NCBI GenBank assembly: GCA_031370005.1
Contig: JANMPT010000003.1
Coordinates: forward strand, 1 to 64,000
DNA: 64,000 nucleotides
Source: Bdellovibrionales bacterium
Lineage (GTDB): Bacteria; Bdellovibrionota; Bdellovibrionia; Bdellovibrionales; Bdellovibrionaceae
Direction: 5' to 3'
Part shown: positions 1 through 64,000 of the stretch, piece by piece
How positions within the stretch are numbered: position 1 is the first letter of the stretch
Layout of the letters: each line of letters starts with the position of its first letter
The notes under the pieces: generated by a model
What the model was told of the DNA's origin: nothing
The model's input: only the letters and a program-made list of their open reading frames with translations
Database searches by the model: none
Position numbers and translations under genes: made by a program

Positions 1-32
1 TCCTTAAAACATAAAACAAAAGGATAAACCAA

Positions 33-746
33 ATGGCACGTTTTTTCATATTGGCTTCTTTTTTTAGTTTTTTCATTTCAATAAGGGCAATGGCTCAGCT
101 TACGAGCTCTTCGCCGATGGCTTATTCCACAGACTCAAGCAGCCTTGTTTTTAATTTGGCCTCTGCCCCATTAGGTTCTAACGCCGGTGCCTTTACGGGG
201 CCCGATGGACGAGAGACCGCTGAGTTCGCTACGACAATTAATAACTGCAAACCCAGTCAACTACTTCCGTATCAAAGTTGGGCAGGAATTAAGTCTTACA
301 TTGCCAATATCGTGACCGAGTATGTGTACAATGCCACCTGGAGCCAGGCTGAAACCTGCAGCGGAATTGCAAATCAAAGTGGAGCCACCAATCTGAGAGT
401 CTCTTTTGGAGTCAAGGCTGCTGGCGGCAGCCCAGGTGTAAGTAAAATTGATTTAAATCTCATATTTTCTAGCCAGGCATCAAGCAGCGGAACTCTTGGT
501 GAGAATTCTTATTATTGCGCATCTTGTTCAATAGATCCAGCGGTGGCACAGCCAAATCCATTTGTGCCGACGTTTAATCCAAAAGACAGCGACAGGGCTT
601 TGCAAGTGCAATTAAATTTCACTAATAGCTACTATGTTGAATTTCCACAACAGACCGCGAATAACTGCATGTCTTCTGTAGGCTCAATGAGTGGCAATAT
701 ATTAAATTTGTCCTACGCTGATTTGAAGTCAATAGGAGGAAATTGA
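33..746 (+). CDS. Hypothetical secreted protein
   Basis: 237-aa ORF with AAGGA RBS-like sequence, N-terminal signal peptide (..AMA|Q) and several Cys; no family recognised. Confidence 0.7.
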   Translation: MARFFILASFFSFFISIRAMAQLTSSSPMAYSTDSSSLVFNLASAPLGSNAGAFTGPDGRETAEFATTINNCKPSQLLPYQSWAGIKSYIANIVTEYVYNATWSQAETCSGIANQSGATNLRVSFGVKAAGGSPGVSKIDLNLIFSSQASSSGTLGENSYYCASCSIDPAVAQPNPFVPTFNPKDSDRALQVQLNFTNSYYVEFPQQTANNCMSSVGSMSGNILNLSYADLKSIGGN

Positions 747-946
747 ACGGATAACGATTAAAAACTATACAATTAGCGATGCCACGGAGTTAACACAGCA
801 TGAAGTCATCTCTCAAATTAGGGCAATTGTGATTTTCTTGGAGGCGCAGCGGCAAAAAAGAATACCCAGCAAAGTCCGACGATAGTAAAGCTGGAAAATT
901 TTTTAAATAAAATTACTTTTTTGAAATGTAATTTTTGGAGGTTAAA

Positions 947-1600
947 ATGTTATTAAAGTTTATTTCAAGATGGCTATTTTGCATATCGTCAGTTTTAATT
1001 TTTTTGAATCTAGTAGAACTTCCAATTGTTTTTGCAGCCACTCTTGCAAAAAATGAAAAGAAGAAAATTGAAAAAAGCTCAAGCCCTTCAAGTGAAGAAA
1101 AAACAAAATATTGGTCAAGTCAGGTAAATCCTTCTTTTTTCCTTCGATATCCTGGATGTTGGCAGGCACTACCGCAACCTCATCTCTCAGATGTGCCGGA
1201 CATGCTATTTCTTATTTCGTCAGATAGTTGCCCTAAATCAGAACAAGGAAAATGGCGGATTAATTTTATTGCGCCTCCGGGGGATGTTTTAGTGGGAAAA
1301 CCTGAAGGGCACGGGCAAGAAATGAAACTGAATGAAAAGCTTGTTAAATTTTATGATCAAGTTAAGGCCATTCCAAGTAAAGAAAAGGGAGAAGGACCTA
1401 TGAGCTATATTTTCTGGACGGCAACATTTCCGTGCGGCGAAGTAAAATTAAGTATGCAGTATATAGTTCCCATTGATAAGCAAGATTTAGAAAAGCTTTC
1501 CAAGGATCATATTGTTCCTGAGGTATTTAAGAAATTTATTAATGGTTTTGAATGCCATATTCCAGTTGATCGCCCTAAAAGCTCACTTGATTCCCTTTAA
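947..1600 (+). CDS. Hypothetical exported protein
   Basis: GGAGG RBS before ATG 947; hydrophobic N-terminus; degenerate paralog immediately downstream. Confidence 0.7.
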   Translation: MLLKFISRWLFCISSVLIFLNLVELPIVFAATLAKNEKKKIEKSSSPSSEEKTKYWSSQVNPSFFLRYPGCWQALPQPHLSDVPDMLFLISSDSCPKSEQGKWRINFIAPPGDVLVGKPEGHGQEMKLNEKLVKFYDQVKAIPSKEKGEGPMSYIFWTATFPCGEVKLSMQYIVPIDKQDLEKLSKDHIVPEVFKKFINGFECHIPVDRPKSSLDSL

Positions 1601-1676
1601 TCAGCTATTTTAAAAGTGGAGAGTTTTGCCCCATAGTGATGAAGACGAACAATAAGTTTTAAATAAAAGGGATTCT

Positions 1677-2000
1677 GTGATACCACGAGCGAAGGCATTT
1701 AAAAAATTCATTATCATTGCAAAGCTCCTGGCTTTGTTGAGTTTTGTTAGTTTACCAATGTTCTCCGCATACACCTGTAAAAAACAAGAAACCAAAACGG
1801 CATGAAGCAGGGGAAACAGTCTATATTTTTCAATTCATTATCCAGCATGCTGGATTGAGAATAAAATGATAGTTTTTTTTGATGTTCCCGATCGGCTGGG
1901 CGATAAGCCCGAGTTCGAAAAAGCCGCCAAGAATCATGTCGTTCCTGAGGTGTTTAAAAAATTTGTTGCGAGTTTTCAATGTATAGATTCTGAAAAATAA
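1677..2000 (+). pseudogene. Degenerate paralog of the 947..1600 gene
   Basis: One frame reads ...ETKTA*SRGNSLYFSIHYPACW...KNHVVPEVFKKFVASFQC, matching ...KTKYWSSQVNPSFFLRYPGCW...KDHIVPEVFKKFINGFEC; TGA at 1803-1805 aligns with Trp; the middle of the protein is missing. Confidence 0.75.
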
Positions 2001-2099
2001 AGGGGATTCTCCATATTAAATATCTAATCTATTCGGTGTAACAGGAATTGCCGGGCAACTCGCCCTGCGCCTCAATCTGAGACATCTCTGATTGAAAAC

Positions 2100-2127
2100 T
2101 TAAGACCCCGACCCCTTTCGCCGATAC
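2100..2127 (+). promoter_or_regulatory. Sigma28 (FliA)-type promoter upstream of the subtilase
   Basis: TTAAG-N15-GCCGATAC. Confidence 0.65.
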
Positions 2128-2165
2128 TTAAGAAGAGGACATAGGTATCCAAAGGGGAGAATTTC

Positions 2166-3512
2166 ATGAGGTCATATAATTTGAGTATTTTCATTGGCGG
2201 GGCCTTTGTTCTTTTTATCGCTGCCTTCGGAACCTATCAGCACTTCCAAAATGACTCTCCTCTTCGCAGCAGCAACTCTATCAAAAAAAATGGACGACTT
2301 GAGGAATCCAAAATCACTTCAAAAACGGAAGCTGTCGACAATGAGCCCAGCGCTCTTTTTAATGACCCGGCCATCAATCAAGCTTGGGGTTTAAAAAAAT
2401 CCGATGCGGTCCGCGCCTGGTCGGTTTCTAAAGGAAGCCACGATATAATTGTCGCTGTGATCGATACCGGAGCAGATGTAAAACACGAAGACTTAGATAC
2501 AAATATCTGGAATAATCCTGGCGAAACTGGCCGCGATGCCCACGGCCTCGACAAGGCATCCAATGGCATTGATGACGATGGCAATGGTTTTATTGACGAC
2601 GTTCATGGCTGGAACTTTGTTTCCAACAATGGCAACCTTACTGACAATCATGGTCACGGCACTCATATCGCTGGGATTATTGGAGCCAAAGCAGGAAATG
2701 GCAAAGGAATCAGCGGAATCTCTCCGGAGGTCAGCTTGATGATTCTGAAATATTATGATCCAAAAATCGCCGGCACGGACAACTTGAAAAACACCGTGGC
2801 TTCTATCAAATATGCTGTAAAAATGGGCGCGAACATTATCAATTACTCTGGCGGCGGAACTGAGTACAGCCAAGAGGAACACGATGCCATCGTCGAAGCT
2901 GAAAAAAAGGGAATCCTCTTTGTTGCAGCAGCAGGAAATGAAAGATCGAACTCCGATCAGTTCAAATACTATCCAGCAGACTACGGTCTTTCAAATATCA
3001 TCTCGGTAACAGCTATTGATCCAAGCACCGAGGTTCTTTCTTCAAGCAACTATGGAACTGTAACTGTTGACATTGCGGCACCTGGGCAAAACATTTTGTC
3101 ATGCTTGCCAGGGAATGCCTATGGGTACATGACGGGGACCTCGCAAGCAACGGCCTTTGTCTCTGGAGCTGCCGCCCTTGTAATGGCGCGCCGGGGGGCT
3201 TTTAAAGCCGTTGATATTAAGAAATATATTCTTTCAACCGGAGATGCCGAGGCCTCGCTGGTCGCAAAGACAAGAACCTCTCGTCAGTTGAATCTCTATA
3301 AAGCATTGACGATTCTAGATCAGGGCATTGGACTCAGTGGCGTGGCCGCAGCAAATATGGGAAAATCTAGCAACGAAGAGTTTAGTGTTGATCCCAATGT
3401 TGGAAAACAAAAAAATGTAACATCTGAAATGACGAGCTTTGGAAAGTCTTTAATCAAGAATATGGAAAGAACAGGGCGCATTGGAGAAAAACAAAATTTT
3501 CCTCCAAATTAA
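2166..3512 (+). CDS. S8 family subtilisin-like serine protease
   Basis: Catalytic triad motifs VIDTG, HGTHIAG, GTSQA; AAAGN oxyanion motif; N-terminal membrane/signal segment. Confidence 0.95.
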   Translation: MRSYNLSIFIGGAFVLFIAAFGTYQHFQNDSPLRSSNSIKKNGRLEESKITSKTEAVDNEPSALFNDPAINQAWGLKKSDAVRAWSVSKGSHDIIVAVIDTGADVKHEDLDTNIWNNPGETGRDAHGLDKASNGIDDDGNGFIDDVHGWNFVSNNGNLTDNHGHGTHIAGIIGAKAGNGKGISGISPEVSLMILKYYDPKIAGTDNLKNTVASIKYAVKMGANIINYSGGGTEYSQEEHDAIVEAEKKGILFVAAAGNERSNSDQFKYYPADYGLSNIISVTAIDPSTEVLSSSNYGTVTVDIAAPGQNILSCLPGNAYGYMTGTSQATAFVSGAAALVMARRGAFKAVDIKKYILSTGDAEASLVAKTRTSRQLNLYKALTILDQGIGLSGVAAANMGKSSNEEFSVDPNVGKQKNVTSEMTSFGKSLIKNMERTGRIGEKQNFPPN

Positions 3513-3518
3513 CTCTCT

Positions 3519-4382
3519 CTAAAAATCAGAGATTTTATCAGCCAGCTCGGGGTAATCAATAAATGGGTTCCGATTACCCTGAAGCGCATAAATCTTATCA
3601 TTGCGATCCATCTCTTCTTCGTCCACAGGATCGTCCCTATTCCACTTGCGAAGAACCGCTTCTAACTTGGCTTCAATTGGCATATCATAACGAGTTGAGA
3701 AATAAAGCAAAGCTCGCGCAAGGTTTCCACGGTGTTCTTTGGGCGGCTCAAACACATCTGCGCCGCCAGAAGAAGTTTTTCCGAAGCGTACGTTTTTGCA
3801 TTTCAAATTCTTGGTATCCGTTACGACCTCGCCAAACCAACCGTTACCACGAATAGCATTCATTTGCGAATCTGTAGGGAACAAGTGATGCATATCTGAT
3901 TTCTGAAGCATTGTTGAATATCTGCCGGAAAAACGGCTTTGTGGCCAGGTGTGCTCAGCGTTGATCACAGTGCTATCTGGGATATTCCCAGGGCCAGGGG
4001 CATTTCCATTTTTAAAATCTTCGGCCATGTGATTGTGGTCGCAATAGACGTCTTTCACGCCATATCCCTTATCATCCTTAATCAAGTAGAAATTACCGAA
4101 TAAAAAAACTCGGGCAGCTTCATAACCAACTGCCGTATGGACGTAGCACTTGGGGCCCGCGCAATTCGGAGTGATTTGATCAAGCGAACCCGCTTGCGGT
4201 GTGTGGTAAACCTTTAAGATAAGCTTGAGTCGCATAGCTAGGTTCTTATCTGCAACGCCAGCATTGAGATCTTGATAAAACTCTTCACCATAGTAAGGAA
4301 TTTTTTCGCTAAAAAGAGCTGCTTGAGCTATGCATGAAAAGAAAAACGGAAAAAGGATCGCCGATTTAATGAAGTTTGTCAT
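3519..4382 (-). CDS. Secreted endonuclease I family nuclease
   Basis: NAEHTWPQS, SDMHHLFP, RGNLARALLYF and QGNRNPFID motifs; signal peptide from ATG 4382. Confidence 0.9.
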   Translation of the reverse strand: MTNFIKSAILFPFFFSCIAQAALFSEKIPYYGEEFYQDLNAGVADKNLAMRLKLILKVYHTPQAGSLDQITPNCAGPKCYVHTAVGYEAARVFLFGNFYLIKDDKGYGVKDVYCDHNHMAEDFKNGNAPGPGNIPDSTVINAEHTWPQSRFSGRYSTMLQKSDMHHLFPTDSQMNAIRGNGWFGEVVTDTKNLKCKNVRFGKTSSGGADVFEPPKEHRGNLARALLYFSTRYDMPIEAKLEAVLRKWNRDDPVDEEEMDRNDKIYALQGNRNPFIDYPELADKISDF

Positions 4383-4452
4383 ATTGCCCCTCTGCCGGGC
4401 AATATCGCGGAACCATAAAGACGAAGTCAATTAGGAAGCTTCGAATTGAATT

Positions 4453-5244
4453 TTATTGATGAAAATCTGAAAGAGAGATTCTGCCCTTCCAGAAAAGAAT
4501 AAGTCCGAAAGTTAATAAAATCATGGCAACTCCGGCGCCTACTAAATTACGCAAGCCAAGACTAAAAGAACCTATTGAAATCATTAAAATGGATACGCAC
4601 ACCGGAGCCCATAATATATATTTATGCCAAATTTGACGTGGCGCAGCAGGTCTTTGCTGAAAACTCAGATCCCCTTCTGCTTTTCTGGAAAGTACCACTT
4701 GTAAAAGACCCTGTGCTTTTAAAAGCATACCCTGAGAGATCTCATCAGTTCCACCCTGAGCACTTTTAAGTTCTTCATATTTTAAAATTGCAAAACGAAG
4801 GGCATCCAACTGATAGCAACTATTTAAAAAGTCCTCGTGAAGATCTCTATTATCAAAATTCAACATAAGATTTTTCCACTTACGAACCAGGCTTGGCTGC
4901 GCTTTCAAAGTGGGATCTAAGGGCAGATCTTCCAGACGCGATAAAATCACGTGGCAGGCGTAGCACTCTTCAGTCCCTTTACTTCCAAACTTATTGCCAT
5001 TCTTAGCATTGAGGGCCCCACATTTTGGACAAGCGCTTAAATTCTGTTTTTCCCGATCCACACTGTTTTTTACCAGCGTGAAGGTTTGAATCTCCTGCAA
5101 GTTCGTCACCGGATATTGAAAGCTGAACCTAGTTGAGCAAGACACACAATCAAATTGAGGCAAATGGCTTTTGATATCAGCAACACAAACCTCATAAAGC
5201 TTAGCGCATAAAGGGCAACGCAGTCTTAGCTTTTCCATTTCCAT
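4453..5244 (-). CDS. Zinc-ribbon domain membrane protein
   Basis: Four CxxC motifs (CPLC, CVSC, CPKC, CYAC) and two C-terminal TM helices. Confidence 0.7.
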   Translation of the reverse strand: MEMEKLRLRCPLCAKLYEVCVADIKSHLPQFDCVSCSTRFSFQYPVTNLQEIQTFTLVKNSVDREKQNLSACPKCGALNAKNGNKFGSKGTEECYACHVILSRLEDLPLDPTLKAQPSLVRKWKNLMLNFDNRDLHEDFLNSCYQLDALRFAILKYEELKSAQGGTDEISQGMLLKAQGLLQVVLSRKAEGDLSFQQRPAAPRQIWHKYILWAPVCVSILMISIGSFSLGLRNLVGAGVAMILLTFGLILFWKGRISLSDFHQ

Positions 5245-5263
5245 CCTTAATGTTACAAAGTCT

Positions 5264-6874
5264 ATGATGGGTAATATTCAAGCATTTTTCAAGCACTATT
5301 CTTTACGAAATTTTCTATGGCCATTTGTTTCTGGTCTACTTATCGGTACCAGTTACATTCCTTTTCCACCATGGGCACTTCTTTTTTGCTATATTCCGCT
5401 TTGGCTTTTTCTTTTTCATCGAGTGAAAACCTGGAAGGATGCTTTCGCTGCTGGGTGGTGGACCCAATTTACCCTGTCCCTTATTGGCTTTCATTGGATT
5501 GCTTATGTCAGCTATGAATTTGGCGGCTTTCCATGGCCACTAGCCTTGTTAGTACTTTTGCTGTTTGCGGCTCTTGCGCATCTCTATATTCCATTGGCAC
5601 TCACCCTTGTATTTTTTCTAAAGAAAAAATACACCTGGAGCCTCAGCAAAACCCTGTTGGCCTCAGCGCTTTTTCTGAGCCTTGCTGAAAGAGCTTGGCC
5701 AAGCATCTTTCCATGGCATCTCGGCTATACCTTGTTATGGAGCAAGATGCCTGCGTACAACTGGGCAGATGTTTTTGGCTTCGAAGGTCTTTCAACAATT
5801 ATTTTACTTCTAAACGCCTGGCTTGCATGGATTTGGGAACATCGCCACCAGCGTGGCACTTTACAAAAGCACGGACTATTATTTATTATCTTTTTAGTAC
5901 TCATTAATCTGGGAGGCTATCTCCATGGACAAATCTGGAACGAATTTGATCGCAAATTAAAAGTTTCTATCATTCAGGCAGACATTGGCAATATGGAGAA
6001 GGTTTATGCCGAAAAGGGCCAGGGCTTTCAAGATGAGATCGTTAATAAATTCATACAACTGACTCGCGAAGCTGTTGCAGAAACCCCCAATACTGAACTA
6101 ATTGTTTGGCCAGAAACGGCTTTCCCTGATTACCTTGACACCTGGAACGCCAATGCACGAATTCCGCTTTCTCTTGCCGCTGGACTTCAACCCCTTGGGA
6201 AAACATTGCTCACAGGGGCCTATGCCAAAGATGCGCCCGGTGAAAAATCCCCGCGCCAAACATACAATGCACTTTTCTTGGTGGATTCAAGCGCCCACCA
6301 AATCGGAGAAGCATACCATAAAACAAATCTTCTTGCCTTTGGCGAATACCTTCCCTTCAGTGAGCGCTTTCCGATTTTGTTAAAACTTCTGCCTTTTATT
6401 TCAAATTTTGGTCGCGGCCATGGGCCAGAGATTTTTATTTACCCTCATCCAGAGGGTGATATTAAAATTGGCGGTCAAATATGCTATGAGGGACTTTACC
6501 CTGAATTCACCAGAGGGCTTGCTGAAAAACAGGCAGATATTCTTGTCAATGTCACCAATGACTCTTGGTTTGGCTGGCCCTTTGAGCCCCATCAGCATAT
6601 GTTGATGACCCTAGCGCGAGCCATTGAGGTCCGCAGACCCCTGATTCGTTCAACAAACACCGGCATTAGCACCCTTATTTTGGCGAACGGTGATGTTTTA
6701 CAACAGTCACCATTGCACAAAGAATGGCAAGGCAGCTATGACCTGCAAATGAAAAAAAATTCCCCTACGACGGATTTCGTATTGTGGGGACACTATGATT
6801 GGATATTAATTTTAATTGGATTGATCATTTTATTGATCAAAGGTGTATTGGATGCAAAACCTTATCGCGCTTGA
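5264..6874 (+). CDS. lnt: Apolipoprotein N-acyltransferase
   Basis: Multi-TM N-terminus; CN-hydrolase motifs WPETA, K..LLAFGEY, QICYEG, TNDSWF, RAIE.RRP..RSTNTG. Confidence 0.95.
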   Translation: MMGNIQAFFKHYSLRNFLWPFVSGLLIGTSYIPFPPWALLFCYIPLWLFLFHRVKTWKDAFAAGWWTQFTLSLIGFHWIAYVSYEFGGFPWPLALLVLLLFAALAHLYIPLALTLVFFLKKKYTWSLSKTLLASALFLSLAERAWPSIFPWHLGYTLLWSKMPAYNWADVFGFEGLSTIILLLNAWLAWIWEHRHQRGTLQKHGLLFIIFLVLINLGGYLHGQIWNEFDRKLKVSIIQADIGNMEKVYAEKGQGFQDEIVNKFIQLTREAVAETPNTELIVWPETAFPDYLDTWNANARIPLSLAAGLQPLGKTLLTGAYAKDAPGEKSPRQTYNALFLVDSSAHQIGEAYHKTNLLAFGEYLPFSERFPILLKLLPFISNFGRGHGPEIFIYPHPEGDIKIGGQICYEGLYPEFTRGLAEKQADILVNVTNDSWFGWPFEPHQHMLMTLARAIEVRRPLIRSTNTGISTLILANGDVLQQSPLHKEWQGSYDLQMKKNSPTTDFVLWGHYDWILILIGLIILLIKGVLDAKPYRA

Positions 6875-9191
6875 TTGGAATGAAATTCTTGAAAAAATTC
6901 GCAGCTATGCCACCAGTGGATCTGCCAAAACTAGAATTCTAGAAATCGGCCCGCTTGCAAATCCCACATTGGCACAACTGAGTTTTCAAGAAATTACTGA
7001 AGCCGCCGAGCTCCTTGCTGAGGGGGTTCGCCCCTATATGCAGAGCTTAGATCTTTTTCCTATTTGGTATCCACGTCTTAAGAAAAAGGCCATGCTCAAA
7101 ACTCTTGAGATCAAAGACGTTCGTGATTTTTGTCTTGAAGCTGTGGCTCTGCAAGAGGCACTCTCAACCCATAACACTCACTGGTCGAAAAAAATCAGTT
7201 CTCAACTGATAGCGGGTGGGGAATCACTTTCGGCCATTGATCAAATTCTCGCACCAAATGGCGAGATCCGGTCCGATGCCAGTGAAAAACTTTATAATCT
7301 TTTTCGTGAAAAAGAAAAACTGGCCCGCGAGGTTCAAACCAGTTTGGACCGCTTGGTAAAAGATCACCAAATGGAAAACAGTCTGCAAGATAAATATGTG
7401 ACCACCCGAGAGGGTCGCTGGGTATTACCTGTGCGTGGAGGAATGCAGCACTATGTTCCTGGTGTCATTCATGGCTCATCGCAAAGCAAACAGACTGTTT
7501 TCATAGAACCAGAAAAAATAATTCCACTTAATAATCGCCTTCGTCAAATTGAAGTCGATATCGAAGATGAAGTTGAAAGGCTTCTCATAGAGCTTTCAAA
7601 TTACCTTTCGTCTCAGGCTGAAGACTTCCACCGTAGCTTTGGACTTTTGGAAGAAGCAGACATTCGTTTAGCTCAAGCGCAGTTTAAATCTATGATCAAT
7701 GGCGCTTCTGTGGAGTTTGCTGTAGGGCCTGCAGCTGATAGCTTTGAGTTAATCGAGGTGCGCCATCCACTCTTGCAGCTTTCAGGAAAATTTATAGTGG
7801 CCAACACGGTGCTTTTAAACTCAAAGAAATCTATTTTGCTTTTATCCGGTCCCAATGCTGGAGGCAAAACCGTTTTGCTTAAATCCATTGGCCTTGCAGC
7901 CCAAATGGCACGCTGTGGGCTGCCCATTTGCGCCAGTGAAAGTTCGCGCATTCCTTTCTTTAAAGATATCTTAATCGGTATCGGTGACGCACAAAGCGTC
8001 GATGAAGAGCTAAGTACCTTCGCCGCCCATTTGAAAATTCTGACTAAAGCGACCCAGATGAAGGGTTCTGATCATTTGGTTCTAATCGATGAGATCTGCG
8101 GATCCACTGATCCAGAAGAGGGCAGCGCTCTCGGTCGCAGTTTTATTGAAGCTTTTTCGAAAAATAATGTTTATGCAGTCATTACTTCCCATTTAGGCCC
8201 CCTTAAATCCGGCTGGACAGATCAAGATCATGTTTTAAATGGCTGCCTTGAGTACAACTCCAAATCAGGCAGGCCAACTTATCAATTTCTTTCAGGCATC
8301 CCTGGTGATTCACTAGCTATTCAAACTGCAAAGCGCGTTGGCGTTAGCAATGAGATTGTTGAACGAGCCATAGAAGTCTTGTCCCCGACATCACGAATTC
8401 GTTTGCAGGGACTTGAACAAATAGAGCAACTAAAAAGTGATATCGCACTTTTGCAAGAACACCTACACAGTGAAACAAAAAAAGCTACCGCAACTAAAAA
8501 CAAATACGAAAGCTTACTAAATCAGTTCAATAAAGAAAAAGAAGCGTCTTTAACTAAAACTTTGAAAAAAGCGGAAAAAAAGGTCGACGAAGCTATTGGT
8601 CTCGCTAAAGCCGGAGACATCTTTGCTCGCCATCGCAATCTTCAAGACATTAAGTATAAACTTCCTGAAATCGTGAAAGCGCAACCGATCAGTACAGGCA
8701 GTATTAATTCTGCTGAGGACTTTACTAAAAAATTTCCGACGGGCTCAAAGGTTTTTATCCCCTCCCTAAATCAAGATGGTATCATCCAAAGCGCGCCCAA
8801 CTCAAAGGGCGAAGTGATGACCCTGTCGAATTCAATTCGCTTGCTGCTGTCATGGCAAGAGCTTCGTTCTCCTGAAAAACCACAAAATCCAACAGCATTG
8901 CTTGTAAGAAAAAACTCTGCATTCACTGTCGCACTAAATGACAGTGAGACCATTTTGGATTTACGTGGAAAAACTGTGGAAGCAGCCCTCGATGATTTAG
9001 AAGTGGCATTAGATAAAGCGGCACATATCCATGAGGATCGTCTAAAGATCATTCATGGACATGGTACCGAGGCTTTGAAAAAATCCATACGTACTTATTT
9101 ATCTCGCAGTATTTATGTAAAAAAATGGAAAGCCGGAGCCCCTGAAACTGGCGGCGACGGGATCACTTGGGTGGAATTAAATTTAGAATAA
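6852..9191 (+). CDS. mutS2: Endonuclease MutS2
   Basis: SGPNAGGKT Walker A, LSTFAAH, DEICGSTDPEEG, C-terminal Smr domain (LDLRG..IIHGHGT). Confidence 0.95.
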   Translation: MQNLIALDWNEILEKIRSYATSGSAKTRILEIGPLANPTLAQLSFQEITEAAELLAEGVRPYMQSLDLFPIWYPRLKKKAMLKTLEIKDVRDFCLEAVALQEALSTHNTHWSKKISSQLIAGGESLSAIDQILAPNGEIRSDASEKLYNLFREKEKLAREVQTSLDRLVKDHQMENSLQDKYVTTREGRWVLPVRGGMQHYVPGVIHGSSQSKQTVFIEPEKIIPLNNRLRQIEVDIEDEVERLLIELSNYLSSQAEDFHRSFGLLEEADIRLAQAQFKSMINGASVEFAVGPAADSFELIEVRHPLLQLSGKFIVANTVLLNSKKSILLLSGPNAGGKTVLLKSIGLAAQMARCGLPICASESSRIPFFKDILIGIGDAQSVDEELSTFAAHLKILTKATQMKGSDHLVLIDEICGSTDPEEGSALGRSFIEAFSKNNVYAVITSHLGPLKSGWTDQDHVLNGCLEYNSKSGRPTYQFLSGIPGDSLAIQTAKRVGVSNEIVERAIEVLSPTSRIRLQGLEQIEQLKSDIALLQEHLHSETKKATATKNKYESLLNQFNKEKEASLTKTLKKAEKKVDEAIGLAKAGDIFARHRNLQDIKYKLPEIVKAQPISTGSINSAEDFTKKFPTGSKVFIPSLNQDGIIQSAPNSKGEVMTLSNSIRLLLSWQELRSPEKPQNPTALLVRKNSAFTVALNDSETILDLRGKTVEAALDDLEVALDKAAHIHEDRLKIIHGHGTEALKKSIRTYLSRSIYVKKWKAGAPETGGDGITWVELNLE

Positions 9192-9198
9192 TTCACCC

Positions 9199-9226
9199 TC
9201 AAGTTTTTTATAAAATCAGCCGATTT
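9199..9226 (+). promoter_or_regulatory. Sigma28-type promoter upstream of the peroxidase-kinase pair
   Basis: TCAAG-N15-GCCGATTT. Confidence 0.55.
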
Positions 9227-9289
9227 ATAACATATAAATAATATTACATGATGCCTGTCTCTTTTTAAGACAGAGTTATCTCGAGGGCC

Positions 9290-10303
9290 ATGCTGAAGCT
9301 AATCAAATTATCATTTATTATGCCATTTAACTTATCCTTCAGTTTTGCCATGGCTGCAGAGGGGAACTTCAGTTTATCGTCGAACGAACCTATAACCCCC
9401 ATAAGTATTTATGGTGATGACTCAGGCGAAGGTCAGGCGAAAATTATCTTGGGCAGACAGCTTTTTGAAGACAATCGCCTTTCAAGGGATCAGACGATTT
9501 CCTGTGCAAGCTGCCATAATCTTCATCATGGCGGAGTAGACGGTAAAGCAAGATCAACCGGTATCAATGGTGCGCTTGGAGATATCAATACACCAACAGT
9601 TTTCAACAGCGGTTTTAATTTTCGACAATTTTGGAACGGCCGTGCAAAAAGCCTCGAAGAACAGATCGATGGCCCAATTCAGCATTCAAAAGAAATGGGT
9701 GCGAAATGGGAAGATGTCGTCGCCGTACTCAAGAGAGATAAGCAATATTTGTCTATGTTTTCGCTTTCCTATAAGGATGGGATCACAAAAGAAAATATTA
9801 AAAATGCCATTGCAAGCTTTGAAAGATCTCTTGTGACTCCAAATTCTCGTTTTGATCAATTCCTTAATGGAAACAAGGACGCAATTTCAGCATTAGAAAA
9901 AACTGGCTACCAGCGCTTCAAGTCCTTTGGCTGTATTGCATGCCATCAAGGCATGAATGTTGGTGGCAATATGTATCAAACAATGGGGGTTATGGGGGAC
10001 TATTTCAAAGACAGGGGCTTGCCGATAATAGATGCTGATCTCGGGCGCTACTCTATAACAAAGGAGACCCTAGATAAGTATGTTTTTCGAGTCCCAAGCT
10101 TAAGAAACGTAGAGTTAACTGCGCCCTATTTTCATGATGCTTACGCTAAAACTCTAGAACAAGCTGTTTCCGTCATGGCTAAGTATCAGCTCGGAAGAAT
10201 GCTTTCAAAAGAAGATATCGATTCCATTGTGGCATTTTTAAAAACCCTCACCGGCGAACCGCCAAAAATACTCTCACAAACGCAAAAGGCGAATTCAAAA
10301 TGA
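9290..10303 (+). CDS. Di-heme cytochrome c peroxidase family protein
   Basis: CASCH and CIACH heme motifs, QFWNGRA, FRVPSLRNVELTAPYFHD. Confidence 0.9.
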   Translation: MLKLIKLSFIMPFNLSFSFAMAAEGNFSLSSNEPITPISIYGDDSGEGQAKIILGRQLFEDNRLSRDQTISCASCHNLHHGGVDGKARSTGINGALGDINTPTVFNSGFNFRQFWNGRAKSLEEQIDGPIQHSKEMGAKWEDVVAVLKRDKQYLSMFSLSYKDGITKENIKNAIASFERSLVTPNSRFDQFLNGNKDAISALEKTGYQRFKSFGCIACHQGMNVGGNMYQTMGVMGDYFKDRGLPIIDADLGRYSITKETLDKYVFRVPSLRNVELTAPYFHDAYAKTLEQAVSVMAKYQLGRMLSKEDIDSIVAFLKTLTGEPPKILSQTQKANSK

Positions 10304-11955
10304 AACGCTATATTATTCTTTCAATTTTCGGCAGCCTAGCCTTTGTTTTTTTATTTATCTTGCATCAAAAAAGTGAGAGCAAGTTTACAAAAAATTACCA
10401 AGAAGTTCTAAGTTTATTTTTAACTGCCAGACAAGTTGAGACTTCTCTTGAAAAAGATTTATTAAAATCAAGAAACTTTCTGCTTCTTACATATGATTCA
10501 ATTGTAGAAAACGAAAAGGAAGTGGAAGATGTATGCACCAATATGCATAGTCCTTCGTATTCAATATATAAATCACTAGATCACAATCTAGATCTTGCCA
10601 TTGACGAATACTGCGCAGCTGTAAGTCAAAAAATGAAAAAAGTAGAGATTTTTAAATCAAGAAACGCAATTCTAAAAAACTCACTCTTCTATATTCAAAA
10701 TAATGCAACTGAAAGAAGTAATGAAACTGCTAAAAGTAACTTGGGCGAAGTGTTTTTTCAAAATAGGTTGATCGAACTTTGCCTCGCTTATGCTCTGGTG
10801 ACCAATGACATCTCAAAAGACGCTCTTCGTGTCGCAATTGAAGCGGCTCAAAAAACACTCTTAAAGATGCCTGCTGATAGCGAATTCAGCATTATTGTTT
10901 CTCATGCCAACAAGGTCCTTGAAGTTAAGGGCTCTCTGGATTCTTTAACTAAGGAAATTATAAACTCAGACTCAACACAACTACTGGAAAAAGCACGGCA
11001 GTCCTATTTTCACAGCTACTCTAAGGCTGAATCTACTGCTCATGTATTCAGGGATTTGCTGTTTTTAGCTTGCACAATTTTTCTTGGATTTATAATTTAT
11101 AATATTATTCTACTGTGGAAGGCTGCTCAGAAATTAACTCAAGTCAATGAAAGCCTTGAACAGCGAGTACGAGATCGCACCAAAGAACTTAACGATACGA
11201 AGGAAACGATATTACAGCAACAGCAGACGCTCGTCTCATCGGCAAAAATGTCTTCCCTTGGTGAGATGGCCGGAGGCGTTGCCCATGAAATCAACACTCC
11301 CCTGGCAATTATTGGTCTAAAAATTGAGCAGCTCGAAAAATGTCTTATGGATGACATCATAAATCCAATGGACCTTATTGAAGGCTTGGAAGCTATAAAA
11401 TCAACCACTCAGCGTATTTCAAAAATAATTAGTGGTCTTCGGTTTTTTGCAAGAGATGGAAAATCACTGCCGACCCAGCTGACTACAATAGAAGCTATTG
11501 TTGAAGATACTTTTAGCTTCTGCAAAGAAAAATTTTCAAATCATGGAGTCCAACTGGAATTGAAAAATGATTCAATTTCCCCTTTGCAACTTAAATGTAG
11601 ATCCGTAGAAATTTCCCAAGTGCTTCTAAATCTTTTAAACAATGCCTTTGACTCTATTGAAAGCCAAAAAAATAAATGGGTTCGCGTTGGAATCGCTGAC
11701 AAAAACGATTTTATAGAGTTGACTGTAACAGACAGCGGATTAGGGATTTCAAAAGAGATTCAAGATAAAATTATGCAGCCATTTTTTACGACAAAGCCGG
11801 TTGGCAAAGGAACTGGTCTTGGACTCAGTATTTCCCGAGGCATTATTGAGTCTCATCAAGGGAAATTATTTTTAAATGCTGACACTCCTAACACCTGCTT
11901 CACCATCTTGTTGCCGAAGGAACCCGAGGATCAATACCTTAAGAAATCCGCATAA
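10300..11955 (+). CDS. Membrane sensor histidine kinase with all-helical (DAHL-like) periplasmic domain
   Basis: Two TMs flanking a helical region (FKSRNAILKNSL); H-box GVAHEINTPL; N, G1, F and G2 boxes; ATGA overlap with the peroxidase gene. Confidence 0.9.
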   Translation: MKRYIILSIFGSLAFVFLFILHQKSESKFTKNYQEVLSLFLTARQVETSLEKDLLKSRNFLLLTYDSIVENEKEVEDVCTNMHSPSYSIYKSLDHNLDLAIDEYCAAVSQKMKKVEIFKSRNAILKNSLFYIQNNATERSNETAKSNLGEVFFQNRLIELCLAYALVTNDISKDALRVAIEAAQKTLLKMPADSEFSIIVSHANKVLEVKGSLDSLTKEIINSDSTQLLEKARQSYFHSYSKAESTAHVFRDLLFLACTIFLGFIIYNIILLWKAAQKLTQVNESLEQRVRDRTKELNDTKETILQQQQTLVSSAKMSSLGEMAGGVAHEINTPLAIIGLKIEQLEKCLMDDIINPMDLIEGLEAIKSTTQRISKIISGLRFFARDGKSLPTQLTTIEAIVEDTFSFCKEKFSNHGVQLELKNDSISPLQLKCRSVEISQVLLNLLNNAFDSIESQKNKWVRVGIADKNDFIELTVTDSGLGISKEIQDKIMQPFFTTKPVGKGTGLGLSISRGIIESHQGKLFLNADTPNTCFTILLPKEPEDQYLKKSA

Positions 11956-11986
11956 TATAATGATCGGCTCCCAAGCAATCCTGGAG

Positions 11987-13705
11987 CTATTTACTCGCCC
12001 CTTGGTTTTCCTCACTCATAATCTTAGCCAAGGCATGATCCACAGCTTTTGCAATTTGCAGTTTTTTCTGATTCGCCATCCAGCCTGAGTTTTCTGCCCG
12101 AACCTTGACCAACTCTTGCTTTGCAACTGGATCCTTAAAAAAATTCAAAGCATTGGTTCCGGCCTCTTTCAAGTCCTTATCATTTGATCTTAAAAGATCT
12201 AAGATCTGCGGCAAAGCCGCAGCCCCAATTTTGCCGAGAGTTTGGCTACACCATTTTCTTACCTCTAAATCCTTATCACGGGCACAGACGATCGCAGTCT
12301 GAAGAGCCGCCTCTGGCTCTTCAGACTTTACATCCATCTCAGCCAAGGCGCGTGCTGCAATGGCTTTATGAAGACGCTTGGGTTCAATCACCTCTTGGCG
12401 AATAGCTAGAAATCCAGAGTGACCTAGGCACTCCAAAGCATCTATGGCAAGATCATTGGCATCACCGGTTTTAATCGCTGCCACTACACTTTCAATATGA
12501 GGTTCTGCCATCTTGCGACTTTCTTTTGGCAAAGAGCAGATCATATTAATCGCCCGCCGACTTGCCGGAGAATTATCTGCCAAATGAGCAGATACATAGT
12601 CGGCCACAATGTCTTCACGCTTCAGATTTTTAACTAGAACCATCGAAGCAACACCACTAGCCTCCGCGCTATCCAAAAGCCCCGTTAGTCTCTTCACAGT
12701 CCACTTGGCCTCATCCTCCCCTAGTTTCGGTAAAACAACAGAGGCTGCTTCAATCACCTCCATGGATTCGTGTTCAGAAATTCTTTTCACAATCAGATAA
12801 GCAATACGTTTCACTTCCTCATGTGGAAATTTCATCATGGCGCGAATAGCAGCTGCACGAACTAAAGCATTTGGATGATCAGTCATAATCTTGGCGAGCT
12901 TCGGAAGCCCAACCACGGACTTCATTTCAGTGCATTTCGTTGCGCGAATTGCCCAGTAGACCACATCTTCAGCTCCATTCGGAGACAGTGCCACTTGAAT
13001 TTCTTTGCTGAGCATAGGACATGCTTTATTGGCTTGAACTGCTTCTTGAAACTCAATGGCCAGTTTGTCTTTAGCCACCACCTCTAATTTATTTTCTAAA
13101 GACACATTCGATATAGCATCAACTCCGCCTTCGCCCACCAGGGCTTTTTTTTGCAGAATCATCACAAAATCAGGTCGACTTGCTTGATAGGCATTAAAAA
13201 TCATGTTGCCCAAAAAAATTGCAATAATTGGAACGAGAGCAAATATTGGAATGCTCAATAAAAAAGCCGAAAACCGACTAAACGCCACACGAGAGCACCA
13301 AACTAAAATTGGCCCCATTAAACTTCTTACTGCAACAAACAGACAAATTGTAAAGATTCCTGGAATAACGACGGCATGCCATATCACGGGAGCCCATGGC
13401 ATTTCTCCAACTCTGTAAAATCCAAAGGCAATCATAGTTGCAATAACGGCACGAAAAATCCAGCCCCATGGAGACTTCTTCAAAGCGCTTGGCAAAGAAT
13501 CGGCAATCCAAATTCCGGCCTTACTAAGCGTTGCAAAATTAGCATAAAAACAAGTGCTAATACCCAACCATAAAATATACCAAACATATTGATGGTATTG
13601 ATGCTGAAAGCGAAAACTCATACCATCGCCAACGATCGTTGCAATGATCAGAATAAAAAATACAAACCATGGCAAAACCAAAGCTCTCAGCACATTCATC
13701 TTCAT
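11987..13705 (-). CDS. Membrane protein with HEAT-repeat C-terminal domain
   Basis: About 5 N-terminal TM segments, then HEAT-like repeats (VRAAAIRAM, VRKWCSQTLGKIG). Confidence 0.7.
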   Translation of the reverse strand: MKMNVLRALVLPWFVFFILIIATIVGDGMSFRFQHQYHQYVWYILWLGISTCFYANFATLSKAGIWIADSLPSALKKSPWGWIFRAVIATMIAFGFYRVGEMPWAPVIWHAVVIPGIFTICLFVAVRSLMGPILVWCSRVAFSRFSAFLLSIPIFALVPIIAIFLGNMIFNAYQASRPDFVMILQKKALVGEGGVDAISNVSLENKLEVVAKDKLAIEFQEAVQANKACPMLSKEIQVALSPNGAEDVVYWAIRATKCTEMKSVVGLPKLAKIMTDHPNALVRAAAIRAMMKFPHEEVKRIAYLIVKRISEHESMEVIEAASVVLPKLGEDEAKWTVKRLTGLLDSAEASGVASMVLVKNLKREDIVADYVSAHLADNSPASRRAINMICSLPKESRKMAEPHIESVVAAIKTGDANDLAIDALECLGHSGFLAIRQEVIEPKRLHKAIAARALAEMDVKSEEPEAALQTAIVCARDKDLEVRKWCSQTLGKIGAAALPQILDLLRSNDKDLKEAGTNALNFFKDPVAKQELVKVRAENSGWMANQKKLQIAKAVDHALAKIMSEENQGASK

Positions 13706-13719
13706 GAGACCTCCAATTC

Positions 13720-14922
13720 TTATAAGATTACTTCTTCTGGGGGATCCTGTAAGTTGTAATCTGAACGCATGACATAACCATAAGCCCCCACATCACCTAT
13801 GACTAGAAAATCTCCCTCATTCAATTCACTCAGATCCCGGCCTGTAGCTAGGAAATCACTCGACTCACAAATAGGGCCTACGACGTCATATCTTTTCTTT
13901 TTCGAATCTGTATTTTCACTCAGGGTCCATATACTGTGATAAGCCCCGTAGAGTGTTGGACGCAGCAAGTGATGCATGCCAGTATCTACGATGACGAAGT
14001 TTTTTGTTGAAGTATTTTTTAAGTACTGGACTTTAGTCAGCAAGACCCCAGCGTGGGCAACAAGCCATCTTCCTGGCTCCGTTTGAAGTTTAGCCCTTAA
14101 TCCCCCGAGCTCCTCAAAGATGATCGCTGCATATTCTAAAAGAAGTTTTTCTTCCGCTTCCAACGCTTGAGTTTCATAGAAAATTCCGAGCCCACCTCCG
14201 ACGTCAAAAGTGTCCACAGAACTGAATTCTCTTTGCAGCTCTTCATAAATAGGGCGCAAAAGCTTTAATGCCACTCTAAAACCCGAGAGCTCGTGCATTT
14301 GTGAACCCAAATGCAAACTCACGCCTCGGAAATCTAAGAAATTTTTGTTGCTGTGAAGAAGCTCCCTCAACTCGGGCAGATCTGTCAGTGCCATACCGAA
14401 CTTATTGTTATGAAGGCCTGTGGAAATATAGGGATGGGTTTTAATATCCACATCAGGATTTAATCTGAAAACCACTGCTGGTTTTTTACCAAGCTCTTTG
14501 GCAATACCGGCGATACGTCGAAGTTCTGAAATACTCTCAATATTGATTTGTGTGAGGTTTAGCTCCAATGCTTGACGGATTTCTTTATGGCTTTTTCCAA
14601 CCCCGCTGTAAATCATTTCCTGGGGTCCAAATCCCGCCTCCATAGCACGGCAGACCTCCCCTCCGCTAACTACATCCGCCCCGCCCCCAAGCTCGTGAAG
14701 ACATCGCAATACTGCAGGGTGAGAGTTTGCTTTCATGGCATAATAGATTTGCACGCCTGGTAAGGCTTTTTGCAAAAGCACATAGCGCTCCCTCAGGATC
14801 TCCAAATCATACACATAAATGGGCCTTTCGTAATTTTTCGCCAGGTAATCCAAGGCCTTTTTTTGGGGGCCAAGCGCCAAACTTTGTTTCTCGTATTGCA
14901 AATATAACTTCGCTTTTGACAT
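13720..14922 (-). CDS. lysA: Diaminopimelate decarboxylase
   Basis: YAMKAN PLP lysine, HPYISTG..NKFG, HLGSQ, EPGR, GPICES. Confidence 0.93.
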   Translation of the reverse strand: MSKAKLYLQYEKQSLALGPQKKALDYLAKNYERPIYVYDLEILRERYVLLQKALPGVQIYYAMKANSHPAVLRCLHELGGGADVVSGGEVCRAMEAGFGPQEMIYSGVGKSHKEIRQALELNLTQINIESISELRRIAGIAKELGKKPAVVFRLNPDVDIKTHPYISTGLHNNKFGMALTDLPELRELLHSNKNFLDFRGVSLHLGSQMHELSGFRVALKLLRPIYEELQREFSSVDTFDVGGGLGIFYETQALEAEEKLLLEYAAIIFEELGGLRAKLQTEPGRWLVAHAGVLLTKVQYLKNTSTKNFVIVDTGMHHLLRPTLYGAYHSIWTLSENTDSKKKRYDVVGPICESSDFLATGRDLSELNEGDFLVIGDVGAYGYVMRSDYNLQDPPEEVIL

Positions 14923-14969
14923 CTCTCACCCTCATGATGTTTTATTCAGTCTAGCGAGAAGGACCAATT

Positions 14970-15638
14970 ATGAAAACATCTGTTTTTGGATATAGCTCTT
15001 TGGGACTGCCCATCATAGCTTATGAGTTCCAAAATTCTGGCCCTGAGGTTTTGATCTTGGGGGGAGTTCATGGAGACGAGAGCGAAGGGCTAATTGCCGC
15101 GCAAGCGCTTTTAAACTGCCTTATGTTGAACTTTCCTTATCTTTTAAACTTGATTTTGATTCCCCAGTTCAATATCGAAGGGGTATTGAATAAAACTCGC
15201 GGCAACGCCAAAGGCATTGATTTAAATCGAAATCTAAAAACCAAAGACTGGTCATCTGAAGTAAAAACTCCCCGTTATCATCCGGGACCCGCAGCGGGCA
15301 GCGAGCCTGAAAACCAGGCCCTGATGAAATACATTGACGAGAAAAAACCTCAATGGATTTTATCTTTGCACTCTTGGCATCCAATTTTGAACATCAACGG
15401 CAACTGCCGTGCCGAGGCAGACGTTCTAGCAAAACATACAGGTTATAAAATCGACGATGATATTGGCTATCCAACTCCTGGATGCTTAGGTACCTACGCA
15501 GGGCTGGAACGCCAGTCACCAACTTTGACCTACGAAATACAACGCGGCCAAGCCCCTGCTGAGATTATAAGAATCCATGTCCCAGCAATTCTTGAAGCCC
15601 TTAAAGTAACTGAAAAAAAGAATCAGCAAAGGAAGTAG
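14970..15638 (+). CDS. mpaA: M14 zinc carboxypeptidase, murein peptide amidase A-like
   Basis: GGVHGDE, DLNRN, SEPE, SLH, IGYPTPG.LG. Confidence 0.8.
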   Translation: MKTSVFGYSSLGLPIIAYEFQNSGPEVLILGGVHGDESEGLIAAQALLNCLMLNFPYLLNLILIPQFNIEGVLNKTRGNAKGIDLNRNLKTKDWSSEVKTPRYHPGPAAGSEPENQALMKYIDEKKPQWILSLHSWHPILNINGNCRAEADVLAKHTGYKIDDDIGYPTPGCLGTYAGLERQSPTLTYEIQRGQAPAEIIRIHVPAILEALKVTEKKNQQRK

Positions 15639-15639
15639 C

Positions 15640-16467
15640 ATGAGCCTGGAAAATTCAATTCAAAAAATCTGGGACGAGATCCAATCCGGAACCAAAATCG
15701 ACAGTCTTTCCACGGATAAAAAATCTGCTATTGAGCAAAGTATCGAAGGTCTTGATTCTGGCATACTCAGAGTCTGCGAAAAAGCCGAAGGCAGTTGGAA
15801 AACCAATGAATGGCTTAAAAAAGCTATCTTGCTTTACTTCCGTCTACAAAAAATGAGCTTGATGAACGCCGGCGATTTTAATTACTTCGATAAAATACCC
15901 GTAAAACACTGGAGCGGTAACGAAGGCGTCAGAGCTGTCCCACACGCAATCGCAAGAAGAGGCAGCTTCATCGAAAGTGGCGCGATCTTGATGCCTTCAT
16001 ATGTAAATATCGGAGCCTTTGTCGGTGCCGGCACAATGGTTGACACCTGGGCCACAGTCGGAAGCTGCGCCCAAATAGGCAGGAATGTTCATTTGTCAGG
16101 GGGCGTAGGTATCGGTGGGGTCCTAGAACCCATTCAGGCAAGCCCAGTCATCATTGAAGACCACGCCTTTATAGGAAGTCGCTGTATCATCGTCGAAGGT
16201 GCGGTCATCGAGGAAGGCGCTGTTCTTGGTGCGGCTGTCACCATCACTGCTTCAACTAAGATCATCGATGTCACAGGCTCACAAGAGAAAATCTATCACG
16301 GTCGCATCCCGAAAAACTCTGTGGTGATCCCTGGCACTGTAATAAAAAAATTTCCTGCGGGGGAATATGGAACTCCCTGCGCTTTAATTATCGGACAAAG
16401 AAAAGCAAGTACTGATCTTAAGACGTCTTTGACAGAGGCTTTGAGGGATTTCCAGATTTCAGTTTAG
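15640..16467 (+). CDS. dapD: 2,3,4,5-tetrahydropyridine-2,6-dicarboxylate N-succinyltransferase
   Basis: WLKKAILLYFR, MPSYVNIGA, VDTWATVGSCAQIG, GGVLEPIQA. Confidence 0.96.
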   Translation: MSLENSIQKIWDEIQSGTKIDSLSTDKKSAIEQSIEGLDSGILRVCEKAEGSWKTNEWLKKAILLYFRLQKMSLMNAGDFNYFDKIPVKHWSGNEGVRAVPHAIARRGSFIESGAILMPSYVNIGAFVGAGTMVDTWATVGSCAQIGRNVHLSGGVGIGGVLEPIQASPVIIEDHAFIGSRCIIVEGAVIEEGAVLGAAVTITASTKIIDVTGSQEKIYHGRIPKNSVVIPGTVIKKFPAGEYGTPCALIIGQRKASTDLKTSLTEALRDFQISV

Positions 16468-16470
16468 ATG

Positions 16471-17715
16471 TTAGTTTTTAATTCTTAATGCCTGCGCCGG
16501 CTGAATTTTACTAGAGGTTCTCGCCGGGTACCAAGCACCACCAAGACAGACTAAAAAGCCCACCACCAAAACACCCCAAATAAGATTTGTATCCACAAGA
16601 GCCGGGATCTGGGAGTCATAATAAATATCTGGCAGGATATTTACTGGGTTTTTTTCAATATAAAAACTAATAGCCGTACCAAAGATCACTCCTGGTATCA
16701 GTCCAAAGGCCGCGAGCATCATTCCCATTTGCGTAAATATTTTCACTGTGCGCTTATCAGAAAGCCCTAGGGTTTTTAAAATCGCGATGTCACGTTTTTT
16801 CTGAGACATCAAAAGTGCCAATACTGATAAAATAGAAGTCGCAGCAATCAGTCCAGCAAGACCTAAAAATATGCCAATGATCAACTTCTCAAGTCTAAGT
16901 GCAAAAAATAAAACTGAATTACGATCCATCCAAGTCTCAGCCGTCACATCACTAAATTTTTCAACTTCTCGCTTAAGGTCATTCAGATTTTTTCCATCCG
17001 GAGTCCAAACCTCGATACCAACTTTGCGGCTGGCCGCCGAGTCTAAACTATTCAAAGTTGCTCCTCGCTGGTAAAAAACAAACTGAGAATCTAAATCCGA
17101 AAGATTGGTGGTTATGATTTTGCTAACCCTCACCTTTTCAAACTTTGGCGACTCCCCAGGGGGCAACAACAAACCCTCCGGTGGAACAACTGTGAGGTAA
17201 TCCCCTTCAAAAACTCCCAAAGAACGAGCCAGATCCACGCCCACGATAACCTCCCCTTTTCCGGGAAGATCCTCAGAGCTCCAGAACTGAACATTATCGC
17301 GCTTTTTATGCTCTTCAGTTTGATGGATTTGCTCCACCATAAATTTTAAACTCTCTTCACTAACTCCACGAGCGATGGCCCCGTGGAACTGTCCGTCCAT
17401 GGTGCGCAAAATCACGTCTTGAGTTTCATATACATAAGATTTATTTAGTGGATTTTCTTTGAGTCTTTGAAAAACTGGGTGAAGCTCCAGAATGGAGCCC
17501 TTGTTAACGCCATTCACACTCACATACAAGTGAGGCTCAAGCGAGAGAATACGTTTATGAATGCTAGCGTTCATGCCATTCATAACAAACAAAACGACCA
17601 AGAAAGCAGTCACACTCAAGGCAATAGCACCCACAGAAAGCCAAGCTAGACGTTTAACGAGAGCACCGGCACGTTTGGAAAAAATGAAATGACTAAAAAA
17701 TTCTCGGACGAGCAT
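16471..17715 (-). CDS. LolC/E-family lipoprotein-releasing ABC permease
   Basis: VLFVMNG, K.RDIAILKTLG, PA..A....PAQALR; FtsX-type topology. Confidence 0.85.
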   Translation of the reverse strand: MLVREFFSHFIFSKRAGALVKRLAWLSVGAIALSVTAFLVVLFVMNGMNASIHKRILSLEPHLYVSVNGVNKGSILELHPVFQRLKENPLNKSYVYETQDVILRTMDGQFHGAIARGVSEESLKFMVEQIHQTEEHKKRDNVQFWSSEDLPGKGEVIVGVDLARSLGVFEGDYLTVVPPEGLLLPPGESPKFEKVRVSKIITTNLSDLDSQFVFYQRGATLNSLDSAASRKVGIEVWTPDGKNLNDLKREVEKFSDVTAETWMDRNSVLFFALRLEKLIIGIFLGLAGLIAATSILSVLALLMSQKKRDIAILKTLGLSDKRTVKIFTQMGMMLAAFGLIPGVIFGTAISFYIEKNPVNILPDIYYDSQIPALVDTNLIWGVLVVGFLVCLGGAWYPARTSSKIQPAQALRIKN

Positions 17716-17757
17716 TGGCCCATTGTCGTGCGCTAGCTTAGACTTTACAACTGCTTT

Positions 17758-18732
17758 TTAAGGCCTAGATTCTTCTATATTTGCTGGTTTACGTAGTTTA
17801 GATTCCTCTTCACGAACTTCCTGAACACTACCGCGGATAAACAGACTCTTTTGCATTGCTTTAAGCATGATCACAGTTTCATTCAAGGCTTCCACTGCCC
17901 GATGTGTCGCCTGTGGCAGCTCAGGGCCAATGGATTTGAGCGCCGGGCCTAAAACCTTAAAGTCATTGGTTAAACTCGCTAAATTTTTACTCATTTGCGC
18001 CAAGTCTTTTGCAAGCCCCGGGTTCTCTCGATTCAAATCAGGCAAAATCACATTCAATTCATGGGTTGTCACTGCGAGGTTACTCACCACGTTTTGCAGA
18101 TTCCCCTTATAGGTAGCTTGACGGCTCAGTTTCGTCATTTCATTGGCCATCACTTCAATATTTAAAAGTAAAGGATCTAAACGGTCGAAAATACGAACCA
18201 AAGACTGAGTTCGATCTTTATTAGTAAGAGCCTCCACCATTCGAGTTATATTTTCTAATGTGCCGCTAAGCCTTACCAGATGCGTTCCCAAAGACTTCCC
18301 ACTCAATATGCTCATAATATCTAGGGTCTCATTCGAGACAATCAGTTGATACTGTAGCGCTTCTGGAGAAGTCTCCGAACCCACCGATACTTCCAGAGCT
18401 CGATCGCCAATAATAAAAGGGCGAATCAGCTGTGCTGTGCTGTCTTGACGAATTCTTAGTTGGAATTTACTTAAAACATAAAAATTTACTTTAATTTTAT
18501 TATCGGATTGAAGTTCAACATCCTCCACTGCACCCGCACGAAGCCCTGCCATTTGCACCAAAGTGCCTGGGTGAATTCCATCAGCATTTTCAAAAATTGC
18601 AGAATAATAAACCTTCGTCGCAAACCAACCCTGCTTAACTGCCACACTTAAGGCGGTTACCAAAACTCCAATGATTGTAAAAAGGACAAACAAGCCTGCC
18701 ACTCGTTCAAACTTGTTGAACTTATTTTTCAT
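17758..18732 (-). CDS. MlaD/MCE family protein
   Basis: N-terminal TM, F.NADGI..GT.V..AG..AG.V MCE motif, helical C-terminus. Confidence 0.85.
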   Translation of the reverse strand: MKNKFNKFERVAGLFVLFTIIGVLVTALSVAVKQGWFATKVYYSAIFENADGIHPGTLVQMAGLRAGAVEDVELQSDNKIKVNFYVLSKFQLRIRQDSTAQLIRPFIIGDRALEVSVGSETSPEALQYQLIVSNETLDIMSILSGKSLGTHLVRLSGTLENITRMVEALTNKDRTQSLVRIFDRLDPLLLNIEVMANEMTKLSRQATYKGNLQNVVSNLAVTTHELNVILPDLNRENPGLAKDLAQMSKNLASLTNDFKVLGPALKSIGPELPQATHRAVEALNETVIMLKAMQKSLFIRGSVQEVREEESKLRKPANIEESRP

Positions 18733-19472
18733 AGATGAACTACCTTCTTCGCCTGGTCCACCGTTTGTAAGTAAACTTGACCATCATCAACATGAATAAT
18801 TTGATAGTTAAAAAGGCTCATATATTTTTCATCATAAGAGCTCATAAAAATATGCTTAAGATAACCGTCCTCTCGCATTTTATGAATATAGTCTACAAAG
18901 GTATAAAGAGTTTCTTGACCAAGCCCCACAGAAGGATCATCCATCACTAAAACCTCAGGTTGCATCACAAGCGAACGCAACAGACATACTAATTTACGAA
19001 CTCGTCCAGGAATATGCGCCGGCCTTTCTTGAGAGAATTTCTCAATATCAAATGCTTTAATAACACCCTCAACACGAGCTTTGGCGTCTTTCATCGAAAT
19101 TAATTTGTGATAAGCCAATGGCAAAATCAGGTTATCATAAACTGTTCGATTGCTAATCAGACCGCCATAGTCAAAAGTATAACCGATGGCTAGGCGGTAA
19201 GGTAAAAACTCCTCAAAGGACATATCTAAAACGTTTTTTTCATTGATGTAGTAAAAACCGGATTGTGGCACTAACAGACCTGCAAGGACCTGTAAAAGAC
19301 TTGATTTGCCTTGGCCTTCAATTCCCTTCACCCAAACAACCTCGTTCATTGGAAACTCAAAATCGACATTATAAATCAAAGGGGACTGCCCCTCATGAGC
19401 AAACGTCAAAGTTTCAAATTTCATGGTTTCAATTTTTTCGACTGGATTATTTTTTTGGCCATGCTTCGACAT
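18729..19472 (-). CDS. MlaF-like ABC ATP-binding protein with degenerate motifs
   Basis: Walker A GIEGQGKS, GGLISNRTVYDN; lies between mlaE and mlaD homologs. Confidence 0.8.
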   Translation of the reverse strand: MSKHGQKNNPVEKIETMKFETLTFAHEGQSPLIYNVDFEFPMNEVVWVKGIEGQGKSSLLQVLAGLLVPQSGFYYINEKNVLDMSFEEFLPYRLAIGYTFDYGGLISNRTVYDNLILPLAYHKLISMKDAKARVEGVIKAFDIEKFSQERPAHIPGRVRKLVCLLRSLVMQPEVLVMDDPSVGLGQETLYTFVDYIHKMREDGYLKHIFMSSYDEKYMSLFNYQIIHVDDGQVYLQTVDQAKKVVHL

Positions 19473-20308
19473 TAGACAACCCCTAAATTTTGCAATTGAT
19501 TCAAATAAAATAATGCCGTGACGGTCAGATTAAAAACCATGACATAGATCACGCTGTTCACCACGGCCTGTGTAGTCACTTGAGGAACTTCATGAGGACT
19601 TTTCTTCACTGAAAGACCTTGATAGCAAGAAACAACAAAAATGATCATGCCGCTAAAGCTATTCTTCGCAAAAAATATAATCACATCTTCTTTGGAAAAA
19701 GCGCTCATAAGTGAGTCGAGATAAAACAAAAATGGCATGTCTTGAAGAAGCCTAGTAATAAAAAAACCACCAATCAAAGCCAACACGTTAAAATAGAAAG
19801 CCAAGCAAACAACGCTGATTACCCCACCCAACACTCGTGGAAAAACGATAAAGCTTAAAGGATTAATCCCCATACTCTCGAGGGCTTCAATTTCACGATT
19901 CGCGCGCATGTTTCCTATTTCACTGGCAACAGCTGTCCCTGAACGGGCTATCACTACAAGTGCTACAAGCAGCGGACCGGCCTCGCGGACCACCATAACA
20001 ATTAAGAAGTTCCCTATCATTTGGGTTCCACCGAGCATACTTAGATTGGCCATTGATTGAAGTACCAGAACGCTTCCAGTCCCCAGAGCCATCACAGAAA
20101 CAAGTGGCAAGGCCTGCCATCCAGTGAAGTAAATCTGCGCTGAGATTACGCTCACAACAGTTCGAAAGCCTTGAGCTTGATCAAGGATGGCCGCTCTCAT
20201 GGAAAGGTACACCATCAATAAGACACGCAACGTATATTCAATATTTTTTGTAACAAATCGACCTAAAGTGCAAATTTTTGCATCAATGTACGTCCACAAG
20301 TTTCCCAT
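19472..20308 (-). CDS. MlaE family ABC permease
   Basis: REAGPLL.ALV.IARSGTAVASEIGNM..NREIEALE.MGINP. Confidence 0.9.
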   Translation of the reverse strand: MGNLWTYIDAKICTLGRFVTKNIEYTLRVLLMVYLSMRAAILDQAQGFRTVVSVISAQIYFTGWQALPLVSVMALGTGSVLVLQSMANLSMLGGTQMIGNFLIVMVVREAGPLLVALVVIARSGTAVASEIGNMRANREIEALESMGINPLSFIVFPRVLGGVISVVCLAFYFNVLALIGGFFITRLLQDMPFLFYLDSLMSAFSKEDVIIFFAKNSFSGMIIFVVSCYQGLSVKKSPHEVPQVTTQAVVNSVIYVMVFNLTVTALFYLNQLQNLGVV

Positions 20309-20347
20309 ATCTTTTTATCGGCTTTGAGACTTAAAAAATATACGGAC

Positions 20348-20878
20348 CTAGGTCGATGAGTATGCCCACAGAGAATAAAAAAGTGATTTCAATGCTTCAA
20401 AAGAGGCTTCCCAAAGGCCAACCTCATAGCGCCCGGAAACAACCGCATGTTTAAATATCTCAATATTCTCCGGGAAGGCCCCTCTAAAAGTCTTGAATGC
20501 CCGATGCATATGCAAGCGTGAGGTTACAAGAATAATATCTCGGCAACGAAGTGCCTCCACTATTGAAAGGCTCTGCTGGGCATTGCCATAAGTGGTCTCT
20601 GAGCGCCTCTCAAGAACTACATCATCTTCCTTGAGATTTCCATAAAAACTCCATACCGGCATAATTTCGCGCAAATGAGAGTTCGGGTTAACCCCAGAAA
20701 TAATTAATTTTTTTACGTTTTGATTTGCAAGAAGATCAAAGCCTTCCCGTACTCTACCTGCTCCGCCGGTAAGAACCACCGCGCAGTCCGCATTTTGAGT
20801 GTGAGTCCAGGAAGCCATTGGCTCGTCAATAACATCACGATACTCAGAGCTAAATCGAAAAAGTACGGCAAGCACCAA
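20348..20878 (-). CDS. YdcF/DUF218 family protein
   Basis: VVLTGG..R, IISG, SETTYGNA, LVTS.LHMHRA; start uncertain. Confidence 0.85.
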   Translation of the reverse strand: MVLAVLFRFSSEYRDVIDEPMASWTHTQNADCAVVLTGGAGRVREGFDLLANQNVKKLIISGVNPNSHLREIMPVWSFYGNLKEDDVVLERRSETTYGNAQQSLSIVEALRCRDIILVTSRLHMHRAFKTFRGAFPENIEIFKHAVVSGRYEVGLWEASFEALKSLFYSLWAYSST

Positions 20879-20930
20879 GATAAGTAATGCCCAGAAACTT
20901 TTTTTTCGAATGAAAGTTTTCAGGATTTCC

Positions 20931-21308
20931 TTAGCGATGGGCTAAGACCTCGATCTCAATATTCACACCTTTTGGCAAGGCTGCAACCGCCACGGTGGAA
21001 CGTGCCGGAGGCTCGGATGCAAAAGTCTTTGCATAAACTTCATTCACCACAACAAAGTCTGCCATGTTTGTTAAAAAGATAGTTGTTTTTACAACGTGGC
21101 TAAAGTTCATATCGGCGGCCTTTAGTACTCCTTCGATATTTCTAATCACCATCTCAGTTTGAGTTTTAATGTCGCCTGTGAAAACTTCATTTGTTTTAGG
21201 ATCAATTGGAATCTGGCCAGAGCAAAATAAAAACGGACCCATTTGTACTGCTTGTGAATATGGGCCGATGGCTTTAGGTGCCTGTTCCGTAGAAATAATT
21301 TTTTTCAT
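20931..21308 (-). CDS. RidA (YjgF/YER057c/UK114) family deaminase
   Basis: APKAIGPYSQA, SGQIPIDP, PPARS.VAVAALP. Confidence 0.95.
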   Translation of the reverse strand: MKKIISTEQAPKAIGPYSQAVQMGPFLFCSGQIPIDPKTNEVFTGDIKTQTEMVIRNIEGVLKAADMNFSHVVKTTIFLTNMADFVVVNEVYAKTFASEPPARSTVAVAALPKGVNIEIEVLAHR

Positions 21309-21320
21309 AAAAGACTCTCC

Positions 21321-21824
21321 TTAAAAATAGAAGGTAACGGCTGCTTGAAGAGGCGAGTCCGCAATTGTCCTGAAGCGCACATCTTTTAAAGATACAACGC
21401 CCACTCCGCCTTGAAAGCTGAAGCTGAGATTCTCAAGACCAGCAAGGAAAAACTCTGCTCCGAAAAGCCCACTCAGATAAAAACCCGACTGCTTGCTGCC
21501 AGCAGCTTCTTTGTTAATTAAACCGAGCTCTCCGCCCATAAAGAAGTTCATATTGTCCTCTTTAAAAATAATACGACGGACGCCTCCATTCAGAGAAAAA
21601 CTAGAGTTATCTTTCTCCGTGTTAATCCCTAAACCACCAGTGAGTGCGATCTCTGTTGTTGGATAATATATAACTGATAAAGATGGGATGTTGATTGAAG
21701 TGTCATTCTTCACACCAATTCCCAAACGATTCATCATTTCTTTTGCAGAGGCCATATCCGAAAATACGAAAGTGCAAAGTATCGCATAAAACAAAGTGCT
21801 TAAAAAACAAGCTGATGAGCGCAT
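21321..21824 (-). CDS. Small outer-membrane beta-barrel protein
   Basis: Signal peptide, amphipathic beta strands, C-terminal FYF. Confidence 0.65.
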   Translation of the reverse strand: MRSSACFLSTLFYAILCTFVFSDMASAKEMMNRLGIGVKNDTSINIPSLSVIYYPTTEIALTGGLGINTEKDNSSFSLNGGVRRIIFKEDNMNFFMGGELGLINKEAAGSKQSGFYLSGLFGAEFFLAGLENLSFSFQGGVGVVSLKDVRFRTIADSPLQAAVTFYF

Positions 21825-21850
21825 ATTTATCTCCTCTAACAACTCTTGCC

Positions 21851-22543
21851 TCAAAAAAGGCCCGAAGCAATATTAATCGTTAGTGCCAACAGCGTTGTAT
21901 TGAAAAAAAATGCCAACACACAATGCAATAAGCCCGTACGACGCATCCCCCGCGAAGTAAAGCTTATATCCGCCGTTTGGGCGGAGGTGCCAATGATAAA
22001 TGCAAAATAAAGAAAATCGCCATAGTCTGGATTTTCTTCACCAGGAAATAGAAGACCGCCAGAAATGCCTTTGTATAGTGAGGCATAGTAGTCGTGAGCA
22101 TAGTGTATGGCAAACATCATATGGGTGAACAGCCATGATGTGACGATGGTCAAGCCTGCAAGCGCGATATGAGTATAACGAGCGCTTCCGTGCAGTTCCT
22201 TTACGACCGCTAGCTCCGCAACAATCGCGGCCAGGGTTGAAATTGCCGCAAGGACCACAAGTAACAGAACCAAAACTTGTCCCTCATCCTCAAGCCTTGC
22301 GCGATGATTCATTTTTTCCCTGCTTGACCAAAACATCATCCGTACCGCCAGCCCCAGATAAAGGCAAGCGCCGGAGTTCCAGGCAACGATGGAACGTGTA
22401 ATACCATTGTGCGAAAGGGACTCGGGCAAAAATATCGCTACCAATATGCCAAAGAGGATCGAGATTGCCAGCCGTGGGCGAGCGACAATAATTCGAATTA
22501 AAAAAAACTGATGCTTACGAATTGAATGCGTGGCCAAAGACAC
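21851..22543 (-). CDS. DUF1345 family membrane protein
   Basis: [45 protein letters not shown]. Confidence 0.9.
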
Positions 22544-22557
22544 TAGATACCTCTATA

Positions 22558-23700
22558 TTACTGATTTTTTGCCTTAAGCTGCTTAAATTTATTAGCAAAA
22601 AGATCGGTGACAGCATCAACATCATTTTCCCAAGTTTCGCCCTGCACCGGCTGAAGAGTCTGCACCCAACTATTAATGTTTTTCACTGAACGTGAATGGA
22701 TAACGCCCAACTGATAGGCCTCATAAAGAATGATATCTCTATTGTCCGAGGCTGATTGCTTATCAAGAGCTACGCCGACATTGCCATCAAAACGGGGCCG
22801 AACCATCATAGACATATTATTGATTTGAACAACGTTGTAATAAATGGAAATATTCGAGCTTTGGCTCAACTTAAGAGTTGTCATCACCCGATTGGCTGGA
22901 TCAGGAATAGCCCCGAGCGCAACCGGATAAATTGCCGGAGTCACTTCCTCCTTAAATTCCAAATGCACCAGGGACCCTTTGTTGTTTAAAAGAATTTCAT
23001 ATCTTAAAAGACCACCAGAACCACCACCGACTTTTACTGTTGCAAGCATATCAAGTAGTTTTGTATGCGGATCCACATAGGGCCGCAGGTAGACAAGAGC
23101 TTGCTTAATCTGCTTTGCTTCATCAGCAGTGACCTCTCTCATCGAGGAGTCCCGAATAAGCTTATTGCCACTTACTTTATTATCGCTTGGCCGAGTGCCT
23201 TTTTTTTGGCTCTTTTTCATCATGTCTTGAACTGCTGGCGGCATGTTATAATTTTGCCTTTGAATACCGGCTAGGTATGCAACTAAGATTTTATCAATCT
23301 TCGTACTATTGTCATACAGGCGAGAACTTACCATCAGTCGAAAAATATCCAAAACCACAGGACAAGGCCCTGAGTCGTCAATATCATTCATTGAAAATAA
23401 AGAAGCTCCGTTATTTTGTAATAGAACGCCAAAATTCTCAGGGTGAGCGTCTCCGACACACCAGCCAGGGACCCCCCAAGTTGAGGACAAAGATGGAAGG
23501 CTTGATCTGTTGGCTTTAACAATTAAGTAATAATAATCGACATAGGATCTTAAAAAATGAAATGCATCTTTGGCAGTGCTTAGTTTTTGTTGATCAAAAT
23601 TATAATTTACATCTTGCAAACTGGCGCTAGCAACACCCCGTAGCGCAAGACCAAAAATCATAGAGAAGATTAAAATCGCTTTTTTACTTATAGCTATCAT
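22558..23700 (-). CDS. DUF2252-like (kinase-like fold) protein with signal peptide
   Basis: FHFLRS, GDAHPENFG, NDIDDS, K.GGGSGGLLRY, EFKE motifs. Confidence 0.7.
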   Translation of the reverse strand: MIAISKKAILIFSMIFGLALRGVASASLQDVNYNFDQQKLSTAKDAFHFLRSYVDYYYLIVKANRSSLPSLSSTWGVPGWCVGDAHPENFGVLLQNNGASLFSMNDIDDSGPCPVVLDIFRLMVSSRLYDNSTKIDKILVAYLAGIQRQNYNMPPAVQDMMKKSQKKGTRPSDNKVSGNKLIRDSSMREVTADEAKQIKQALVYLRPYVDPHTKLLDMLATVKVGGGSGGLLRYEILLNNKGSLVHLEFKEEVTPAIYPVALGAIPDPANRVMTTLKLSQSSNISIYYNVVQINNMSMMVRPRFDGNVGVALDKQSASDNRDIILYEAYQLGVIHSRSVKNINSWVQTLQPVQGETWENDVDAVTDLFANKFKQLKAKNQ

Positions 23701-23964
23701 TTGTTTCTCTTATGTTAAGCACTATTGTAACCACATGTTATGCTGCCAGAAGCATTCCAAGGCAGGATGTCTATGAATTGCTATTAGAACGCTTTGAGCG
23801 TCTAGTGCCTTGATATGTAACAAAAATTGGCATGCTCTATGTGTCATAAAATCCACCTTACCATTTTTTTTTTGCAGACACCTCCATAAAACTCTGACTA
23901 TTCTCATCAAAGCAAGTCAGGAGACTTGGTTTCGGAAAATTGACCTCACAAAGGGATTATTAGG

Positions 23965-24813
23965 ATGAAGCTTCTTCTAATTATTTTTTTCCACCTCGCA
24001 CTCGTTAGCGGTGCATTTGCAAAAGTTGAAATTGTTCTTGGCAATGTGCCCTTGAATCAAAATACAAATCTACTGGAAACAATTCCAAGCACTGATAATC
24101 CAGAGATCATTATCTCTAAAGATCAATATGTGATCTCATATAATAAAACTCGCCGCGCTCCGAATTGGGTTGCCTGGAAGCTCGAAGCCAATCAAATGGG
24201 GCACACCGGGCGGACCAATAATTTTGCACAAGACGCTGAATTAGAACATTATCTGACTCTGTCCTCTAGTGGGCAGCATGCAGTGACCCCCGCAGAGTTT
24301 AAAGGTAGTTGTTTTGATCGTGGTCATCAAGTGCCTTCGGCAGATCGAACCAGCACTCCCGAAGACAATCAAGCGACCTTTTTAATGAGCAATATGATCC
24401 CACAAACTCCTTATCTAAATCGAGTAATTTGGGAACACTTAGAGCAATACACCCGCGACTTAGTACTGACCCAAGGTAAAAAAGTATACATCATCGCAGG
24501 CCCAATTTATGACGAAGACTTTGGAGCTATTGGACCACTTAATGACATCCCAGTACCCTCAAAAGACTTTAAAGTGATTCTTGTCCTAGATGCGAATCAA
24601 ACTCCAAGTGACATTGATCAAAACACGCCAGTGATTGCCGTGGTAATGCCGAATACATTGCAAGATGGCAGCAAGCCGCTTGTTAACAAAGGCAACCTCT
24701 GTAACAGTGCTTTGGTAGAAAAAGGAAGCGCCGATGACTGGCAGAAATACAAGACCACTGTGTCTGCCATTGAAAAGATGTCAGGAATAAGCATTTCTCA
24801 AGTCCCACACTAG
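23965..24813 (+). CDS. Secreted DNA/RNA non-specific endonuclease (NucA/EndoG family)
   Basis: PNWVAW, DRGHQVPSADR, ATF.MSNMIPQ..LNR.IW.HLE. Confidence 0.93.
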   Translation: MKLLLIIFFHLALVSGAFAKVEIVLGNVPLNQNTNLLETIPSTDNPEIIISKDQYVISYNKTRRAPNWVAWKLEANQMGHTGRTNNFAQDAELEHYLTLSSSGQHAVTPAEFKGSCFDRGHQVPSADRTSTPEDNQATFLMSNMIPQTPYLNRVIWEHLEQYTRDLVLTQGKKVYIIAGPIYDEDFGAIGPLNDIPVPSKDFKVILVLDANQTPSDIDQNTPVIAVVMPNTLQDGSKPLVNKGNLCNSALVEKGSADDWQKYKTTVSAIEKMSGISISQVPH

Positions 24814-24906
24814 ATTATTCAAATATTTTTCGTGAATTCGTCACTCGCCCAAATGCCTCTTTAGTGCTCAGATAGGTCCTTAGACTTCCCAAGTCCGGAG
24901 GCTTAT

Positions 24907-26775
24907 ATGGCAGCTAAGAAGAACTACTCTTGGGTTTTTTTCTTTATTTCAATGGCCCTTATTTTTACATTGCAAAGCTTTTGGTTGAACTCAAGACAGC
25001 TGGCTGAAATTCCATACAGTGAATTTCAATCTCTTTTGAATTCCAAGGAAGTTGATAAGCTGGTCATTAGCGATGAATTAATCCGTGGACAATTCAAAGA
25101 AGTCCGTCCTGATAAGAAAACAGAATTTTACACAGTGCGGGTTCCTGTAGATCTCGCCAAGGACCTAGCCGCATCTGGAGTCACCTATAGCCGTGTGGTC
25201 GAAAATAATTTTTTTCGAGATCTCATGTCATGGACCATCCCTGCATTGATCTTTGTCGGCATCTGGATGTTTTTTACTCGTAAAATGGCTGGCAAGGGAG
25301 GCTTCGGCGCAGGGCTTATGTCTATTGGCAAAAGCCGAGCAAAGCTCTATGTCGAAACTGATGTTAAAACCACTTTTGCAGATGTCGCGGGAGTTGACGA
25401 GGCAATTGAGGAGCTTCAAGAGGTTGTGGAATTTTTGAAAAACCCCGCACAGTATAGCCGCCTAGGTGCCAGAATGCCAAAAGGGGTTCTTCTTATTGGC
25501 CCCCCAGGCACAGGCAAAACTCTTCTGGCAAAAGCCGTCGCAGGGGAAGCAAAAGTTCCTTTTTTTTCTATTAGCGGATCCGAGTTCGTGGAACTTTTTG
25601 TCGGCGTCGGCGCCGCTCGAGTCCGGGATCTATTTGTCCAGGCCCGTGAAAAAGCTCCTTGCATTATTTTTATTGACGAGCTCGATGCCCTAGGAAAAAT
25701 ACGCTCAAATTTAATGGGCCACGGCGGGCACGACGAAAAAGAGCAAACTCTGAACCAACTTTTAGCGGAACTTGATGGCTTTGATACCAAATCTGGCATC
25801 ATCTTGCTTGCTGCTACTAACCGCCCCGAAATTTTAGATCCTGCCTTGTTGAGAGCCGGACGCTTTGATCGTCAGGTCCTAGTTGACCGTCCTGACAAAA
25901 AAGGCCGTGAAGCTATTTTGAAAGTACATTTGTCACAAATCAAATACGATCCCAACCTTCAAGTTGAACATTTAGCCGCCCTAACTTCGGGCTTCACCGG
26001 CGCCGACCTGGCCAATCTTATTAATGAGGCAGCTCTGTTTGCAACTCGACACAAAGCAAATATAGTGGATCAAAATGATTTCATGGCAGCCATTGAACGT
26101 TCAGTTGCTGGTCTGGAAAAGAAAAGCCGTATTCTCAATCCTAAAGAAAGAAAAACCGTGGCTTATCACGAAATGGGCCATGCTTTAGTTGCCGGAGCCA
26201 TTCCTGGTTCAGACAAACCTCAGAAAGTATCAATCATTCCGCGCGGAATCGGCTCCTTGGGTTATACCATTCAACGCCCCACCGAAGACCGCTATATTAT
26301 TACCCGCGAAGAGCTCATGGCAAAAATGTCTATACTCCTGGGGGGACGTGCAGCTGAAATACTGATATTCAACGAGCTCTCTACAGGGGCCGCCGATGAT
26401 TTGGTCCGAGTCGCCAACATTGCAGACGCCCTTGTCAGCAAATATGGAATGAGCCCCGCCGTCGGCACCATTGTTTTTGATCGACAAAGCAGTCCATTTC
26501 TACAAGGATCCCTACCAAATTATGAGCAACGCCAATATAGCGAGGAAACCGCCAGCCTGATTGATCGGGAAATCAAAAGTGTCGTCGAAGAATCAATGGG
26601 ACGAGCAAAAAAAATTCTTTTGCGCAACCGTCATGTGCTTGAGGAGGGGGCTCAACTGCTTCTTGAAAAGGAAACCCTTTCAGAAAATGAGCTTAAAACT
26701 TTGTTCTTAAAAATCACCAGTATTGACTCTAAAGAAGAATTGATTTTTGAAGAAAGCCCGCTTTTAGAGCTATAG
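24907..26775 (+). CDS. ftsH: ATP-dependent zinc metalloprotease FtsH
   Basis: Two TMs, [40 protein letters not shown]. Confidence 0.96.
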
Positions 26776-26786
26776 TCTATTGGAGA

Positions 26787-27422
26787 TTAAAGACTCGCTA
26801 GGGTCTGTGCAATAGCCTTTCGAGCACTGGCAATCTCGAGCAATACTTCACTGGCCTGCGAAGGTGAAAGCGCATTAGCTACGGCTGCGATGTTGCTCGA
26901 CATCACCATCAATGGCCCATAGAGACTCATTACGACCCCGGCGGCTTGTGAAATAAGGCCGGCAATATAAAGCTGCTTGTTATATTTTTCACTTTCACTA
27001 TATCTGCCCAAGGAGACTTGAATTAATTCCAAGGATTTATCTAGTTCCACTAGCAAGGCAACGGTTCTTTCATCTTCAGGTGCAGCACGGGCCGCAAGAA
27101 TTTCCTGGCGTGCTTTGATCAATGCATTGTTGGCTGGTATTTCACTACTATCATTTTTTTGAAACCTTACAAGAAGCTCTAATGCGCTGGCAACCAGTCC
27201 AGCAGTCGCCGCGCGAACAGACAGGCTCGAAGTGCTATTTCCAGGATTTTGCCGTCGTAGAATGGCAGCGGCAACTTCGGCCAAAGCCTGATCGAGTTTT
27301 TTCAGATCATGACGAATGATTTCTTGCTCGCTAACCCCATACATACCAGAACTTTGTGCTAAAGCGATATTTTGTGCACTCATCAGACAAACGATTGCCA
27401 GTGAAAGAATTCGGGCCTTCAT
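26787..27422 (-). CDS. Hypothetical secreted helical protein
   Basis: AAAGGAG RBS before ATG 27422; signal peptide. Confidence 0.6.
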   Translation of the reverse strand: MKARILSLAIVCLMSAQNIALAQSSGMYGVSEQEIIRHDLKKLDQALAEVAAAILRRQNPGNSTSSLSVRAATAGLVASALELLVRFQKNDSSEIPANNALIKARQEILAARAAPEDERTVALLVELDKSLELIQVSLGRYSESEKYNKQLYIAGLISQAAGVVMSLYGPLMVMSSNIAAVANALSPSQASEVLLEIASARKAIAQTLASL

Positions 27423-27678
27423 ATATGCTCCTTTAAATGGATGCAGCGATCCAATGAGTTGGAGAGCAAAATCTTTGCCAATTGACCATTGATTTAATTT
27501 GATTTGAGTCATTTAAAAACGTCTGAACGCTCTTTGAAAGCCCTTTTGGGCCAGCCAGCGTCTAGAGCTTAGCCGCTCTATTTGGGAAAAGGATAAAAAA
27601 ACAACTTAAACGCAACGCCTTTAGACTTTCAGTTTTTGTTAAATAATTCTAGTCTTAGCCCACCTCAAGGAGAACCAC

Positions 27679-28095
27679 ATGAAAATACTTATCTCAGCTT
27701 TTTTACTAACTATGTCTTTTATCACCGCAGTAGACGTTCAAGCCGCGGATAAAAAAATTGGAAACCTCATCGCAGTAGAACGCAGCATAGACAATATTTA
27801 TAATACATGCGCTGATCAGTTCACCGCACCAACTACTGACTCAAGTTTTTTTTCATGCAAATTCGACGCTAAAAAAAATAGCGCAGATATCACCCCAGCT
27901 GCACAAAGACTTTTGAGCCTATCAACCCCTACTTGTGAGGTTGATGGATACGTACAAAACTCTGTAGTTCTTGTCCTGATCCAAATTAAATCTACTCACG
28001 TAAACCAAGCAAGTGCTAAGGCCTGCCTTCAGCAAGCCCTCGATGCATCCAAGAATAAAGACAGTTTTAAATTTATAATGTACACAATCGAGTGA
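27679..28095 (+). CDS. Hypothetical secreted protein
   Basis: AAGGAG RBS, signal peptide (..VQA|AD), four Cys. Confidence 0.65.
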   Translation: MKILISAFLLTMSFITAVDVQAADKKIGNLIAVERSIDNIYNTCADQFTAPTTDSSFFSCKFDAKKNSADITPAAQRLLSLSTPTCEVDGYVQNSVVLVLIQIKSTHVNQASAKACLQQALDASKNKDSFKFIMYTIE

Positions 28096-28213
28096 ATGCT
28101 TGAATCTGTCAGCTAAGTTAAGACTAAAGTCTATTAAAGACAGCATAAAGCAGTAGCTTCCTAGGCAGAAAGCCCAAGCCAGCTTATTCTTGAGCCCACC
28201 AGGGGGCTTTTGA

Positions 28214-29881
28214 ATGAAGTTTTTGGTGACCGCACTTTTGCTAATTTTTAGTCTTAAAATTTATGCAGTTTCTCCTGATTGGAGCGAAAAAGCTCCAATC
28301 CCCGTGGGTGCCAATCCCTATCAGTTTTCAGCAGATATCTTTCAACAGGTTCGTGATACCGGAAAAATCCATGCACAGATTTATCCTGTCATTGTAACTG
28401 GCATGCTTCCCCCATATGAGCCCACCCGTCATCTAATTGAAGACTCTTCAGCAAATCCTCTGCGTGAATTCCTGAACGCTCTCGTTCGTGGAGTTTCCGG
28501 TTATCATAGTATGGAAGACGTTCTTAAAGAACTTGGGCTTCATGAATATCCGAAAGCCACCGACCAAGGAGTTTATGCTGTCCCCTATCCTCAAGGAGTT
28601 CGCCCTGACCATCGAATGGGTTTCGGGCTCATTGACACTGAGCTAGGAACTGGATTTAGTTTTAGTTGCGCTGCTTGCCACTCCGCAAATCTCTTTGGAA
28701 AAACCGTTCTTGGCATGACAAACCGCTTTCCCCGAGCTAATGAGTTTTTTATTAAAGCCAAAAAGGCAAGCGAGTTCGTCCAACCAGCATTTTTTAAAGC
28801 CTATACAAATGCCACCAGCGGCGAAACTCAGATGTTAAAACAACTCAAACAAAATATAAAATCCATAGAAGTGAAGAAGCCCATCGCACTTGGCCTAGAT
28901 ACCTCGCTCGTTCAAGTAAGCCTCTCTTTAAATCACCGCAATAAAGATCCCTTTGCAACATTCAGTGAATTTTATGCATCAAACCCACGCCCTGACGCTA
29001 TTTTAGATTCCGCTCCTGCAGATTCAAAACCTGCCGTCTGGTGGAATTTAAAATATAAAAACCGCTGGCTCTCAGATGGCTCCGTTATCAGCGGCAATCC
29101 CATCGTGACCAACATCTTATGGAATGAAATTGGCCGTGGTGCAGATCTTATGAAACTCGAATCTTGGTTGTTACAAAATGAAAAAATCATACAAGAAATC
29201 ACGACGGCTGTTTTCTCTTCAGAAGCTCCGCGCTTCACGGATTTCTTCACTGCTGACAAAATAGATCTGGTAAAAGCCAAACAGGGTGAAGAGATTTTTA
29301 ATAATGCATGCGCGCGCTGCCATGGTCACTATGACAAGGCCTGGAGTCTTCCAAACGCAAATCAGCTAAGCCCCCTTGAAAAATTACAAACCATTGCAGT
29401 TCGCTATAAAACGCAAACTCAGGTTAAGGATGTGGGAACAGATCCCTACCGCTATCGCGGCATGAAATCACTTGAGCAGCTCAATGATCTTTCGATTCCT
29501 AAAAAAAATGGGGTTGTAGTGCGTGCTCAACAGGGCTATGTGCCTCCGCCCCTGGTGGGAATTTGGGCACGCTGGCCCTACTTTCACAACAACTCGGTGC
29601 CGAGTCTTTGCGCAGTCCTGAGTGCACAGAAAAATCGCCCGCAGTTTTATTATTCTGGCGAAGCTCAAGTACCTGAAACCGATTTTGATATTGACTGTAA
29701 TGGTTATCCCTTAGGATCGAAGACTCCGAATAGTTGGAAAAATTCAAAGCATCTCTATGACACCCGCAAGATCGGGATGGGCAACCAAGGACATGATGAA
29801 GACATTTTCCTTGAAAAGGGCAGAGAGCTTCTTTCGCCGCAGCAAAAGAAAGCTCTCATTTACTTCTTACAAACTCTTTAG
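28214..29881 (+). CDS. Secreted di-heme c-type cytochrome, RoxA-like family
   Basis: CAACH and CARCH; VGTDP.R; YVPPPLVGIWARWPYFHNNSVP; YDTR..G.GN.GH. Confidence 0.8.
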   Translation: MKFLVTALLLIFSLKIYAVSPDWSEKAPIPVGANPYQFSADIFQQVRDTGKIHAQIYPVIVTGMLPPYEPTRHLIEDSSANPLREFLNALVRGVSGYHSMEDVLKELGLHEYPKATDQGVYAVPYPQGVRPDHRMGFGLIDTELGTGFSFSCAACHSANLFGKTVLGMTNRFPRANEFFIKAKKASEFVQPAFFKAYTNATSGETQMLKQLKQNIKSIEVKKPIALGLDTSLVQVSLSLNHRNKDPFATFSEFYASNPRPDAILDSAPADSKPAVWWNLKYKNRWLSDGSVISGNPIVTNILWNEIGRGADLMKLESWLLQNEKIIQEITTAVFSSEAPRFTDFFTADKIDLVKAKQGEEIFNNACARCHGHYDKAWSLPNANQLSPLEKLQTIAVRYKTQTQVKDVGTDPYRYRGMKSLEQLNDLSIPKKNGVVVRAQQGYVPPPLVGIWARWPYFHNNSVPSLCAVLSAQKNRPQFYYSGEAQVPETDFDIDCNGYPLGSKTPNSWKNSKHLYDTRKIGMGNQGHDEDIFLEKGRELLSPQQKKALIYFLQTL

Positions 29882-29884
29882 AAT

Positions 29885-30994
29885 CTAAATGCTAGATAAT
29901 AACTCTTCCAAGGCCGCTTGATCTTTCACTCCGTGAAATTTCAAATCCACACGACGATTTTGCTGCATATCCTCTGGTAGCAAAGACTTATAACGCACTC
30001 CAGGGGGCTCCTGCCAGCTAGTTTGGATTTTCTTCTTATCCAATCCTCCTTGCGTAAGTCGTTTTGAAACCTGTTCAGATCTTGCCTTAGAGATTTTCAT
30101 GTTGCTTTGATCTGAGCCAGTTTGATCTGCAAAGCCTACGACTTCAACTTTTTGAAAAAGATCCGGCCTTTGAGAAAGTGCTTTGCCGAGCCTCTCAACA
30201 TAATCTGCATTTATCCCCGTCAAAGTCACACGACCTGGATCAAATTGCATATGCACATCATTTCTCATTGTCATCATGTTATCTTTTGGATCGCCCTCAA
30301 TCACTCGCTGCGAATTAATTCCATAAGTCTCATCTGAGGCCATTTCACGTTTGGTTTCAACACTTGCTCTAGCGACCGGCGGCGCCTTCTGCTCGGAGCC
30401 AAAGCCCCATTGCAGATCCAGCATCACCGTACTAATGCTTGTGCTTGGGATACTAAGACTTGTTAAGCCTTTTAGACCCACGCGAAACATATTGGAATTA
30501 TTTATTGGAATTTCCTTGATCAGTTGCAAGCCACCAAAAGTAGTAAGGTTCGGATCGCTGGAGCCATAACGGTCACCGCCCCCAATATAGCTATCTGCGG
30601 CCACACCGAACTGCCAACGATTCGCCCAATTATATCTCCAGGCCAACTCTGCAAGTCCTCCAGAGATAAAATTATTTTGTGTATTACTTTTTTGCGTAAA
30701 ACTATCACTCATAAAGCCTAATCCCGCATCAAAAACATTATGCCTATCTTCGCTGAAATAAGACCCTATGACTTTCAGGTCCCCTGGCATCCCCTCGGTC
30801 TTCAAAGTATTATCTGAAGACATATACCCACTCGACAGTCCTATAAATGGGAACCACCCCACTGGATCATGAACGTTCATGGAGCCCATTTTGAACATGC
30901 CCATTGCTGAGGTTTGCGATTCTTCGGCCATTGTTGTTAGAGAAGCGAACAGACTTACTACAGTAAGAGATGTTGCCATTGTTTTTTTGAACAT
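29885..30994 (-). CDS. OmpA family outer membrane protein
   Basis: Signal peptide, beta-barrel N-domain, C-terminal VVGFADQTGS..SN..IS.AR..V and NRRVD. Confidence 0.85.
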   Translation of the reverse strand: MFKKTMATSLTVVSLFASLTTMAEESQTSAMGMFKMGSMNVHDPVGWFPFIGLSSGYMSSDNTLKTEGMPGDLKVIGSYFSEDRHNVFDAGLGFMSDSFTQKSNTQNNFISGGLAELAWRYNWANRWQFGVAADSYIGGGDRYGSSDPNLTTFGGLQLIKEIPINNSNMFRVGLKGLTSLSIPSTSISTVMLDLQWGFGSEQKAPPVARASVETKREMASDETYGINSQRVIEGDPKDNMMTMRNDVHMQFDPGRVTLTGINADYVERLGKALSQRPDLFQKVEVVGFADQTGSDQSNMKISKARSEQVSKRLTQGGLDKKKIQTSWQEPPGVRYKSLLPEDMQQNRRVDLKFHGVKDQAALEELLSSI

Positions 30995-31263
30995 AAAGTC
31001 CTCCTTTTGAATGGTCTTACGTATAGCCAAGTCCTGTGTAAGAACCGTGAAGGAAGTATGACAATTTCGAGATTAATACTAAAAAGGACATAAAAAAGTA
31101 CTTTCCTTTTTTAAAGAGTGTCTTTGGCCATAAAAACGACCCAAGACCTCGACCTTGGAAGGAGCCAAATAAGGAGCAAGAGCCCAGCGAATTGAAACTT
31201 AATCAATTTTAGTAGGCTGCCGATAAGACTCTAGAAGCAAAACCTAACAAAGGGGTATTATTT

Positions 31264-31572
31264 ATGGGTTTTAACCAACAATATGATGTTCCGGGTCTTT
31301 TTGACTTCCTCACAAACACTCCCGAGACCGGTCTCAGAAAAATGCTGGTTGATAATAAAACTTTCACAGACGTTCATTTTAGTCTCATGATGAAAGTTGT
31401 TCGTACATGTGATGAAACAAAATTCTGCGAACACACCGAAAAAACAGATTTTCCAAAGGTAAAATTTGGAGCAGCTGAAATCAAACTCAAAGAAAAATTC
31501 TGGAATGACTGCTTTACTTGTCTTTCAAGCAAAGGCCTTCTGAATCCAGCTCAGAAAAAGCATGCAGCTTAA
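31264..31572 (+). CDS. Hypothetical protein
   Basis: 102-aa ORF with RBS; GCCGATAA sigma28-like -10 at 31219-31226. Confidence 0.7.
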   Translation: MGFNQQYDVPGLFDFLTNTPETGLRKMLVDNKTFTDVHFSLMMKVVRTCDETKFCEHTEKTDFPKVKFGAAEIKLKEKFWNDCFTCLSSKGLLNPAQKKHAA

Positions 31573-31593
31573 ACGATCATAAACTCCCATCGC

Positions 31594-31679
31594 GCGCGGG
31601 TGGTGAAATGGTAGACACGCAGGTCTCAGAAGCCTGTGGCCGAAAGGCTGTGGGGGTTCAAGTCCCCCCTCGCGCACCA
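31594..31679 (+). tRNA. tRNA-Leu(CAG)
   Basis: Acceptor GCGCGGG/CTCGCGC, anticodon stem CAGGT/GCCTG with loop CTCAGAA, long variable arm, GGGGG-TTCAAGT-CCCCC, encoded CCA. Confidence 0.95.
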
Positions 31680-33355
31680 ATACCTACAGTACTCGAGCCG
31701 GCACGGGTTTGAGGAAATGGGATCACAGAACCTTCTTTTTTCAAATTTATAGAAATTCCATCGGTGCCGGTTGCTTTGAAGGGTGACGAAGTTTCTTCAT
31801 CTTGTGGAGTTTCTGCGCCCTTTGCGGGCGCATACATTCCAATTTTGATTTTGGTTGGCTGAATCTCGATAAATTTAATCAGGTTTGCGAAAATCGGTCT
31901 TTGATTTTCAGGCTCTGAAATCTCAAGTCTATTAATAGTCTGCTTAATCCTATCTTTAAGACCATCTTCGTTAATTTGCTCAGACATAATCTGCATCGAT
32001 TGAGATCTGAGTTTTTCTTTCGCAAATTTCAAATCGGCGAGCTTCACATTCAATTGTTTGATCTGCTCGTAGAATTGATCGGCGGGAAGATCTGCCGGCA
32101 ACTCTGAAACTCTTTGCACAAGATTTGTGATCTTCTTGGCCGTTGTTTGAATTTCCGTGTCCATCACCTTTTGACGTGATTGCATCTCAGGCCAGTCACT
32201 TATGGACTTTTCTTTGTAAATGGCAATCCACTTTTCTATAAGGCCAGGTTCATTGAGAAGTTGTTTTAAGGACTTTAAAACAATCTCCTCTAACCGGTAA
32301 GCTCTCACGTTCTTGACCTGGCATTTAGGTTTTAGCTCCTGGGCCAGCGGATTCTTGATCTGCGAATGCCCATAGTAAAAATGCTTTTCTTTCCGGCCAA
32401 TGCCGGATTTCCCACCCATAGCTTTGCCACACTCACTGCATTGAATGAGTTCCGTCAGTGGAAAGGCATGATTTTTCCAGTCCTCAGGTTTATATTTATT
32501 TTTGTTCTTATGAAGGCGCTCTTGTACTTTGTTAAAAAAGGCTTCCTCGATGATTGGTTTCCAAACGGCAGAGACCAGCTCTCGATTTCCGTCAACATGA
32601 GCCACTTCGCGCTTTCCTAGGTAAATGGGGTTTGTCAAAAGACTTTGCAGAGTGTCCACGGTAAAAACATTACCGCCCTTATCAAGGCCGTGCTTGTTGG
32701 TGTACTTTTTGTTAAAGATTCCTTCTTTAATCAATCTGATTTGGGTCTTTCGGACTGATCCTTCCTCTATAAAAGTCTCAAATATTTTTATAACATCTGC
32801 CGATTCAAGATCGTTAATGAGCAGTTCACCTTTGTTCTTGGGGTTTCGGTCATATCCTAGGGGGATGCTTCCACCGTTCCAAAGGCCACGTTTTGCCCGG
32901 CTAAGCCAGTTGGCAGAAATTCTCTCAGCGGTTTGTTTGCGCTCGTACTGGGCATAATTTATGAGGTTAAAAACCATCATCTCGCCCGATGCAGTTGTGG
33001 TATCAAAAGATTCTCGAAGGGTGATGAAGCTGGCCTGATGCTTTTTTAACAGATCCCTGATGTCACAAAAATCACGAATATTACGGGATAAACGGGACAG
33101 CTCAGTTGCCAAAATCAAATTCACACGGCCGCCCTGGACGTCGGCTAGCATTCTTCTGAACTCAGGCCGATTCATATCTTTGGCAGATCTACCTTCGTCA
33201 CAATAGAATTCTACAATGTGACCCCAGTTGGCCTTGAGCTTGTTTTGATATTCCACATACTCAACAATTCGATTTTTCTGCGAGACCAGGGAGCCATCTA
33301 CAATTCTGGCCTGCTCTTCCGTCGATACCCGAATGTACACTCCGCAACGCTTCAT
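31658..33355 (-). CDS. Large serine recombinase (resolvase + recombinase + zinc ribbon + coiled coil)
   Basis: YIRVSTEEQ catalytic Ser, RPEF..ML, LSRLSRN, GLWNGG..PLGY, L.NPIYLG, CSECG zinc ribbon; last codons and stop lie in the antisense of tRNA-Leu. Confidence 0.95.
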   Translation of the reverse strand: MKRCGVYIRVSTEEQARIVDGSLVSQKNRIVEYVEYQNKLKANWGHIVEFYCDEGRSAKDMNRPEFRRMLADVQGGRVNLILATELSRLSRNIRDFCDIRDLLKKHQASFITLRESFDTTTASGEMMVFNLINYAQYERKQTAERISANWLSRAKRGLWNGGSIPLGYDRNPKNKGELLINDLESADVIKIFETFIEEGSVRKTQIRLIKEGIFNKKYTNKHGLDKGGNVFTVDTLQSLLTNPIYLGKREVAHVDGNRELVSAVWKPIIEEAFFNKVQERLHKNKNKYKPEDWKNHAFPLTELIQCSECGKAMGGKSGIGRKEKHFYYGHSQIKNPLAQELKPKCQVKNVRAYRLEEIVLKSLKQLLNEPGLIEKWIAIYKEKSISDWPEMQSRQKVMDTEIQTTAKKITNLVQRVSELPADLPADQFYEQIKQLNVKLADLKFAKEKLRSQSMQIMSEQINEDGLKDRIKQTINRLEISEPENQRPIFANLIKFIEIQPTKIKIGMYAPAKGAETPQDEETSSPFKATGTDGISINLKKEGSVIPFPQTRAGSSTVGIGARGGT

Positions 33356-33546
33356 GCGACCTCGCTTTCGATAAAGTCCTTTTGAATGGCCTCAGTTTTA
33401 TCATGGTCATTGCCCATTTCAAGTAGGCATTTTATGACGCGAGCTACGCGCTCGTTATAATCTTCCTCAGTTATTTTAATCTTCACGACCGCCACATTTT
33501 CTTCGTAAACGTAATCATTTTTAGAACCCATTATTTTAATCCCCAC
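33352..33546 (-). CDS. Small hypothetical protein coupled to the recombinase (possible directionality factor, unproven)
   Basis: GGAGG upstream; ATGA overlap with the recombinase start. Confidence 0.6.
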   Translation of the reverse strand: MGIKIMGSKNDYVYEENVAVVKIKITEEDYNERVARVIKCLLEMGNDHDKTEAIQKDFIESEVA

Positions 33547-33626
33547 ATACCAATCACCTCCCGGCTCAAGTTTTATTTTTCAAATTTTCATGCCTCCGTT
33601 TTTCCTTTCTTCGTTTTCAGTTTTAG

Positions 33627-34616
33627 TTATCCACATTTCTCATAACCCCTCTCCGTCACATCTTTATCAGTCCCAGATCCCTCTTCTCCGGCCACAGCTT
33701 CTGACCCCAGTCCACCTTTCGTTGGGGGAGTGGGGTCAGAAGCGATCAGTGGCCGGTTCCCAGGTTCTGTTTTTTCTGAATTTATTTGTGATGGAGAGGG
33801 GTTATCTGCAATTTCCGCGTTCAAATTTTGGTCGGCTTTGTTGCTCACCCCTTGAGTAGCTTTGTTTCCCTCTGATTTCCACACATCAAAGGCCAATTCG
33901 CCAAATGAGACAAAGCGGCTATCTTTTAAAAAGAAAACTTTTGAGTCTCTTTTATTCTTAAAAAAGTCATTAAGGTGGCTCACAAAGATATGCTGCCGAT
34001 CATTTCTAAAACTTTGCTTTTGCCAACCGGCTTTAAGTGCATGGACAAGGCCCTTGTCTTTGATGAAGTACCAAATAATATCAATACGGTTTTTGTCAGC
34101 GTACTCAGTGAATGTTTCCCGGTATCTCAAGTGGCTTTTCTGAGTAAGCTCTAGCTCCACCGCAATCACCAAAGCTTTGCCATTCATCATCTCCGCCATG
34201 AGCCCATCTGGGATGATTTTGTTACGGGCTTTTTTATAATCATGTCTGAAAGCTCCTGCCTTCATGACACATTCGGAAGTCCACTCAAGGCCAAGATTCA
34301 TTGCCTCAAAGGCAAGTCTCAAGTCATTCAAAAGCACATCATGTTCAATGGTGTTGCGGTTTGAAAATTTAAATGAGTCTTCTAAACCGAGAAGTCTTCG
34401 GCCGCCAACATCAAGCCGCCAGGTGTTTGTGCCATTCTTTAATGTCACTCCGCGAGAGATAAAACGCCCTTCCTCTAAAAGGCGCAGCCGCTTCATGACA
34501 GTGGTGTGGGCAACACCCTTAAAAAAGAGAGCCCCAATTTGACGAGTCGAGAGGACTCCAAATTTATAAATACTGGCAATAATTTCTTTGTCCCTTGCCT
34601 GTAACTTCATCCCCAA
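33627..34616 (-). CDS. Replication-relaxation (Replic_Relax) family protein
   Basis: N-terminal wHTH (L..RD..I...YKFGVLSTRQI...RL..L), EHD.LLNDLR, IPDG and AVELELTQKS..RY PD-(D/E)xK-like motifs. Confidence 0.8.
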   Translation of the reverse strand: MGMKLQARDKEIIASIYKFGVLSTRQIGALFFKGVAHTTVMKRLRLLEEGRFISRGVTLKNGTNTWRLDVGGRRLLGLEDSFKFSNRNTIEHDVLLNDLRLAFEAMNLGLEWTSECVMKAGAFRHDYKKARNKIIPDGLMAEMMNGKALVIAVELELTQKSHLRYRETFTEYADKNRIDIIWYFIKDKGLVHALKAGWQKQSFRNDRQHIFVSHLNDFFKNKRDSKVFFLKDSRFVSFGELAFDVWKSEGNKATQGVSNKADQNLNAEIADNPSPSQINSEKTEPGNRPLIASDPTPPTKGGLGSEAVAGEEGSGTDKDVTERGYEKCG

Positions 34617-35215
34617 TGTCCTTTGATGATTTCATTGATGGCTTTTTTGCTCACGACTTTAAGACTTTTCTCGTGAGCTTGACGGGCCAGCTCCTCGGAA
34701 ATCTTGCGCTCATATTCAACCTCCTGGGCCTTCAGAATTTCCAACTGCTTCGCCTCATACTTTTTACGGCGTTCATTGGCCGCAGTGATTTTGGCTTGTT
34801 CCATCTGCTGACGCTGTTCTTCCGGCAAAGCCATATAGGCATTTTCTTTTTCAATTCGCCCCAACTCAATCCGCTGAAGAATAGCCTGGCATTCCAGTTC
34901 ATCCAGCTCGGCTTGGGTGAGACGCTTTTCTTCGGCCAATTGCTTTTGCTTGTGGGTCCAATTATTCAAAAAGAATTTCAAGGCAGGGGTAGAAATCAGA
35001 AATAGAAAAAATAGGCCAGCGCAGATCAGGCAAAGGTAAACTGCATTGACCTCCATGCGCCATAGAGGCCCAACAAGACCATCCCAAAGGAAATGGCCCC
35101 TGTGATCAAGACCACTGATCCAAAAGCCCCAACGAAGCACGTTAAAGAGAAATACACACATGCCCAGTTTTATTAAGAGCACTTTCTCAAAATTTTTTAT
35201 AGGCACCTCCCTCAT
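34607..35215 (-). CDS. Hypothetical membrane protein with coiled-coil tail
   Basis: Two hydrophobic segments, charged C-terminus; overlaps the relaxase-like gene. Confidence 0.6.
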   Translation of the reverse strand: MREVPIKNFEKVLLIKLGMCVFLFNVLRWGFWISGLDHRGHFLWDGLVGPLWRMEVNAVYLCLICAGLFFLFLISTPALKFFLNNWTHKQKQLAEEKRLTQAELDELECQAILQRIELGRIEKENAYMALPEEQRQQMEQAKITAANERRKKYEAKQLEILKAQEVEYERKISEELARQAHEKSLKVVSKKAINEIIKGHWG

Positions 35216-35340
35216 TTAAAAATCACTCGCTTCTCATAGGTAATATCAAAAACGATGCCGTATTCGTGTCGCAGAGTGATTTTTCTATAAGCCTTTGTTT
35301 TCAAGACACAAAAATGATTTCCATACTTTTTGTGGCCCGC

Positions 35341-35709
35341 TTTAAGTGACGAAACTTCGTCACTTAAAATTTAGGCTCGCCCTCGGTTTTGAACCTCAAT
35401 TGAATCAATTCACCAACTTAGCAACGACGAGACCTCGACACGATTTGACGAACATTCGTCGCACACGACTTTTTAAAATTGCAAGGCCATGCCAGCATGA
35501 CCGAAAAGTGATTTAAGTTTTGGGAAACTCAAACGAATATTGAGATCCATCTCAATATGATAGGGCTGAAAAGTTTCAAATAATTTGAAACTTTTTTTTG
35601 GGTCTTGAATGAAATCATAGACTTGAGTCATTTCAAATTTCTTGAAGACTTTCAGGAAATTTGAAACCTCAAGCTCTGGCTGGGTTTTTCGGGTGACGAA
35701 ATTTCGTCA
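35341..35709. repeat. Cluster of palindromic sites in the non-coding region
   Basis: TTTAAGTGACGAA-AC-TTCGTCACTTAAA (35341-35368), GACGAA-CA-TTCGTC (35447-35460), TGACGAAATTTCGTCA (35694-35709), ATATTGAGAT-CC-ATCTCAATAT (35537-35558), AAAAGTTTCAAA-TAA-TTTGAAACTTTT (35569-35595). Confidence 0.85.
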
Positions 35710-35826
35710 TTTCAGAGGTCGACTTTACCGGTAATCGCAGTGGGTATAAGTGCTTAAAATTGTTGAGGTAAATCGGCTACGTTTTTAGACTAAAATTTCG
35801 ATGCCGATGAAATCAATTTATCCGTG

Positions 35827-35852
35827 GGGTTCGAATCCCTCCCTCTCCGCCA
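35827..35852 (+). other. Isolated 3' fragment of a tRNA-Ser (att-like relic)
   Basis: GGGTTCGAATCCCTCCCTCTCCGCCA = T-loop + acceptor 3' strand + G discriminator + CCA; no 5' half upstream. Confidence 0.75.
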
Positions 35853-35946
35853 TTTCCGAAAGTCTGGTTGTGAAAGGCGACCTCAATAAGGACGGTTGGG
35901 AATAAACCCTCGGGGGAATAAAGAAGAGAGCAAGCCCAAACGGCCG

Positions 35947-36813
35947 TCACAATAGTGATGAAAGATTTTCGGTAAGAAATTTTTTAAATGAAATAGCATC
36001 TCGCTTCAAAATATCGGAAACCACAGATGTTGGTTTAGAGAACTGGCCATTTGCGATGTTCTCACCCAGTTTCGTGAGATCGCTTGCCAACCAAGCGGGA
36101 TATCCCATAGCAGTTAGCCCCTGCACGAGTTGTTGAGAAGGCATGTTTACATAATTTATTTCTCTTTTTAAAAGTGAAGTTAGCGCCTCTGCCGCATCGC
36201 TGAACGAAATCGCCTCACTTCCCGAGATCACATAAGTTTTTCCCGCGTGACCGTTTTCCTGAAGGCAGGCGACGGCTACTGCGGCAATGTCGCGAGCATC
36301 AACCATTGCGAGTAAACCATCACTATAATTTCCATACACTGCATTCTGTGATTTAATCGCCCCAGCCTGTGCAATGAAGTTCTGCATAAAAAAATAGGGT
36401 TGCAGGATTGAAAATGAAATTTCAGAGTTTTTTAGGTAATCGTCAGCTTTGGCATGCTGTTGTGCTTGTGATATTGGAGAATCCTTACTTGCTCCAGCCC
36501 CGGAAAGCATAACGATTCGCCTTACGCCAACCTTTTTAGCAACATCAATAGCATTTTTCTTCAATTCAGCTTCATTTTGAGTAGGGGGTGCCAACAAAAA
36601 AAGCCTTTCAATTCCGGTGAGTGCTTTTTCCAGGCTAGACAAATCCTCTAAATCCCCAGTTACCGCTTCGATATTGAGTTCCTCCGCCATCTTCGCGGAT
36701 TTGGAACTGCGAGAAAGCATTTTTGTTTGAATATGCGATTTAGAAAGTTGTTTGAGAACCTCGATTCCAACTTTGCCCGTACCGCCAATAACGAGAATCA
36801 TATTACGCTCCAT
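35947..36813 (-). CDS. NmrA-like / atypical SDR NAD(P)-binding oxidoreductase
   Basis: ILVIGGTGKVG Rossmann motif, LQPYFFMQN, VDARDIAAVA, GKTYVISG. Confidence 0.9.
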   Translation of the reverse strand: MERNMILVIGGTGKVGIEVLKQLSKSHIQTKMLSRSSKSAKMAEELNIEAVTGDLEDLSSLEKALTGIERLFLLAPPTQNEAELKKNAIDVAKKVGVRRIVMLSGAGASKDSPISQAQQHAKADDYLKNSEISFSILQPYFFMQNFIAQAGAIKSQNAVYGNYSDGLLAMVDARDIAAVAVACLQENGHAGKTYVISGSEAISFSDAAEALTSLLKREINYVNMPSQQLVQGLTAMGYPAWLASDLTKLGENIANGQFSKPTSVVSDILKRDAISFKKFLTENLSSLL

Positions 36814-36828
36814 CTTGCTAATGTGGGT

Positions 36829-37269
36829 TTAAGTCAGAAGCTTGTGCAACTTCTCAAATGAGCTTTCCCAGCCATGGGTGTGGCCGGAGCAATCCTTTTC
36901 ATCAATGAATCCAGTTTGACTAAGCGTGATTTCAGTCCCATCAGCTACTTTTCGAAATTCAACTGTCACCGTTGTGTGTGGCGCGGGACCTCTCCAAGTA
37001 CCTGTGCAATCAAATACAAGGCGCTCATTTGGAACAATTTCCATGTAGGTGCCAGACATGTTGCCGGTAGTCTGTTGGCCACGCATCTCTCCTTCCATAG
37101 AAATAACAAATTTTCCGCCCACTTTAAAATCAACTTGGACCTCAGGAATTGATAATGTTCCCGGAGCAAACCAGCTTTTTAGTAAATTTGGGCTTTTCCA
37201 AGCATCAAAAACTTTCTCCGGGGACGCCTTTATCGTCTTTTTCATTTGTACTTTAATGTTTGGGTTCAT
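36829..37269 (-). CDS. SRPBCC/AHSA1 domain protein
   Basis: I.ASPEKVFDAW..P.LL..WF, DFKVGG, Y.EIVPNERL, H.HGW; GGAG RBS before ATG 37269. Confidence 0.9.
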   Translation of the reverse strand: MNPNIKVQMKKTIKASPEKVFDAWKSPNLLKSWFAPGTLSIPEVQVDFKVGGKFVISMEGEMRGQQTTGNMSGTYMEIVPNERLVFDCTGTWRGPAPHTTVTVEFRKVADGTEITLSQTGFIDEKDCSGHTHGWESSFEKLHKLLT

Positions 37270-37597
37270 GTTTTTTCTCCTCCAAAAGTTCTTGAAGCGC
37301 GTCCAAACGATTGCCCCAAAATTGTTGATAATATGAAATCCATTGATCTGCCGTCTTAAGAGTCTCGGCATTGAGACTGACAATCTGATAACTGCCCTCT
37401 TTTTTCCTGTCGATTAACTTTGCGTTCTCAAGCACCTTGAGATGCTTCGATACAGCCGCTAAAGACATTGTAAATGGCTTGGCAATTTCGCTCACGGTTT
37501 TTTGCTTCTTCGATATGCCTCGCATTATGGAGCGACGAGTAGAATCTGCCAAAGCATGAAAAATTAGGTCTAATTGTCCTATTTCAGATTTAACCAT
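37253..37597 (-). CDS. ArsR/SmtB family transcriptional regulator
   Basis: FHALADSTRRSI, MSLAAVSKHLKVLE.A.LI, FW..RLDAL. Confidence 0.93.
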   Translation of the reverse strand: MVKSEIGQLDLIFHALADSTRRSIMRGISKKQKTVSEIAKPFTMSLAAVSKHLKVLENAKLIDRKKEGSYQIVSLNAETLKTADQWISYYQQFWGNRLDALQELLEEKKHEPKH

Positions 37598-37645
37598 ATG
37601 GTTTAATGATAACAGATTCTACTATAGAGTCAACCATTTGGTTAA
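37590..37645. promoter_or_regulatory. Two probable ArsR operators
   Basis: AACC-ATAT-GGTT (37592-37603, over the start codon) and AACC-ATTT-GGTT (37632-37643). Confidence 0.7.
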
Positions 37646-37829
37646 ATCATTGAAAAGGTTCGGAATTAATCGAGCTCTCGGAAATAATCTCAGAATTCAG
37701 CATTGGGCATTACCGGACAGAAGTGCCACCCAAGTTACTCTTTTAAAGAAAATCGAGAGCGAATTAAGATTTGCGCTTTTTTCCCCAATCGTACATGGCA
37801 TCCAATATCGGTCGAAGGCTCCTGCCTGA

Positions 37830-38276
37830 ATCCGTCTTCTATTTTTATTTGTTTCTCAAGCCTTTGCCCAGAATATCCCGACCGAGTCTCCGGTGCTTGA
37901 GGATGTGATCATCAACTCGATGAGCGTCACTTACCCTTCTCCTTATAAGATTTCGATGGCAACTTATCTTGGACAAGCTCCGAAATATCGGCAGACGGCT
38001 ACATATAATTGTGGACTGAGTGCACGCAACGGCTATGACCTCTGGTGCTGGGGATTTTCTGGGGGCGGCGCCCAATTGCGTATGTTTCCAGATTTGGGAA
38101 TCGATTCGAAAAATTTGCGCCTTCCCCCCGAGTCAGGGAACACCTTTGCCCGTATGAATACGACCAAGACCAATTGCGAGAAAATGCAACAGGATCTTGC
38201 AAATGCGAGCTCAGAGAAACAATTTGTTCTCCGCGTTTATGGCAACAGAAGCTTTACTTTAACTCCACGGCCTTAA
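37830..38276 (+). pseudogene. Probably 5'-truncated secreted-protein gene
   Basis: Frame upstream of GTG 37893 reads RLLFLFVSQAFA|QNIP (end of a signal peptide) back to a TGA at 37827 with no ATG. Confidence 0.5.
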
Positions 38277-38291
38277 ACGAAGTTGCAACCC

Positions 38292-38534
38292 CTATGCTTT
38301 CTTTCTAAAAACGGTCTGCTCAAGCTTTTCTAGACGGTCCTCTACAGAGTCATGGGACTCAATAGATTTTCTGAGAAACCAATTTAAGAAGGTTTGGTAT
38401 CCCATTCCTTGTTTCTCGCCCTCAGATTCCAACCATTCAATGACCTCAGCATCAAGCCGAAAAGTCTTGATGACTTTGATGTCTTTTGCTTTTTTACCCC
38501 TTTTTGCCTTTGAGAAATCATATTCATTTTTCAT
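38292..38534 (-). CDS. BrnA-like antitoxin
   Basis: MKNEYDFSKAKRG, T.RLD.EVIEW, GYQT.LN.FLR. Confidence 0.9.
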   Translation of the reverse strand: MKNEYDFSKAKRGKKAKDIKVIKTFRLDAEVIEWLESEGEKQGMGYQTFLNWFLRKSIESHDSVEDRLEKLEQTVFRKKA

Positions 38535-38537
38535 AAC

Positions 38538-38816
38538 TCACCTCGAAAGATATTGGTTTGACTCGGTTTTGGTGGCTGGTCTTGCAGAGATAATTCGGAC
38601 CCGCTCACCCTCAATTTTTTCACAATAAACAACCACTAACAAATTGGCCTTTCGTGATATCCCCAGCCTAAGCCATCTCTCTTCATCATGAGAGTGTTCT
38701 GGGTCTGGAGTTTCTAGGGCAGAATTATCAAGCCAAATGGTTATTGCCTCAGAAAAGCGAATCCCATGCTTTTTATAGTTGCTGTCTGCCTTGGTGTCGT
38801 CCCACTCAAAGTCCAT
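38538..38816 (-). CDS. BrnT family toxin (ribonuclease)
   Basis: FEWD.TK..SN.KKHGIRF.EA, HS.DEERW..LG, RIISARPAT. Confidence 0.93.
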   Translation of the reverse strand: MDFEWDDTKADSNYKKHGIRFSEAITIWLDNSALETPDPEHSHDEERWLRLGISRKANLLVVVYCEKIEGERVRIISARPATKTESNQYLSR

Positions 38817-38821
38817 AATTC

Positions 38822-38850
38822 ACTATATTATATTGTTATTACTTTGTAAA
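38822..38850 (-). promoter_or_regulatory. Sigma70-type promoter of brnTA
   Basis: TTTACA-N17-TATAGT ending 5 nt before the ATG. Confidence 0.6.
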
Positions 38851-38865
38851 TACATTTTTAAAATC

Positions 38866-39097
38866 TCATATAGTTGGTTTTAAAGCGTTTTGCCGCACAA
38901 AGGCCTCTGAAGCCCCAATGGCCCTCGCTGTTTTCCCGGAATTCCCATATTTCTTGATAAGCGTCAGCAGGTCGGCCGGCAAAAGGGCCTTCGGCTCCGC
39001 AACAACCTCAAATTCAGCTTGAAACACCGGCTCAGATCGAAATAAAGTGCTCGCAGAGATGGCGAGCGGTTCGTCTACTTCGGTGACTTTGGCACCA
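38866..39097 (-). other. Orphan reading frame: predicted displaced C-terminal tail of the serine recombinase (HTH-like end)
   Basis: Same frame as the recombinase across the GGT-GCN core; reads GAKVTEVDEPLAI...KKYGNSGKTARAIGASEAFVRQN. Confidence 0.6.
39068..39097 (+). repeat. att-like tRNA-end mimic, copy 1
   Basis: GGTTCGTCTACTTCGGTGACTTTGGCACCA. Confidence 0.65.
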
Positions 39098-39120
39098 TTT
39101 AACATTTTCAGTCACTTGTA

Positions 39121-39162
39121 CCAATACGGCGAATGGCTTTTTCAATTCAAATTCAATACTTA
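39121..39162 (+). repeat. 42-bp direct repeat, copy 1
   Basis: CCAATACGGCGAATGGCTTTTTCAATTCAAATTCAATACTTA, identical to 40718-40759. Confidence 0.95.
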
Positions 39163-39255
39163 CACCCTTCTAGCCCCTGATATACGTTGGACATATTTAC
39201 GACGGCTTTCGAAGTGCCGAGGGGCAAATGGCTAAGAAAGGCAGTGTAATTGATT

Positions 39256-39453
39256 TTAACGCCATTCATAGTGTCCCATGTGAGGTGTTTTTTTCAAATG
39301 TAATTTAAGGCCGTTGATATCTTGCTCAAGTTCAAGAAACTTTCGGTCCGCGAACTCTTGAGACTGCTCAAGGTTGTGAGTGTAAAGCCAGAATGCAGCC
39401 TCTTCTAGCTCAGCTTTGAACTTGTCGGATTCGAGGATTTCAAATGCTTGCAT
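39256..39453 (-). pseudogene. Truncated RelE/ParE-like toxin
   Basis: 65 aa directly after the antitoxin; ParE-like N-terminus (..AELEEAAFW..L...PHMG) that ends before the usual C-terminal strands. Confidence 0.6.
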
Positions 39454-39756
39454 TTAGCCGACGGCTTTCTTCGTTCTCTTTGCATTGAGGGCTCGTGTTT
39501 TGGCGCGATTCAAAGTGTCCTTTGTCGATTGGTCCGTGACACGACTCACTCGTCCTTGAGCAATATCAACAAGGCCAACAGTCAGCCCATGCAGCCTAGC
39601 AAGATCGAGCTGCATTTTCTCAAAAACGTCGGCATTAAGAAGAACGAAGGCTTCCCCAGATTTTCGAGTGATTTTAACAGGCTCAACCCTTGCGGCTTCC
39701 ATCCACTCTTTCATATTTGATCTGAAGTCATTGGCATTTGTTCTGTCCATAGACAC
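39454..39756 (-). CDS. Phd/YefM family antitoxin
   Basis: NANDFRSNM.EWM.AA..EPV.ITRKSG..FVLL; AGGAGG RBS. Confidence 0.88.
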   Translation of the reverse strand: MSMDRTNANDFRSNMKEWMEAARVEPVKITRKSGEAFVLLNADVFEKMQLDLARLHGLTVGLVDIAQGRVSRVTDQSTKDTLNRAKTRALNAKRTKKAVG

Positions 39757-39769
39757 CTCCTATTCTTAA

Positions 39770-39798
39770 ATAGTACACTTAACCGTACTGTTAGCCAA
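39770..39798 (-). promoter_or_regulatory. Sigma70-type promoter with AGTAC-N8-GTACT operator
   Basis: TTGGCT-N17-TACTAT on minus; inverted repeat at 39772-39789. Confidence 0.6.
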
Positions 39799-39895
39799 GA
39801 TGCTATTTTATCAGAAAAGTACCGTGTCTTGACTGGTAAAGCGAATACAACGTGATTGCATCCACTGTATAGGATACGTTTTATCCATTGCCAGA

Positions 39896-39925
39896 GGTTC
39901 TTCTAGCCTACGGCCGTGGGCACCA
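39896..39925 (+). repeat. att-like tRNA-end mimic, copy 2
   Basis: GGTTCTTCTAGCCTACGGCCGTGGGCACCA; same length and anchors as copy 1. Confidence 0.6.
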
Positions 39926-39979
39926 CTGATTTTCGGGTCCACCCCGAAGACATAGGGAACACTTTTCGGTATCTGCGGT

Positions 39980-40291
39980 TTAGCTCGCCTTAGAAAAACT
40001 AAAACCAAACTCAAAGTGACCACCACAAGCGGCCGCTATGCGAGCCAACAGCGGAATAGACGGCACTCGCTTATCAGAACCACCCTCAAGTCTTGCAATC
40101 ACACTTTGAGTCGTTCCAATCAGTTTAGCTAATTGAGCCTGAGTTAAGTCAGCTTTCATGCGCGCAGCTCTAACCGCATGCGCGATTTCAGTTTTAGATT
40201 TTTCTTCTTCAAACTGAATACGAACTTCTTTGTCTTTTAATATTTTTTGAAAAAATGGCTTTGCTGATTTGTATGATTTTTTATTTTTCAT
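39980..40291 (-). CDS. HTH (XRE/HigA-like) antitoxin
   Basis: AARMKADLTQAQLA.LIGTTQSVIARLEGG..PS..LL.RIA.A. Confidence 0.9.
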   Translation of the reverse strand: MKNKKSYKSAKPFFQKILKDKEVRIQFEEEKSKTEIAHAVRAARMKADLTQAQLAKLIGTTQSVIARLEGGSDKRVPSIPLLARIAAACGGHFEFGFSFSKAS

Positions 40292-40623
40292 AATCCTAAA
40301 ACCTCTTTCATTCTTTTTTCAGCGATTTCAAGATCGCCCGTTGGTGTTTTCTGAGTTTTCTTTTTAAAAGCATGAAGCCAAACCATCGTATTTGTTTCAA
40401 CAACAACATAGGCTATGCGGTAGCTGCCGCTTGGTGTATTAAACTTTACTTCCCAGAGTTTACCGCGAAGCTGCCTAAACTGAACACGCGGACAACCTAA
40501 TCCATATTTTTCAATACCTTCAAAGACATCAGCAAAACGTGCTTGATCTGCTTTTGGCAGATCACTGATAAAATCTTCGATTGGGCTTCGTCCTGACGAC
40601 GTTTCGTAAAGAGCTACTTTCAC
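40288..40623 (-). CDS. RelE/HigB-like toxin (toxin-first TA pair)
   Basis: YET.SGRSPIEDFI..L, L.GKLWEVK, YRI.Y, LHAFKKKTQKTP..DLEIA.KR. Confidence 0.92.
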   Translation of the reverse strand: MKVALYETSSGRSPIEDFISDLPKADQARFADVFEGIEKYGLGCPRVQFRQLRGKLWEVKFNTPSGSYRIAYVVVETNTMVWLHAFKKKTQKTPTGDLEIAEKRMKEVLGL

Positions 40624-40625
40624 AC

Positions 40626-40658
40626 CCTTAATATAGCCAAAAGGCTATATTAAGGCAA
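40626..40658 (-). promoter_or_regulatory. Sigma70-type promoter overlapped by a perfect 13-bp-arm operator
   Basis: CCTTAATATAGCC-AAAA-GGCTATATTAAGG (40626-40655); TTGCCT-N17-TATATT on minus. Confidence 0.75.
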
Positions 40659-40717
40659 GATTTTTTTAATTTAGCTATTCTGCCCTACAAAGGCCTGACT
40701 AGCGCCGACCGTGTCAG

Positions 40718-40759
40718 CCAATACGGCGAATGGCTTTTTCAATTCAAATTCAATACTTA
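40718..40759 (+). repeat. 42-bp direct repeat, copy 2
   Basis: Identical to 39121-39162. Confidence 0.95.
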
Positions 40760-40994
40760 AGCCATTTAATATTGGGTTAGGAGAGTACATTATCACCCTC
40801 GACAATTTCTCGGAGCACATTTTGGGCAGCAATGACGTCGGACTCTGGGGTCCAATAGTCTTCGTAGCAGAGACAGTTCGCGCAGTGCGAATTTGCAAAA
40901 CAGCTGCTGATACAATCAAGGCATTTTAAGTGGCTATTTTGCTATGAATAGTTGTGAATTTGTATAGACAATAAATATCAAGTAAAATCATATG

Positions 40995-41020
40995 GTTATA
41001 TTATAACTGTATAATATAAC
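40995..41020. promoter_or_regulatory. Inverted repeat upstream of the hipB-like gene (possible operator)
   Basis: GTTATATTATA-ACTG-TATAATATAAC in an AT-rich region with further TATATTA half-sites. Confidence 0.55.
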
Positions 41021-41131
41021 ATTCAAAATATCGTTAATTGGCCATTATATTAGTCATTATTTAGTTAGCTTATTTTGATGTGAATAATATAGTTGCCAAA
41101 ACGCCAGTAATTGGATACTATATTATCCATT

Positions 41132-41470
41132 ATGGGAAAGAAGACAGCTACACAGACACCAAAGCTAATAGCCCTTCTTAAAGCACTGGGTGAAAACATC
41201 CACCTAGCACGTCGTCGTCGTCGCCTCTCGTCCACAATGCTTGCTGAAAGGGCCGGAATGACTCGAATGACCTTGCGGGCAGTTGAAAGAGGCGAGCCAA
41301 CAGCAAGCCTTGGTGCGTATGCAAATGTACTTTTTAGCCTCGGACTTGAAAAAGATCTGTCGACTGTTGCGAAAGACGATGAGCTGGGTCGAAGACTTCA
41401 GGATGCAAGCTTAGTCAGAAGCAAAAAAACTAAGTCAAAAAAAGATCCCTCAAAAACAGAGCTAGAGTAA
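41132..41470 (+). CDS. HipB-like HTH antitoxin
   Basis: LGENI.LARRRR.LS..MLAERAG.TR.TL..VE.G, Y.NVLFSLGL..DL..VAKDDELGRRLQD. Confidence 0.88.
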   Translation: MGKKTATQTPKLIALLKALGENIHLARRRRRLSSTMLAERAGMTRMTLRAVERGEPTASLGAYANVLFSLGLEKDLSTVAKDDELGRRLQDASLVRSKKTKSKKDPSKTELE

Positions 41471-41474
41471 AATT

Positions 41475-41749
41475 ATGGGAAAGAGCAAGACTGGGCAAAA
41501 AATAGTTTATATTTATGCCAATTGGGAGACGCTAGAAACTCCTCAGCTTACGGGATCTCTATTTGTAACCCTCTCACGCGGTAAAGAAATTTTTTCATTT
41601 GAGTATGATCCAAAATGGCTGAAGTCAAATTACGCCCACGATCTTGATCCAAATTTAAAATTTTTTGGCGGTCCTCAGTATCCTAAATCCGATCACGCAA
41701 ACTTTGGTCTTTTTCTTGATTCGTCTCCAGATCGTTGGGGGTTGATAAA
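41475..41749 (+). pseudogene. Truncated HipA toxin (N-terminal domain only)
   Basis: RGKEIFSFEYD..WL, LDP.L, FG.FLDSSPDRWG, after which the frame runs into tRNA-Ala antisense; kinase domain absent. Confidence 0.85.
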
Positions 41750-41824
41750 TGGTGGACCCAACCAGAGTCGAACTGGTGACTTATCCATGCCATGGACATA
41801 TAATCCCAACTTCACCATGGGCCC
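41750..41824 (-). tRNA. tRNA-Ala(GGC)
   Basis: Sense GGGCCCA...TGGGTCC-ACCA with G3:U70; anticodon stem TGTCC/GGATA with loop ATGGCAT; ACCAG-TTCGACT-CTGGT; D-stem weak (two G:U pairs). Confidence 0.85.
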
Positions 41825-42088
41825 GTTTTTCATTCTACCTATAGTCACTCCGCAGACGACTAACAATGGTTTTAATATAGACTCTTGCAGCGGCAACATA
41901 CGTTATAACTATCGCCCCTAGCGCTCCGAAAAAAGTCAAAACTACCTGCACCAAAAATGTACTCAATATTCAGCAAAACCTTGGCGTAGATGTCGCGCGC
42001 GCGAGTAAATAGGACTTCCCTTTCAAAAAAATGAGTCAACTGTCTGGCTTAGCTTGCTCCTTCAGAGGTGAAGAGGTAGATTTACCTG

Positions 42089-43336
42089 ATGAGTACGAAA
42101 TTCCAAAGAGTCCGTGGGACTCGTGATTTGCTGCCAGAGGATAATATTAAATTCCGATTCGTGGAGGCTACAGCCCACGCGCTTTCACTCTTATATGGCT
42201 ATGGCGAAATTGAAACCCCTATCTTTGAGTTTTCAGAGATCTTTCATCGCACACTTGGCGAGACTTCAGATGTCGTCAGTAAAGAAAGCTACACCTTCCA
42301 AGATCGTGGCGGCGATAGTATTACCTTGCGCCCTGAGGGCACCGCCGGAGTCGCCCGTGCTTTTGTCTCTGAGGGCATGGCTCAGAGCTTGCCATTAAAA
42401 TTTTATTACTATGGGCCCATGTTTCGCTATGAGCGACCTCAAAAAGGCCGCTATCGTCAGTTCAAACAATTAGGCGTTGAATATTTGGGCGTCGAATCGC
42501 CACTGGCCGATGTCGAGTGTATCACTATGGCTTGGGATCTACTTAATAAAATTGGTATTGCTGGAAAATGCCACCTTGAGATTAATACTTTGGGTGATGC
42601 TGAAAGCCGTGCTAATTACCGAAAAGCTCTTGTGACTTACTTCACTCAACACCAGGAGAAACTTTCTGCCGATAGTAAAATTCGGTTAAATAAGAATCCC
42701 CTTCGCATTCTTGACTCTAAGGACGATGGCGATCGCGCTCTGATTGCCAATGCTCCAGCATTGCATGAGCATCTAAATGAGGCCTCGAAAAAATTCTTTG
42801 ATGACCTTTTAAAGGGAATCAAAATTTTGGGGATTCCTTACGAGATCAATCAAAAGCTTGTGCGCGGCTTGGATTACTATTGCCACACTGTTTTTGAATT
42901 CGTGACCACCGAGCTAGGCGCGCAAGGCTCAGTGCTTGGTGGTGGGCGCTACGATGGGCTTATTGAAATAATGGGGGGACCAAAAACTCCAGGCATCGGC
43001 TGGGCCGCCGGCGTTGATCGTCTATCTGATTTAGTTCCCTTAGAAAAATATCAAAAACACGAAGTTTTTCTCGCCATTATTCCCGCTGATGATATTGGAG
43101 AAACAGAGGCCCTCAAGATCGCTCACAAATTGCGTCTTAATGGCTTCAAATCAGAGATTTTAATTTCAGGAAAAATGAGTAAACGCTTTCAAAGAGCTGA
43201 TAAAATCGGAGCCACTCATGCTCTGATTCTTGGTGAAAACGAAGTCAGCGCCCATTCCATCGCAGTAAAGAATTTAAAATCTGGCCTGCAAGAGAATTTG
43301 TCCTTGGATGAGCTCATGAAAAAAATTAAAATCTAA
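42089..43336 (+). CDS. hisS: Histidine--tRNA ligase
   Basis: [44 protein letters not shown]. Confidence 0.97.
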
Positions 43337-43337
43337 G

Positions 43338-44399
43338 CTATTTCCTGCCCAACTTAATACTATGCCCACGACTCCAGCCTGGAATATTGAGTGAGTTGGA
43401 TCTCATCCACAGGAACATCATCGAAATGCCAATCATAAGCATCCCCCCACTCAACCACTGGCCACGTGTCAAACCCAGCCATTGGTAACCAATCTGCACA
43501 TCGGGCATGCGGAAGTACTCATCACTAATGCGAACAATGGCATATAGAATAATAAACGATGCAGCAATAAATCCTGGCTTACGGCCCTTTCTCCATAAAA
43601 AAAATAGAAACAAGAAAAGAAAAAGGCCCTCCCCTACGGCACCAAAAAGCTGTGACGGATAGCGAGCGGTCAGAAGGGGAGCTAAAGCATCTCTGACCCC
43701 ATGATTTCCAGATTGAATTTCAGTAATTATTTTTTGAAGTGCTTCATAAACCTGAACACGAGACAAGGTATCAACTTGGTATTTTTCAAGCATGCTATGC
43801 CATTGCCCCTGATTGATGCTGATCTTATCCACCACATCAGCTAACCCATTGAGCTTTGAGAAATCCATAGTCGGCCAATTCAAAATATCTTGAGGAAATT
43901 TCACAGAATAGGGAAAGTCAGCCGGAGCTGGGCGCCCAACAAGTTCCCCATTAATGAAATTCGCAATACGCCCAAAAAACACCCCGATGGGTCCAGACAC
44001 GGAAACTAAATCCAGTAAATACAAAAAATTCACACCATATCGACGAGCAAATATCAGGCAGGCAATAACTATCCCGATCATACCACCATGACTAGCCATG
44101 CCTCCCTCATTCACTGCAAAGACCCCCCAAAAAGGAAAGTCTGCTTTGAATTTTAAAAGCAAATCGGGAGCATAAAAAAACACGTAACCAAGACGGCCAC
44201 CAACTAAGGTGCCAATAGCAACATAGGTAACAAAATCCCCCACTAAGTTCGGAGTGAGCCCTACCCGCTGGCGTTGGATCAGCCAACGAATAAGCAAATA
44301 GGCACAAATAAAGCCCACCATGTACGACAAGCCATACCAGCGAATACCAAAATTCTCAGAAAACTGTATAGCAAATGGATTTAAATCATGAACATACAT
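43338..44399 (-). CDS. lgt: Prolipoprotein diacylglyceryl transferase
   Basis: IRWYGL.Y, GGRLGYV.FY, GGMASHGG, GRIANFINGEL.GR, RYPSQL. Confidence 0.96.
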   Translation of the reverse strand: MYVHDLNPFAIQFSENFGIRWYGLSYMVGFICAYLLIRWLIQRQRVGLTPNLVGDFVTYVAIGTLVGGRLGYVFFYAPDLLLKFKADFPFWGVFAVNEGGMASHGGMIGIVIACLIFARRYGVNFLYLLDLVSVSGPIGVFFGRIANFINGELVGRPAPADFPYSVKFPQDILNWPTMDFSKLNGLADVVDKISINQGQWHSMLEKYQVDTLSRVQVYEALQKIITEIQSGNHGVRDALAPLLTARYPSQLFGAVGEGLFLFLFLFFLWRKGRKPGFIAASFIILYAIVRISDEYFRMPDVQIGYQWLGLTRGQWLSGGMLMIGISMMFLWMRSNSLNIPGWSRGHSIKLGRK

Positions 44400-44485
44400 A
44401 AAACCTCAGTCTCAATCTTGGACGAATAGATAAAATCTTAGACCCAAGTGACCCTAAAGTGCAAAATTAAAAATGGAGGACTCTA

Positions 44486-45253
44486 ATGATTCACTTCAGA
44501 TCACTTCTGACACTCAGTGTGGTATTCCTTTCACTTAACAGCCATGCACAGTCCTCCTCCCAAGGAGGTGGAAATAGCAACTTTTTCCAAAGAGCTGAGC
44601 GCCGCGAAAGCAAGCGCTGGACCCTACAGGAATGGATGGCCCAAAAAGATAAAAATCACATGATGGATGTATGGCTCTCTATGAACTCACCCTCGCCCTA
44701 TGAATTGATGCTTGGCATCTCATATAATAGTTACAGCTTAGAAAGCACCGGCAACGCCAGTTCAAACAATCACACCTCCTATCAGGGAAGCTTTTCTGCC
44801 TATGCTCAACTTGTAGGCCTTACTGCAGAATATGAAAACAACAGCCAAGAAAACTTTAATGACCTGAGTGGGCTCTTTAACCTTCGGCTTTTAGGAAATA
44901 CAATCCAAGGCTCCTATTTAACTCTGCACTACGGCTTGCGCACGCGAACACAAGAGGCACTCCAAGCAGTTCCTCAGGTGCGCTATAGTCAGCAATTTGC
45001 GCAAGCGAGTATTCAAATATATGTAATCAAGAACTTTGGTATGGATGGACTCTATCGGCTTTATTCGCCGGTAACCGATAACACTCTAGGCGAAATTAAG
45101 GGCAACCTGGTTGAAATAGGAAGTTTTATTGATTTCAAAAACTTTCGAGTTTTTGGTTCCTGGTACAAAGAATCTCAAAGTAACGAAATCAATGCACTCA
45201 TCACCAATAATACCCGAACGGGTATTCGCAGTGGTCTAAAAATCTTCTTCTAA
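44486..45253 (+). CDS. Hypothetical outer-membrane beta-barrel protein
   Basis: Signal peptide, beta-strand pattern, C-terminal FF. Confidence 0.65.
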   Translation: MIHFRSLLTLSVVFLSLNSHAQSSSQGGGNSNFFQRAERRESKRWTLQEWMAQKDKNHMMDVWLSMNSPSPYELMLGISYNSYSLESTGNASSNNHTSYQGSFSAYAQLVGLTAEYENNSQENFNDLSGLFNLRLLGNTIQGSYLTLHYGLRTRTQEALQAVPQVRYSQQFAQASIQIYVIKNFGMDGLYRLYSPVTDNTLGEIKGNLVEIGSFIDFKNFRVFGSWYKESQSNEINALITNNTRTGIRSGLKIFF

Positions 45254-46602
45254 AATTCTTCCACTCCATAAAGATGATGACTCAAAATATACTGAACTAC
45301 AACGGGGTGCAGGATGCTGGCCTCAGGGCGTTCGCCTTGCTTTAGAGCATTGCGAATACCTGTGGAGCTAACTCCAAAATAAAGAGCTTTCCCAATCTCA
45401 ACCTTGTCGCGAATGTCGTCAGGCACAGGAATTACTTCCGAAAGTTCTCGCGGAAATACAATGTACGAACGATTGGAATCCTTGATCTTGTTTTCTTTAA
45501 CCAAGTTCCCGAAGGAGTCTGATCCAATCACTTGATAAATACTTTTCGTTCCATAAATTTGCGAAATACGTTCAAAAATTGGATCTCGGCCAAACTGATC
45601 AACAATTTGCTTCGCATCCCCAACATAAAGATTCACTCCCTCTTCGAGAGCCAATCGTTCCTTCAGCATCGCTGTGCGAGTGTTTTCACTCGAGGCACTC
45701 GGCTTGTGCGGCGTCGAGGGGTTCGCAATGAGGATAACCTCATCGAGACCAAATTGTTGTTTTGCACTTTTCGCCGTGCTGATATGTCCTTCGTGAACAG
45801 GATCGAATGTTCCAAATAGAATACCAATCTTTGGCTGACGTGAACTAAATGTATTCGTAAACAACTGCCCAATGGTATTACGAGAGCCGAGTTCAAAATT
45901 CGTCAGACGGCCATCCACAGAGACCGTCCCCGGCCTGATGTCTCCGCCAACTGGAACTGTCGAATAGTCCTTCATCATCGCAGGGTCTAAAGCAGCAATT
46001 GACAAGAAGTGCCCCCACATCTCACCATTTTCGCTGACACCATTGATCAGAATTTTTAAATTTTCTGCCGGAATCTGGCTAAGGGTCAGATAGCCCGCCT
46101 TCATATAAGCCACCAGCCTGTGGTGAGCATTCCATAGGTCAACAGTACGAATACGACCATCTATACCAGTCACCACATTTAGCAATAAGGGATCGTGCTG
46201 AAAATTGCCGCCTGCCGAACTAGAAATATATTGAACGAGTCCATCGATTTGCTTCGGATTCCGCAACAAACGGTGCCCAGGGGCGGCAATAACCGCACCA
46301 ATTTTGAGCACTCCAAGTGTGCGGCGACGCTCTTGGCTCGAGCTTCCAGATGTCAGTATCACCTTCCGAAAGGCTGTAAATTCTGGTTGGCTTCCAAGGT
46401 TACTCAGGGGGTCCGTGACCCCACGATTTTGCAAAGGTGCTTTCATTAGATCTTGAAAAAGAGGCGAGCTTACCAGCTGCGTACTAGAAAAAACCTGTGC
46501 GCAAGAGAGGACCACCGAGGCCGATGCTCGCTCCGATAATAAAAAAATCGAAGTCGGCAGCAAGATAAGACTCAATAAAATAGATCGAATAATACTAGAC
46601 AT
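45250..46602 (-). CDS. Signal-peptide protein with ParB/Srx-like domain fused to a NadD-like nucleotidyltransferase
   Basis: C-domain FGTFDPVHEGH, IGSDSF, VSSTGIR; N-domain PLLLNV...LWNAHHRLVAY. Confidence 0.7.
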   Translation of the reverse strand: MSSIIRSILLSLILLPTSIFLLSERASASVVLSCAQVFSSTQLVSSPLFQDLMKAPLQNRGVTDPLSNLGSQPEFTAFRKVILTSGSSSQERRRTLGVLKIGAVIAAPGHRLLRNPKQIDGLVQYISSSAGGNFQHDPLLLNVVTGIDGRIRTVDLWNAHHRLVAYMKAGYLTLSQIPAENLKILINGVSENGEMWGHFLSIAALDPAMMKDYSTVPVGGDIRPGTVSVDGRLTNFELGSRNTIGQLFTNTFSSRQPKIGILFGTFDPVHEGHISTAKSAKQQFGLDEVILIANPSTPHKPSASSENTRTAMLKERLALEEGVNLYVGDAKQIVDQFGRDPIFERISQIYGTKSIYQVIGSDSFGNLVKENKIKDSNRSYIVFPRELSEVIPVPDDIRDKVEIGKALYFGVSSTGIRNALKQGERPEASILHPVVVQYILSHHLYGVEEF

Positions 46603-46959
46603 AAAACTCTCCAAGCCTAAGTATTATGCGACAATCATGCCGCCCCAGAGGCGATCAATCCTTAGTTAATAACAAAAGCCTGTCTAAGTTTTTCACAATA
46701 TGCCGCAAAATCGGTTTGGCATCTGGGCCTTGCTGTATCCAGGATGCGGAGAATCTATATGGTTTTCCATTGAGTTTTCATCAGCTCAGAAGAGCCATTA
46801 AAAATATTTTTAGCGAAGGACATGACTTTGTCGAGACCAAAGTGAATGCGCGAATCCAAGCCCCTGCCTTTGAAGACAGGGTTCATTATGAACTGATTCA
46901 AACAAAAAAGATCATGGCTCAGAATCGCTGCGAGATGGTTTTCTAACTTAGCTAGAAAA

Positions 46960-47682
46960 CTATTCTAAGTGTTTCATCGTGTTATCGCCACCCACGTAGA
47001 AGGTCTCTGCCCGCTCAATGTGACTCATGACCGTGTCAACCGACCATTTCATTAACAATTGCATTCCAGCAATTGGCTGCTCTTTTGTTCCAGTGTTGAA
47101 TACGCTTGGCACTTCGGCATGGGCGTTGAAGGTAAAGCCCCATGAAACGTTCATGTTTGCTGGCATGATGGTCGCATTCGTTATGTATTTCCCTTGGCCA
47201 TTCACAGAACCACCAGCGGTGAAAACAACGCGGTAAGCGAAATCAACCACATTCATGCCATAGGCATTCTCATATTGTACGCGGTAAACTCTTGATTGAG
47301 GAATTTGCCAGCCAGTAATATCGGACCAACTTCGCAAACCTTGTGGAAGAGCGTTTGCTGTATTTGTTTGAACATTCACAACAGGACGTCCCATTTCAAT
47401 AACAGCCCAAATCTTTTGACCAATATTGATAATCTTATCAAGGCTAATATTTACTTGATCTAAAGGGTCTAAACTCAAGTTCGGAACTATTTTATTATCA
47501 AGTGAAACCATATTATCCTGAATTTGACTTGAATTATCGGCTTTAATCAGACCAACATATTGTTCAGTCACGTCAGTCATTTTAACTTTTGTTAATTCAA
47601 AGTATTTCGCATCAACTTTTTCCATGGCTTGAACATTGATTGCCAAGGAAGTTATAAACACTAAAGAAAGAATTTTTATCAT
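46960..47682 (-). CDS. Hypothetical secreted protein
   Basis: RBS, signal peptide, 240-aa ORF. Confidence 0.7.
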   Translation of the reverse strand: MIKILSLVFITSLAINVQAMEKVDAKYFELTKVKMTDVTEQYVGLIKADNSSQIQDNMVSLDNKIVPNLSLDPLDQVNISLDKIINIGQKIWAVIEMGRPVVNVQTNTANALPQGLRSWSDITGWQIPQSRVYRVQYENAYGMNVVDFAYRVVFTAGGSVNGQGKYITNATIMPANMNVSWGFTFNAHAEVPSVFNTGTKEQPIAGMQLLMKWSVDTVMSHIERAETFYVGGDNTMKHLE

Positions 47683-47861
47683 AAGCGCCCCCTATTTGTT
47701 TGATTGGCGCTGTTCTAGCAGGGACCATTGTTTTTTCAATCATTTTTAGTTTTTATATTTTAATGCTTCGTATTAAAATATCTCGAAAGAAGTCTCCATA
47801 GACGCTGTCGTATTTAGGCTACGAACTCTGTAAAATTTATCATCGCAAACCAAACCCAGAG

Positions 47862-49100
47862 TTAGCTCCTGCGAGCCAAAAGTGCTCCATAAAATCCATC
47901 AAAACCTTCGCGATGTGGAAGGACATGCATCTGCTGGACTAAGCTCCAATCTTGACCATTATGAGCGAGAAACCTCTCGATTTGGAGTTGGTTTTCTCCA
48001 GGCAATATACTGCAAGTCGCATAAACCATCATGCCGCCTGGCTTTACCATTTTAGAATAGCTCTCAAGGATCTCAGCCTGGAGTTCCTGAAGTTTTTTAA
48101 TTTCATCTAAAGAAATTTTCCACTTAGTATCTGGATTGCGGCGAAGGACTCCTAATCCGGAGCATGGGACGTCCAAAAGCAAACGATCCACATCTGATTC
48201 CAGTCGCTTGATCGCCTTCGTGGATTCAATCTCTCGAGTTTCAATAATCTCGACGCGATTGCGATTAGCACGCTCTTTCAAATCATTGAGCTTCCAGTCA
48301 TGAATATCCATGCAGATAAGCTTTCCCTTGTTTTCCATAAGAGCTGCCAGATGAAGACTCTTGCCTCCTCCACCTGCACAGGCGTCGACAACCTTCATTC
48401 CTGGTTCTACTCGAAGCATCGGAGCCACAAGTTGCGAAGCTGCGTCTTGAACTTCGAAATATCCCTGTTTGAAGGCTTCCGTAACCACAACATTTTTTCT
48501 ATCTGAAAGCATCACTGCGGACTCGACCCCTGGAACTGCAACAGCATCAACGCCTTCGGCCTGAAGCTTTTTAATCAAGTCGTCACGAGTGCCGCGAAGA
48601 GTATTTGCACGCAAAAAAACTTCCGCCGGCTTATTAAGAGATTTAATAATTTCATCCCACTCGGGACCTAACTCCTGAAGGCCATAATCATATAGCCACT
48701 GGGGAACCGACTCTAAGAGTGCGACGGATGTAATGCTCTTTTTTCGTTGCTCAAAGACAGTCTTGTCGAAGGATTTGAATTCATCCCAGTCGGGCAGAGT
48801 GTGGTAATTATCAAAGCACCAGACGGCCCATAGTTGCCAAACATCGGCTCTGGTCACAGCTCTTTCTGTGGGATCAAAACCAGCAAGCGCACCAAGGTAT
48901 CTCCACCAGCGAACCATCTCGTAAACACTTTCAGCGACGAAACGACGATCACGAGCACCCCATTTTTTTTGAGATTTCAAAACACGCTCAATGACCTTAT
49001 CTGCATAACGGGATTGATTGAAAATTTCATCTACGGCACCGACCACATTTTCGACTAAGTGACGGTGAAACTTTAATTGTGAATCTGTTTTATCTATCAA
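47862..49100 (-). CDS. RsmB/NOP family RNA m5C methyltransferase
   Basis: EVQDAASQ, DACAGGGGKS, DVPCSGLG.LRRNPD, YATCS. Confidence 0.93.
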   Translation of the reverse strand: MIDKTDSQLKFHRHLVENVVGAVDEIFNQSRYADKVIERVLKSQKKWGARDRRFVAESVYEMVRWWRYLGALAGFDPTERAVTRADVWQLWAVWCFDNYHTLPDWDEFKSFDKTVFEQRKKSITSVALLESVPQWLYDYGLQELGPEWDEIIKSLNKPAEVFLRANTLRGTRDDLIKKLQAEGVDAVAVPGVESAVMLSDRKNVVVTEAFKQGYFEVQDAASQLVAPMLRVEPGMKVVDACAGGGGKSLHLAALMENKGKLICMDIHDWKLNDLKERANRNRVEIIETREIESTKAIKRLESDVDRLLLDVPCSGLGVLRRNPDTKWKISLDEIKKLQELQAEILESYSKMVKPGGMMVYATCSILPGENQLQIERFLAHNGQDWSLVQQMHVLPHREGFDGFYGALLARRS

Positions 49101-49756
49101 AACGTGAACACCACTCCTGCGGAAAGGAAGGTGCCATTAAATTGACCCGAATTCCACAACTGCAAATGATTTTTTAAACCAGTCTCGATGAAAAAGCCAG
49201 CATTCTCAAAAACATCGAAAAAACGAGCACCTGCAATTAACTGATAATCCAAAGACAAAGAGGCCTCTCCGTCTGTTTGGCGAAAAAAAACTCCAGGGCC
49301 AGCGCCAAAACCAAAGTACAAAGGAAACTTAGAGGCCGCATCGGGAAAAGTGATGAGCGGCACAATAGACATTTTTAGAGGCTTAGGCTCTCCATCGCCA
49401 ACAATATTGAATTGAATAAAATCAATACGGACGTTTAGGTCCATTGAATTTCGCCACTCACCCACTCGGTAGGTCAGACCCGCAGTAAAGTCGCCAACAT
49501 TAGTTTGTTTGCTTTGTGTGCCCCACTCATAAGCCGTAGAGTTCATCATTTTACCAAAATGCAAGGCGAGGTAGTGATCACTAGTTCCTGAGTTAACATG
49601 TGAGCTGGCATTGCTTAGATCTTCTTCGCTGGAATCTTGATTGTGTTTTTCAAAATACTTCGACGCGGCCCCTCGGCCCACGCGCGGGGCCTCGTCCGCC
49701 AGTGCAATATCCAGGAGGCCTAATGTAAAAAGCAAAAGTGGCAGAAATAATCTCAT
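49097..49756 (-). CDS. Hypothetical outer-membrane beta-barrel protein
   Basis: Signal peptide, beta strands, terminal FTF. Confidence 0.65.
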   Translation of the reverse strand: MRLFLPLLLFTLGLLDIALADEAPRVGRGAASKYFEKHNQDSSEEDLSNASSHVNSGTSDHYLALHFGKMMNSTAYEWGTQSKQTNVGDFTAGLTYRVGEWRNSMDLNVRIDFIQFNIVGDGEPKPLKMSIVPLITFPDAASKFPLYFGFGAGPGVFFRQTDGEASLSLDYQLIAGARFFDVFENAGFFIETGLKNHLQLWNSGQFNGTFLSAGVVFTF

Positions 49757-49898
49757 GGATCCATAGTAATCAAAAAGATGCTGCAATGTAAGCAAATGAC
49801 CCGATCCGTCATAGCTTAGCTTTTATTAGGGTCTGATTGACGCCCGTATCGAGGCCTTTGTACTCTATAAACTAGCCCAAGGAACGAGACTTTAGACT

Positions 49899-50465
49899 AT
49901 GAAATGTCCTTATTGCAGTCACAGTGAAGATAGAGTTTTAGATACTCGAGTCCAAAAAGACGGTTCTACCCGCCGCCGCCGCGAGTGCCTTGAGTGCAAA
50001 GCTCGTTTCTCAACATTGGAAACCCTGATGTTGAGCTTCCCCTTTATTATCAAAAAAGATGGACGCCGCGAGCCCTTCAGTAAAGAAAAAATTCTCAAAG
50101 GACTTCAAGCCTCTTGTCAAAAGCGACCTGTCAGCCTTGCTCAACTTGAAACCGTTGTTGAGCGCATCGCCTCTTGGATCATTAGCTGTGGTGAAAATGA
50201 AATCCCAGCACGCCTATTGGGGCTTCGGGTTATGGCAGAGCTCAAACAACTCGATGATGTGGCCTACATTCGTTTTGCAAGTGTCTATCGCGCCTTCAAA
50301 GACGTTCAAGAATTCGTTGAGACTCTGGAGGACATGGAGCTGGTCGAGCTCACGGATCCAAATAGCCCACAATTAACATTAACCTCTGTTAACCATTCTG
50401 GAAAGCCTGAAGACAATGCGAAGACAATCCCGGGAACTAGCGCTCCAAGTCCTCTTTCAAATTGA
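49899..50465 (+). CDS. nrdR: Transcriptional repressor NrdR
   Basis: MKCPYC..RRRRECLEC zinc ribbon, ATP cone, VAYIRFASVY. Confidence 0.96.
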   Translation: MKCPYCSHSEDRVLDTRVQKDGSTRRRRECLECKARFSTLETLMLSFPFIIKKDGRREPFSKEKILKGLQASCQKRPVSLAQLETVVERIASWIISCGENEIPARLLGLRVMAELKQLDDVAYIRFASVYRAFKDVQEFVETLEDMELVELTDPNSPQLTLTSVNHSGKPEDNAKTIPGTSAPSPLSN

Positions 50466-50814
50466 ATTTGCTCCACAGATTTCCAATGTTGATCTTATGG
50501 ATGTACTCGGTGCATCTATGGAGCCAGAAATCACAAAATTCGCTGAAGACCTAATTCGCGGAGTGCAATCCCAAAAGAATGCTATCGATGCTAAAATTCA
50601 ATCTGCCAGCTCTCATTGGAAGCTTGAGCGCATGGCCACCATTGATCGCAATATCCTTCGAGTGGCGGTTTATGAAATGCACTTTGGCCCAAATCCCTTA
50701 AAAGAAAACATCGTTATTAATGAAGCTGTTGAAATCGCAAAAAAATTTGGGACCACTGAGTCTGCAAGCTTTGTAAATGGGCTTCTTGATCAGATTGCAA
50801 AGGCGCATGGATGA
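50416..50814 (+). CDS. nusB: Transcription antitermination factor NusB
   Basis: RRQSRELALQ.LF, W.LERM..IDRNILR, INEAVEIAKKFG..SASFVNGLLD. Confidence 0.96.
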   Translation: MRRQSRELALQVLFQIEFAPQISNVDLMDVLGASMEPEITKFAEDLIRGVQSQKNAIDAKIQSASSHWKLERMATIDRNILRVAVYEMHFGPNPLKENIVINEAVEIAKKFGTTESASFVNGLLDQIAKAHG

Positions 50815-51257
50815 ACGTTTTATCTTTGGCCAGTGCTTTCAACCCCGGTTCTGATCTCTGGATTGTTCCTGATTCAAACAACTGCCGCTGGACGCATAAA
50901 CTCGATTGGTATTTAAATTTTCAAATAATAAAAAACCAAAGGCATCTCAGCCCTGAAACTCGCAACTTTACAAAGCTTATTCAAAAAGATACTGGACTTG
51001 AAGTGTATGAGCACACTATACCCAAAAATACTCCTTTAATGATAACATCTGAACCCTTCTTTCCTAATAAATGGGTGGTCGTAGTGCCTATGGCTGCAAG
51101 TTTTTCGACTTGGGTGCACGAAGCATCAAATATCTGGGAGAATCTGAAACACCCTTCTTTAAGAGTTTTTCTTCCAACTGGACAAAATGCTGGGTCCTTC
51201 AACAAAGAGTGGCAGAATCACCATAGCTTCGAAGATTTCACACTCGTGCTTGATTAA
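50811..51257 (+). CDS. Hypothetical protein
   Basis: ATGA-coupled to nusB. Confidence 0.7.
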   Translation: MNVLSLASAFNPGSDLWIVPDSNNCRWTHKLDWYLNFQIIKNQRHLSPETRNFTKLIQKDTGLEVYEHTIPKNTPLMITSEPFFPNKWVVVVPMAASFSTWVHEASNIWENLKHPSLRVFLPTGQNAGSFNKEWQNHHSFEDFTLVLD

Positions 51258-51284
51258 TCTCCTCAAACTTGAGGAAATAATTAA

Positions 51285-51821
51285 ATGAACATCATTACAC
51301 ACCTCCAAAAGCGCATTGAGTCCATCCTTGATCACGACCCTGACGTACCCCGTGACGAAGTTCTTCTTGCAATGAAAAGCTTTGAAGCTCTCACTGACCC
51401 CCACTTACTTCGTGGACTTTCGGAAGGTCTACCACAAAACAGCACTGACAAAGCCGTCATTCTTTTTTCGCGTTTGGCTCTTTTTTTCGATGCCGGCGTC
51501 TTTCTTGAATCTGATAAAAATCTTTGGGAGCCTCAGGCTCACTTTCATCGCGGACACATATACATCCCTAAAAGCTCGCAAAAAAAGTCAATCTCACTTC
51601 CAAATATAGATTTGATGACTGTTCTTCGTACTGACGCCAAACCTATTTTTCAGAAATTGAACTTACAACACTTTGATACAGAAACCGGAACGGCTTGTTT
51701 ATTCTTAAGGCCTGGGACGGATTTTTCTTTTTTACTTTTCTCTTCCTTGCCTGATCTTTGGTTAAAAGAACATATCCGCCTTGTGACTGAGACGATTCGC
51801 CGCGGAATTAACAACGAATGA
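51285..51821 (+). CDS. Hypothetical protein
   Basis: GAGG RBS; coupled to the next gene. Confidence 0.7.
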   Translation: MNIITHLQKRIESILDHDPDVPRDEVLLAMKSFEALTDPHLLRGLSEGLPQNSTDKAVILFSRLALFFDAGVFLESDKNLWEPQAHFHRGHIYIPKSSQKKSISLPNIDLMTVLRTDAKPIFQKLNLQHFDTETGTACLFLRPGTDFSFLLFSSLPDLWLKEHIRLVTETIRRGINNE

Positions 51822-52651
51822 CAACATGGACAATTTATATTCTTTCTGACGGAACTGGCGAAACAGCCGCAACCATGATTCGCGCTGCTCTGGTTCAATA
51901 TACCAATAAAGATATCAATATCATCCGCTGCAAAAATGTTCGTAGCGATGCTCAAGTCGAAGCCATTATTGAAGAATGCTTCGAACTCCGTGGTTTTATT
52001 GTCTATACAGTCGCGGGCCCAAGCATGCGTAAGAAAATTCATGAGCTTTCCAGCGCTAAGGGCCTTCCCTCTTTTGATCTACTTGGACCCTTGCTAAATA
52101 CTCTTGATAATTTCTTTGGTGACGCAAACACCAGCACCGTAAATGTTCTTCGCACCGTTGATGAAACTTATTTCAAACGCATTGAAGCCATCGAGTATAC
52201 TGTAAAACATGATGATGGCAAAACCTTGAGTCATCTTGACAAAGCGGACATCGTATTGGTGGGCATTAGCCGCACAAGTAAAACACCGCTTTCAATTTTT
52301 CTCAGTCACAAGGGTTGGAAAGTCGCCAATGTCCCAATGGTATTAAATACCCCTCTCCCAGAAGAACTTTTCAAAATCGATCAGCGACGCGTTGTAGGAT
52401 TAATTATCGACATCGAAAGCCTTCATCGAATTCGTAAAAACAGACTTGAAAAATTCGGTCAGGATCCCGGCGGTGAATACGCCTCGATCTCTCACATCAT
52501 GAAAGAGATCGAATATGCGCACGAAATTTTTAAGCAAAACAAGCGCTGGCCCGTTTTTAATGTCACAGAACGTGCTCTTGAGGAAACCGCCGGCGAGATT
52601 GTCAGAATTATTTCGGCACGTTTAGGGCTTCCGGACTCAGTGCTGTTTTAG
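51818..52651 (+). CDS. ppsR: Pyruvate,water/phosphate dikinase regulatory protein (DUF299)
   Basis: SDGTGETA, YF.RIEAIEY...HDDG, GISRTSKTPLS, EETA. Confidence 0.92.
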   Translation: MTTWTIYILSDGTGETAATMIRAALVQYTNKDINIIRCKNVRSDAQVEAIIEECFELRGFIVYTVAGPSMRKKIHELSSAKGLPSFDLLGPLLNTLDNFFGDANTSTVNVLRTVDETYFKRIEAIEYTVKHDDGKTLSHLDKADIVLVGISRTSKTPLSIFLSHKGWKVANVPMVLNTPLPEELFKIDQRRVVGLIIDIESLHRIRKNRLEKFGQDPGGEYASISHIMKEIEYAHEIFKQNKRWPVFNVTERALEETAGEIVRIISARLGLPDSVLF

Positions 52652-53105
52652 AAAAACAAATTTGAGCTACGCTATATGCATCACTAAAAACTTCTGGATG
52701 GACAAAGCTGGTGCGCATGGGCCAGAAAATCTGAAGCTTATCCTTGGCGCTGAGATCACAAAACCCTGTGGAAACATAGCAGTCAACATGACTGCTAAAT
52801 GATTTTTTTTTGATTTCACCGCAGGTCCTTGCAGCAGTGTCATTGATTGCCTCAAGCTTCTTCATCAAGCAAACTCGAACTTTGCGAAGCCATGCGTGAG
52901 CTTCTGGTGAATAACTCTGCTCAGTATTTAGATAAACTTGACAGAATTTAAAACCAAAACCCAATGGATACCCCTTAGGTCCGCACCGATAATTCTTCTC
53001 TTCGCAAAGATAGTAGCCGCAGGACTCAACTTGTGGAGTGCATCTCTCAGCAAATGAAAGTATTGGAGCAAAAATAAATAAGATAAAATAAATAAAAAAA
53101 TTCAC
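52608..53105 (-). CDS. Secreted cysteine-rich protein
   Basis: Signal peptide; C..Y.C....CG..GYPLGFG.KFC...W...VR.CL...C......F.SH..CY...GFC. Confidence 0.7.
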   Translation of the reverse strand: MNFFIYFILFIFAPILSFAERCTPQVESCGYYLCEEKNYRCGPKGYPLGFGFKFCQVYLNTEQSYSPEAHAWLRKVRVCLMKKLEAINDTAARTCGEIKKKSFSSHVDCYVSTGFCDLSAKDKLQIFWPMRTSFVHPEVFSDAYSVAQICFSKTALSPEALNVPK

Positions 53106-53163
53106 AGCGTCTTTTTAATCAACTTTGCTTGCGCTGTCGAGAGGATATTCGGGCCTTAAGGAC

Positions 53164-54069
53164 CTAAGCCTTCTCCTGTGTCGCAATAGTTTGATAGAGG
53201 ATCTCTGCCAACTGACGAGCCTCAGAAGTCTTACGAAAGTAGTAAGTCATATCGATTTCATAGTGAAATTCTTTCACATGGACGTGATGTAAGCGCCCCG
53301 AACGCACTTGTTTGCGGATAGAGTGGGCCGGTAAAAATCCCCAGCCAAGGCCCGACTCGATGACGCGTTTAAGTGTACCAACATTTGAGGATTCAAAAAT
53401 CAACTTTGGACTAACTCCTGAATTGCTCAATAATTTTTGTAATTTTGCATTAAAGCCAGGAAACTCATCAACAAAATTTACTAGTGGAAAGCGGCTAAGT
53501 TCTTTTGCTGCAATTTGTGATGGCACATCCGTTTCTTTGCCGGAGACCACTAACCACATCTCTTCTTTTAAAAGAAACTTTTCTTCAATATTATCAAGCT
53601 CAATCCCAAACTCTTCTTGCAGCTGAGGCAAAATTAGAACATCGAAATTACCTTTTTTAAAGCTCTTCACTAAGTCTTCACCCGGCTTGTAGTCAACTTT
53701 GATTTGTAAATCAGGATTATGACGCATTAAACGTCCCATTATCGGACTCATGATATGAAGACCTATAGAGTTCAGGGTTCCAATACGAATTTGACCCTTA
53801 AGCTCTGCGCCAATAGATTTAATTGCAATCTCGGTCTGCTGAGCAAGCTGAAGAATTTTACGTGCCTGTTCATACAGGACCTCGCCTTGAGGACTGGCTT
53901 TAATTTGTCTGACTCCGCGAACTAAGAGTTCGACTCCTAGATCTTCCTCCAGATTTCGAATCTGCTGACTTACGGCTGGTTGAGTCAGGTAAAGCTTATC
54001 TGCTGCGGCAGTCATGCTGCCTTCGCTAATAACAGTTACGAAAGTCGTCAGCTGATAAAGGTTCATCAT
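53164..54069 (-). CDS. LysR family transcriptional regulator
   Basis: SMTAAADKLYLTQPAVSQQIRNLEEDLG HTH; ~300 aa. Confidence 0.95.
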   Translation of the reverse strand: MMNLYQLTTFVTVISEGSMTAAADKLYLTQPAVSQQIRNLEEDLGVELLVRGVRQIKASPQGEVLYEQARKILQLAQQTEIAIKSIGAELKGQIRIGTLNSIGLHIMSPIMGRLMRHNPDLQIKVDYKPGEDLVKSFKKGNFDVLILPQLQEEFGIELDNIEEKFLLKEEMWLVVSGKETDVPSQIAAKELSRFPLVNFVDEFPGFNAKLQKLLSNSGVSPKLIFESSNVGTLKRVIESGLGWGFLPAHSIRKQVRSGRLHHVHVKEFHYEIDMTYYFRKTSEARQLAEILYQTIATQEKA

Positions 54070-54140
54070 GGGTTTTTCTCCTTTGATCAGAAGAAATTAA
54101 TTAACTATACTATGCTATAACCACAAATGAGGTTCCAAAC

Positions 54141-54878
54141 ATGAAATGTCAATTTCTCAAATATCCTCTGATTACTTTGCTATCCATCCTACTCACAAGT
54201 TTTGCCAACGCCAAATCTTTTCGTAATGCTTATATCTCCTTTGAACTTCCTCAATCCTGGAATTGCAACCTCGAACAAACCGAATGGGTCTGTCGTAGCG
54301 AAAGCACAAAGGAGTCCAAGGAAGCAATTATCATTTTAACTGCTAAGGAAATTGGTCCGACAGATTCTCTACAGTCATATGAATCCCACTTAAATAACCC
54401 CATCACTTTGAATTTGAAAACCGGCGGGACATCAGAGTCAAAAATAGTATACAAAGCCAAAACAGTTCAAATCAACGACCAGGCTTGGATCGATGGCCTA
54501 CATATGGGCAGCGAAGTCCCAAACTACTTCACTCGTTATCTTGCCACTCTCAAAGGTCGCATTGCTGTTCTTGTGACCTTTAGTGCGCACAAACAGTTTT
54601 ATACAAAATATAGTCAGGATTTCTTTAAAGCTGTCATGAGCCTACGAGCGATTGAAACTAAAAATCTCATTAATAATCCTGAAATCCGTCCTGGCAATGG
54701 CACACTAGGACCTGGCAGCTTTCAGGACAAAATGCCCATAGATATGATCAATTCAGATGACCTCCAAGCAAATGGAGGCGGGGGCCGGGGCTCCAGTAAG
54801 ATGATGCTTTTAGGGATCGCATTAATCTTGGCCGCAGCCGGTTTATATATCTTCCTCAAGAAGAAACAAAAAAAATAG
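54141..54878 (+). CDS. Hypothetical exported protein with C-terminal membrane anchor
   Basis: Signal peptide, Gly-rich linker, TM helix and basic tail. Confidence 0.7.
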   Translation: MKCQFLKYPLITLLSILLTSFANAKSFRNAYISFELPQSWNCNLEQTEWVCRSESTKESKEAIIILTAKEIGPTDSLQSYESHLNNPITLNLKTGGTSESKIVYKAKTVQINDQAWIDGLHMGSEVPNYFTRYLATLKGRIAVLVTFSAHKQFYTKYSQDFFKAVMSLRAIETKNLINNPEIRPGNGTLGPGSFQDKMPIDMINSDDLQANGGGGRGSSKMMLLGIALILAAAGLYIFLKKKQKK

Positions 54879-54895
54879 ACAGAAAAAGGTCCCGT

Positions 54896-56329
54896 TTACT
54901 TTAATTTTTCTATGACCAGATTGTATTTGCTCAACTGATCAGCGACCTTCTTTTCGTCAGCGTAAACTAGCACTCGCAGGTTTTTCGCATCAAGGTGTTT
55001 TTGGATCGCTAGATTGACGTCACTTAATGATAGGGCTTCAACATTTTTCATGAAATCTTGCAAATAACTAAGCGAAACTCCATAAAAATTCAAAACTAAA
55101 ATATTGTATGCCAGGAGATCCGCAGTTTCGATCGCCCGAGGAAATTGGCCCATCATTTGCTCTTTCGAGGCCTTCAATTCTGCTTCTGTTATTCCTTTTT
55201 TCACAAAATCAGTGAAGATTTTTAGGCTCTCATCCACGGTTTTCCCCACAGTATCATTTTTTGTGAAGGTACTGATCACAAAGGGGCCACGATCTATACG
55301 GGAATCAAAGTAAGAATATATGGAATAGGTGAGCCCTAAGTTGTCGCGAATGTGCTGATTCAAACGACTTCCAAACTCCCCACCCAGAGCCACGTTTGCA
55401 AGGCGTAGCTTTAAAAAATCTGGATCAATGCGGCGAATTCCGTACTCGCCAATACGAATTTGAGCCTGCTGCAAACCTGGCTTACTAACAAGCTTCACCT
55501 CTATGCCTTGAATAGGCTTTAGCTCGCGAACTGCAAATTCTTTAATTGGTTTTTCCGTCCACTTTTTAAAAATATCAGATACTTTCGCTTCAAAATCTTT
55601 GTTAAATCGCCCCACAACCGCCAATTCAGCATTATTTGGGCGGTAATTATTCAAGTAATGACGAATAGCATCTTGTTTCCTGATTTTTTTAATAGAGACA
55701 GGGGTTCCCATAATGTCATTTGCATAAGGATGACCTTTGTAAAGGAACTCATCAAAAGCATCATTGGCAAAGCTTGAAGGATTATCGATTTTCTTTTGCA
55801 GCTGTGCGATCACCTGAGATTTCGTACGGACCACCTCAACGTCCAAAAAGGCTGGATTCATAATGATATCAGAGTATAAATCTAAAAGCTTAACTGCAGA
55901 GTTCGACAAAGAATCCATGGAAATAATGGTAAAATCATTTCCAGGATCAATCCCAATCTCCGTCCCCAAATTGCCCAGTTCATCCGCCAATACTGTTGCA
56001 CTTTTGGACTGAGTGCCTTCCGCAAGAAGCCGGGAGGTTAAACCATTAACTCCCTCTTTCCCCTTGGGATCTTGGCGAGCTCCCACCTTCACAAGCATCG
56101 TCATGCTCACTCGTGGCAAAGAATTGTCAGTAATAAAAATAATCTTAAGACCATTTTCTAATTGCACCTCACGCATTGGGCGAAGTTTAAACTGACTTGT
56201 CGTCACGACGGGGGCTGCAGAAACTTTATCTGCTTTCACGATTTCTGTTTTCTTTCCTGGGGCGATACAACCCGCTAAAAAAACACCAACAAGTAAACTC
56301 AATATGATTCTCATTTGAAACTTTCCCAT
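54896..56329 (-). CDS. M16 family peptidase, non-catalytic subunit (lipoprotein)
   Basis: M16 fold motifs (LENGL, SRL...IR..LGLTY) but no HxxEH; LAGC lipobox. Confidence 0.88.
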   Translation of the reverse strand: MGKFQMRIILSLLVGVFLAGCIAPGKKTEIVKADKVSAAPVVTTSQFKLRPMREVQLENGLKIIFITDNSLPRVSMTMLVKVGARQDPKGKEGVNGLTSRLLAEGTQSKSATVLADELGNLGTEIGIDPGNDFTIISMDSLSNSAVKLLDLYSDIIMNPAFLDVEVVRTKSQVIAQLQKKIDNPSSFANDAFDEFLYKGHPYANDIMGTPVSIKKIRKQDAIRHYLNNYRPNNAELAVVGRFNKDFEAKVSDIFKKWTEKPIKEFAVRELKPIQGIEVKLVSKPGLQQAQIRIGEYGIRRIDPDFLKLRLANVALGGEFGSRLNQHIRDNLGLTYSIYSYFDSRIDRGPFVISTFTKNDTVGKTVDESLKIFTDFVKKGITEAELKASKEQMMGQFPRAIETADLLAYNILVLNFYGVSLSYLQDFMKNVEALSLSDVNLAIQKHLDAKNLRVLVYADEKKVADQLSKYNLVIEKLK

Positions 56330-56331
56330 GG

Positions 56332-57666
56332 TTATTCCTTTTTCCCTTTGGGCTCTAAAACAACAATCGATCTTTGATTTTGATTCAGATATTTATTCGA
56401 GACGTCTTTAATCTGCTCCGCCGTCACCGCATTGTATTTATCAAGATCTTTAAAGAGGTTCTCATAGGAACCCGTCATTATCTCATTTACGGCCAAGGCA
56501 CGAGCCTTCCCATCAATAGTGGCTAAACCATCAACCAACTCTTTCATCACTTGAGTCTTTGCTTTCATAAGCTCTTCACTTGTCACAAGCTTGTTACGCA
56601 TCTTCCAGATTTCTTGATAAACCAAATCCAGACTTTCCTGCATTGGCATATGGGGCTTCAAATTCACACCTACAGCAAAAACACCTTGATCTTGCATTGT
56701 TGTATCATAGGCATAGGCCGAAGTTGCAGATTGCTTGGTATAGACCAAATGTTTGTAAAGGCGGCTTGATGAACCATTGCCAAGAATATTTGCTGCAAGA
56801 TCCAAAGCATACATATCAGGATGAGCGTTTGGCACCCCGTCATAAGCTACCGTAAAAGAAATCCCCTGAACGTCCTTTCTAACTGTGGCATTCCGTTGAA
56901 CGTCCTGAGTCGCTTCACGGGGATATTCGCGGCGAGGCAAGGGTCTGGAGGCAATCGGGCCATAATACTTTTCAATCAATCGCTTAGCCTCAGGTATTTT
57001 AAAATCACCTACCAAAACGAGGACCGCATTGTTCGGCACATAATAAATACTATGAAAATTCCTAAGTGTTTCTATCTTGTAATCAGAAATGTCCTTCATT
57101 GTACCAATAACAGGCCAGCGGTAATTCGAGGTCTTAAAAACCGTCCCCATCACTGTTTCCATTAAAAGTCCCATTGGATTGTTATCAACCCGCCATCTGC
57201 GCTCTTCCTTCACCACTTCTCGCTCACTCTGAAGATCCCCAGGGTTTAGATTGAGGTTGCTCATTCGATCAACCTCAATCTCCATCATCATCTCGAGCTT
57301 TGAACTTGGTAAACTTTCATAGAAACCCGTATAGTCATAGGTGGTAAAGGCATTATTAACAATTCCATTTTCATGAAGAATACGATCAAACAATTTACCT
57401 GGATATTTCTTTGATCCCTTAAACATCATATGCTCTAGCATATGGGCCGAACCAGTGATCCCAGGTGACTCATCGCGAGAGCCGACTTTATACCAGGTAT
57501 GGTAGGAAATCAGAGGAACTGAGTGATCTTCATATAGCAAAACAGTCAGGCCATTTTGCAACTTATACTTGGTCACGGGAAAATTGATTTTTAGACTGTC
57601 CCTCTCTTGGCCGTGAGCTAGAGATGTTATAAACAGAAACAAAACGGAAAAAATAAGTTGTTTCAT
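56332..57666 (-). CDS. M16 family zinc peptidase, catalytic subunit
   Basis: VGSRDE.PG.TG.AHMLEHMMFKG, NAFT, ER.VV.EERR. Confidence 0.93.
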   Translation of the reverse strand: MKQLIFSVLFLFITSLAHGQERDSLKINFPVTKYKLQNGLTVLLYEDHSVPLISYHTWYKVGSRDESPGITGSAHMLEHMMFKGSKKYPGKLFDRILHENGIVNNAFTTYDYTGFYESLPSSKLEMMMEIEVDRMSNLNLNPGDLQSEREVVKEERRWRVDNNPMGLLMETVMGTVFKTSNYRWPVIGTMKDISDYKIETLRNFHSIYYVPNNAVLVLVGDFKIPEAKRLIEKYYGPIASRPLPRREYPREATQDVQRNATVRKDVQGISFTVAYDGVPNAHPDMYALDLAANILGNGSSSRLYKHLVYTKQSATSAYAYDTTMQDQGVFAVGVNLKPHMPMQESLDLVYQEIWKMRNKLVTSEELMKAKTQVMKELVDGLATIDGKARALAVNEIMTGSYENLFKDLDKYNAVTAEQIKDVSNKYLNQNQRSIVVLEPKGKKE

Positions 57667-57732
57667 AGATGAACTCCCAATAATCCACTTATTGTAGGAG
57701 GTCCCCTATTAAAGGCAATATATTTAGTCAGT

Positions 57733-58245
57733 CTATTGAACAATAAAATCCGAAAAGAAAACGTCTTTCACAATACCATCACTGAGCACACTGTTCACTT
57801 CCATTGCGATTGTATCCTTCAAAAAAAGCTTCCCCTGGATGCTCTCAAGCTCCGAAAAAGTTTTATCATTTAATACGCGCACAATCTTATCACGAGCTTT
57901 GGCTCGGCTATCTGGACTCATAATCTCTTCATAGCCCTCTTTGCCGAGCATTTGTAAACTAACCTCAAGGCGGATGGTTCTCTTAGGCTCTCCCCCTAAG
58001 TTCACGGTAAATTTGTCCATTGTGAAAATATATGGAGCATAGCGCTCATCCTCGGACTTTGACGCCATATCGGACTGCAACATATCTTCGGTAATCTTTG
58101 GACTCTGCCAAGCTATAGTTGAAGCATAGACTAAATAGGCACCCCCGCCAATGACCCCTAGGTTCAGAAGGGCAAAGACCGCAGTTAAAATTAGGCCTAG
58201 GTTTTTTGGCTTTGCTGGAGGCTGTTCTTGTTTATCACTTGCCAT
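57733..58245 (-). CDS. fliL: Flagellar basal body-associated protein FliL
   Basis: N-terminal TM, FTVNL, RD.I..VL, L....GK..LK, V.F.DFIVQ. Confidence 0.88.
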   Translation of the reverse strand: MASDKQEQPPAKPKNLGLILTAVFALLNLGVIGGGAYLVYASTIAWQSPKITEDMLQSDMASKSEDERYAPYIFTMDKFTVNLGGEPKRTIRLEVSLQMLGKEGYEEIMSPDSRAKARDKIVRVLNDKTFSELESIQGKLFLKDTIAMEVNSVLSDGIVKDVFFSDFIVQ

Positions 58246-58267
58246 AAAATCCTCGTTTCATATGACT

Positions 58268-58295
58268 CTATCGGCTTTCGTGACCTTGGTCTTAA
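58268..58295 (-). promoter_or_regulatory. Sigma28-type promoter of fliL
   Basis: TTAAG-N15-GCCGATAG on minus. Confidence 0.75.
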
Positions 58296-58414
58296 GAACC
58301 TTAGGCCTGTTTTATTAAAAAAATTTGATATATTTTGTCGAAGCCTTAAACAGTCCTGGTTCTTTACTGCTGAGTATTGACAAGATGGAGCAGAATTCTT
58401 TCTAATAGAGATAT

Positions 58415-59440
58415 ATGATCAGAAAACTCTACGCCGGGATTATCTCCCGCATTGCTGTCAGTGCTTTTTTGGGACTCACCACTTCATTGGCTTTTGCTAT
58501 TGATGAGCAACCCGCATCTCAAAATACATCTCAAAATAAGACAGGAACCGAGCTCCTCCCCTCTGATCTTTTGCAAATTTCTAATACGGACGCTTTTAGT
58601 AAATACGTTTTTTTGGTCGACAAAACAGAACGCCATCTCCAAGTTTTTGAGCGCAAAGGCGAGACCATTGAAAAAATCCTCGACGTGCCGTCCGATATGG
58701 GAAAAAATGTCGGCAACAAAATCAAACGTGACGACGCCCGCACCCCTGAGGGAATTTACTTTTTTGAGAAAAAATTAAATCAGCCAGAAATTCCATTCCG
58801 CTTATATGGTGAATTGGCCTTCACCACAGATTACCCAAATATCTTTGATCGCCGTGAAAGCAAAACAGGATCTGGGATCTGGCTTCATGCCGTTCCAGAT
58901 ACTGTGCCATTAACTCGAGGCTCACGTGGTTGCGTTGTGGTTCGCAACAACGTCATTAAAAAACTCAAAGAGTACATTAAGCTCAAAGAAACACCGATTT
59001 TGATTTTTGATAAGGTCAGCTATGTCCCTAAGGAGGAGCACGACAAGCGACGCATTGCTCTAAATACTTTTATCGAGGGCTGGAGAAACGCATGGCAGTC
59101 ACAAAATATCGATGAGTACATGGCTTATTATGATCAAAATTTTAAAGCTCCTGGATATAATTACTCAAGCTGGCGGGAGCACAAAAACAAGCTCAAAGAT
59201 CAATATGAGTTTATCAAAGTTCAGCTTTCACAGCCTTTTTTACTTCTACATAAGGATCAATTGATCGTAAAAACTTTCCAAAAATACCAATCAAACAACC
59301 ATACGGACTTTGGAATAAAAACGCTATATGCGGTAAAGTCCGATTCAGGTTATAAAATTATTCGTGAGGAGTGGGTGCCGGTCCATGAAAACCTAAGCTC
59401 TACCTCTACTACTGCCTCTGCCACCCCTAATGCTGACTAG
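58415..59440 (+). CDS. L,D-transpeptidase (YkuD) family protein with C-terminal NTF2-like domain
   Basis: K...DDARTPEG.Y, DYPN..D, GSGIWLH, SRGC; W..AW....ID.Y..YY. Confidence 0.9.
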   Translation: MIRKLYAGIISRIAVSAFLGLTTSLAFAIDEQPASQNTSQNKTGTELLPSDLLQISNTDAFSKYVFLVDKTERHLQVFERKGETIEKILDVPSDMGKNVGNKIKRDDARTPEGIYFFEKKLNQPEIPFRLYGELAFTTDYPNIFDRRESKTGSGIWLHAVPDTVPLTRGSRGCVVVRNNVIKKLKEYIKLKETPILIFDKVSYVPKEEHDKRRIALNTFIEGWRNAWQSQNIDEYMAYYDQNFKAPGYNYSSWREHKNKLKDQYEFIKVQLSQPFLLLHKDQLIVKTFQKYQSNNHTDFGIKTLYAVKSDSGYKIIREEWVPVHENLSSTSTTASATPNAD

Positions 59441-59612
59441 GCTCTTTATCAGAATCATCTTCAGAACCGGCAAGGTCAATATTGTGGCCCATGTCGGGAA
59501 GAGTTTTAAGGTGAGCCTCAAGCTCTTCTTTAGTGAGCTGTCCGTTGTCGATGTACCATTCGGTCAATCGCTTATCGAACTTCAGGTTTTTCATTGCTTT
59601 GTCTAAAGACAT
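59427..59612 (-). CDS. Small hypothetical protein
   Basis: AAGGAG RBS; acidic 61-aa ORF. Confidence 0.65.
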   Translation of the reverse strand: MSLDKAMKNLKFDKRLTEWYIDNGQLTKEELEAHLKTLPDMGHNIDLAGSEDDSDKEPSQH

Positions 59613-59651
59613 GAGAAGACTCCTTTTGAAGAATCACTTATATATAAGAAA

Positions 59652-60410
59652 TTAGTTCCAATATCTAGGACCATTATCTGATTTTTTCGAATTTTCATTA
59701 TCCACTACTAGACGCAAATTGCGTCCCTTCTTCTTGCTCTTTTTAAGATTCTCATAGTTTTTCCAACGACTCATTAGTAATAGTGCCACATAACCTGATG
59801 CTAAGCCTCCAATATGAGCCAAGTAAGCGACCTCGCCACCGCTAATACCCGAGGTCAGCATCGAAGCGATCTGAATGCCCCCCATGATCATAACGAAGTA
59901 GCGGGTTTTCATCGGAAAAAGCATGAAGAAGTAAATAATACGGTCTCCGAAAAGAATCCCCTGCGCCAGCATCAGGCCAAAAATAGCTCCCGAGGCACCA
60001 ATTACTGGAATAATCAGACCTGTCTGCGATCCCGTGGCCACCGCATACCCGGCCATACCTAGGCAATAAAGCACAGCAGCACCCACTCCGGTAAAGAGGT
60101 AGTAAAATAAAAAATATTTCCCACCCCAGCGCTGCTCGAGCTCAGCTCCAAAGAACCAAAGCATCAACATATTAAACAAAATATGCGTGATCTGCATGGA
60201 GTGCAGAAACATGTAGGTGAAGAGCTCCCAAATCTGAAACTGAAAAATCACTCGTGAGGGCACAAGGCTTAGAAAATTTGTGAACGGGACTTTAAAAAAG
60301 CCTTCCAATAAAACCTGGAAAGCAAACCAAATTGCAACATTGACTATAATTAACCATTTTACCACAGGAGTAAATGGAACTGCCATGCTCATTTGTGATC
60401 CACGATTCAC
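59652..60410 (-). CDS. Rhomboid family intramembrane serine protease
   Basis: TYMFLH..HILFNM, GASGA, AHIGG. Confidence 0.93.
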   Translation of the reverse strand: MNRGSQMSMAVPFTPVVKWLIIVNVAIWFAFQVLLEGFFKVPFTNFLSLVPSRVIFQFQIWELFTYMFLHSMQITHILFNMLMLWFFGAELEQRWGGKYFLFYYLFTGVGAAVLYCLGMAGYAVATGSQTGLIIPVIGASGAIFGLMLAQGILFGDRIIYFFMLFPMKTRYFVMIMGGIQIASMLTSGISGGEVAYLAHIGGLASGYVALLLMSRWKNYENLKKSKKKGRNLRLVVDNENSKKSDNGPRYWN

Positions 60411-60422
60411 AGTGATTCTCCT

Positions 60423-61022
60423 CTAAAACTTCCTACTAAAATACCCCAAAAAGCGATCGTACGTCTGCTCTAGACTTTCAACAACGACTTTGGTCTCGGC
60501 GATAAGCGGAAAAAAGTTCAAGTCACCGGACCAACGGGGAATCACGTGATAGTGAAGGTGATTGGGAATCCCAGCTCCCGCCACTGCCCCGTGATTCAGC
60601 CCCACGTTCACCCCACCGGGCTGATAAATGTCCTGCAGGGCTTTCATTGCCAAACGCAAAGTATCGTGCAAGTCATAATGCGCCTCTTTACTAAGTGCCA
60701 AGAGATCCCCCTGATGCTTAAGTGGAATCACCAATAAGTGACCGCTATTATATGGGTATTTATTTAAAACAATCATACAGTGCTTTGTTTTATAAACACA
60801 AAGGGTGTCAAATGAAGTCTCGTTTTTAGCCGCTTTACAAAAGACACATGCTTCGGGCTTAATCAGCTTGCGAACATACTTGAAGCGATCCGGGCGAAAT
60901 AAAACATCTCTTTCGAGGGGCCAAAGATCCTTCGACATCTTCAAAAACAACTCCGGCTCTTTGGCTTTCTTTTTCTTTTTTTGAGGGAGCTTCTTCTCTG
61001 CCAAAAAAACCCCTACTCCCAA
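60423..61022 (-). CDS. HIT family hydrolase (Ap4A phosphorylase-like)
   Basis: CVFC, LNKYPYNSGHL, G.VAGAGI..HLHYHVIPRW.GD.NF; start uncertain. Confidence 0.9.
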   Translation of the reverse strand: MGVGVFLAEKKLPQKKKKKAKEPELFLKMSKDLWPLERDVLFRPDRFKYVRKLIKPEACVFCKAAKNETSFDTLCVYKTKHCMIVLNKYPYNSGHLLVIPLKHQGDLLALSKEAHYDLHDTLRLAMKALQDIYQPGGVNVGLNHGAVAGAGIPNHLHYHVIPRWSGDLNFFPLIAETKVVVESLEQTYDRFLGYFSRKF

Positions 61023-61984
61023 AAACCTGGCATAATTAGCATTGGCTGATTCAAATATTGAGCTCTGAAAACTTTGCGCAGGGTACCTTCAATAGCTTTG
61101 TCACCGGTATGCTTAGAAAACAATTGGGCAATTTCATCAATCGAATTCAAATCGTCCTCGTCCTGTTTTTCAAAAAAATCCCAGATCCCTGAACGCTTCT
61201 TTGGGACCTCAAAAAGCTTATAGTCATCCCCCAGGTTCGCCACTTTGGCAGCCACCTTAACCGCATCATCTAATGTTCCTAAGGAATCCGCAAAACCCAA
61301 TTGTACAGCTTGCCTGCCGGTCATCACACGTCCGTCAGCGTATCGACCGACAACCTCAGGACTCAACTTACGACCTTCAACAACAGCCTGCTTAAACTGG
61401 TCATAGACATCATTGATCAAGTCTTGGAACAAGACCTTTTCATCCGGACGCATTGATCTGTACTCCGCACCAGAGTCTTTGAATTTTCCAGAGTTAATCG
61501 AGAAGCGAGAAACCTTTGCCCAATCGTAGAGTTTCTCGAGATTTGCAAACTCCATGATCACACCAATAGAGCCAACTAGAGCACCTGGCGCAACGACGAT
61601 TTTATCACAAGCCACCGCAGAGTAGTAAGCACCACTGGCAAGTAGACCTGAAGAGGAGCAGATGATTGGTTTTTTAGTTTGTTCTTTTACTGCCTTAATT
61701 GCTGCATAGATTTCTTGAGAGGGCCCAACCGCCCCACCTGGAGAATTGATATTAATAACAATTGCCTTGATCTTATCCTCATCTTTGTACTTTTTAAGTT
61801 TCTTCATGAACTTTTTGCCGTTCATAATTACACCTTCAAGGTCCAACTGAAGAATACTATTTTTAGAAACTAGAGTCGTTTGTTCAGCTTTTTCACCAAC
61901 GAAACTGCTGCCCCACTTCACCACGCTAAAAAGACCAACAATAACTAAAACAACGATAATAAAACGAATAAAAGGATTTTTCAT
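61013..61984 (-). CDS. sppA: Signal peptide peptidase SppA (S49)
   Basis: INSPGGAV..SQEI, ASGAYY, GSIGVI, SGKFKD, DGRV.TG.QA. Confidence 0.93.
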   Translation of the reverse strand: MKNPFIRFIIVVLVIVGLFSVVKWGSSFVGEKAEQTTLVSKNSILQLDLEGVIMNGKKFMKKLKKYKDEDKIKAIVININSPGGAVGPSQEIYAAIKAVKEQTKKPIICSSSGLLASGAYYSAVACDKIVVAPGALVGSIGVIMEFANLEKLYDWAKVSRFSINSGKFKDSGAEYRSMRPDEKVLFQDLINDVYDQFKQAVVEGRKLSPEVVGRYADGRVMTGRQAVQLGFADSLGTLDDAVKVAAKVANLGDDYKLFEVPKKRSGIWDFFEKQDEDDLNSIDEIAQLFSKHTGDKAIEGTLRKVFRAQYLNQPMLIMPGFWE

Positions 61985-62018
61985 TTGTACTCCATTAAGA
62001 TTGTTAATCTTAACAGGC

Positions 62019-62052
62019 AAAAAAAAAGGGAGTCTATGAGACTCCCTTTTTT
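62019..62052 (-). terminator. Rho-independent terminator after rpsA
   Basis: AAAAAAGGGAGTCT-ATG-AGACTCCCTTTTTT hairpin with a U-tract on the minus strand. Confidence 0.85.
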
Positions 62053-62073
62053 GCGCCTTGCGCCTTAATAGAA

Positions 62074-63876
62074 TTAATTCTTACCTTCTGGTTTTTGCAT
62101 ATTTTTAAGCTGCTCAGCAAACAAATCGCCAAGTGTTGACTTTGAAGTTGCTGTTGCCTTCTTCACATAGTCTTCAACATCCGATTTTGACTCTCTCAAC
62201 TTGATCAACTTTGAAGAAAGACCGATTTTACGAGCGTCTTTATCAATAGAGATTACTTCAGCCTTCAACACAGTACCTATCTTAACAAAGTCTTCAGTCG
62301 TATTGATTTTATCAGTTGTTAGTTCAGAAATATGGATCAGACCTTCAATATCAGACTCAAGCTCAACAAAAGCTCCAAAATCAGCAATTTTAGTTACTTT
62401 TACTTCGTGTTGGGTACCAATAGTGTATTTGTTCTCGATATTTGACCAAGGGTCAGACTCAAGCTGCTTGATGCCTAAAGAGAATCTCTCGTTTTCGATG
62501 TCTACACCTAAAACAACCGCACGAATTTTTTGCCCTTTAGCATAAAGCTCATTTGGATGATTAACGCGCTTAGTCCAAGAGAAGTCAGAGATATGCACAA
62601 GTCCATCAATCCCCTCTTCAATACCAACAAAGATACCAAAATCAGTTACTGACTTAACCTCGCCCTCAATAATAGTCCCAGGAGCATAAGACTCTTTCAA
62701 CTCAACCCAAGGGTTAGATTGAAGCTGCTTCATCCCCAAACTAATACGGCGGTTTTCAGTGTCAACTTCAAGAACCACTACTTCAACTTCTTGATCAACT
62801 GTAACGACCTGAGAAGGATGTTTTACTCGCTTAGTCCAAGACATCTCTGAAACATGTATAAGACCCTCAATGCCTTCACCAAGTTCTACGAACGCCCCGT
62901 ACTCAGCCAAAGACACAACTTTGCCCTTAAGCTTAGTTCCCGGAGGATAAGAAGCCTTAACAGACTCCCAAGGATCAGGATGCAATTGTTTCATCCCCAA
63001 AGACACACGTTCTTTTTCTTGATCGTATTTAAGAATTTTAACTTGAATTTCATCACTCACTTTTAATAGCTCTGAAGGGTGCTTTACGCGGCCCCAAGAC
63101 ATATCAGTGATATGAAGAAGTCCATCCATGCCGCCCAAGTCAATAAACGCACCGTAATCGGTAATGTTTTTAACTAGGCCAGTAACAATAGAACCCTCTT
63201 TCATAGTGTCCAAAGTTTCGGCTCTGAGACTGTCACGTTCCTCTTCAAGAAGGGCGCGACGAGAAAGAACAATGTTGCCACGTTTTTTATTAAATTTGAT
63301 GACTTTGAATTTATACTTCTTACCAATGTACACGTCCATATTTCGGACGGGGCGAAGGTCAATTTGCGAGCCAGGCAAAAAGGCTTTAACACCGATATCA
63401 ACACTCAAGCCGCCTTTAACTTTTGCGACAACAGTTCCTTCGATAACCTCTTCGTTTTCTGCTGCTTTAGAGATGTCAGACCAAGCACGAAGCATATCAG
63501 CTTTGTCTTTGGAGAGAACGATCATGCCATTTTCATTTTCGATGCGATCAATCAATACTTCCACAGTGTCGCCGGCTCTTACATCACGTGCGCCATCTAC
63601 AAAGCGAAACTCATTAATTGGAATCAAACCTTCCGACTTGTAGTTAATATCTACAAGTACGTAGTCCGACTGTACTTCAACCACTTTTCCAGTAACAACG
63701 TCACCAAGGTTGAAGTCTTGATCTTTAACAGATGCCTCAAATAGCGAATCAAAATCGCCTTTTTCAGCTCTATTTCCATAAATTCCAGGATTAGATGGAA
63801 CCTTGGAGTCTTCTGCGTCCAAGAAAGCGAGAACTTTCTGCTTTTCAAGAGCGGCTTTGTTTAAGTTTTTACCCAT
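62074..63876 (-). CDS. rpsA: 30S ribosomal protein S1
   Basis: Six S1 repeats (AFLPGSQID, DYGAFIDLGG.DGLLH.TD.SW, EGLIHVSEMSW). Confidence 0.97.
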   Translation of the reverse strand: MGKNLNKAALEKQKVLAFLDAEDSKVPSNPGIYGNRAEKGDFDSLFEASVKDQDFNLGDVVTGKVVEVQSDYVLVDINYKSEGLIPINEFRFVDGARDVRAGDTVEVLIDRIENENGMIVLSKDKADMLRAWSDISKAAENEEVIEGTVVAKVKGGLSVDIGVKAFLPGSQIDLRPVRNMDVYIGKKYKFKVIKFNKKRGNIVLSRRALLEEERDSLRAETLDTMKEGSIVTGLVKNITDYGAFIDLGGMDGLLHITDMSWGRVKHPSELLKVSDEIQVKILKYDQEKERVSLGMKQLHPDPWESVKASYPPGTKLKGKVVSLAEYGAFVELGEGIEGLIHVSEMSWTKRVKHPSQVVTVDQEVEVVVLEVDTENRRISLGMKQLQSNPWVELKESYAPGTIIEGEVKSVTDFGIFVGIEEGIDGLVHISDFSWTKRVNHPNELYAKGQKIRAVVLGVDIENERFSLGIKQLESDPWSNIENKYTIGTQHEVKVTKIADFGAFVELESDIEGLIHISELTTDKINTTEDFVKIGTVLKAEVISIDKDARKIGLSSKLIKLRESKSDVEDYVKKATATSKSTLGDLFAEQLKNMQKPEGKN

Positions 63877-64000
63877 AGTAATAATATATACCTCCCACGT
63901 GATAGATCCTCTAGATGGCTAGCCCTGGGTTGTTAAAGGTATTCGCCGGGCTCTATCCGTTTATAAATTATGAAGATTGGTTGTATAAGCCCGTTTTCAC

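Follow-up and report, generated by a model that had tools for sequence, protein, structure and literature searches.

This locus raises the question of whether a tRNA-targeting large serine recombinase (LSR) is split by its own attachment site, so that integration and excision would exchange its C-terminus. In the window (the whole stretch of 64,000 nucleotides that was analysed), sequence comparison places a 7.4-kb mobile element at the end of a tRNA-Leu gene, with its recombination site inside its own integrase gene. The features of the element and its flanks are as follows:

31594 to 31679, plus strand: tRNA-Leu(CAG), the target gene, intact after integration (ARAGORN)
31655 to 31699, no strand: attL, with a B arm carrying the T-loop GGTTC (31655-59), a putative central GC (31674-75) and a P' arm with ACCA and a T-loop mimic (31694-99); motif positions conserved in 16 close-clade junctions
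31658 to 33355, minus strand: LSR, integrated 565-aa form (Pfam), whose folded domains end near residue 511 and are followed by a variable linker
33352 to 33546, minus strand: 64-aa gene, overlapping the LSR start with its stop codon and encoding a candidate recombination directionality factor (RDF; family alignment, complex model)
33627 to 34616, minus strand: replication-relaxation protein (Replic_Relax / MobC-like; PF13814 E 1.4e-8, NF041423 below cut-off)
34607 to 35215, minus strand: 202-aa ORF, first gene of a presumed operon (ORF list)
35216 to 35826, no strand: non-coding stretch rich in palindromes, possibly an origin or operator region (repeats D1, D4, I8 and I19; palindromes)
35827 to 35855, plus strand: tRNA-Ser(TGA) 3'-end fragment inside the element, matching the end of the host tRNA-Ser at G000:C3 in 28 of 29 nt
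35947 to 38816, minus strand: cargo encoding an NmrA-like oxidoreductase, an SRPBCC protein, an ArsR regulator and a BrnA/BrnT toxin-antitoxin pair (Pfam)
within 35947 to 38816, plus strand: 127-aa ORF
38866 to 39096, minus strand: detached 76-aa "type 1" tail, comprising att-arm codons, an acidic segment and a predicted three-helix HTH-like domain (alignment of 15, pN<pS, model)
39068 to 39097, no strand: attR, with a P arm carrying a T-loop mimic (39068-73), the putative central GC (39092-93) and a displaced ACCA (motif search and the empty site of a relative)
39098 to 39169, minus strand: 3' remnant of an older, second-family LSR, outside the element (72% amino acid identity over 25 residues to an ORF of genome G006)
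39811 to 39925, minus strand: truncated "type 2" tail that follows a further, equally spaced GCACCA, outside the element (motif and HMM match)

Element boundaries and attachment sites

The integrated enzyme has the domain order of an LSR, with a Resolvase catalytic domain (PF00239) followed by Recombinase (PF07508) and Zn-ribbon (PF13408) domains with a coiled coil, all three Pfam domains scoring above cut-off, and it carries the invariant motifs R9-S11 and R88/R91. Its AlphaFold model showed long helices at residues 372-458 and a pLDDT below 50 over residues 497-565, and the best Foldseek matches were solved serine integrase complexes (E to 5e-18). Because all canonical domains are kept, the integrated form need not be impaired. 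A KATGTDG motif in the linker was rejected as a DNA site and is read as a peptide motif, since it varies at third codon positions and lies anywhere from 78 to 114 nt from the core.

As originally predicted for the ORF at 31658-33355, the last six residues and the stop codon of the 565-aa form lie on the antisense strand of tRNA-Leu. The predicted recurrence of the core GCACCA (31674-31679) at 39092-39097 was confirmed, with 7418 bp between the copies and an identical codon phase. Past the far core the LSR frame stays open for 76 codons including two junction codons, i.e. for the 74 further codons predicted, and codon arithmetic (559 + 76) gives a protein of 635 aa. The integrase ORF crosses the att site, so the integrated and excised forms would differ in their C-terminus. 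The hexamer repeat alone was rejected as evidence for att pairing, as GCACCA is found at chance level (21 plus-strand copies in the window, approximately 3.3 per 10 kb); what goes beyond chance is the context of the far copy, namely its spaced GAAC partner and the empty site of a relative. In the same-genus genome G006, the tRNA-Leu GCACCA is fused straight to DNA that is 82-85% identical to window positions 39092-39162, an arrangement present at two tRNA-Leu genes, and locus comparison showed the same tRNA-Leu near the same upstream gene in relatives. This direct junction in G006 between the tRNA and the sequence after 39097 fixes the far boundary of the element, at the same base as in the original prediction. 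Judged by its similarity to the G006 ORF, the DNA beyond 39097 is the 3' end of an older second-family LSR and not pristine chromosome; this older LSR met the same tRNA end in a different frame, and a member of its family (L347) carries Resolvase and Recombinase domains. The type 2 tail at 39811-39925, whose start is near-identical to the L048 tail, reads as the attR of an earlier element.

The T-loop mimic at the far end lies 5 bp farther from the central GC than the T-loop does in the tRNA, with GAACC at +20 in the tRNA and at +25 in the far end, and a mirror motif occurs at -20 in the gene. An outer (ZD) motif placed 5 bp further out in attP than in attB is the published distinction between the two sites of LSRs (PMC3783163), and the attP arms are symmetric here. 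A ZD motif in both attB arms was not seen, the B' arm having no conserved position across 13 type 1 and 7 type 2 attR sites. Crossover most likely takes place at the GC at 31674-75 and 39092-93, corresponding to tRNA G71-C72, about which attL is inferred to be symmetric; in the element L312 the GC is all that the two ends have in common, and symmetry likewise points to G71-C72. With this crossover, the element would therefore supply the terminal ACCA of the tRNA.

By comparison with relatives, the arrangement is common to many related elements. In a search on DNA alone, the core plus GAAC at a spacing of 19 occurred 23 times upstream of an LSR, spread over 20 of the 56 loci, whereas every other spacing between 10 and 27 gave 0-3 matches. 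The LSR frame stayed open for at least 60 codons in 19 of these 23 far ends (16/59 for control cores), while either other frame did so in none of the 23. Within the DNA covered, the far-end motif was not found in 16 of the 34 loci with at least 5 kb upstream. The core tracks the target tRNA, being TGGTGC at both ends for Leu, TGGCGG for Ser(GGA) and TGGTGG or TGGTAG for Val. Among 117 loci, which are kin to one another, 58 of 61 LSR-tRNA junctions have the codon phase seen in the window; 80 loci kept from the viral_contigs scan, all 27-38% identical, were left out of further analysis.

We consider it very probable that the LSR gene has a split-and-rejoin architecture, in which the attP of a small integrative element lies within the 3' part of the element's own LSR gene, integration severs a conserved, putatively DNA-binding tail and excision would restore it. 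By analogy with LSR chemistry, the cut would fall at tRNA G71-C72 with ACCA restored by the element, and excision would yield a 7418-bp circle on which a 635-aa LSR-linker-HTH protein is encoded. Neither a circle junction nor an empty site was observed for this element. In the one DNA run that contains the stretch, which consists of contigs and may be the source sample, no joint was listed, and no RNA run containing it was listed either; both outcomes are neutral with regard to excision.

The detached tail and its possible roles

The tail has 272 relatives at E<=0.001. Its HTH-like end, part of the original prediction, fits a model with confident helices at residues 40-50, 53-60 and 64-71, although HTH family matches were weak (HTH_50 in 4 of 15 tails, best E 0.008; best Pfam HTH E for type 2 tails 2.6e-5, below cut-off). 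In ESM Atlas the tail scored at best 0.86, to hypothetical clusters, which we treat as a lead. Its acidic segment has a net charge of -2 to -5 in 15 of 15 tails. The original prediction had taken the residues "EP" as a hallmark of the continuing protein. Conserved "EP" and "GSST" are better read as the DNA binding motif of the recombinase translated as codons, and "EP" conservation was rejected as protein evidence (pS 0.27 versus pN 0.25 over tail codons 1-10), so that the evidence at the protein level lies past these residues.

Recombinases that continue into an E-P/HTH tail, as the original prediction required, do exist (P0041, P0050 and P0141), all of them broken, partial or tandem chimeras; the LSR of L048 is frameshifted. 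Among 71 LSR homologs, the C-terminus is tRNA-like or a short tail in 57, an E-P/E-L continuation in 5 (two of these are clearly of HTH type, and both carry type 2 tails) and of another kind in 9; no intact full-length fusion with a type 1 tail was found among them. A search for longer proteins carrying the tail gave 1 match, which is not an LSR.

The whole explanation, that the gene is split and rejoined and that the tail has a role in the direction of recombination, is one towards which we lean with little better than even confidence. An alternative explanation, possible though on balance unlikely, is that the fusion is real but the HTH works outside recombination, by binding an operator or origin on the circle (operon control, copy number or transfer) or in protein stability. 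The last 40 residues are predicted to form a basic three-helix bundle whose nearest structural neighbours are regulator HTHs, the tail hangs on a low-confidence linker of approximately 50 aa, and a palindrome-rich stretch lies upstream of the operon. Against this, the structural matches are weak (VIA fold search, best Z 3.9, rmsd 2.7, 41 aligned, to HTH proteins), no palindrome family is common to all 23 elements, one being confined to the window element, and no shared operator was found among related elements. Moreover, the tail accompanies the LSR and the small ORF in L045, L051 and L110, where the Rep of the window finds no homolog, which argues that it belongs with the recombination module.

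Replic_Relax homologs lie upstream of many, not all, related LSRs; the 202-aa ORF has no confident family and no homolog in related loci. The tRNA-Ser(TGA) fragment is probably the scar of an earlier cargo capture. A promoter and terminator scan gave chance-level results (10 vs 12.6 and 10 vs 8.5).

It is improbable that the tail is a vestige or neutral extension, with its open frame a coincidence and nothing but the bases of the att arm of importance. Some tails are indeed truncated or broken (39811-39925 in the window, G000:C114 and several matches with stops), and in a few LSRs (L052, L104, L112) the terminal extension is short and not of the HTH kind. Beyond the att arm, however, identity is 0.33 at third codon positions against 0.52 and 0.60 at first and second positions, the other two frames contain stops in all 26 tails, and tails of two distinct HTH-like types are found at this position. 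In the same region pN was below pS in 105/105 type 1 and 55/55 type 2 pairs (omega 0.09-0.63 in the closest pairs), in tails chosen by protein similarity, which biases towards this outcome.

Highly improbable is the reading of 38866-39105 as a free-standing small HTH gene (an excisionase, for instance) that has a start of its own adjoining attR, which the original prediction had named as a refuting outcome. An in-frame ATG does lie three codons upstream in the window, and gene callers give many such tails as separate proteins, but this ATG falls outside the element, in the older LSR remnant. No upstream in-frame start exists in 13 of 25 tails, and 6 of the 25 have none within the first 30 codons either. 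As called, the N-termini vary in length between 2 and 362 residues and are little conserved (61 of 150 proteins examined); tail conservation begins at the core. Finally, that the second GCACCA occurs by chance, with the island ending elsewhere, e.g. at 39925 or at tRNA-Ala, is almost certainly wrong, because although the hexamer is common and another motif with this spacing is present at 39925, G006 links the tRNA to a homolog of 39092 onward and complete elements pair close-clade LSRs with type 1 tails, while the tail at 39925 is type 2.

Candidate directionality factor and control of direction

A coupled ORF of 40-80 codons was present at the LSR start in 38 of 43 LSRs. In the window, the complex model of the 64-aa protein with the LSR scored 0.71 (best control 0.01), with contact agreement of at least 78% and a partner pLDDT of at least 65; the mark set for such scores is reached by 116 of 157 solved pairs and 2 of 215 mismatched pairs. 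The protein was modelled at the DBD2/coiled-coil junction, where known RDFs bind (bioRxiv 2025.01.03.631226; bioRxiv 2024.06.11.598349). The score may reflect likeness to solved complexes, and two of six such predictions failed in the source study. ESM Atlas gave no usable match for the 64-aa ORF. As its gene is coupled to the integrase start, the candidate RDF and the integrase are probably made together.

Returning to the preferred reading, in which the tail acts on recombination, the circle form might favour attP x attB integration, and the tailless chromosomal form could be the excising form, together with the coupled 64-aa candidate RDF; these are its least certain steps. The layout is a possible built-in switch between insertion and excision. 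A more elaborate version, which we find doubtful, is that the tail is a built-in anti-directionality factor, the direction being set by reversible gene splitting and the target changed via the central dinucleotide. The acidic strand-like segment of the tail would then occupy, in the circle, the basic DBD2 edge (residues 501-511), the modelled site of the RDF strand, with the HTH anchored on DNA; the circle would integrate despite the RDF, integration would remove the tail to leave an RDF-responsive excision enzyme, and the clade would read a near-universal tRNA T-loop. The tail showed no similarity to the RDF profile (hhalign probability 0.1), which leaves this idea without support from homology.

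The locus is a compact, testable case in which an integrase's own reaction would add or remove a whole domain, and it bears on direction control in serine integrases. Since the annotated chromosomal protein is the shortened form, cloning screens may test the wrong isoform. LSRs use tRNA ends as targets across many isoacceptors, and an attB composed of T-loop plus acceptor end, present in almost every bacterium, is attractive for genome engineering. LSR use of tRNA targets was described as not known in a 2014 database paper (PMC4383910), and mining via disrupted protein genes would not score tRNA-end targets ("tRNA" appears 0 times in the main text of PMC10083194).

Comparison with known systems

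The original prediction drew a parallel with the repressor of mycobacteriophage BPs. It also knew of no description of this arrangement for tRNA-targeting large serine recombinases, a novelty claim that was too strong: an att site inside a serine recombinase gene has been published for DsiB (tmRNA) and for streptococcal rumA ICEs, and the layout is less unprecedented than claimed. For a tRNA-targeting LSR clade that sheds a whole HTH domain, our literature search found no paper.

DsiB of the Dehalococcoides ssrA islands is a CcrB-like serine recombinase of approximately 540 aa. The 3' end of its gene invariably overlaps attL and continues into the antisense tmRNA or a neighbouring island, and it has been proposed to be fully functional only when on the circle or when it lies behind a tandem island (McMurdie et al. 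2011, PMC3146451). DsiB differs in its tmRNA target, mid T-loop position, longer direct repeat and second small recombinase, DsiA, and no detached conserved domain is identified in the account of PMC3146451; here, tRNA acceptor ends are the targets, a run of about 6 nt is shared and what would be shed is a defined HTH-like domain. With tRNA-Leu as its target, the window element falls outside the DsiB type (ssrA T-loop integration and a dsiA-containing six-gene module), and no second recombinase was found among the 20 ORFs scanned. A distant relative, L107, does meet a tmRNA end. The enzyme is also distinct from SCCmec CcrA/B/C, scoring 180 bits against the NCBIfam CcrB equivalog cut-off of 900. 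In the streptococcal rumA ICEs, attR lies inside a single serine integrase gene, the excised form differs in C-terminus and length, and a functional difference between the forms has been proposed (PMC4701971, Front Microbiol 2016). These are large conjugative elements that disrupt a protein gene and exchange 3' ends with a frame change, and the description in PMC4701971 includes no HTH tail.

Among tyrosine recombinases, myxophages Mx8 and Mx9 carry attP inside the 3' end of int, and integration swaps a 112-residue C-terminus for 13 residues with lowered or altered activity (PMC4701971, PMC6070905, PMC4383910), the shortened Mx8 integrase being less active as reported in PMC4701971; the chemistry and att architecture of these phage enzymes are different. 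The archaeal SSV-type "suicidal" integrases likewise have att inside the integrase gene, with the gene state proposed as directionality control, and differ in being tyrosine enzymes whose gene is cut into two fragments (PMC8371274), whereas here the enzyme is of the serine family and the catalytic and both DNA-binding domains stay whole on one side of att. The phage-type serine integrases (SPbeta SprA/SprB, LI/A118, Bxb1, phiC31) share with the window LSR the domain order and an outer motif displaced by 5 bp between attP and attB (PMC3783163), as well as a small partner modelled at the DBD2/coiled-coil junction (bioRxiv 2025.01.03.631226; bioRxiv 2024.06.11.598349). Compared with these, the window element has a B' arm without a conserved motif, a tRNA-end target and attP within the gene, and its circle form would carry an extra HTH after DBD2.

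Element ends and att-site geometry

We confirmed the originally predicted recurring core with its open frame, as GCACCA at 31674 and at 39092 stands in identical codon phase and 76 codons (the tail, 38866-39096, minus strand) are open after the second copy. The predicted sizes also hold by arithmetic, with a circle of 7418 bp and a joined protein of 559 + 76 = 635 aa. The large serine recombinase (LSR) ORF has its 3' end within tRNA-Leu(CAG), which it reads in antisense.

31594-31679: tRNA-Leu(CAG)
31658-33355, minus strand: LSR ORF of 565 aa; domains Resolvase, Recombinase, Zn ribbon

Because GCACCA alone is frequent (21 copies on the plus strand of the window), its context was put to the test. 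Relatives were collected from genomes, metagenomes and viral contigs, and the analysed set comprised loci L031-L146 plus the window (117 loci). In 61 of the 117, an LSR match was directly followed by the end of a tRNA or tmRNA in antisense, with the window's phase in 58 of these 61. The targets at the 61 junctions were Leu (30), Met (9), Val (5), Ser (4), Pro (4), Arg (3), Ala (2) and, once each, Phe, Gln, Gly and tmRNA; all five Leu isoacceptors were used by the closest LSR clade.

In a DNA-only test, the tRNA's own 6-nt end followed by GAAC after 19 nt was sought upstream of the LSR. It gave 23 matches in 20 of 56 loci (18 of 34 among loci with at least 5 kb upstream), two being the window's own and one, in L059, probably chance, compared to 0-3 matches for each control spacing from 10 to 27. 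The LSR frame was open for at least 60 codons at 19 of the 23 far-end matches, the other two frames at none, and control cores at 16 of 59. Assembly by hand gave 23 elements of 1.4-11.4 kb in which both ends were present, and their far-end (attR) core tracked the target tRNA; among 35 further regions, five duplicated loci in the set and were counted once. Overall, it is near certain that the recombinase has a split-and-rejoin architecture.

Offsets were counted on the LSR strand from the T of TGG. GAACC lies at +20 in the tRNA, where it is the T-loop, and at +25 at the far end, and a mirror motif, GGTTCG, lies at -20 inside the LSR gene. The two element arms are symmetrical about offsets +4/+5, corresponding to tRNA G71-C72. 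The tRNA motif lies nearer to this centre, by 5 bp, than the element motifs do. This matches the spacing that distinguishes attP from attB for LI integrase, where a 5-bp motif shift is the established distinction in the available text (PMC3783163). Given this geometry, the protein strings 'GSST' and 'EP' are the translated codons of the DNA site itself. No position was conserved in the fourth arm, B', across 20 attR sites. We infer crossover at the GC of G71-C72; in the L312 element, GC is the only sequence common to both ends. Two close-clade LSRs (L032 near 11490, L313 near 4840) end in damaged tRNA-like sequence or non-tRNA DNA starting with the same core; these may be secondary sites. The peptide motif KATGTDG (window ~31821-31860) is conserved in the close clade's otherwise variable LSR linker, with free third codon positions.

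The detached tail and a directionality factor candidate

The tails sort into two types, the window's being type 1. A type-1 profile found matches in 60 of 182 family genomes and in 272 cluster representatives. AlphaFold placed three confident helices within residues 40-71, preceded by a conserved segment modelled as coil. The structural neighbours were helix-turn-helix (HTH) proteins with low scores (best Z 3.9, rmsd 2.7, 41 aligned), and Pfam matches were weak. The circle form would encode the LSR, a linker of ~50 aa with a low-confidence model, the codons of the att site and the HTH, and integration at the tRNA end would leave the tRNA whole and detach the tail.

A small gene next to the LSR is a candidate recombination directionality factor (RDF).

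33352-33546, minus strand: 64-aa gene, stop overlapping the LSR start

Of 43 distinct LSR starts examined, 38 had an ORF of 40-80 codons ending there. With a partner alignment of 24 of these coupled ORFs plus the window's, the 64-aa protein modelled with LSR residues 172-512 scored 0.71 (best control 0.01), with contact agreement of at least 78% and a partner pLDDT of 65 or more. Of solved pairs, 116 of 157 attained the score mark, and of mismatched pairs 2 of 215 did; both counts apply only roughly to the present alignments. The modelled contacts (358-384, 466-494, 501-511) fall at the junction of the DNA-binding domain DBD2 and the coiled coil, the place at which known RDFs bind according to the available text of two preprints (bioRxiv 2025.01.03.631226; bioRxiv 2024.06.11.598349). 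The pass may arise from likeness to solved complexes, and two of six such predictions failed in the study bioRxiv 2024.06.11.598349.

The tail is present in L045, L051 and L110, where the window's Rep (a Replic_Relax/MobC-like protein) finds no homolog. As it persists there and a separate RDF candidate exists, we lean, over all rivals, towards a tail that biases the circle form toward integration. In the boldest version, with charge complementarity as its single basis, an acidic tail segment might compete with the RDF strand; the tail and RDF profiles showed no similarity. An alternative explanation, a transcriptional or replication role for the HTH-like tail, is possible but doubtful. That the tail is a vestige is improbable; past codon 10, pN was below pS in 105/105 type-1 and 55/55 type-2 pairs (26 related tails selected by protein likeness, so that the counts overstate independence), and within the att arm type-1 pN was close to pS.

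A separate tail gene, which the original prediction had named among its refuting conditions, is quite improbable. An in-frame upstream start was absent in 13 of 25 tails, 6 of 25 had no start either upstream or within the first 30 codons, and the window tail's ATG sits outside the element, in an older remnant. Among database-called tail proteins, of which 61 of 150 were examined, the N-terminal part ranged from 2 to 362 residues. The expectation that homologous recombinases continue into such tails was borne out by natural fusions: P0041 and P0050 join a close-clade LSR to a type-2 tail, and P0141 joins Recombinase and Zn ribbon to a type-1 tail. However, these fusions are partial, frameshifted or tandem chimeras (L048), which counts against this reading. 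The type-1 tail was absent from 71 LSR homologs, 57 of which finish in tRNA-like or short sequence, and a search for longer tail-bearing proteins gave one match, not an LSR. Judging from the L048 arrangement, stacking of elements appears to create chimeric full-length integrases.

L048, 4600-15215: two elements in tandem, at tRNA-Leu(GAG), distal LSR in frame with the proximal element's tail

The element boundary and older islands

A wrongly placed boundary is highly improbable, as the predicted boundary at 39092-39097 was borne out in a genome of the same genus (G006): tRNA-Leu(CAG) and tRNA-Leu(GAG) are each joined directly at GCACCA to DNA resembling window 39092-39162 (82% and 85% identity). 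This query matched 2 of the 6 other genomes of the genus. The DNA beyond the boundary belongs to a second LSR family, whose 3' end meets the tRNA in a different frame; insertion of the element therefore separated the tRNA from an older, now decayed island.

39098-39169 and 40670-40795, minus strand: remnants of the second tRNA-targeting LSR family
39811-39925, minus strand: truncated type-2 tail behind GCACCA at attP spacing
41111-41824: HTH gene and N-terminal fragment of HipA, cut off at the tRNA-Ala(GGC) 3' end

The 40670-40795 remnant continues into sequence similar to the last part of the type-1 HTH tail, a hint of a detachable tail in the second family too; this family matched 70 of 182 family genomes, part of them to the tRNA portion only. 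The truncated tail marks the attR of an earlier element, and at least three insertions are stacked at the site. The HTH/HipA segment is a second decayed island, from the opposite side. tRNA-Ala(GGC) faces tRNA-Leu.

Further features lie within the element, around it and elsewhere in the host genome.

35216-35826: palindromes of two families
35827-35855, plus strand: tRNA-Ser(TGA) 3'-end fragment, 28/29 nt identical to the host gene
38292-38816: BrnT/BrnA pair
39256-39756: YefM-type antitoxin and short partner ORF (no family)
39980-40623: Gp49-like/HTH_3 pair
Contig C114 of the same genome, 6162-6373 and 9875-9961: degenerate type-1 tail (stop and frameshift) and 29-codon LSR shard, beside tRNA-Pro

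The tRNA-Ser fragment lies mid-element, between mobility module and cargo; it may date from the capture of the end of another island. Similar copies of one palindrome family occur in L045, L051 and L305, and the second family occurs in the window's element only, with a degenerate copy near 31782 inside the LSR gene. The three toxin-antitoxin-type pairs all lie in a 2.3-kb segment.

Comparison with known systems

A full-text literature search, covering the main texts of largely non-subscription papers, found no tRNA-targeting LSR that sheds an HTH domain, although supplementary tables may list such islands, and the available parts of PMC12884075 and PMC10083194 do not describe the layout. In the portions available, Islander (2014) describes tRNA genes as not known to be targets of serine integrases (PMC4383910), the Tycheposon report gives an LSR in 27 of 937 elements without naming its target, and in ProBord the serine integrases are reported to favour coding genes. 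The original claim of novelty was too strong: the available texts describe an att site within a serine integrase gene, as in the window's element, for DsiB at tmRNA (PMC3146451) and for streptococcal rumA ICEs (PMC4701971). Mx8 and SSV-type enzymes are precedents in the accessible text (PMC6070905, PMC4383910, PMC8371274); unlike the window's serine enzyme, they are tyrosine enzymes. The element is a real variant with att-in-integrase precedents, with a well-supported layout and a putative function for the tail.

Follow-up and report, generated by a model that had tools for sequence, protein, structure and literature searches.

The closest described systems are the ssrA islands of Dehalococcoides and their DsiB integrase (McMurdie et al. 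2011, PMC3146451), which the accessible part of that paper presents as tandem islands formed by the accretion of cis-mobilizable units. In the same text, the att site is inside the integrase gene, and the authors suggest that this gene may be whole only in the circular form or when another island lies next to it. For IMEs and CIMEs, the sections of Guedon et al. 2017 (PMC5704250) used here describe accretion as integration, decay to a recombinase-less att-bounded element, and target-proximal re-integration. According to the available text of Islander (PMC4383910, 2014), tRNA genes were not known as targets of serine recombinases, and the excerpt of PMC11722253 that was consulted places the outer motifs of attP 5 bp further out than those of attB. 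A literature search covering few subscription journals and no supplements found nothing on large serine recombinase (LSR) elements of Bdellovibrionota or on tRNA cassettes carrying toxin-antitoxin (TA) genes only.

The window analysed here, i.e., the whole stretch of 64,000 nt, spans positions 1-64,000 of contig JANMPT010000003.1 (assembly GCA_031370005.1, Bdellovibrionales bacterium, Bdellovibrionaceae). Its island starts at tRNA-Leu(CAG) (31594..31679, plus strand, ARAGORN), the 3' end of which is the integration target and B' arm, and is closed by a second copy of tRNA-Ala(GGC) (41750..41824, minus strand), the other copy being on contig C50. The initial annotation had described three alike units, each with a recombinase tail, a promoter and a TA module. 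The tail stops at 38866, 39811 and 40671 were confirmed, as were the att cores TGGTGC-N19-GAACC at 39925 and 39097 with their 828-bp spacing. The likeness of the units was not: their tails are not of one family, unit B is a mosaic and unit C has no core. The three units are thus non-equivalent, and only the tail with BrnTA (unit A) belongs to the intact LSR element. A single core is common to 39925, 39097 and the tRNA, and the left and right arms are unlike at each junction, so that there is no single recombination-site type. Arms in the window trace to LSRs that share 34% and 23% identity with the intact LSR and that were found at tRNA ends in L016, L138, L014 and L140. The sequence comparisons support a derivation of the window's pieces from at least three recombinase lineages and IS-like ends.

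The intact LSR (565 aa; 31658..33355, minus strand) has the Resolvase, Recombinase and Zn-ribbon domains (PF00239, PF07508, PF13408), and the genome search turned up no second full-length PF07508 gene. Its final codons extend antisense into tRNA-Leu(CAG), and its P arm carries the motif GGCTC-N3-TACT at -20. The distal end of the element is formed by a core and a cognate P' arm of the GGTTC-N3-TACT type (39068..39097, minus strand). The P and P' arms place GGTTC-N3-TACT symmetrically about the core and the T-loop motif of the tRNA lies 5 bp nearer, so that the ~50-bp attP and the attB show the 5-bp shift given in the consulted excerpt of PMC11722253; crossover would take place at the central GC. 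The backbone continues on the minus strand with a 64-aa ORF, a Replic_Relax relaxase (PF13814, E 1.4e-8) and a membrane protein (33352..35215). From its position, the 64-aa ORF is a possible directionality factor, and a homolog precedes an LSR in L066. With a relaxase and no conjugation genes among the scanned element ORFs, the element has the composition of an IME. Further minus-strand features are a copy of a tRNA-Ser 3' end (35825..35853, differing by a single mismatch from tRNA-Ser(TGA) of the genome), which is the scar of another junction, and cargo identified by profile matches as ArsR, AHSA1/SRPBCC and NmrA (35947..37597). Palindromes of the GTGACGAA type are located at 31781-31800 and 35691-35710.

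This 7,418-bp element should be the only unit of the window that the intact LSR can excise, units B and C being relics. The distance from 39925 to the tRNA-Leu end is 8,246 bp, and a search for circles of 828 and 8,246 bp had been called for. No joint of an 828-, 7,418- or 8,246-bp circle was seen in four contig runs; since assembled contigs drop rare forms, the missing joints are not evidence of absence.

Tail A (38866..39096, minus strand) consists of the P' arm and an HTH-like C-terminal extension, its reading frame being the one that the intact LSR uses on running into the tRNA. This agreement of frames between LSR and tail holds for all six complete elements compared, and natural LSR-tail fusions were found in P0004, P0011 and L073, although such fusions in databases may represent circles or tandem junctions. 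Tail A is the C-terminal HTH-like domain of the recombinase, severed by integration. Among 34 tails with an open frame, to which this test is limited, pS was 0.84 vs a pN of 0.31 in the HTH, and 0.19 vs 0.19 in the att arm; the HTH is under purifying selection. The predicted fold has three helices (pLDDT 76), a Foldseek search with this model had no match reaching E<=0.001 (best rows, Aca1 and N15 Cro), and the best Atlas score, 0.86, is a lead only; the HTH assignment is therefore likely but not proven. An in-frame ATG lies within 15 codons upstream in 8 of 58 tails. Tail A has one close by, so its separate translation is possible in the window, and the tail may have a regulatory role. No relatives of the tail were found among viral contigs. 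A tail tree that took in 50 of 78 anchors (8 of 47 branches starred) had 25 label changes, vs a minimum of 15 and 32.5 after shuffling, which is enough to show that swaps were repeated, their number not being fixed by the tree.

Unit A carries intact BrnT (92 aa) and BrnA (80 aa) genes (38292..38816, minus strand; PF04365, PF14384), and the tail-BrnTA pairing recurs in L054, where BrnA is 96% identical, and in L097. The families named in the initial annotation (BrnT/BrnA, Phd with a ParE-like protein, HigB/HigA-like) were borne out by profile matches, except that the ParE label has no Pfam or NCBIfam support. BrnT/BrnA and Gp49/HTH_3 form two-gene type II TA operons, unit B has an intact antitoxin only, and PADLOC returned generic HTH and weak NsnC matches only.

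Unit B, between the cores at 39925 and 39097, is a mosaic on the minus strand that combines a 64-bp att arm with the Phd antitoxin, a ParE-like toxin of half length, one IS-like end and an arm of a third LSR family. The core and 64-bp P' stub (39862..39925, GGTTC-N3-TAGC type) are of a second LSR subfamily, with stub relatives also in L016 and L103, and the HTH part is lost. The stub matches the intact tail-B element of L138 at 61 of 64 nt and nowhere beyond; since the homology ends at 39862, the DNA that supplies the stop at 39811 is unrelated. Phd and its own promoter region (39454..39798, PF02604) are followed by a truncated ParE/RelE-like toxin of 65 aa (39256..39453), whose homology stops near 39272 (full homologs, 117-120 aa). 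Its label rests on a full-length homolog whose second-ranked Atlas match (score 0.90) is a cluster in which PF05016 accounts for 11%. Then come a probable IS3-type end of 43 nt (39162..39204), which shares 95% identity with a motif located 41 nt ahead of a PF01527 ORF in L132, and the 3' stub and P arm of a KKPF-type LSR (39098..39162), 42 nt of which are identical to 40718-40759. A KKPF-type member sits at tRNA-Leu(CAG) in G006, and L140 has the full 532-aa gene. The left arm of core 39925 (39931..39965, minus strand) resembles an IS481-type element end (0, 0 and 24 of 2000 shuffles), and in L033 the same arm is preceded by a PF13683 ORF; this assignment replaced that of an LSR remnant.

The anatomy of unit B bears on the proposal that units B and C are integron-like cassettes, which the intact LSR would move by excision and re-insertion. 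The regular appearance of tail, promoter and TA module would fit such an array, as would the shared core, the very unlike left arms accepted by the family of the intact LSR, and the recurrence of small recombinase-less TA units at the tRNA-Leu ends of relatives. However, both arms retained with the two cores of unit B (TAGC-type P' and KKPF-type P) are non-cognate, its toxin and tail are truncated, an IS-like end lies inside it, and unit C has no core. No homolog covered the 828-bp unit end to end among 182 genomes, the best spanning only query 190-719 of 931. No IntI (TIGR02249) exceeded the cut-off in the genome and none was found on contig C105, and no attC was found, the sole RYYYAAC/GTTRRRY core pair in 38200-41000 folding worse than shuffles (z 1.8, 1.5). 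The proposal finds no support in the window, and we consider it improbable.

In unit C, HigB-like toxin (Gp49) and HigA-like antitoxin genes (39980..40658, minus strand; PF05973, PF01381) follow a promoter with a palindromic operator-like hairpin at 40626-40655; the same pair is present behind tails in L037, L055, L103 and L105. Upstream (40671..40795, minus strand), a deletion has joined the 3' stub of a KKPF-type LSR (40795-40718) to the final ~14 codons of a tail (40718-40671), and the att core is lost. This tail end matches contig C120 of the same genome. Further out, a HipB-like antitoxin (TIGR03070, E 2.6e-8, below the cut-off) and an N-terminal HipA-like fragment (PF13657, weak at E 0.044) lie on the plus strand (41111..41744), the fragment being cut immediately before the tRNA-Ala end; on these matches the piece is a putative fourth TA relic, in opposite orientation.

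Promoters 12-15 nt past the tail stops had also been proposed. The -35 boxes at 38850, 39798 and 40658 do lie 15, 12 and 12 nt beyond the stops of tails A, B and C, but the 12 nt of unit B are fortuitous, given that its stop is in unrelated DNA. The scan listed 38850 (10/12, a BrnTA site at 38822..38850, minus strand) and 40658 (9/12) and omitted 39798 (8/12 scored by hand). With 11 promoter-like sites observed against 8.1 +/- 2.8 in shuffled sequence, consensus matches by themselves are not above chance. DNA homology of Phd/ParE to other genomes begins near the -35 box (query 190-199 of 931), whether a tail is present or not, and the promoter moves together with its TA operon.

The proposed TA hotspot behind the tail held up when the genes next to tail homologs were tabulated. 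A TA gene lay within 250 nt of the tail at 42 of 73 homologous loci, of at least 11 types, vs 1 of 92 further downstream, with a query set derived from these same loci and with related loci that are not independent; random positions of the own genome gave 42/20,000. Five of the 42 are putative pairs with a sub-threshold match only, and the 31 tails without an adjacent TA gene include most complete elements of the frame comparison. Tandem junctions were also seen in L052, L055, L062, L092, L103 and L138. The TA operons could instead belong to other tRNA-targeting elements, e.g. X-arm-ended ones, and have been joined to tails by deletion, the hotspot being a survival effect. Convergent orientation to the tail in 30 of 42 TA matches, tails of separate clades in X-closed units, the many types of closing arm and unit B, itself such a fusion, speak for this origin. 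It is nevertheless unlikely, as tail and TA genes adjoin in elements that retain their LSR (the window, L060, L066, L101, L105), near-identical tail-TA pairings occur across genomes, and three units have both ends in common at three tRNA ends. The latter are tail-BrnTA units of 855-859 bp without recombinase, 86-92% identical end to end, at three tRNA-Leu ends in three genomes; their conservation suggests TA cassettes moved in trans. In relatives, recombinase-less tail-TA units of 0.8-1.1 kb adjoin the tRNA-Leu end, the newest position. We tentatively entertain, at somewhat less than an even chance, that such non-autonomous TA-only cassettes, bounded by a P' arm with HTH tail and a conserved closing arm, enter any tRNA-Leu end in trans and stack by arrival, the tRNA end acting as the attI of a serine-recombinase integron analogue; the window's stack might then represent an old stage of such a platform, with the detached HTH serving to switch the LSR between circular and integrated forms. 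L064 has a natural tail-BrnTA-X unit of 858 bp. This genome lacks the conserved closing X arm, hence the window units are not X cassettes. The X arm was rejected as a TA promoter, L064 having by eye another promoter-like site nearer the toxin start.

For the window alone, the locus is an ordinary decay of stacked elements, and tandem accretion with decay very probably explains the stack. The tRNA-Leu 3' end would be a reusable attB, entered in succession by small elements of Bdellovibrionales with recombinases of several lineages, the newest element adjoining the tRNA and older ones being displaced outward. In tail-bearing lineages attP would lie within the LSR gene, so that integration severs an HTH tail of ~70 aa, which stays behind at the distal end, very often with a type II TA operon and its own promoter directly behind it. 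Older elements would shed the recombinase and most cargo by deletion, some at IS ends, until att stubs and TA operons remain. Units B and C, recombinase-less and in tandem with the intact element at one target, have the arrangement of CIMEs. The model draws on junction anatomy, lineages, frame match, tail selection, truncations and TA enrichment as read in the DNA; we infer the order of events, and addiction may be why TA genes persist longer than other cargo. Serial accretion at tRNA-Leu with erosion to TA ends, as first proposed, therefore stands, with the correction that at least three recombinase lineages and IS-like ends took part. In the suggested comparison of the tRNA-Leu(CAG) locus, five of 19 loci at the tRNA-flanking gene had the tRNA, with unlike downstream genes. 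Against the model, no empty site could be defined, flanking gene order differing on both sides in the relatives examined. Upstream of hisS, neither a tRNA nor any gene of the island was present at 11 loci in relatives, and the gene preceding hisS in relatives sits on contig C107 here.

A local gene order unlike that of relatives would also be expected of an assembly chimera around short repeats and tRNA copies, and run contigs do break at the 42-nt repeat, the order of which is unbridged, and at both tRNA copies. Nevertheless, X1 pieces cover the region at 9.5-11.8x (14.6x for a single piece of 82 nt) without alternative letters, and single contigs span 39097 and 39925, although this is not independent evidence as X1 may be the assembly's source. 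Genome contamination is 1.09%, and like junctions exist in many other genomes, leaving a chimera very remote. Runs X2-X5 contain small shares only; an X2 contig joining 39925 to 39984 was set aside as too weak (unknown letters between, depth 3.2, a 25-nt side).

The accreted stack is a route by which TA modules can accumulate in a single place on the chromosome with no integron involved, and natural cassettes of ~856 bp with exact ends form a testable set. The recombinases appear to need the tRNA half-site only, which bears on LSR target specificity, and the 2011 guess that the DsiB integrase is complete only on the circle now corresponds to a defined, selected HTH domain. As far as the consulted parts of the cited papers go, the locus shares with the Dehalococcoides islands a CcrB-like LSR of ~540-565 aa, a structural RNA 3' end, tandem arrangement and an att site in the integrase. 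It differs in targeting tRNA-Leu (also Arg- and Ser-type cores) rather than ssrA, in element size (1-8 kb), in detaching a defined HTH on which purifying selection acts, in an adjacent slot with TA rather than dehalogenase genes, and in a module of 64-aa ORF, relaxase and membrane protein instead of dsiA/parB/mom. With IMEs/CIMEs, as covered in those sections of PMC5704250, it has in common three-step accretion, chimeric internal att junctions and TA systems, whereas its units are below 1 kb, its arms come from three LSR lineages plus IS-like ends, and the recombinase-less units of relatives occupy the newest position, by the tRNA. Like sedentary chromosomal integrons in the text available of PMC13108822, it is an array of small units, newest at a fixed site, with many TA families and own promoters, but it has no tyrosine IntI, attI, attC hairpin or Pc, its arms are double-stranded and LSR-type, and its units are decayed and heterogeneous. 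The tRNA 3' target and tandem arrays recall the tyrosine-integrase islands in the available text of Islander (PMC4383910), although here an LSR targets the tRNA and the shared core is only 6-11 bp. Accretion with decay is already published for the Dehalococcoides ssrA islands and CIMEs; the TA-slot enrichment and the tail-BrnTA unit go further.

On re-reading the window, the stops, the toxin-antitoxin (TA) genes, the promoter-like boxes and both att cores were found where the initial annotation had placed them. The cores, at 39925 and 39097 on the minus strand, lie 828 bp apart and both read TGGTGC-N19-GAACC. At the end of tRNA-Leu(CAG), at 31679, the sequence is TGGTGC-N14-GAACC. The proposal of three promoters held in part: two of the three boxes were listed by a promoter scan, but its total of 11 does not exceed what chance gives (8.1 +/- 2.8).

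Ten tail proteins were found. In P0004 the C-terminus of the large serine recombinase (LSR) continues in frame across the core into the tail. Another LSR-tail fusion, P0011, resembles a tandem-junction hybrid. Among 55 tail loci the sequence is conserved from the core onward and variable upstream of it, and the full-length LSR at the tRNA end reads into the tRNA in the tail's frame in 6/6 elements. In the selection test, made on 34 open-frame tails, conservation is at the DNA level in the first ten codons (pS 0.19, pN 0.19) and at the protein level in the distal part (pS 0.84, pN 0.31). An in-frame ATG lies no more than 15 codons upstream in only 8 of 58 tails. The fusions, the frame match, the codon conservation and the scarcity of ATG codons together show the tail to consist of the P' arm and a C-terminal domain of the recombinase, present on the enzyme only once the att site is rejoined. 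The predicted tail structure has three helices, with structural matches, weak only, to HTH. TGACGAA-N-TTCGTCA palindromes recur in the window (31781-31800, 35341-35368 and 35691-35710; one within the LSR 3' end), and are candidate sites for the tail HTH. Taxonomically named records of tail homologs are nearly all from Bdellovibrionota, as is the window's family.

The P arm, which precedes the tRNA, and the P' arm, which follows the distal core, share the motif GGTTC-N3-TACT, symmetric about a central GC; it recurs in the tRNA T-loop 5 bp closer than in these arms. This geometry is the attP/attB rule with such a motif shift, as given in PMC11722253. Of 182 family genomes, 31 contain the P' pattern, and the control gave 0 matches. 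The window LSR and tail A (38866..39096) are both of the TACT type and bound an element of 7,418 bp (31679-39097) that carries a relaxase, cargo and BrnTA. A tRNA-Ser 3' copy lies inside it (35825-35853), and at 37760-37900 (minus strand) stands what we take, by eye, to be a remnant like the end of an HxlR-type regulator. At locus L126 of a relative (position 1291), a tail with a tRNA-Ser-type core is directly followed by the same Phd/ParE pair as in the window; therefore, a Ser-targeting sister lineage exists.

The slot after the tail had been proposed as a TA hotspot, and the homologous loci bear this out. After nine loci were dropped (eight duplicates and one of the tail-B type), 78 tail anchors remained, 73 of them assessable. 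A TA gene lay no more than 250 nt from the tail end in 42/73 (30 convergent, 12 co-directional; 5 of the 42 being a putative pair below the cut-off), vs 1/92 control positions 1.5 or 2.5 kb further downstream and 42/20,000 random positions of the source genome. The 28 queries were drawn from these tail loci and the window, and related loci are not independent samples; this inflates the enrichment ratio, but the difference is a large one. By Pfam and NCBIfam, the types behind tails are BrnTA, Gp49/HTH, HicAB, RHH/PIN, PIN/HTH_17, TumE/HVO_A0114, DhiT/CopG, RelE/HTH, YafQ/HTH, Phd and Doc/MazE. The tail tree, with weak branch support, needs 25 label changes (minimum 15). In the source genome, a tail precedes RHH/PIN on contig C114, and on C120 a tail end meets a convergent pair.

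Further arrangements were observed. At L054 (8000-8378) the tail is joined in frame into BrnT via a common 10-nt stretch, and BrnA is 96% identical to that of the window; a small resolvase gene, not a TA gene, stands directly behind the tail at L073 (3539) and L121 (1544). In the source genome, C114:3900-10000 holds an LSR fragment, tail, RHH/PIN and HicB behind tRNA-Pro; C5:60916-62099, DhiT/CopG with a P arm at tRNA-Leu(TAG); C54:4729-6335, BrnTA near tRNA-Val; and C30:1159-1338 and C9:23507-23656, more short Recombinase-domain fragments. Four consecutive TA-like pairs lie beside an AAA ATPase at C33:40302-43474, where no core was seen (labels partly by eye), and a run of TA-like and nucleotidyltransferase-like genes lies behind tRNA-Lys/Glu at C99:131700-137600 (labels by eye).

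Several relatives carry tail-TA units without a recombinase, ending at tRNA-Leu or the next core: L064 (858 bp), L100 (859 bp), L120 (855 bp), L062 (1,030 bp), L092 (794 and 1,023 bp in tandem), L035 (934 bp), L096 (1,066 bp) and L098 (1,361 bp, cognate arms). L064 and L100, at tRNA-Leu(CAA) and (CAG), are 92% identical end to end, with unrelated upstream flanks; L120, which comes from another family, shows 88% and 86% identity to them and adjoins a tRNA-Leu(GAG)-like end not called by ARAGORN. Each of the three ends in a conserved X arm of ~60 bp, of which 12 copies occur in 10/384 genomes (0 control matches), 11 of the 12 behind a TA or putative TA. The tRNA-adjacent position and common ends of the small units fit integration of the unit itself by a recombinase acting in trans. 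Counted against this are that X-closed units bear tails of separate clades, that no circle is known, and that the source genome lacks the X arm.

The units distal to the intact element are composite. Core 39097 has as its left arm the 3' stub of a KKPF-type LSR, of another family than the window LSR; this family is present at tRNA-Leu(CAG) in genome G006, and its full gene in L140 encodes 532 aa, 23% identical to the window LSR over 222 aa. Core 39925 has a TAGC-type right arm, which matches, over 61/64 nt, an intact tail-B element in genome G133, whose LSR is 34% identical to the window LSR and whose tail runs on into HTH; the match stops at 39862. The left arm of this core resembles arms in L096 and L092 (0/2000 shuffles) and L033 (24/2000 shuffles), where it stands after a PF13683 transposase of an element type that we take to be IS481. 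In unit B (Phd plus ParE-like, between the cores), the ParE-like gene has 65 aa vs 117-120 aa in two homologs, three further homologs also being shortened, and 39204-39162 is a 43-nt motif found elsewhere upstream of an IS3-type ORF. Unit B was found end to end in no genome among 182. In unit C (HigB/HigA-like), which lacks an att core, a tail end is joined to another KKPF stub that shares 42 identical nt with the one at core 39097. Sequencing run X1, possibly the assembly source, gave contigs that cover the region with even depth, bridge both cores and end at the 42-nt repeat, where the unit order comes from the genome assembly. Past unit C lie HipB and a HipA-like fragment, then a second tRNA-Ala(GGC) in opposite orientation; this tRNA (41111-41838 region) has one mismatch to the copy on contig C50, plus 14 nt upstream, and interrupts the HipA-like gene. 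The tRNA-Ala(GGC) side is possibly a second stack growing toward the tRNA-Leu stack, at the gene-order break before hisS.

Besides one intact element, the window contains two to three relics that bear TA genes. An integron-like array of small cassettes had been the other proposal; none of the integron features set out in PMC13108822 was found. Tandem accretion followed by decay is already described in PMC5704250, and PMC3146451 reports tandem LSR islands at ssrA in Dehalococcoides, with att inside the integrase gene. Among the papers listed by literature searches, none dealt with LSR cassettes that carry only TA genes or with this family of LSR elements. The process is known and the element family undescribed; what is new here is the TA slot behind the tail and the recurring ~856-bp cassette.

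Follow-up and report, generated by a model that had tools for sequence, protein, structure and literature searches.

In the window, by which we mean the whole stretch of 64,000 nucleotides analysed here, two 30-nt sites lie 7.4 and 8.2 kb behind a tRNA-Leu(CAG) gene and, judging from their sequence, are the attR P-arm ends of elements that encode a large serine integrase and target tRNA 3' ends in Bdellovibrionota. We regard the anatomy itself as highly probable: attP lies within the integrase gene, and integration leaves the end of that gene, the tail, parked at attR. The true coding signal of the region is a helix-turn-helix (HTH) tail situated downstream of the site, and this tail is under purifying selection. 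The features are collected in Table 1.

Table 1. Features of the integrated element, its attachment sites and the neighbouring remnants (window coordinates)
Feature	Position	Strand	Remarks
tRNA-Leu(CAG), target	31594-31679	+	now B half of attL; ARAGORN
Extra tRNA-type motif, B 22-25	31649-31652	+	mirrored in P' 27-30
B-arm motif over the T-loop, positions 19-11 from centre	31655-31663	+	putative zinc-ribbon site; spacing as in PMC3783163
Large serine recombinase, 565 aa	31658-33355	-	Pfam PF00239, PF07508, PF13408
Probable crossover dinucleotide GC, tRNA positions 71-72	31674-31675	+	P/P' symmetry; shared core of tRNA-tail pairs
P' arm, also last integrase codons (G-S-S)	31676-31705	+	motif 16-24 = 31691-31699
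P' extra motif, positions 27-30	31702-31705	+	
64-aa ORF overlapping integrase start	33352-33546	-	candidate directionality factor
Replication-relaxation (MobC-like) protein, relaxase	33627-34616	-	PF13814 above cut-off; NF041423 below its cut-off
BrnT/BrnA toxin-antitoxin cargo	38292-38816	-	
Type-1 tail, 76 open codons from core in integrase frame	38866-39096	-	three-helix HTH end; no conserved start
Site 1, P arm + core of attR1	39068-39097	+	motif 39068-39076; centre 39092-39093
3' remnant (P' arm) from another family of tRNA-targeting serine recombinases, other frame	39094-39169	-	right arm of attR1
65-aa ORF after Phd/YefM antitoxin	39256-39453	-	no family match
Phd/YefM antitoxin	39454-39756	-	
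Type-2 tail, first 21 codons, then unrelated sequence	39862-39924	-	dead remnant
Site 2, P arm + core of older attR	39896-39925	+	centre 39920-39921
Gp49/RelE-like + HTH_3 toxin-antitoxin pair	39980-40623	-	
Second remnant of the other recombinase family	40671-40919	-	deletion-joined to last 15 codons of a third type-1 tail

Attachment sites and their integrase

Both 30-mers of the preliminary description are present where it placed them, site 1 lying 7418 bp from the tRNA end. Their last 6 bases are exactly common with the tRNA-Leu end and GGTTC lies 5 nt further out, so that the sites indeed keep the tRNA anchors in a segment 5 nt longer. The term 'tRNA mimic' is appropriate at the DNA level, where the sites copy bases read by the integrase, and does not hold for a folded RNA; a tRNA remnant or structured RNA was rejected on the sequence comparison, just 6 bases being in common with the tRNA end.

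Read outward from tRNA positions 71-72, the motif GAAC[C] occupies positions 15-19 on the tRNA arm and 20-24 on both the P' and the P arm. P and P' thus form an imperfect inverted repeat about the central dinucleotide. In the available text on large serine integrases, the zinc-ribbon motif spans positions 16-24 in attP and 11-19 in attB (Rutherford 2013, PMC3783163), and the +5 offset corresponds to this difference in spacing, as had been proposed. Across 24 attL junctions picked by protein homology alone, with the more distant tRNA-Arg row of L014 kept in, tRNA positions 11-19 match P' at a shift of +5 only, with an identity of 0.77 (0.07-0.37 at the other shifts of a 0-10 scan). Among the 22 junction rows of the motif survey, three are false hits, of which L020 accounts for two and another part of the window for one. 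GGTTC of the T-loop had also been suggested as the recognised motif: GTTC does fall within the shared motif, recognition itself being putative, and by analogy the zinc-ribbon domain would be the part that reads it.

As to the centre, the terminal identity between tRNA and tail reaches 6 nt or more in 16 of the 17 pairs compared; it is exactly 6 nt in 9 of them and 4-5 nt in none, the remaining pair being a mis-anchored row. The central dinucleotide follows the target, with GC for Leu/Arg and CC for Ser. On the host-side B' arm, GAACC with one mismatch allowed was found at 15-19 in 0 of 61 right arms; it lies at 20-24 in 6 of the 61, at least 5 of which read as integrase ends, i.e. tandem junctions. 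In a search for the empty attB site of the window's tRNA, four relatives of the same genus turned out to carry four different sequences behind the tRNA. The variant junctions of the L055 tail, the second L064 tail and L025:7844 (a 2-nt centre insertion, a right arm departing directly after the centre, and a changed centre, respectively) are useful for cut mapping.

The intact element runs from the tRNA to site 1 and comprises the integrase, the 64-aa ORF, the MobC-like relaxase, cargo, BrnTA and the tail. The integrase has 559 residues before the core, its last 6 residues stem from antisense tRNA, and a 51-residue variable linker (13 to 52 residues among relatives) precedes the core. Its catalytic domain scores 105.7 bits with PF00239, Y7, R9 and S11 being invariant among 20 relatives; PF07508 (recombinase) and PF13408 (zinc ribbon) are above cut-off, and C306, C309, H330 and C345 are invariant. 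A short ORF coupled to the integrase start recurs in 17 of 28 relatives, many of these ORFs ending in EAA/GAA; no family match was obtained for the one in the window. Strong inverted repeats within the element (33697-33743; 35344-35363 with 35693-35712) could be oriT or operator sites.

The pattern GGTTC-N18..22-CACCA occurs 3 times in the window against 0.35 expected, the third match being at 16516 with an N18 spacer. Over the whole genome the bare pattern is at background, with 7 matches at N20 versus 2-8 at other non-tRNA spacers; when the G of GCACCA is included there are 3 at N20 versus 0-2 elsewhere, and these three are sites 1 and 2 and a further tail, located on contig C114. In the 29 loci retrieved with the integrase as the only query (28 of them Bdellovibrionota or Proteobacteria bins), all 18 occurrences of the N20 pattern lie on the integrase strand, and any other spacer occurs at most twice except the N15 of the tRNA itself. 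An upstream tail is present on the integrase strand in 16 of the 29 loci, and in 12 of the 13 with at least 9 kb upstream. Matches to the pattern in the collection are accompanied by a tail in only 7 of 182 cases, none of these among the 63 viral loci. The link to the recombinase is thus real, yet the pattern alone is a poor detector.

Selection and fold of the tail

The preliminary description read codons 7-13 of the two sites on the minus strand as VDEPLAI and LEEPLAM and took their differences at third positions as a sign of translation. The reading is correct, and third positions account for 5 of the 6 differences; over the whole stretch of codons 1-13 they account for only 8 of 15. As an indication of translation the comparison finds no support, since within the 30-mer the family is frozen at synonymous sites, which reflects a constraint on the DNA site. 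The Val codon is GTA in all 62 type-1 tails compared, with 40 of 40 unique tails from a set of which 6 rows came from a pattern fixing the GTA/GAA bases (and the profile seeds from a looser one), and in 22 of 22 further tails anchored on protein motifs independently of that set. The Glu codon is GAA in 39 of the 40, in all 22 and in 29 of 29 type-2 tails, and the 'Pro' codon (codon 10) specifies His in 9, Pro in 8, Arg in 3 and Leu in 2 of the 22 independent tails (non-Pro in 14). The VDEP codons are frozen at synonymous sites while the 'Pro' residue changes. In the 29 type-2 tails GAA is likewise invariant and the residues at codons 3-8 vary; codon 11 is Leu in 26 of 29, spelled by five codons, and is the sole position of the 30-mer that behaves as a protein constraint. 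The Ala-Ile/Ala-Met match is conserved in neither tail family, and a conserved peptide motif or degradation tag was rejected because the residues are not conserved across tails. Sites 1 and 2 carry different tail types, that of site 2 being broken after 21 codons.

Coding constraint is found downstream of the 30-mer. In the 40-tail set, which left out five hits (three that lacked the anchor, one truncated at the end of a contig and one carrying a 2-nt insertion), the 30-codon stretch upstream of the core contains stops in 34 of 40 cases and the one downstream in 1 of 40; stops within the first 60 tail codons occur in 4 of 40, and the other two sense frames are closed in 40 of 40. The independent set contains none (0 of 22). 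The HTH core of type 1 has pS 0.78 and pN 0.31, with a median dN/dS of 0.23 over the 38 unsaturated of 630 pairs, type-2 tails have 0.20 (17 of 91 pairs), and codons 1-10 of type 1 have 0.80. The analysis of collected tails that had been suggested thus yields a dN/dS of about 0.2, indicative of purifying selection, with the signal placed downstream of the 30-mer; at the invariant residues of the C-terminal half of type-1 tails nearly every synonymous codon is in use. The suggestion that these frames are translated in the excised state is supported in so far as they would form the integrase C-terminus after joining of P' and P.

Tails comprise 70-95 codons in this family. Type 1 was detected in 93 of 384 genomes of the order and in 49 of a sample of 401 across the phylum, and its sequences fall into 226 clusters when grouped at 50% identity. 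Type 2 was detected in 114 of the 384 at E 0.001, a count that includes candidate weak matches. The two types are barely related (hhalign probability 37%), and both serve the same integrases.

The structural model of the tail has helices at 40-50, 53-60 and 64-71 with pLDDT of about 90; the turn glycine G61, S63 and F66 are conserved, as is an E-P-K-x-L stretch ahead of the helices. The model weakly suggests a three-helix HTH of the Cro/LysR/sigma-4 kind, all matches to named families being sub-threshold (Pfam, Foldseek, VIA, Atlas). Foldseek overlays it on N15 Cro with E 0.75 and an rmsd of 0.7 over 29 residues, a weak Cro-type HTH overlay, and its best VIA Z is 3.5. Searches of Pfam, NCBIfam, PDB sequences and Atlas returned no named family or solved relative of the tail, and the type-1 tail of the window has no Pfam match.

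A tail that is merely a small HTH gene beside attP, accidentally in frame, or a non-functional relic, appears very unlikely. Gene callers do annotate many tails as stand-alone proteins of 50-120 aa, and the window has an ATG three codons ahead of the core. That ATG stems from the neighbour's remnant, in-frame upstream ATGs exist in only 4 of 40 tails, and no start is shared: a start with a ribosome site was found in 8 of 62 tails, at scattered positions. In both tail families conservation begins exactly at the core, and the upstream sequence is unrelated and usually contains stops. With a dN/dS near 0.2, a relic is excluded. Directly behind the tail stop, visual inspection showed a promoter-like stretch followed by or together with a short gene in several relatives.

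Proposed role of the tail and natural fusions

We consider it somewhat probable that the long form is the efficient integrating enzyme and the shortened form serves stable residence. Integration at tRNA positions 71-72 would rebuild the tRNA, let the enzyme core (catalytic, recombinase, zinc-ribbon and coiled-coil parts) end with a few antisense-tRNA residues, and leave the HTH tail of 70-95 codons at the far end of the element. Where attP is re-formed, in a circle or a tandem junction, the tail would return in frame, here giving 559 + 76 = 635 aa. The tethered HTH would add DNA binding, its grip offsetting the motif-less host B' arm, and the full-length enzyme would be the form that integrates efficiently; the shortened enzyme would be weaker and keep the element in place, its excision being helped by a small factor. 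Phage Mx8, in its available description (PMC4701971), offers a precedent for a weaker truncated form.

Fused proteins of this kind exist in nature. In-frame P'-P junctions are found in L016, L025 (two), L065, L170, L287 and L309, and in the proteins P0001, P0002, P0005, P0008 and P0093. P0157 and P0160 are full-length fusions of 631 aa, and in P0158 the same enzyme ends in residues read from antisense tRNA. Another enzyme occurs with three endings: a type-1 tail in P0001, six residues of the tRNA type in P0161 and a type-2-like tail in P0162; in P0001, P0162 or both, the integrase is joined to a neighbour's tail. In the P0093 model a low-confidence disordered linker (about 340-382) is followed by a confident helical end (391-422). 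It is possible that every one of these natural fusions represents a tandem junction and not a circle. Contigs of the one public run that contains this DNA confirm the feature order at even depth (flat, about 11) and contain no circle joint; contigs drop rare forms, and the missing joint therefore says nothing on the absence of a circle.

A second family of serine recombinases uses the same tRNA core and motif in another frame (L296:17948-19498, L280:1-520, window 39094-39169 and 40718-40919) and adjoins tRNA-Leu directly in L280 and L296. Its own P arms have the same motif with tails of just 15-23 residues (4 cases), from which it follows that an HTH tail is not needed for tRNA targeting.

A 4-bp motif at positions 22-25 of the tRNA arm varies with the type of tRNA, reading CACG in Leu, CG[GA]T in Ser and CGAC in Phe/Met targets. 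Positions 27-30 of P' match the 22-25 of their own tRNA with an identity of 0.67 (71-96% per base), versus 0.29 for other types, and the P arm does not match (0.19). The second position of the recognition helix of the tail (helix 3) is Glu in 74 of 81 tails with the Leu-type core versus 1 of 9 with other cores, and the Ser-targeted tails of L014, L292, L293 and L297 all lack it; this result is a count, in which kin are not independent, the tail tree is poorly resolved and some labels of the tree test are mis-anchored. The tail HTH could thus be a target-selection module present only before integration, with the zinc ribbon reading the T-loop and the tail reading the 4-bp motif, a reading we regard as rather unlikely. 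If true, integration would cut off the target-finding part of the enzyme, and directionality and specificity would be gene-encoded and swappable. The extra motif is absent from both junctions of the divergent second integrase clade (L025, L278) and from the type-1 fusion of L287, so that the integrase core may instead be its reader.

The same helix bears on the possibility that the tail is a transcription repressor, its fusion on the circle shutting the relaxase-integrase operon or the cargo promoters and integration lifting the repression. The Cro/LysR/sigma-4-like fold and the interchangeability of two tail types are in keeping with this, and a linker of 13 to 52 residues means that the tail need not touch the synapse. 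Mycobacteriophage BPs has integration-dependent immunity, of which such a repressor would be the mirror. We nevertheless give the repressor a low probability: by eye, the sequence just downstream of 40 tails has nothing in common, a self-operator would not predict a recognition helix that varies with the type of target tRNA, and a separate repressor gene would be simpler.

The tail might also set direction by protein contact, docking on the zinc-ribbon/coiled-coil hinge and locking the enzyme in integration mode, the reverse of a recombination directionality factor (RDF). According to the available part of PMC11722253, RDFs act on the hinge and work when fused C-terminally through a flexible linker, and the conserved E-P-K-x-L is left unexplained by DNA binding. 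Such a switch seems distinctly unlikely, since large serine integrases of the ordinary kind have no tail and are unidirectional all the same, one docking site would have to suit two unrelated tails, and the most conserved part of the tail is the putative recognition helix.

Relation to known systems and history of the locus

By sequence comparison, the element has the domains and the motif spacing of a large-serine-integrase system, lacks the motif on B', and falls outside the DsiB, Ccr and Mx8 families. An attP within the integrase gene is itself already known from DsiB, the rumA ICEs and Mx8. The available sections of McMurdie 2011 (PMC3146451) proposed that DsiB, of the Dehalococcoides ssrA islands, may be fully functional only on the circle or beside an island supplying its 3' fragment. 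As described there, DsiB is a CcrB-like large serine recombinase encoded next to attL on the reverse strand, in tandem arrays; the 3' end of its gene extends into attL, so that the stop codon is supplied by the target, as we also find here. Its target, in contrast, is the tmRNA (ssrA), compared with tRNA-Leu in the window and Leu, Ser, Phe and Met tRNAs among relatives (no tmRNA target among the 29 loci); its DsiA, ParB and Mom module genes have no such Pfam match among the scanned ORFs of our element, and those sections show no conserved tail domain, selection test or motif spacing.

In the streptococcal rumA ICEs (Ambroset 2016, PMC4701971, as far as its available text goes), att also lies within the gene of a serine integrase, whose C-terminus changes on excision, and a functional difference between the two integrase forms was proposed; they differ from our element in a protein-coding target, a frame change and large conjugative elements, and no HTH tail is named in that text. 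Myxophage Mx8 likewise has attP within its integrase gene, and the accessible accounts state that integration swaps a 112-residue end of IntP for 13 residues and that activity drops (PMC4701971; cited PMC4383910), but IntP is a tyrosine recombinase and the swapped part has another fold, whereas ours belongs to the serine family. With the LI/A118 and SPbeta integrases the enzyme shares the three-domain build and the motif positions in attP and attB, as far as described in the available parts of PMC3783163 and PMC11722253; unlike these, it has the motif on one attB arm only, its B-P' match reaches B25/P'30, and its tail is gained and lost with recombination.

Staphylococcal CcrB is the best NCBIfam match of the integrase (E 7e-53), and the best plasmid matches of the integrase are staphylococcal recombinases, 29% identical. 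However, the CcrA/B/C equivalog scores of the integrase are 180 (CcrB), 110 and 67 bits against cut-offs of 900, 900 and 700, the target differs, and the element has no partner recombinase gene. Streptococcal IMEs of class 8, in the available part of PMC5357655, are similarly compact and combine a PF13814/MobC relaxase with a serine integrase; here the target is a tRNA, and no VirD4 coupling protein was found among the scanned ORFs.

In the open-licence literature we found no account of a serine integrase that recovers an HTH tail when attP is re-formed, of the T-loop as a zinc-ribbon motif, or of two interchangeable HTH tails, a target-tracking 4-bp attP motif or a target-varying recognition helix, nor any test of the McMurdie 2011 proposal of a full enzyme on the circle; according to a 2014 database paper, no targeting of tRNA genes was known for serine integrases (PMC4383910). 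Direction and target choice of large serine integrases are a live question for genome engineering, and the present family makes the idea of a circle-only enzyme testable, with the crossover, the arms, both protein forms and Leu/Ser/Phe/Met variants defined. Integrase genes mined from integrated islands are truncated, and screens may therefore miss the active form. Being dependent on one fixed tRNA arm and indifferent to the other, such an enzyme might serve as a bacterial landing tool.

The arrangement behind the intact element suggests that elements inserted one after another at the rebuilt tRNA end and that later deletions left the toxin-antitoxin modules in place. An integron- or shufflon-like cassette array was rejected, as truncated tails and the ends of different recombinase families are joined in the pieces between sites, in agreement with successive insertions and deletion. 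The type-2 remnant is 95% identical to L025 over 64 nt, followed by an abrupt loss of similarity. The series of tails might still offer alternatives to one integrase, but tail 2 is dead in the window.

Some further observations concern the surroundings. Behind each tail remnant, in the direction in which it is read, comes a toxin-antitoxin module (38292-38816, 39256-39756, 39980-40623). Two more type-1 tail remnants lie at G000:C114:6129-6371 and G000:C120:45513-45614, one with a stop and a frameshift, and contig C114 has a short integrase fragment behind a tRNA-Pro. In L286:4600-10100, at least 5 P arms or tails form an array with spacings of 0.7-2 kb, next to a small gene of resolvase type, and several right arms in L286, L283 and L296 share a palindrome-like stretch reminiscent of a resolvase site. 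An unusual tRNA-Ala(GGC) is present in two copies, at 41750-41824 (minus strand) in the window and at G000:C50:56834-56908, 95% identical over 95 bp; the window copy faces the tRNA-Leu and marks the border of the island region, and the end of an ORF that starts at 41475 and is HipA-N-like (weak PF13657) overlaps it.
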